DNA from: Puniceicoccales bacterium
GTDB lineage: Bacteria; Verrucomicrobiota; Verrucomicrobiia; Opitutales; JAIRLG01
Direction of reading: 5' to 3'
Assembly (NCBI GenBank): GCA_031279255.1
Contig: JAITIW010000043.1
Span: 1-11,999, forward strand
Length of the DNA stretch: 11,999 nt
The position numbers and the translations under genes are program-made. Below, piece after piece: positions 1 through 11,999 of this stretch; position 1 is the stretch's first letter, and each line of letters starts with the position of its first letter. The notes beneath the pieces are model-generated. The model was not told the DNA's origin. It made no database searches and was given only the letters and a program-made list of their open reading frames with translations.

Positions 1-2
1 TA

Positions 3-1154
3 GAACTTCAGATTTTGGCTGAACATTCAGCTCGTTTCGCCAATCAAAGCCAGGCCAAAATTTGGGCTCTGCGCGTGCTTTCCTGGATCGGCAGTGTGGT
101 GACGCTCGGTGCTTTACCAAGGCTGGCACAGCTCATCGCCCCCAAGAGTGACTTTACCGATTCACTCTCGCGCTACCTCTTGGGCAATGGCCCTGAGGTC
201 GACAAAGACAAACTGAAAAATTTCAGCATGCTCTTCGAGAAATTTCAGAACTTGAATACGTTATTGGCAAGTGAAAATCTTACTGATGGTGATAAGGTGA
301 GGATCTCAAGCGGCCTCTATTCAAATGGTTCTACGAAAGACACGATGACACCAGAGGCTCAAACTGTTTTTGAGCAAGCTTTCCCAGTTTATCAGGAGAT
401 TAATCGCCTCATTTTTGATCTCGGTACGCCAAAGGAAATCTCTGGCCAAGAAATAGCTCATGCTATAGCTGAAAATTTTAAGAACATCTATGGAGAAGGA
501 AGAAAAGCTGCTCCAGGAAGCACTGATCCTCACTTCAATATCAATTGGGAAACAGCTATTACAAGCGATATTTTTGATCAAGCTGAACCGAAATTCCCAG
601 CTGCGTGTAAGGTTGAAGTAGACATGATGTTGCGCAGCGATTTCAAACTGTCTATTGGAAATAAAAGTATTACTAGAGGTGAACTGTGGGAAGGGACAAG
701 TACGGCAGATGAAAAAGCAACGAATACTAGACGCTGGATTCTAGGTGCTATCCAAGAACTTACTAATAACAAAGGCCAGCAAGTCGCTATTCTCAGAAAC
801 TTTTTAAGTACATGCATAGGACAAGCTACGAATGCAGACACTAGAATAGCCTTTATGGCGCACGCACGCGACGAGCATGGATCACTTGATGTCACTCAAC
901 CCAATAGTATTTTTTATGGTGTTACCATAGATATGCATGGGTCGTGCCATATTGAGAATACGGCAAGTTACAGTCAATGTGCATTTTCACCTCCGGATGA
1001 TCCTGCGAGTGTCATTTACGTTCCAAGCAACATCCGAATGACAGTAGCCTACGAAAGCTCATTGGAGGATTTTATAAATGATCGGCCGCCGCATGCTATC
1101 GAGGATCAATGCACTGTCTCAGGGCGTTGTCTTGATGTGAGCGCTATGATGTAG
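3..1154 (+). CDS. hypothetical protein, 5'-partial (frame open to the window edge)
   Basis: The long ORF stops at 1152-1154, and its frame has no stop back to base 3, so the TTG at 15 need not be the start. One hydrophobic segment (IWALRVLSWIGSVVTLGALP) lies near the visible N-terminus. I recognise no family motif. Confidence 0.55.
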   Translation, partial: ELQILAEHSARFANQSQAKIWALRVLSWIGSVVTLGALPRLAQLIAPKSDFTDSLSRYLLGNGPEVDKDKLKNFSMLFEKFQNLNTLLASENLTDGDKVRISSGLYSNGSTKDTMTPEAQTVFEQAFPVYQEINRLIFDLGTPKEISGQEIAHAIAENFKNIYGEGRKAAPGSTDPHFNINWETAITSDIFDQAEPKFPAACKVEVDMMLRSDFKLSIGNKSITRGELWEGTSTADEKATNTRRWILGAIQELTNNKGQQVAILRNFLSTCIGQATNADTRIAFMAHARDEHGSLDVTQPNSIFYGVTIDMHGSCHIENTASYSQCAFSPPDDPASVIYVPSNIRMTVAYESSLEDFINDRPPHAIEDQCTVSGRCLDVSAMM

Positions 1155-1228
1155 CGCGAGAAAACATGCCGATGGAATAAATCCTTGCCAATCTTCGGCT
1201 CGCCACAAGCATACGGATCATCGCGGAG

Positions 1229-1304
<76 letters not shown>

Positions 1305-1366
1305 AGAGCGATACCAACTTGATATCGAAGTGACATTTTAACTTCGAGTTCGTGATATTCCGATGC

Positions 1367-1441
1367 GTCCTCATAGTTCAATGGATAGAACCGCGGTTTC
1401 CTAAACCGTTAATCTCAGTTCGAGTCTGGGTGGGGGCACCA
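1367..1441 (+). tRNA. tRNA-Arg (anticodon CCU), CCA encoded
   Basis: Acceptor GTCCTCA/TGGGGGC (two G-U pairs), D stem GTTC/GAAC, anticodon stem GCGGT/ACCGT with loop TTCCTAA, T arm CTCAG-TTCGAGT-CTGGG, then A and CCA. Confidence 0.85.
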
Positions 1442-1692
1442 GATTGGGTAGTGCTCAAGATGAACAGGGGGTGTACAGTGTAATTTTCGCGAATATCATG
1501 TAAAAGGGAGTGATGGAGCAAATCTGGAAAGATAAAACTCCTGAATCGCATGTATTTCTCACATTTATTTTATCAACCGCGCCATAAAACACCGTCGTTT
1601 ACGTCGGAGATATGAGCTGTTCCGGATTTTTAATACGGCTATCAATACACTCTCTCAAAAATGATTTTTTTTGAAAGATAGTTGTGAAAATA

Positions 1693-1837
1693 AAGGGTGT
1701 CATCAAAATCAGGCAGCAATCTTTTCGCCTTATTCCACAATTCATCTGATAGGCCGTACCTCTTATGTGTCCTTTTCTCCATTCTCTTCATCTTCTTTTC
1801 TTTTTTCTTTGTTAATCTTTTATTTGACGACGCCCTC
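1693..1837 (-). mobile_element. 145-bp MITE-like deletion derivative of an IS5/IS427-type insertion sequence (copy A)
   Basis: The terminal inverted repeats are AAGGGTGTCATCAAAA (1693-1708) and GAGGGCGTCGTCAAAT (reverse complement of 1822-1837), matching 12/16. TA flanks both ends (1691-1692, 1838-1839). The minus strand encodes M-EKRTHKRYGLSDELWNKAKRLLPD, which fits the L(S/T)DE.W..I.PLLP N-terminal motif of DUF4096-type IS5 transposases, then runs into the IR. It is roughly 80-85% identical by eye to 6002-6147. Confidence 0.75.
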
Positions 1838-1839
1838 TA

Positions 1840-2171
1840 AGGCGTCCCACCTATATAAATGTATCTGTAGTGGGTATCAGATTCCGTTGAGGCTTAAATA
1901 ATGGACGACTCCGTGAAGCAGGAATCAATTTCTTAAATTGGGAATTCTTGTCCTTTGGGGTGGAGAGGATGTCGTCCTATGCCAAAAGGATGAGAATGGC
2001 AATCCATCGGCACCTTGGAGGATGTCGTTGAATATATCATTGCAAATACTTTCCCAAAAATGAAAATATGGCATTCCGTTTTCACTCGATACTTTAAAAA
2101 CATTCGCTCCTTTGTCTCGGTATTTCATGTCCGCTATCTTTCTTTGGACCGCCTGATCTGATGACACCCTC
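1840..2171 (+). pseudogene. internally deleted, frameshifted IS5/IS427-type IS copy (transposase C-terminal relic plus right IR)
   Basis: The frame from 1891 reads GLNNGRLREAGINF...SSYAKR. The frame from 1994 reads EWQSIGTLEDVVEYIIANTFPKMKIWHSVFTRYFKNIRSFVSVFHVRYLSLDRLI*. The stretch TFPKMKIWHSVFTRYFKNIRSF aligns with the canonical IS5-family C-terminus (ERTFNRLKxFRRIATRYEKxAxNYL). The right end CCGCCTGATCTGATGACACCCTC (2149-2171) matches the right IR of copies A and B at about 22/24 and is followed by TA (2172-2173). A possible degenerate left IR sits at 1840-1848 (aGGCGTCcc). Confidence 0.65.
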
Positions 2172-2191
2172 TAGCTTTCTTTCTGAAAAAA

Positions 2192-2268
2192 TGGTGGGAG
2201 ATAGTGGACTCGAACCGCTGACTTCCTGCGTGTGAAGCAGGCGCTCTAACCAACTGAGCTAATCCCCC
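2192..2268 (-). tRNA. tRNA-Val (anticodon CAC), CCA encoded
   Basis: The reverse complement folds as GGGGGAT-TA-GCTC-AGTTGGTTA-GAGC-G-CCTGC-TTCACAC-GCAGG-AAGTC-AGCGG-TTCGAGT-CCACT-ATCTCCC-A-CCA. There is one C-A mismatch in the T stem and one G-U in the acceptor. Confidence 0.85.
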
Positions 2269-2460
2269 TTAGAGCTGTTCAAAGCTAGAGTTTTAAACTA
2301 GCTTCCTTTAGCATGGGAAATTTTTTTTGAGAAAGCGGCAATCGTTTTTTGAAAAAATAAAAAAGAAGAAAAAATTGTCCTGATGCTGACTCTCGTTATC
2401 ACGTTTTAACCCCTATCGCATTTCCTCATTCTTCATTTTTTAAGTACTCAAAATCTTTCG

Positions 2461-2801
2461 CTAATACGTTCGATCTAAAATAGCCGACGGAGCAGCTACA
2501 GAAGGAACTGCAACCTTTTGGTTCTCCAGTAGTACTTCACGCGAATCGGTTGCTGTGACAGCTGCGGAAGGGGAGCCGGTATTTGGGGCTTCCGGAGGGC
2601 ACTCCGCTTGGAATGGGTGGTAGAGGAGCCGTCGAGGGAGTATCGGCCTTTTGAGCTGCCAGAGCGGCCGCATTTGGAGCACTTGGTGGAACGGCTACAG
2701 AAGGGAAACCAGCATTTTGAGCTCCTGGAGCTACTCCGCTTAGAACAGCTGGCAGAGGAGTTGTGGAAGAAGAACCGATATTTGAAGTTTCCAGAGGAAT
2801 T
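2461..2801 (-). pseudogene. possible frameshifted C-terminal extension of the 344-aa ORF (Pro/Ala/Ser-rich repeats in the other two minus frames)
   Basis: Related peptide units appear in three frames. PDAPQADFSAAVPP ends the 2802..3836 frame. APGAQNAGFPSVAVPP and SAPNAAALAAQKADTPS lie in the 2537..2854 frame. PEAPNTGSPSAAVTA and LENQKVAVPSVAAPS lie in the 2461..2682 frame. The matching nucleotide units sit near 2817, 2686, 2640, 2555 and 2489. Confidence 0.4.
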
Positions 2802-3836
2802 TCACTTGGTATCAGTTGGCGGAACAGCTGCAGAAAAATCGGCCTGTGGGGCATCTGGAACCGCAGAACCTTTCTTTAATTTATTTTTCGAAGATAATAC
2901 TTCTTCCTCTTCACAGACACTTAAGGCAATGCTGGGCCATAGGACATTTGTCTTGAAAGCTTCGGAACGTCTCGCTCCGCTCTTGCGGTACATCGATGGT
3001 GCAGCGATGCCGATGACTTCTAAAGTCCCACCGCCTAGAAAAAAGCCAGGGAAATATGACAGTAAAAGACGTTCGCAGACCAATTTTTGGTGATGTAGCC
3101 AAGGCTGACTTCCGACCAGAAGAACTCGCCATGAGTTGCTACCTTGTTGAATTTTTAGCCAATGGACCCACGAAGCCATGACGTCGTTTGTGTCAAAACT
3201 CTGTAGAGACACGCTCTTTGGGATATCAGGAGTAATGGTATTGACGAATTCGCATTTGAGATGAGAAGGCACAATCCCATCCCAAAGATAACGGGCAGCA
3301 CTGGATTCTGTGGGACTACATCCTTTTTCTTTCAATTCCTGGATGAAGCCTTTGCCATCATAGACTTTCAGTGGCCTCTCGTTGGTTAAAAAGCATATTT
3401 TAGGTGTGCCTCGAATCCATTGTTTACGGAAACAGCTGAGTACTAAATGGATACGATCCCGCATACCGGGAATGGTTCCTCCCATGATGATGATGCAGTG
3501 AAAGGACTCGGGAGCGTGAAGAGAAACTTCATCGATCCATCCGAACTTTCCACTGAGGTCATAGAGGTCTTCGGGGGCACAGAGGATACCTGGATCGCAA
3601 TTCGGTTCTTCCCAGATGTCTTGATTAGAATTTGGAGAGCGATTCTGAGCATATCGCATGAAGCCAGTAGGTGTAATATCTTTCTCCAAATTCAGGCATC
3701 GGACCATCGCTTTCCCAAATTCCGTGAATTCAAAAGACAACGGATCACTGCAGGATATGGTGAAAAACGGCTCAGCGTAGATAAACGGCCCTATCAAAAA
3801 GCTGAGTAAGCAAAGATAAAATATTCGGTAACGCAT
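2802..3836 (-). CDS. secreted/periplasmic hypothetical protein, weak DUF218 (YdcF/SanA/ElyC-like) pattern
   Basis: A signal-peptide-like N-terminus (MRYRIFYLCLLSFLIGPFIYA) is present. Four blocks occur in the DUF218 order: CIIIMGGT...R, TESSAARYLW, DTNDVMASWVHWL and RVLLVGSQPWLHHQKL. It lies 39 nt downstream of mreC on the same strand. The family call rests on motif memory only. Confidence 0.7.
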   Translation of the reverse strand: MRYRIFYLCLLSFLIGPFIYAEPFFTISCSDPLSFEFTEFGKAMVRCLNLEKDITPTGFMRYAQNRSPNSNQDIWEEPNCDPGILCAPEDLYDLSGKFGWIDEVSLHAPESFHCIIIMGGTIPGMRDRIHLVLSCFRKQWIRGTPKICFLTNERPLKVYDGKGFIQELKEKGCSPTESSAARYLWDGIVPSHLKCEFVNTITPDIPKSVSLQSFDTNDVMASWVHWLKIQQGSNSWRVLLVGSQPWLHHQKLVCERLLLSYFPGFFLGGGTLEVIGIAAPSMYRKSGARRSEAFKTNVLWPSIALSVCEEEEVLSSKNKLKKGSAVPDAPQADFSAAVPPTDTK

Positions 3837-3875
3837 GACTGTACCGAAGAAGATTTAAAAATGTCAATCGTCAAT

Positions 3876-4769
3876 CTACGATTGGACGGGTGAATTAATT
3901 TTTTTCTCAATTGCGTCATCTCTTTCGGTTTCATGATCGGGAATGAGTACGATCACTTCTTTTAAGGATTGGATTTCGGGAAAGAGCTGGACAAAAGTCT
4001 CTGAGTACTGTTGAGGGTTCGTAGTGAAAGATGAAGTTGTACCATAGTATATTCCATCCGGAAACGTCCCGCTGAGTTCAGAGGAGACGATTTTCAGCTT
4101 ATGGGTCATGATGTCATGAATATCGAGAGGACATTGTGATATTTTCCCTTGGGGGACTTTAAGAGACCAAGGAACTAAGGTTTGGCCTTCATACAGAAAG
4201 GGTCGCATATCTCCTTCCACATGGACGACAGAACGAAAATCGGGACTGGTGATCAGTTCCACCGTAGCACTGTGGCGAGAGACGTGGTGGATTTTCCCAA
4301 CGACTCCATGAGGGCAGATGACGCCCAGGCCTTCTGCGATGCCATCGTCACTTCCCTTGTCGATTTGGATCGCATTCCACCACCACTGAACATCGCGCCG
4401 AAGTACTCGGGCATAGACGTAGCGAAAATGTCGATTTTGTTCCATCGATAAAAAGAGTCCCAGACGCTCCAGCATCTGCTCTTCATAATTTTGTTCCTGG
4501 AGAAGATAGGCATAATACTGACACTGTCGGCGCAGTTTTTCGTTTTCCTGCAGAAGGATCTGCTGTCCGGTCAATCTTGGCCAGATATTCGCCAAAAAGT
4601 GAATGGTTTGGTGGAAAAACTTGTGGACACAAATACTCCCTTCGAAGGGAATTTTGAGCACAAAGGAAAACAAAAATATCAGCGTTCCGGCAGCGCTGTA
4701 TAAGAGAAAATGTCGGTATCGGGAAAGAAAGTTTTTGGACGAGAATCCATCTCTTATTCGTCTAACCAT
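3876..4769 (-). CDS. mreC: rod shape-determining protein MreC
   Basis: The protein has an N-terminal TM segment, a coiled-coil (LQENEKLRRQCQYYAYLLQEQNYEEQMLERL) and an MreC beta-barrel signature (ARVLRRDVQWWWNAIQIDKGSDDGIAEGLGVICPHGVVGKIHHVSRHSATVELITSPDF). I chose the ATG at 4769 (MVRRIRDGF...) over the ORF-track start at 4871, which would overlap mreB by 118 nt. The chosen start overlaps the mreB stop by 16 nt. Confidence 0.8.
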   Translation of the reverse strand: MVRRIRDGFSSKNFLSRYRHFLLYSAAGTLIFLFSFVLKIPFEGSICVHKFFHQTIHFLANIWPRLTGQQILLQENEKLRRQCQYYAYLLQEQNYEEQMLERLGLFLSMEQNRHFRYVYARVLRRDVQWWWNAIQIDKGSDDGIAEGLGVICPHGVVGKIHHVSRHSATVELITSPDFRSVVHVEGDMRPFLYEGQTLVPWSLKVPQGKISQCPLDIHDIMTHKLKIVSSELSGTFPDGIYYGTTSSFTTNPQQYSETFVQLFPEIQSLKEVIVLIPDHETERDDAIEKKINSPVQS

Positions 4770-5797
4770 AGACCGAGATCTTGTAGGACAGTCCCCGTTC
4801 CATTGGCCACAGCCTTCAAAGGATCCTCCGAAGCTATCACTGGGAGTCCTGTCGCATCGCGTAGGAGACAATCCAGTTTGCGAATGAGCGAACCGCCTCC
4901 AGCCAATACGATGCCACGGTCGACGAGATCGGAAGAAAGTTCAGGTGGACAGAGCTCAAGAGCGCTTCGAATGCTCTCGATGATCGCTGCGAGAGGATCT
5001 TGAATGGCCTCACGAATTTCGACAGAATTAATGAGAATTGTTTTGGGTAAACCGACGATGCTGTCGCGTCCCTTGATGTTCATGGAAAGTTCTTGGGATA
5101 AAGGTGCGGCTGAACCGATCGTGATCTTGATCTCTTCAGCGGTACGTTCACCAATGATAAGCCCATATTTTTTCTTAATGTAATCGATGATGGTATTGTC
5201 TATTTCGTCACCGCCTACGCGGATGCTTTTGGAAAACACCACACCATTGAGCGATAGAATAGCCACTTCCGTCGTCCCACCGCCGATGTCGACGATCATA
5301 TTGGCAGCTGGTTCATCGATGGGAAGGCCGACTCCGATCGCTGCGGCCATCGGTTCTTGCAGGAGCAGTACATCTCTCGCACCGGCACGGATTGCCGATT
5401 CCTTGACCGCTCGACGTTCGACTTCCGTAATCCCAGACGGGACCGCAATGACGACACGTGGTGGTATGAATTCCATGACCCTTGCGGCTTTTTTAATAAA
5501 ATACCGCAGCATGGCCTCTGTGACCTCAAAATCGGCAATGACGCCATCTTTCATCGGCCGTAGGGCGATAATATTACCCGGCGTACGGCCCAGCATGCGC
5601 TTGGCTTCGATGCCAACGGCCCTCACTTTACGGGATTGGCTGTAGATGGCCACGACGCTGGGTTCATGAAGAACGATACCTCTGTCCTTGACGAAGACGA
5701 GTGTGTTGGCGGTACCGAGATCGATGCCGATATCATGGGATAAGAAACTAAAAATACGCCCTAGGAAACTTTTCGTTTGAGAAAGAAATCGCATCAT
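4754..5797 (-). CDS. mreB: rod shape-determining actin homologue MreB
   Basis: The full-length sequence carries MreB/actin motifs (DIGIDLGTANTLVFV, EPSVVAI, MIVDIGGGTTEVA, GIVLAGGGSL). Confidence 0.95.
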   Translation of the reverse strand: MMRFLSQTKSFLGRIFSFLSHDIGIDLGTANTLVFVKDRGIVLHEPSVVAIYSQSRKVRAVGIEAKRMLGRTPGNIIALRPMKDGVIADFEVTEAMLRYFIKKAARVMEFIPPRVVIAVPSGITEVERRAVKESAIRAGARDVLLLQEPMAAAIGVGLPIDEPAANMIVDIGGGTTEVAILSLNGVVFSKSIRVGGDEIDNTIIDYIKKKYGLIIGERTAEEIKITIGSAAPLSQELSMNIKGRDSIVGLPKTILINSVEIREAIQDPLAAIIESIRSALELCPPELSSDLVDRGIVLAGGGSLIRKLDCLLRDATGLPVIASEDPLKAVANGTGTVLQDLGLWLDE

Positions 5798-6001
5798 GGC
5801 AGTTTAGAAATGAACTTATGACAGATGATGTTTGCATCACTATGCATTTCGCTGACGGAACGGAAAAAAAGCTTCATGGCAAGTATCCATTTATGGTCTT
5901 TATGGAGGATGGCGTCAACAGTACACATCGCGGGAATGGTAAAATATAGTTGCCGATCAAAAGGATCACATCTCTCAGATCTGGAATTGTGGATGAAACC
6001 A

Positions 6002-6147
6002 GAGGGCATCATCAAATAAAAGGTTAACAAAGGAAAAAGAGAAGAAAATGGAGGGAATGGAGAAAATGACACACAGGAGATACAGATATACCAGATGAAT
6101 GGTGGAACAGGATGCAAAGATTGCTGCCTGATTTTGACGATACCCTT
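6002..6147 (+). mobile_element. 146-bp MITE-like IS5/IS427-type derivative (copy B), about 200 bp upstream of the mreB start
   Basis: The IRs are GAGGGCATCATCAAAT (6002-6017) and AAGGGTATCGTCAAAA (reverse complement of 6132-6147), matching 12/16. CA flanks the left end and TA (6148-6149) the right. The plus strand reads MEKMTHRRYR, then after a frameshift IPDEWWNRMQRLLPDFDDTL*, the same transposase leader as copy A. Confidence 0.75.
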
Positions 6148-6418
6148 TAGTTAAAGAAAAACGTAAAAACCATTCTCCCAGTGACGTTCACCCGAGCGTA
6201 CTTCCGACGCTCGAAGCAGTGTTGTTCATCCTAATCATCAAATTATTTATTGCCTGCCTACTCTCGTTCGCTTTATACTCCTTCAGGCACTTCCCATCTC
6301 CCTAAAAATTCACCTCCAATTACACCTAACTATGAAAAATTCACAATTATCAACCACTATCACCTGAAGGCGATAGTATCGCATAAACGCTTGAAAAGCA
6401 GATTAAAAACATAGAATG

Positions 6419-6775
6419 TCAGAAGTCTGATATTTGAAAATCTCCAGACGTATGATGCACCTCTTGATTTTCTATATATTCTTGAATACCTTTACTGCTC
6501 ACATTTCCCACAGTTACAGCAAAATATCCCTTAGCCCAGGGATGTGATCCCCAATATTTCTTCTTCAATATTTCAAATTCTTGTGGCAGCTTTCGGTTGC
6601 TCTTCCCCTTTATATATTGAACTATTTTAGAATTTCATGCCTCTACATTATACTGAAGTCTTCGCCTAAAGGCGAGGGTGTTTACCTTATTCCACTAAAC
6701 TACATAAAATGCTACGATCTCCCGAGTGAGATTCTATGATCTCTCGGCATCTGTGTGGCGGAAGAGGAGTTTTTT
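6419..6775 (-). pseudogene. decayed IS200/IS605-family Y1 transposase (tnpA) relic
   Basis: An unbroken minus frame at 6419-6634 reads NSKIVQYIKGKSNRKLPQEFEILKKKYWGSHPWAKGYFAVTVGNVSSKGIQEYIENQEVHH...*. This matches the TnpA C-terminal half (SxSKxVxxxKGxSSRxL..EF..LKKK.WG.H.W..gYF..T.G......I..YIENQ). Upstream, in another frame, REIIESHSGDRSILCSLVE* aligns with VEIIE..xxxDHIHxLxxxPP, but the HUH histidines are lost. About 37 extra nt, including the hairpin TCGCC-TAAA-GGCGA (6662-6675), interrupt the two halves. No start codon remains. The relic may extend toward 6865. Confidence 0.6.
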
Positions 6776-6867
6776 ATCCCATGAAGATCTACAGAAACTT
6801 TTTTCAAGGTGCGAGCATCCTCGAGGCTATTTATGGCATATCCACAAAATTTCTATAGAAACTTTTT

Positions 6868-8325
6868 TTAATAACCCTTGGCTTCGCGGGCCCAACGGTA
6901 GACGTCAAGATAACGCCTCGAGGATCGATCCCACGACAGGTCGAGATGCATGGCACGCTGCTGCATCCGGGAAAAATGCTGCGGTCGGTCGTAATAGGTC
7001 GAACAGGCCCATCCGATGGTATCGTAGAGAGCACCGGCGCTGATGTCGCGAAAGACAAATCCAGTACCGTTGCCGCTCTGTTCGTCATAATTCTCGACGG
7101 TATCGGCTAAGCCGCCTGTCTCGCGGACGATGGGAAGCGATCCGTAGTGCATGGCATAGAGTTGTGTCAATCCGCAGGGCTCGAAGCGGCTTGGCATGAT
7201 GATGAAATCAGAAGCCGCTAGGAATCGATGAGATAGAGGGGTATCAAACCCGATGATGGCGTGGCAGCGCTGCGGAAATTGTTGAGCCAAATCGCGAAAT
7301 TGAGACTCTAATGGCCCATCGCCCTGTCCTAAAATCACGATTTGCAGCGCCATGTGCTGTATCAATTCCTGAATAATATTTGCCAAAAGATCGAGGCCTT
7401 TCTGTTCACAAAATCGCGATACGACGGCAAAGCATGGACTATGGATGGCGGATTCCCATCCCCATTGTGCGTAAAGTTCCTGCTTGAGACGATGTTTCCC
7501 CTTCAGGTGAAGGGCATCAAAGGGATGATTCAAAAATGAGTCCTGTTGCGGATTCCATGAGATCGTATCGATTCCGTTGCAGATGCCGATGAGGTCTGCG
7601 GCACGAAAGCGCAGGAGTGAGTCTAGTCCATGGCCATAATCCGGTGTCTGGATCTCCTGGGCATAGCGTGGGCTGACAGTTGTCAATTTTTGGGCAAAAT
7701 ACAATCCGGCCTTGAGCATATGGACTTGATCATAGGCCTCTACGGCATCAGATCGGAAAACATGCCAAGGGATACCCGCGAAATCCAATATGTTTTTCGG
7801 AGCATAGCCGTGATGTTGTAGATTGTGAATCGTAAGTACCGATGCCGAATGACCTAGGATTCGGTCGCGTTCGACGGTCTCGAGGTAAACGGGCAGTAAT
7901 CCCGTTGTCCAATCATGGGCGTGGAAAATATGCGGGATCCATGGTAATTGGTAACAGGCATCTAGGACGGCTCGTGTGAAAAAGACGAAGCGTTCCGGAT
8001 TATCGGAATAATCGCCATAGGCATCGGCGTAAATGGCACGTCCTTGGAAATAGCGTTGATATTCGATAAAATAGAAGCGCAATGATGCCTCTTCCTCACA
8101 TTCCCAGAGACGTGCATAAGATTGACCCATGCCGAGATGAACCGTCAGAGGAGCTTCATGGGCCTTCAGGGGAATTTTTTCTAAAATGCCGTCGTAGAGC
8201 GGCAAAAAAACTCGAACATCGTGCCCTTGTTGGGCGATGCTACGCGCCAAAGCCACTACGGCATCCGCCAACCCTCCTGTTTGAGCCCATGGAGTGCATT
8301 CTGGGCTGATCATCGCGATTCTCAT
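6868..8325 (-). CDS. glgA: glycogen synthase (GT5, ADP-glucose type)
   Basis: The N-terminus MRIAMISPECTPWAQTGGLADAV corresponds to the KTGGLADV motif. The 485-aa length and the C-terminal PSRFEPCGLTQLYAMHYG and GGLADTV motifs fit GlgA. Confidence 0.93.
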   Translation of the reverse strand: MRIAMISPECTPWAQTGGLADAVVALARSIAQQGHDVRVFLPLYDGILEKIPLKAHEAPLTVHLGMGQSYARLWECEEEASLRFYFIEYQRYFQGRAIYADAYGDYSDNPERFVFFTRAVLDACYQLPWIPHIFHAHDWTTGLLPVYLETVERDRILGHSASVLTIHNLQHHGYAPKNILDFAGIPWHVFRSDAVEAYDQVHMLKAGLYFAQKLTTVSPRYAQEIQTPDYGHGLDSLLRFRAADLIGICNGIDTISWNPQQDSFLNHPFDALHLKGKHRLKQELYAQWGWESAIHSPCFAVVSRFCEQKGLDLLANIIQELIQHMALQIVILGQGDGPLESQFRDLAQQFPQRCHAIIGFDTPLSHRFLAASDFIIMPSRFEPCGLTQLYAMHYGSLPIVRETGGLADTVENYDEQSGNGTGFVFRDISAGALYDTIGWACSTYYDRPQHFSRMQQRAMHLDLSWDRSSRRYLDVYRWAREAKGY

Positions 8326-8391
8326 CCCCCAACCGAAAACTATCTAAATGCATTCTAATGTTTGCCCAAGAAAGACAATGTCTAAAAAGTA

Positions 8392-8420
8392 TTGCCATAG
8401 GAGTGCTAGCTCAATAAATA
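8392..8420 (+). promoter_or_regulatory. candidate sigma-70/66-type promoter for prlC
   Basis: TTGCCA (8392-8397), a 17-nt spacer, then TAAATA (8415-8420), in the divergent glgA/prlC intergenic region. This is a sequence match only. Confidence 0.25.
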
Positions 8421-8574
8421 AAAGCTTCACATGGTCAGTAGGGATTCTTGGGAAGAATATGGTGTCATTTTAGCTTCCCTCATGAGCGCATCTTGCCAGC
8501 ATCATCCTGCTTGGAAGAATGATCAGCTTTGTTATACGCATCTTGATACCCATAGAGAAAAGGAGTGTTTATTC

Positions 8575-10695
8575 ATGAATTCAAAGAATGAAATTTCTGC
8601 CGATACGAGGAAAATGGTTCTCAGCGATCATCCCTTTCTCGATACCTCATGGCCTATCCAGTGGTCTCGACTGCAACCGTGCTATGTGGTGGAAGATATT
8701 CGCCTGGCACTTCAAGAAGCCTCTTCTAAATTGGAAGCACTTGAACAGGTAGCGTTCGATGATCTCAGTTGGGATCATACGCTCGAGCCACTACTCCATT
8801 TTGATGATGTGTTAAAACAGGCGTGGGCCAAAGTTCATCACCTAAACAGTGTCTGCGATTCGGAAGATCTGCGAAAAGCTTATTTGGAAGTCCTGCCGGA
8901 GGTGACACAGTTTTATACCTCCATTCCTTTCAGGACGCGGCTGTGGAAGCTCATCCAGGCTTATGCCGCTACGGAGGAAGCTCAGCAGCTACCAGAAGTG
9001 CGTAAGCGCTATCTCCAAAGGACGATGGAAGGATTTGTGGACAGTGGCGCTGATTTGGAACCGGAGAAAAAAGCACGTATTCTGGAAATCGAGCAGCGAC
9101 TTTCTTTCCTGGCCAATCAGTTTGGGAAAAATGTCTTGGATGCGAAAAATGCATGGACTTATGATGCGACGCAAGAAGAACTTCAGGGACTACCGGAGTC
9201 CGTTCTGCGGACATTGCAGCGGATAGGTTCCAAGAATGAGCGCTACCGCTTGACTCTACAGGCGCCTTGTTTTGGTCCGTGTATGCAGTATTTAGAAAAT
9301 CGGGCCCTAAGGCAGAAACTTTGGAAGGCTTATATGACTGTCGGCCGCGAGGCACCCTATGACAATATGCCTTTAATTCGAGAAATTTTATCGCTGAGCG
9401 AGGAACATGCCCATATTTTGGGTGAGCCAACCCATGCCGATTGTGTCCTGCGGCGACGTATGGCCAAAAGTGGTCAACAGGCTTTGCAGTTCATTGAAGA
9501 TCTGCATCGACGTATAGAGAAATTTTTTCACCGGGATGTGCAAAAGTTGCAAGATTTTTATCATGAACAGACCGATGACCCGGATGGCATGAGGTCGTGG
9601 GATGCGGCCTATTGGAGCGAAAAGCTGTGCCAACAGCTTTATCATTTTGATGAAGAAGCACTGCGCCCTTACTTCGCCATTGAGGCTGTCATTCAGGGAC
9701 TTTTTTCAGTAGCCGAGAAATTGTACGGTATCCGCATCCGGGAATGTCCGACGGAAACGACATGTCCGCCAGAAGCGGCGGTCAGAGCGATTCCCGTATG
9801 GCACGAAAGTGTCAAGTTTTACGAGGTTTTTGAGGCTTCTGGGAACTATATTGGGGCCTTTTACGCGGATTGGTTCCCGAGACCTAGTAAACGCGGCGGT
9901 GCGTGGATGGAAAACCTCATCACCGGTCATCGAAATGCCAATGGAATGTATCAATATCCCATTGGTATCATCTGTGGGAATCTCACACCTCCTTCGGCGG
10001 AGCACCCGTCCTTACTCACTCACCAAGAAGTCCTTACGATTTTCCACGAGTTTGGTCATCTTCTACATGGATTGTTTGGGAAAGTGGATATCGAAGGTAT
10101 CAATGCGACCCATGTGGTCTGGGATTTTGTGGAACTTCCGTCGCAATTGATGGAAAATTTTGGCTGGGATCGGAAGAGTTTGGATCTCTTTGCGCGACAT
10201 TACGAGACAGGGAAGAGAATTCCGAAAAAATTGTTTCAGGCGATGCGGTCGGCACGCCATCACCTTTCAGGGATGAGTATGATGAAGCAGCTTTCTCTGA
10301 GTAAATTAGACCTCGAGCTGTATCATCATTACGAGCAGTATCGAGATGTCCATTGGGAGGAAAATCTGCAGAAGACGTTAGTTCCCTACCGTCCGCCGTG
10401 GAATGTCGATACGCCCAGTATCTTGGCACAATTCGATCATATCTTTGATGGGGGATACGATGCGGGCTATTATTCTTATATCTGGGCCCAGGTTTTGGAG
10501 GCGGATGCCTTCAGTGCCTTTGAGAAGAGAGGGATCTTGGACCCGGAAACAGGGAATCGTTTCCGCCATTGTATCCTCAGTCAGGGTGATTTGTGCGATG
10601 CGGGTCAGCTCTATCGTGATTTCATGGGCCGTAATCCGGATCCGGAAGCGCTACTCAAGCGTGAGCATTTATGGGAGGTTCCCTTGGAACGCTAA
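8575..10695 (+). CDS. prlC: oligopeptidase A (M3 family zinc metallopeptidase)
   Basis: The HEFGH zinc motif (TIFHEFGHLLHGLF), ELPSQLMENF, GGYDAGYYSYIWAQVL and overall colinearity with OpdA support the call. I chose the ATG at 8575, which follows AAGGAG (8560-8565) by 9 nt and aligns with the OpdA N-terminus. The ORF-track start at 8431 adds 48 unsupported residues. Confidence 0.9.
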   Translation: MNSKNEISADTRKMVLSDHPFLDTSWPIQWSRLQPCYVVEDIRLALQEASSKLEALEQVAFDDLSWDHTLEPLLHFDDVLKQAWAKVHHLNSVCDSEDLRKAYLEVLPEVTQFYTSIPFRTRLWKLIQAYAATEEAQQLPEVRKRYLQRTMEGFVDSGADLEPEKKARILEIEQRLSFLANQFGKNVLDAKNAWTYDATQEELQGLPESVLRTLQRIGSKNERYRLTLQAPCFGPCMQYLENRALRQKLWKAYMTVGREAPYDNMPLIREILSLSEEHAHILGEPTHADCVLRRRMAKSGQQALQFIEDLHRRIEKFFHRDVQKLQDFYHEQTDDPDGMRSWDAAYWSEKLCQQLYHFDEEALRPYFAIEAVIQGLFSVAEKLYGIRIRECPTETTCPPEAAVRAIPVWHESVKFYEVFEASGNYIGAFYADWFPRPSKRGGAWMENLITGHRNANGMYQYPIGIICGNLTPPSAEHPSLLTHQEVLTIFHEFGHLLHGLFGKVDIEGINATHVVWDFVELPSQLMENFGWDRKSLDLFARHYETGKRIPKKLFQAMRSARHHLSGMSMMKQLSLSKLDLELYHHYEQYRDVHWEENLQKTLVPYRPPWNVDTPSILAQFDHIFDGGYDAGYYSYIWAQVLEADAFSAFEKRGILDPETGNRFRHCILSQGDLCDAGQLYRDFMGRNPDPEALLKREHLWEVPLER

Positions 10696-10717
10696 GTCTA
10701 TGTGCGCTAAAGTGCAA

Positions 10718-10850
10718 AAAAACGGGAAGTTATTTCCGCCATTACATTCTCGTCAGGGCGATTTGCGCGATGCGGATCAACTCTACCGCGATTTCATGGG
10801 CCGTGACCCGGATCCAGAAGCGTTGCTCAAGGTGAGCATTTGTAAGAGGA
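10718..10850 (+). pseudogene. diverged duplicate of the prlC 3' end (last ~40 codons), with two 1-nt deletions
   Basis: This region aligns with 10546-10683 at about 80% nucleotide identity. The reconstructed reading is YFRHYIL.QGDLRDADQLYRDFMGRDPDPEALLK(R)EHL*, against RFRHCILSQGDLCDAGQLYRDFMGRNPDPEALLKREHLW in the gene. The single-base gaps fall at about 10751/10752 and 10831/10832. Confidence 0.8.
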
Positions 10851-11076
10851 TCCATCGGAGCATTGAGCCCCATATATTAGACATTTTTCGAAACGAAGAT
10901 AAGTGTGATAAAGTGATAATTGTTTTGAGAGATAAGTAGGAGGTATTTGAGTTAAAAAGATTTATTAACAGAAGAATTTTGTCGTTTAATAGACATTTTA
11001 ATACCGTTTCGAAAGAGGTCTATTGAGTCCTATCAATGTATATCGAGCCTATGTATCAAGACGTACGCCTTGCCGG

Positions 11077-11150
11077 TGGCCGTCTTTGCACGGCTAAAGC
11101 CGTGTGATCCGCTATGCGGATGAGCCCCTTCGGGGCTCCAAAGACGGCCA
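11077..11150. other. perfect four-way-junction (cloverleaf-like) structure; RNA or ssDNA element of unknown function
   Basis: The outer stem TGGCCGTCTTTG (11077-11088) pairs with CAAAGACGGCCA (11139-11150) over 12 bp. It encloses three abutting perfect hairpins: CACGGC-TAAA-GCCGTG (11089-11104), ATCCGC-TAT-GCGGAT (11107-11121) and GAGCCCC-TTC-GGGGCTC (11122-11138). That gives 31 Watson-Crick pairs in 74 nt, with only TG unpaired at the junction. Confidence 0.7.
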
Positions 11151-11181
11151 AAGAAACAAAGAAAGCAAAGATGACCAAAGA
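11139..11181. repeat. five CAAAGA motifs at about one helical turn spacing
   Basis: CAAAGA begins at 11139, 11149, 11157, 11166 and 11176, giving spacings of 10, 8, 9 and 10 nt. The first motif is also the 3' strand of the outer stem of the four-way junction. Confidence 0.7.
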
Positions 11182-11349
11182 AAAATTGATGGACAGTCGT
11201 AAAATGCTCCTATCGCAAAGAAAAGCTAGTAGGCAGCAATAAATTGATGAGTGGCAGAGGAACGTTTTGCCGCAAAGAAAAGTTGATGGACAGTCGTGAA
11301 ACATTTTTTCCACAAAAAAATTAGTAGGCAGCCGTGAAACGTTTTTACC
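11176..11349. repeat. ~96-nt tandem duplication built from related 30-40-nt subunits, upstream of rplU
   Basis: TTGATGGACAGTCGT is exact at 11186-11200 and 11283-11297 (97 nt apart). TAGTAGGCAGC is exact at 11227-11237 and 11322-11332 (95 nt apart). The subunits share CAAAGAAAA-(T/C)T(A/G)(A/G)T(A/G)G..CAG..CGT(G/A)AAAC(G/A)TTTT. Confidence 0.75.
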
Positions 11350-11417
11350 ATTCGCTTTAAAAATAAATCTTGCTTCCTGTCAGAGACGCCATTGTATCGC
11401 TCCCATTAACATAAGCT

Positions 11418-11735
11418 ATGAAGGCGATTGTCGAGATACAGGGGAAACAGCTGACGGTTTCGGAAGGAAATATTTTCTTCGTCAATCGCTATGCCAATTC
11501 CCAAGCAGGCGATTCTGTAGAGCTAAAAGAAGTCCTTATGCTGGGAGAGGGTTCCGAAGCGAAAATCGGAAATCCCTATGTCCCCGATGCCTGCGTTCGC
11601 ATCCATATCCTCGAGAATAAGCGGGGCAAGAAGGTAGTTGTTTTCAAGAAAAAACGCCGTAAGGGTTATGAACGCAAGCGCGGGCATCGCCAGGAATTAT
11701 CGGTGATTAAGGTGGAATCGATTGTGGCTTCGTAA
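11418..11735 (+). CDS. rplU: 50S ribosomal protein L21
   Basis: MKAIVEIQGKQLTVSEG...KKRRKGYERKRGHRQELSVIKVESI is a typical L21 of 105 aa, followed by rpmA. Confidence 0.93.
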   Translation: MKAIVEIQGKQLTVSEGNIFFVNRYANSQAGDSVELKEVLMLGEGSEAKIGNPYVPDACVRIHILENKRGKKVVVFKKKRRKGYERKRGHRQELSVIKVESIVAS

Positions 11736-11762
11736 AGATGAATTTAGAGAGGAGATCGTCAT

Positions 11763-11999
11763 ATGGCGCATAAGAAGGGACAGGGAACATCGAGAAATGG
11801 TCGTGATAGTCCCGGACAGCGTCTAGGAGTTAAAAAATACGGTGGCGAGATCGTTCGCGCCGGGAATATCCTCATGCGCCAATGTGGCACTAAAATCCAT
11901 CCGGGGAAAAATGTCGGCCGCGGTCGTGATTTTACCTTATTTGCTCTAATCGATGGCGTCGTCAAGTGGGATGGCGCTCACCGGAAGGTGCATGTGATA
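11763..11999 (+). CDS. rpmA: 50S ribosomal protein L27, 3'-partial (runs off the window)
   Basis: An ATG at 11763 follows GAGAGGAG. The translation [67 protein letters not shown] is canonical L27. It is absent from the ORF track because no stop falls inside the window. Confidence 0.92.

Follow-up and report, generated by a model that had tools for sequence, protein, structure and literature searches.

We found that a perfectly paired 74-nt element between prlC and rplU in a Puniceicoccales contig (JAITIW010000043.1 of assembly GCA_031279255.1; its 11,999 nucleotides are referred to throughout as the window) is probably one copy of a lineage-specific, dispersed and modular family of nested-palindrome DNA repeats in a narrow Puniceicoccales clade. 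Copies of this family are dispersed, stand in both orientations, shuffle their modules, form nested composites, are present or absent at given sites and show compensatory Watson-Crick pairing. An earlier sequence-only reading of the window had proposed a structured RNA or ribosomal protein leader, a folded single-stranded DNA substrate, or palindromic mini-repeats inserted into each other; the dispersed copies, shared modules and nested composites make the last of these the best-supported option.

Results

The element folds as a four-way junction on both strands

The element (window 11077-11150) consists of the outer 5' arm TGGCCGTCTTTG, hairpin H1, an unpaired TG, hairpins H2 and H3, and the outer 3' arm CAAAGACGGCCA, in that order (Table 1; labels such as L006 denote loci from relatives). 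Folding of both strands confirmed every detail of the four-way junction described earlier, a 12-bp stem around perfect hairpins of 6, 6 and 7 bp. All 31 of its 31 pairs are Watson-Crick and none is G-U. For the + strand folded as RNA, the minimum free energy structure is also the centroid (-50.6 kcal/mol, z = -8.3; 0 of 200 dinucleotide shuffles were as good), and the - strand gives the mirror image (-51.3 kcal/mol, z = -8.9). DNA parameters return the identical fold, at -32.9 and -33.4 kcal/mol (z about -9.9). The element sequence is unchanged in a near-identical contig of the Logan assembly of run SRR14710901, which may come from the same sample as the window.

The outer-stem arm serves as the element's terminal inverted repeat, and the inner end of its 5' copy, CTTTG, shows no variation across the family. 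H1 is the variable module and is far longer in most other copies. A degenerate extra copy of the 3' arm follows the element; GACGGCC recurs in the equivalent downstream region of L006, and partial arm duplicates are found beside other family copies too (for example, L010:3531-3560).

Table 1. Positions of the element's parts, of family copies in relatives, and of associated spacers and repeats.
Feature	Location	Description
Outer stem, 5' arm	window 11077-11088	TGGCCGTCTTTG; pairs with 11139-11150 (12 bp)
Hairpin H1	window 11089-11104	CACGGC-TAAA-GCCGTG; 6 bp, loop TAAA
Junction	window 11105-11106	TG, 2 unpaired nt in the predicted fold
Hairpin H2	window 11107-11121	ATCCGC-TAT-GCGGAT; 6 bp, loop TAT
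Hairpin H3	window 11122-11138	GAGCCCC-TTC-GGGGCTC; 7 bp, loop TTC
Outer stem, 3' arm	window 11139-11150	CAAAGACGGCCA
Degenerate extra 3'-arm copy	window 11166-11177	CAAAGATGACCA; 2 mismatches, 27 nt downstream
Family copy	L006:354-462	fold/architecture scan
Family copies	L007:2792-2899, 9022-9129	fold/architecture scan
Truncated family copy at contig end	L007:1-75	fold/architecture scan
Family copies	L008:1140-1241, 4000-4107, 8005-8101, 12686-12809	fold/architecture scan
Family copies	L010:3571-3669, 7246-7359, 8977-9055	fold/architecture scan
Nested composite, 205 nt	L010:4493-4697	one family copy inside another, inverse orientation
Family copy in NCBI MAG GCA_031288595.1	L017:5464-5560	fold/architecture scan
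prlC-rplU spacer, L006	contig ends 182 nt past peptidase stop	same element, 30 nt past peptidase stop
prlC-rplU spacers, L007 and L009	51-61 nt	without element; CTTGCTTYC motif only
prlC-rplU spacers, L008 and L010	267-283 nt	97-99-nt element, same architecture, sequence largely different (another subfamily)
Second repeat family	window ~1693-1850, ~5905-6147; L007:2943-3085, L007:~8780-8940	~150-165 nt, inverted ends GAGGRTGTCGTCAAA / TTTGACGACRCCCTC

Elements of the same architecture are dispersed in the clade

We searched the clade sequence by folding in sliding windows and by an architecture scan seeded on inverted repeats, which required a perfect outer stem of 8 bp or more, 2 or more enclosed branches and pairing of at least 78% of bases. 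In about 88 kb this design turned up about 16 times, always between genes. Among the controls, the architecture scan detected none in unrelated genomes (29.6 kb) and 2 in block-shuffled sequence (297 kb). With the shuffled folds given above, these counts uphold the earlier judgement that the structure is far beyond chance; a chance origin is excluded. Neither the architecture scan nor the covariance model described below detected an element in 54.6 kb from the next-nearest Opitutales relatives (L013-L015).

Within the clade, the source genome has one copy in its 12-kb window contig and relatives have 2-4 copies per 7-14 kb, so that the dispersed copies that would make the element a generic palindromic repeat are found in relatives. 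A further 10.9 kb of the L006 organism (L016) held no copy. Density is lower in the low-GC members (window and L006/L016, about 1 per 10 kb) than in the higher-GC L008 and L010 (about 1 per 3 kb). Modules of exact A type (H1 CACGGC, H2 ATCCGC) were seen only here and at the L006 orthologue.

Most copies lie 20-130 nt past a stop codon in co-directional spacers, and two lie between divergent genes (L007:9022, and L017:5464 between rpsA and mreB). Orientation relative to transcription is about 50:50 across the family, and in the spacer downstream of yebC the copies of L006 and L007 are oppositely oriented. Orthologous spacers are polymorphic, with the element present or absent. The composite in L010 consists of two copies, nested or recombined, that fold at -166 kcal/mol, and the orthologous region of L008 is without it. 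In addition, L007 ends inside a family copy and L006 ends 76 nt after one, which fits repeats breaking short-read assemblies.

Searches of wider collections placed no copy elsewhere. The outer-stem pattern had 4 matches in contigs of species-representative genomes, all unrelated chance matches, and the clade is evidently absent from that set. The A-type H2+H3 pattern had no match in metagenome contigs, L006 included, which shows that this collection is without these JGI samples; a degenerate family pattern gave 2 chance matches there, in GC-rich coding DNA. Viral contigs, plasmids and phages contained no match to the element, and translations of its open frames, used as protein queries for spurious ORFs over copies, had none either, though this last outcome carries no weight. 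In the literature we found no account of such elements in Puniceicoccales.

The window copy is homologous to the others and shares their modules

The window copy is a homologue of the other copies, beyond a shared look. A covariance model (R1) built from six other copies, with those of the window and L006:7017 left out, matched window 11074-11151 on the + strand over its full length (model positions 1-108; 35.5 bits, E 9e-7), and in 55 kb R1 recovered 11 family copies with E<1e-5. When 8 copies are aligned with MAFFT, the CTTT...AAAG ends are invariant, and the H2 core CCGC-N3-GCGG, the G and C that frame H3 and the H3 stem GAGCCC are conserved. Compared with the common GGCCCGC-NNN-GCGGGCC, the window H2 (GATCCGC...GCGGATG) carries two compensatory pair changes. 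The outer arm of the window, GGCCGTCTTTGCA, is one base apart from that of L010:4496, GGCCGGCTTTGCA.

Modules are also mixed between copies. The GAGCCCC module of H3 recurs at L006:433, L007:2871, L007:9036 and L008:12696, and L006:354, for example, combines an H3 of the window type with an H2 of the L008/L010 type.

A further subfamily, type "C", is marked by the outer stem GGCGCGAYGGCC (L006:3159-3199, L008:4000-4107 and L008:1140-1241). Its member at L006:3159-3199 is a plain 41-nt hairpin, and that at L008:4000-4107, in the orthologous glgA-yidC spacer, has the same outer stem with two extra hairpins; elements therefore grow by gaining hairpins. At L008:1140 the H2 arms match the 7 innermost nt of the outer stem, and the window H1 (CACGGC/GCCGTG) is 5/6 identical to the element's own outer arm (GACGGC/GCCGTC). 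As judged from such sequences, there are hints that new hairpins may arise by local template switching.

Pairing is maintained without strand bias

Pairing in the family is actively maintained. We found that 95.7% of alignment cells were paired and that 8 of 19 pairs had double-sided changes, a level reached in 0 of 500 shuffles. Across 14 elements, G-U pairs numbered about 9 when the + strand was read and about 7 for the - strand among about 610 pairs, with 98-99% of pairs Watson-Crick, and the two strands of family elements were equally stable. An excess of G-U pairs on the sense strand, the sign of RNA-level selection, was sought in these 14 elements and no bias was seen (6 on the strand transcribed by the upstream gene, 8 on the opposite one). 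Pairing that is Watson-Crick only, strand-symmetric and independent of orientation argues for selection or generation at the level of DNA and not of a strand-specific RNA.

The prlC-rplU spacer differs among relatives

The M3 peptidase gene (oligopeptidase-A-like; 8431-10695) ends upstream of the element, and rplU, encoding L21 (11418-11735), follows it and is itself followed by rpmA. The gap of 267 nt from the 3' end of the element to the rplU ATG agrees with the roughly 270 nt noted earlier. Five JGI relatives have peptidases of 67-75% identity (next matches, at most 49%), and the order glgA<- ->peptidase->rplU->rpmA is kept in relatives. All genomes compared retain CTTGCTTYC about 45 nt ahead of the rplU ATG; the motif sits downstream of the element and is presumably the rplU promoter region.

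The element itself varies at this site: an orthologue is found in L006, L008 and L010 have a different subfamily, and it is absent from L007 and L009, which counts against the dedicated functional RNA considered by the sequence-only reading. Filled sites have extra sequence on both sides compared with empty ones, such that the insertion boundary is not definable.

Where the element is shared, it is conserved above the neutral level. The window and L006 elements agree at 70/74 positions (95%), compared with 51% at 4-fold sites of the peptidase gene and 60% in the 30-nt upstream flank. Their stems are identical apart from the outermost pair, which changes from T-A to G-C, and the other differences are 1 base in loop 1 and 1 base in loop 3. 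Likewise, the orthologous elements of L008 and L010 are 85% identical, against 67% at peptidase 4-fold sites and 63-66% in the flanks. This comparison of 95% with about 51% hints at constraint. Static, purely selfish copies should decay faster, which argues for some constraint that is host-level or based on conversion. Arm-to-arm correction keeps pairing and not sequence, and the fixed orthologous copies would therefore reflect either host-level constraint or repeated conversion from conserved master copies.

The spacer also has a history of local duplication. Right after the true stop, window 10700-10868 repeats the final ~170 nt of the M3 peptidase gene in tandem, in decayed form, and still reads ...LYRDFMGRDPDPEALLK in another frame. 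It is followed at ~10870-11045 by an AT-rich insert of ~175 nt with 18-nt inverted ends (TAGACATTTTTCGAAACG / CGTTTCGAAAGAGGTCTA), bracketed by GAGCC...GAGCC. This insert looks MITE-like, is missing from the orthologous L006 spacer and, taken whole, folds no better than usual. Downstream of the element, window 11151-11350 holds 4-5 tandem A-rich units of ~38 nt with the cores TTGATGGACAGTCGT or TAGTAGGCAGC, and GAAACGTTTTT; L006 has a single unit. Unit 1 (TTGATG-N18-CTATCG) is similar to the motif upstream of rplU (TTGCTT-N19-GTATCG), and the units may be duplicated promoter-like or UP-like sequence.

Comparison with known systems

Like the L21 leader (RF00559) or an intrinsic terminator, the element is placed after the 3' end of one gene and before the rplU operon, and its structure is similarly stable and GC-rich. 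It differs from them in having no Rfam match and no U-tract, in being dispensable in L007 and L009, and in having copies beside unrelated genes. No Rfam family, the L21 leader included, matched at gathering or permissive thresholds in the window and four loci; of the matches overlapping the element, the best, PyrR208, scored 18 bits where the gathering score is 64. ARAGORN and the Rfam tRNA model reported nothing at 11077 and located three true tRNAs in other parts of the window. The earlier statement that the element belongs to no recognised RNA family and is not a tRNA thus stands, as does the statement that it is unlike a simple terminator: there were 0 terminator-like sites in 10600-11500, the stem is followed by an A-rich run and no T/U-tract, and several family copies are preceded by a T-run and followed by an A-run, the reverse of terminator order.

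In other respects the family is similar to REP, BIME and REPIN elements, which are likewise short, GC-rich, extragenic palindromes, dispersed in both orientations, composite or clustered, divided into lineage-specific subfamilies and mostly downstream of genes. One account of REPs describes families with a GTAG or CGTC tag and reports Opitutus terrae, which belongs like this clade to the class Opitutae, as rich in GTAG REPs (PMC3733652). REPs, however, are single imperfect hairpins of 20-40 nt or inverted doublets, whereas the units described here measure 74-125 nt and hold three hairpins within a terminal stem, forming a four-way junction from essentially perfect stems. They have no unpaired GTAG or CGTC tag and no conserved unpaired tetranucleotide at either end (in the window, CGTC takes part in the outer stem, and other family members do not conserve it), and the flanks of 11 copies contained no conserved tag. 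REPs and REPINs are mobilised by RAYTs, whereas the gene tables of the examined loci listed no RAYT (IS200/IS605-like Y1) gene.

MITEs (Correia/CREE, ERIC, RUP, Nezha) have in common with the family that they are non-coding, shorter than 300 nt, bounded by terminal inverted repeats of 12-15 bp, dispersed between genes and polymorphic for presence; contigs also break at copies (L007 starts inside one). In contrast to MITEs, the copies have no target-site duplication (no direct repeat flanked 11 copies), the examined loci showed no parent insertion sequence with matching ends, and the interior is self-complementary and modular and not the remnant of a deleted transposase. No transposase gene of any kind stood beside a copy in the ~88 kb of clade loci.

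The proposal of a folded single-stranded DNA substrate may hold in part. It is compatible with the DNA-type symmetry of the pairing, but the systems named with it do not fit: attC sites and IS200/IS605 ends are set apart by the perfect, bulge-free stems and by the lack of a nearby integrase or TnpA gene, and Xer sites do not fit either. The nearest structural analogue, by resemblance only, may be the T-shaped terminal repeat (ITR) of parvoviruses such as AAV, in which an outer stem likewise encloses abutting perfect mini-hairpins. The AAV ITR has 3-nt loops, about one unpaired junction base and a DNA fold that is equal on both strands, and it is recognised by an HUH endonuclease. Its two internal hairpins make a three-way junction, and it sits at the termini of a linear single-stranded viral genome, whereas the present elements have three internal hairpins and are chromosomal, intergenic and multi-copy; no Rep gene and no viral, plasmid or phage match accompanied them.

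Discussion

In the mechanism that we propose, the terminal inverted repeat of 12-15 bp, ending CTTTG/CAAAG, would close a four-way junction round three independent hairpins on either strand once it is single-stranded. The family would be non-autonomous selfish DNA of the REP/REPIN/MITE kind, and its relevant form would be folded DNA, as a single-stranded hairpin or an extruded cruciform, and not a strand-specific RNA. Recognition in trans by a structure-specific enzyme is probable. Our best guess for this enzyme, offered tentatively, is a hairpin-binding HUH/Y1 transposase of the RAYT/IS200 type. Counting against this mechanism, the clade loci showed no transposase gene next to a copy, no target-site duplication and no flanking tag, and orthologous copies are conserved above the neutral level. 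At the present locus, ahead of the conserved rplU motif, the element would belong to the 3' region of the peptidase transcript and could be at most a passive barrier (a 3'-end stabiliser or insulator); we infer that it is not a regulator of rplU.

A doubtful but serious alternative is that the family is kept mainly for an orientation-free host role in RNA, as a very stable 3' UTR structure that halts 3'-to-5' exonucleases or else ends or insulates transcription; at this locus, it would set prlC apart from rplU-rpmA, a strongly expressed operon. The usual placement of copies shortly after stop codons in co-directional spacers is what such a role predicts, equal folding of the strands would make either orientation usable, and the orthologous copies are conserved beyond neutral sites. 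REPs of E. coli, which are said to function in mRNA stabilisation and termination (PMC3733652), provide a precedent. Against this role, an RNA structure should tolerate G-U pairs, yet these make up ~1.3% of pairs and show no sense-strand bias. Furthermore, no U-tract follows the stem and the T-run and A-run of several copies are in the wrong order, two copies occupy divergent promoter spacers into which no gene reads, and close relatives manage with a spacer of 51-61 nt that has no element.

It is unlikely, though conceivable, that the elements represent a new class of structured genomic DNA module, with a four-way fold resembling a Holliday junction as the active form. This idea is raised mainly because the window and L006 copies are 95% identical against a neutral level of ~51%, with loop and compensatory changes only. 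It is possible to frame such a class in two ways: as a new non-autonomous mobile element with an enzyme that reads a four-way single-stranded junction, or as host-domesticated copies selected at fixed loci such as prlC-rplU to act as topological or transcriptional insulators.

Quite improbable, in our view, is a structural module of host DNA in which extrusion of a cruciform or four-way junction absorbs supercoiling, or which binds HU, IHF or gyrase, as proposed for REP/BIME. Strand-symmetric Watson-Crick-only pairing with compensatory changes, placement regardless of orientation and conservation of orthologous copies beyond the neutral level would all suit such a module, and REPs and HU offer a precedent (PMC4550694). 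However, presence/absence polymorphism and nested or composite copies resemble mobile DNA and not placed regulatory sites. In addition, extrusion from duplex DNA is poor when arms are as short as 6-7 bp.

There is very little probability left for a dedicated cis-regulatory leader of rplU-rpmA or a small RNA gene, a reading that was suggested by the position upstream of rplU, the great stability and the conservation in L006, and that is already largely refuted. The element has no match in Rfam, the L21 leader included, and G-U pairs are nearly absent from the family; its homologues stand beside unrelated genes in both orientations; and CTTGCTTYC, downstream of the element, is the only upstream sequence kept in L007 and L009, whose spacers without an element also count against a generic ribosomal protein leader. 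A chance palindrome or assembly artefact, for which nothing speaks beyond the metagenome assembly as source, has a negligible probability given z values of -8 to -10, the identical sequence in a second assembly and the orthologous copy that an independent JGI sample contains, which differs in loops and by compensatory changes only.

We also observed a second dispersed repeat of ~150-165 nt, with the inverted ends GAGGRTGTCGTCAAA / TTTGACGACRCCCTC, that is common to the window genome and L007. The window contains 3 near-matches to its end sequence where 0.07 would be expected. In L007 the two four-way elements have ~300-400 nt of flanking repeat in common, the second family included. Window 5798-6867 (~1 kb, between mreB and glgA) contains no convincing gene and is a synteny break with a diverged copy of the second repeat family; relatives have yidC-yebC after glgA.

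The reading that we prefer, a dispersed family of nested-palindrome DNA repeats, removes a false lead, as a striking "perfect cloverleaf" before a ribosomal protein operon is not a new riboregulator. It also adds an apparently undescribed repeat family, with a near error-free four-way design and modular hairpins, to an under-studied verrucomicrobial clade. Repeats of this kind break up metagenome assemblies, and they can also give rise to spurious ORFs and lengthen intergenic spacers. Should fixed copies prove to be conserved above the neutral level across whole genomes, the family would be well suited to studying how palindromic repeats are maintained or domesticated.
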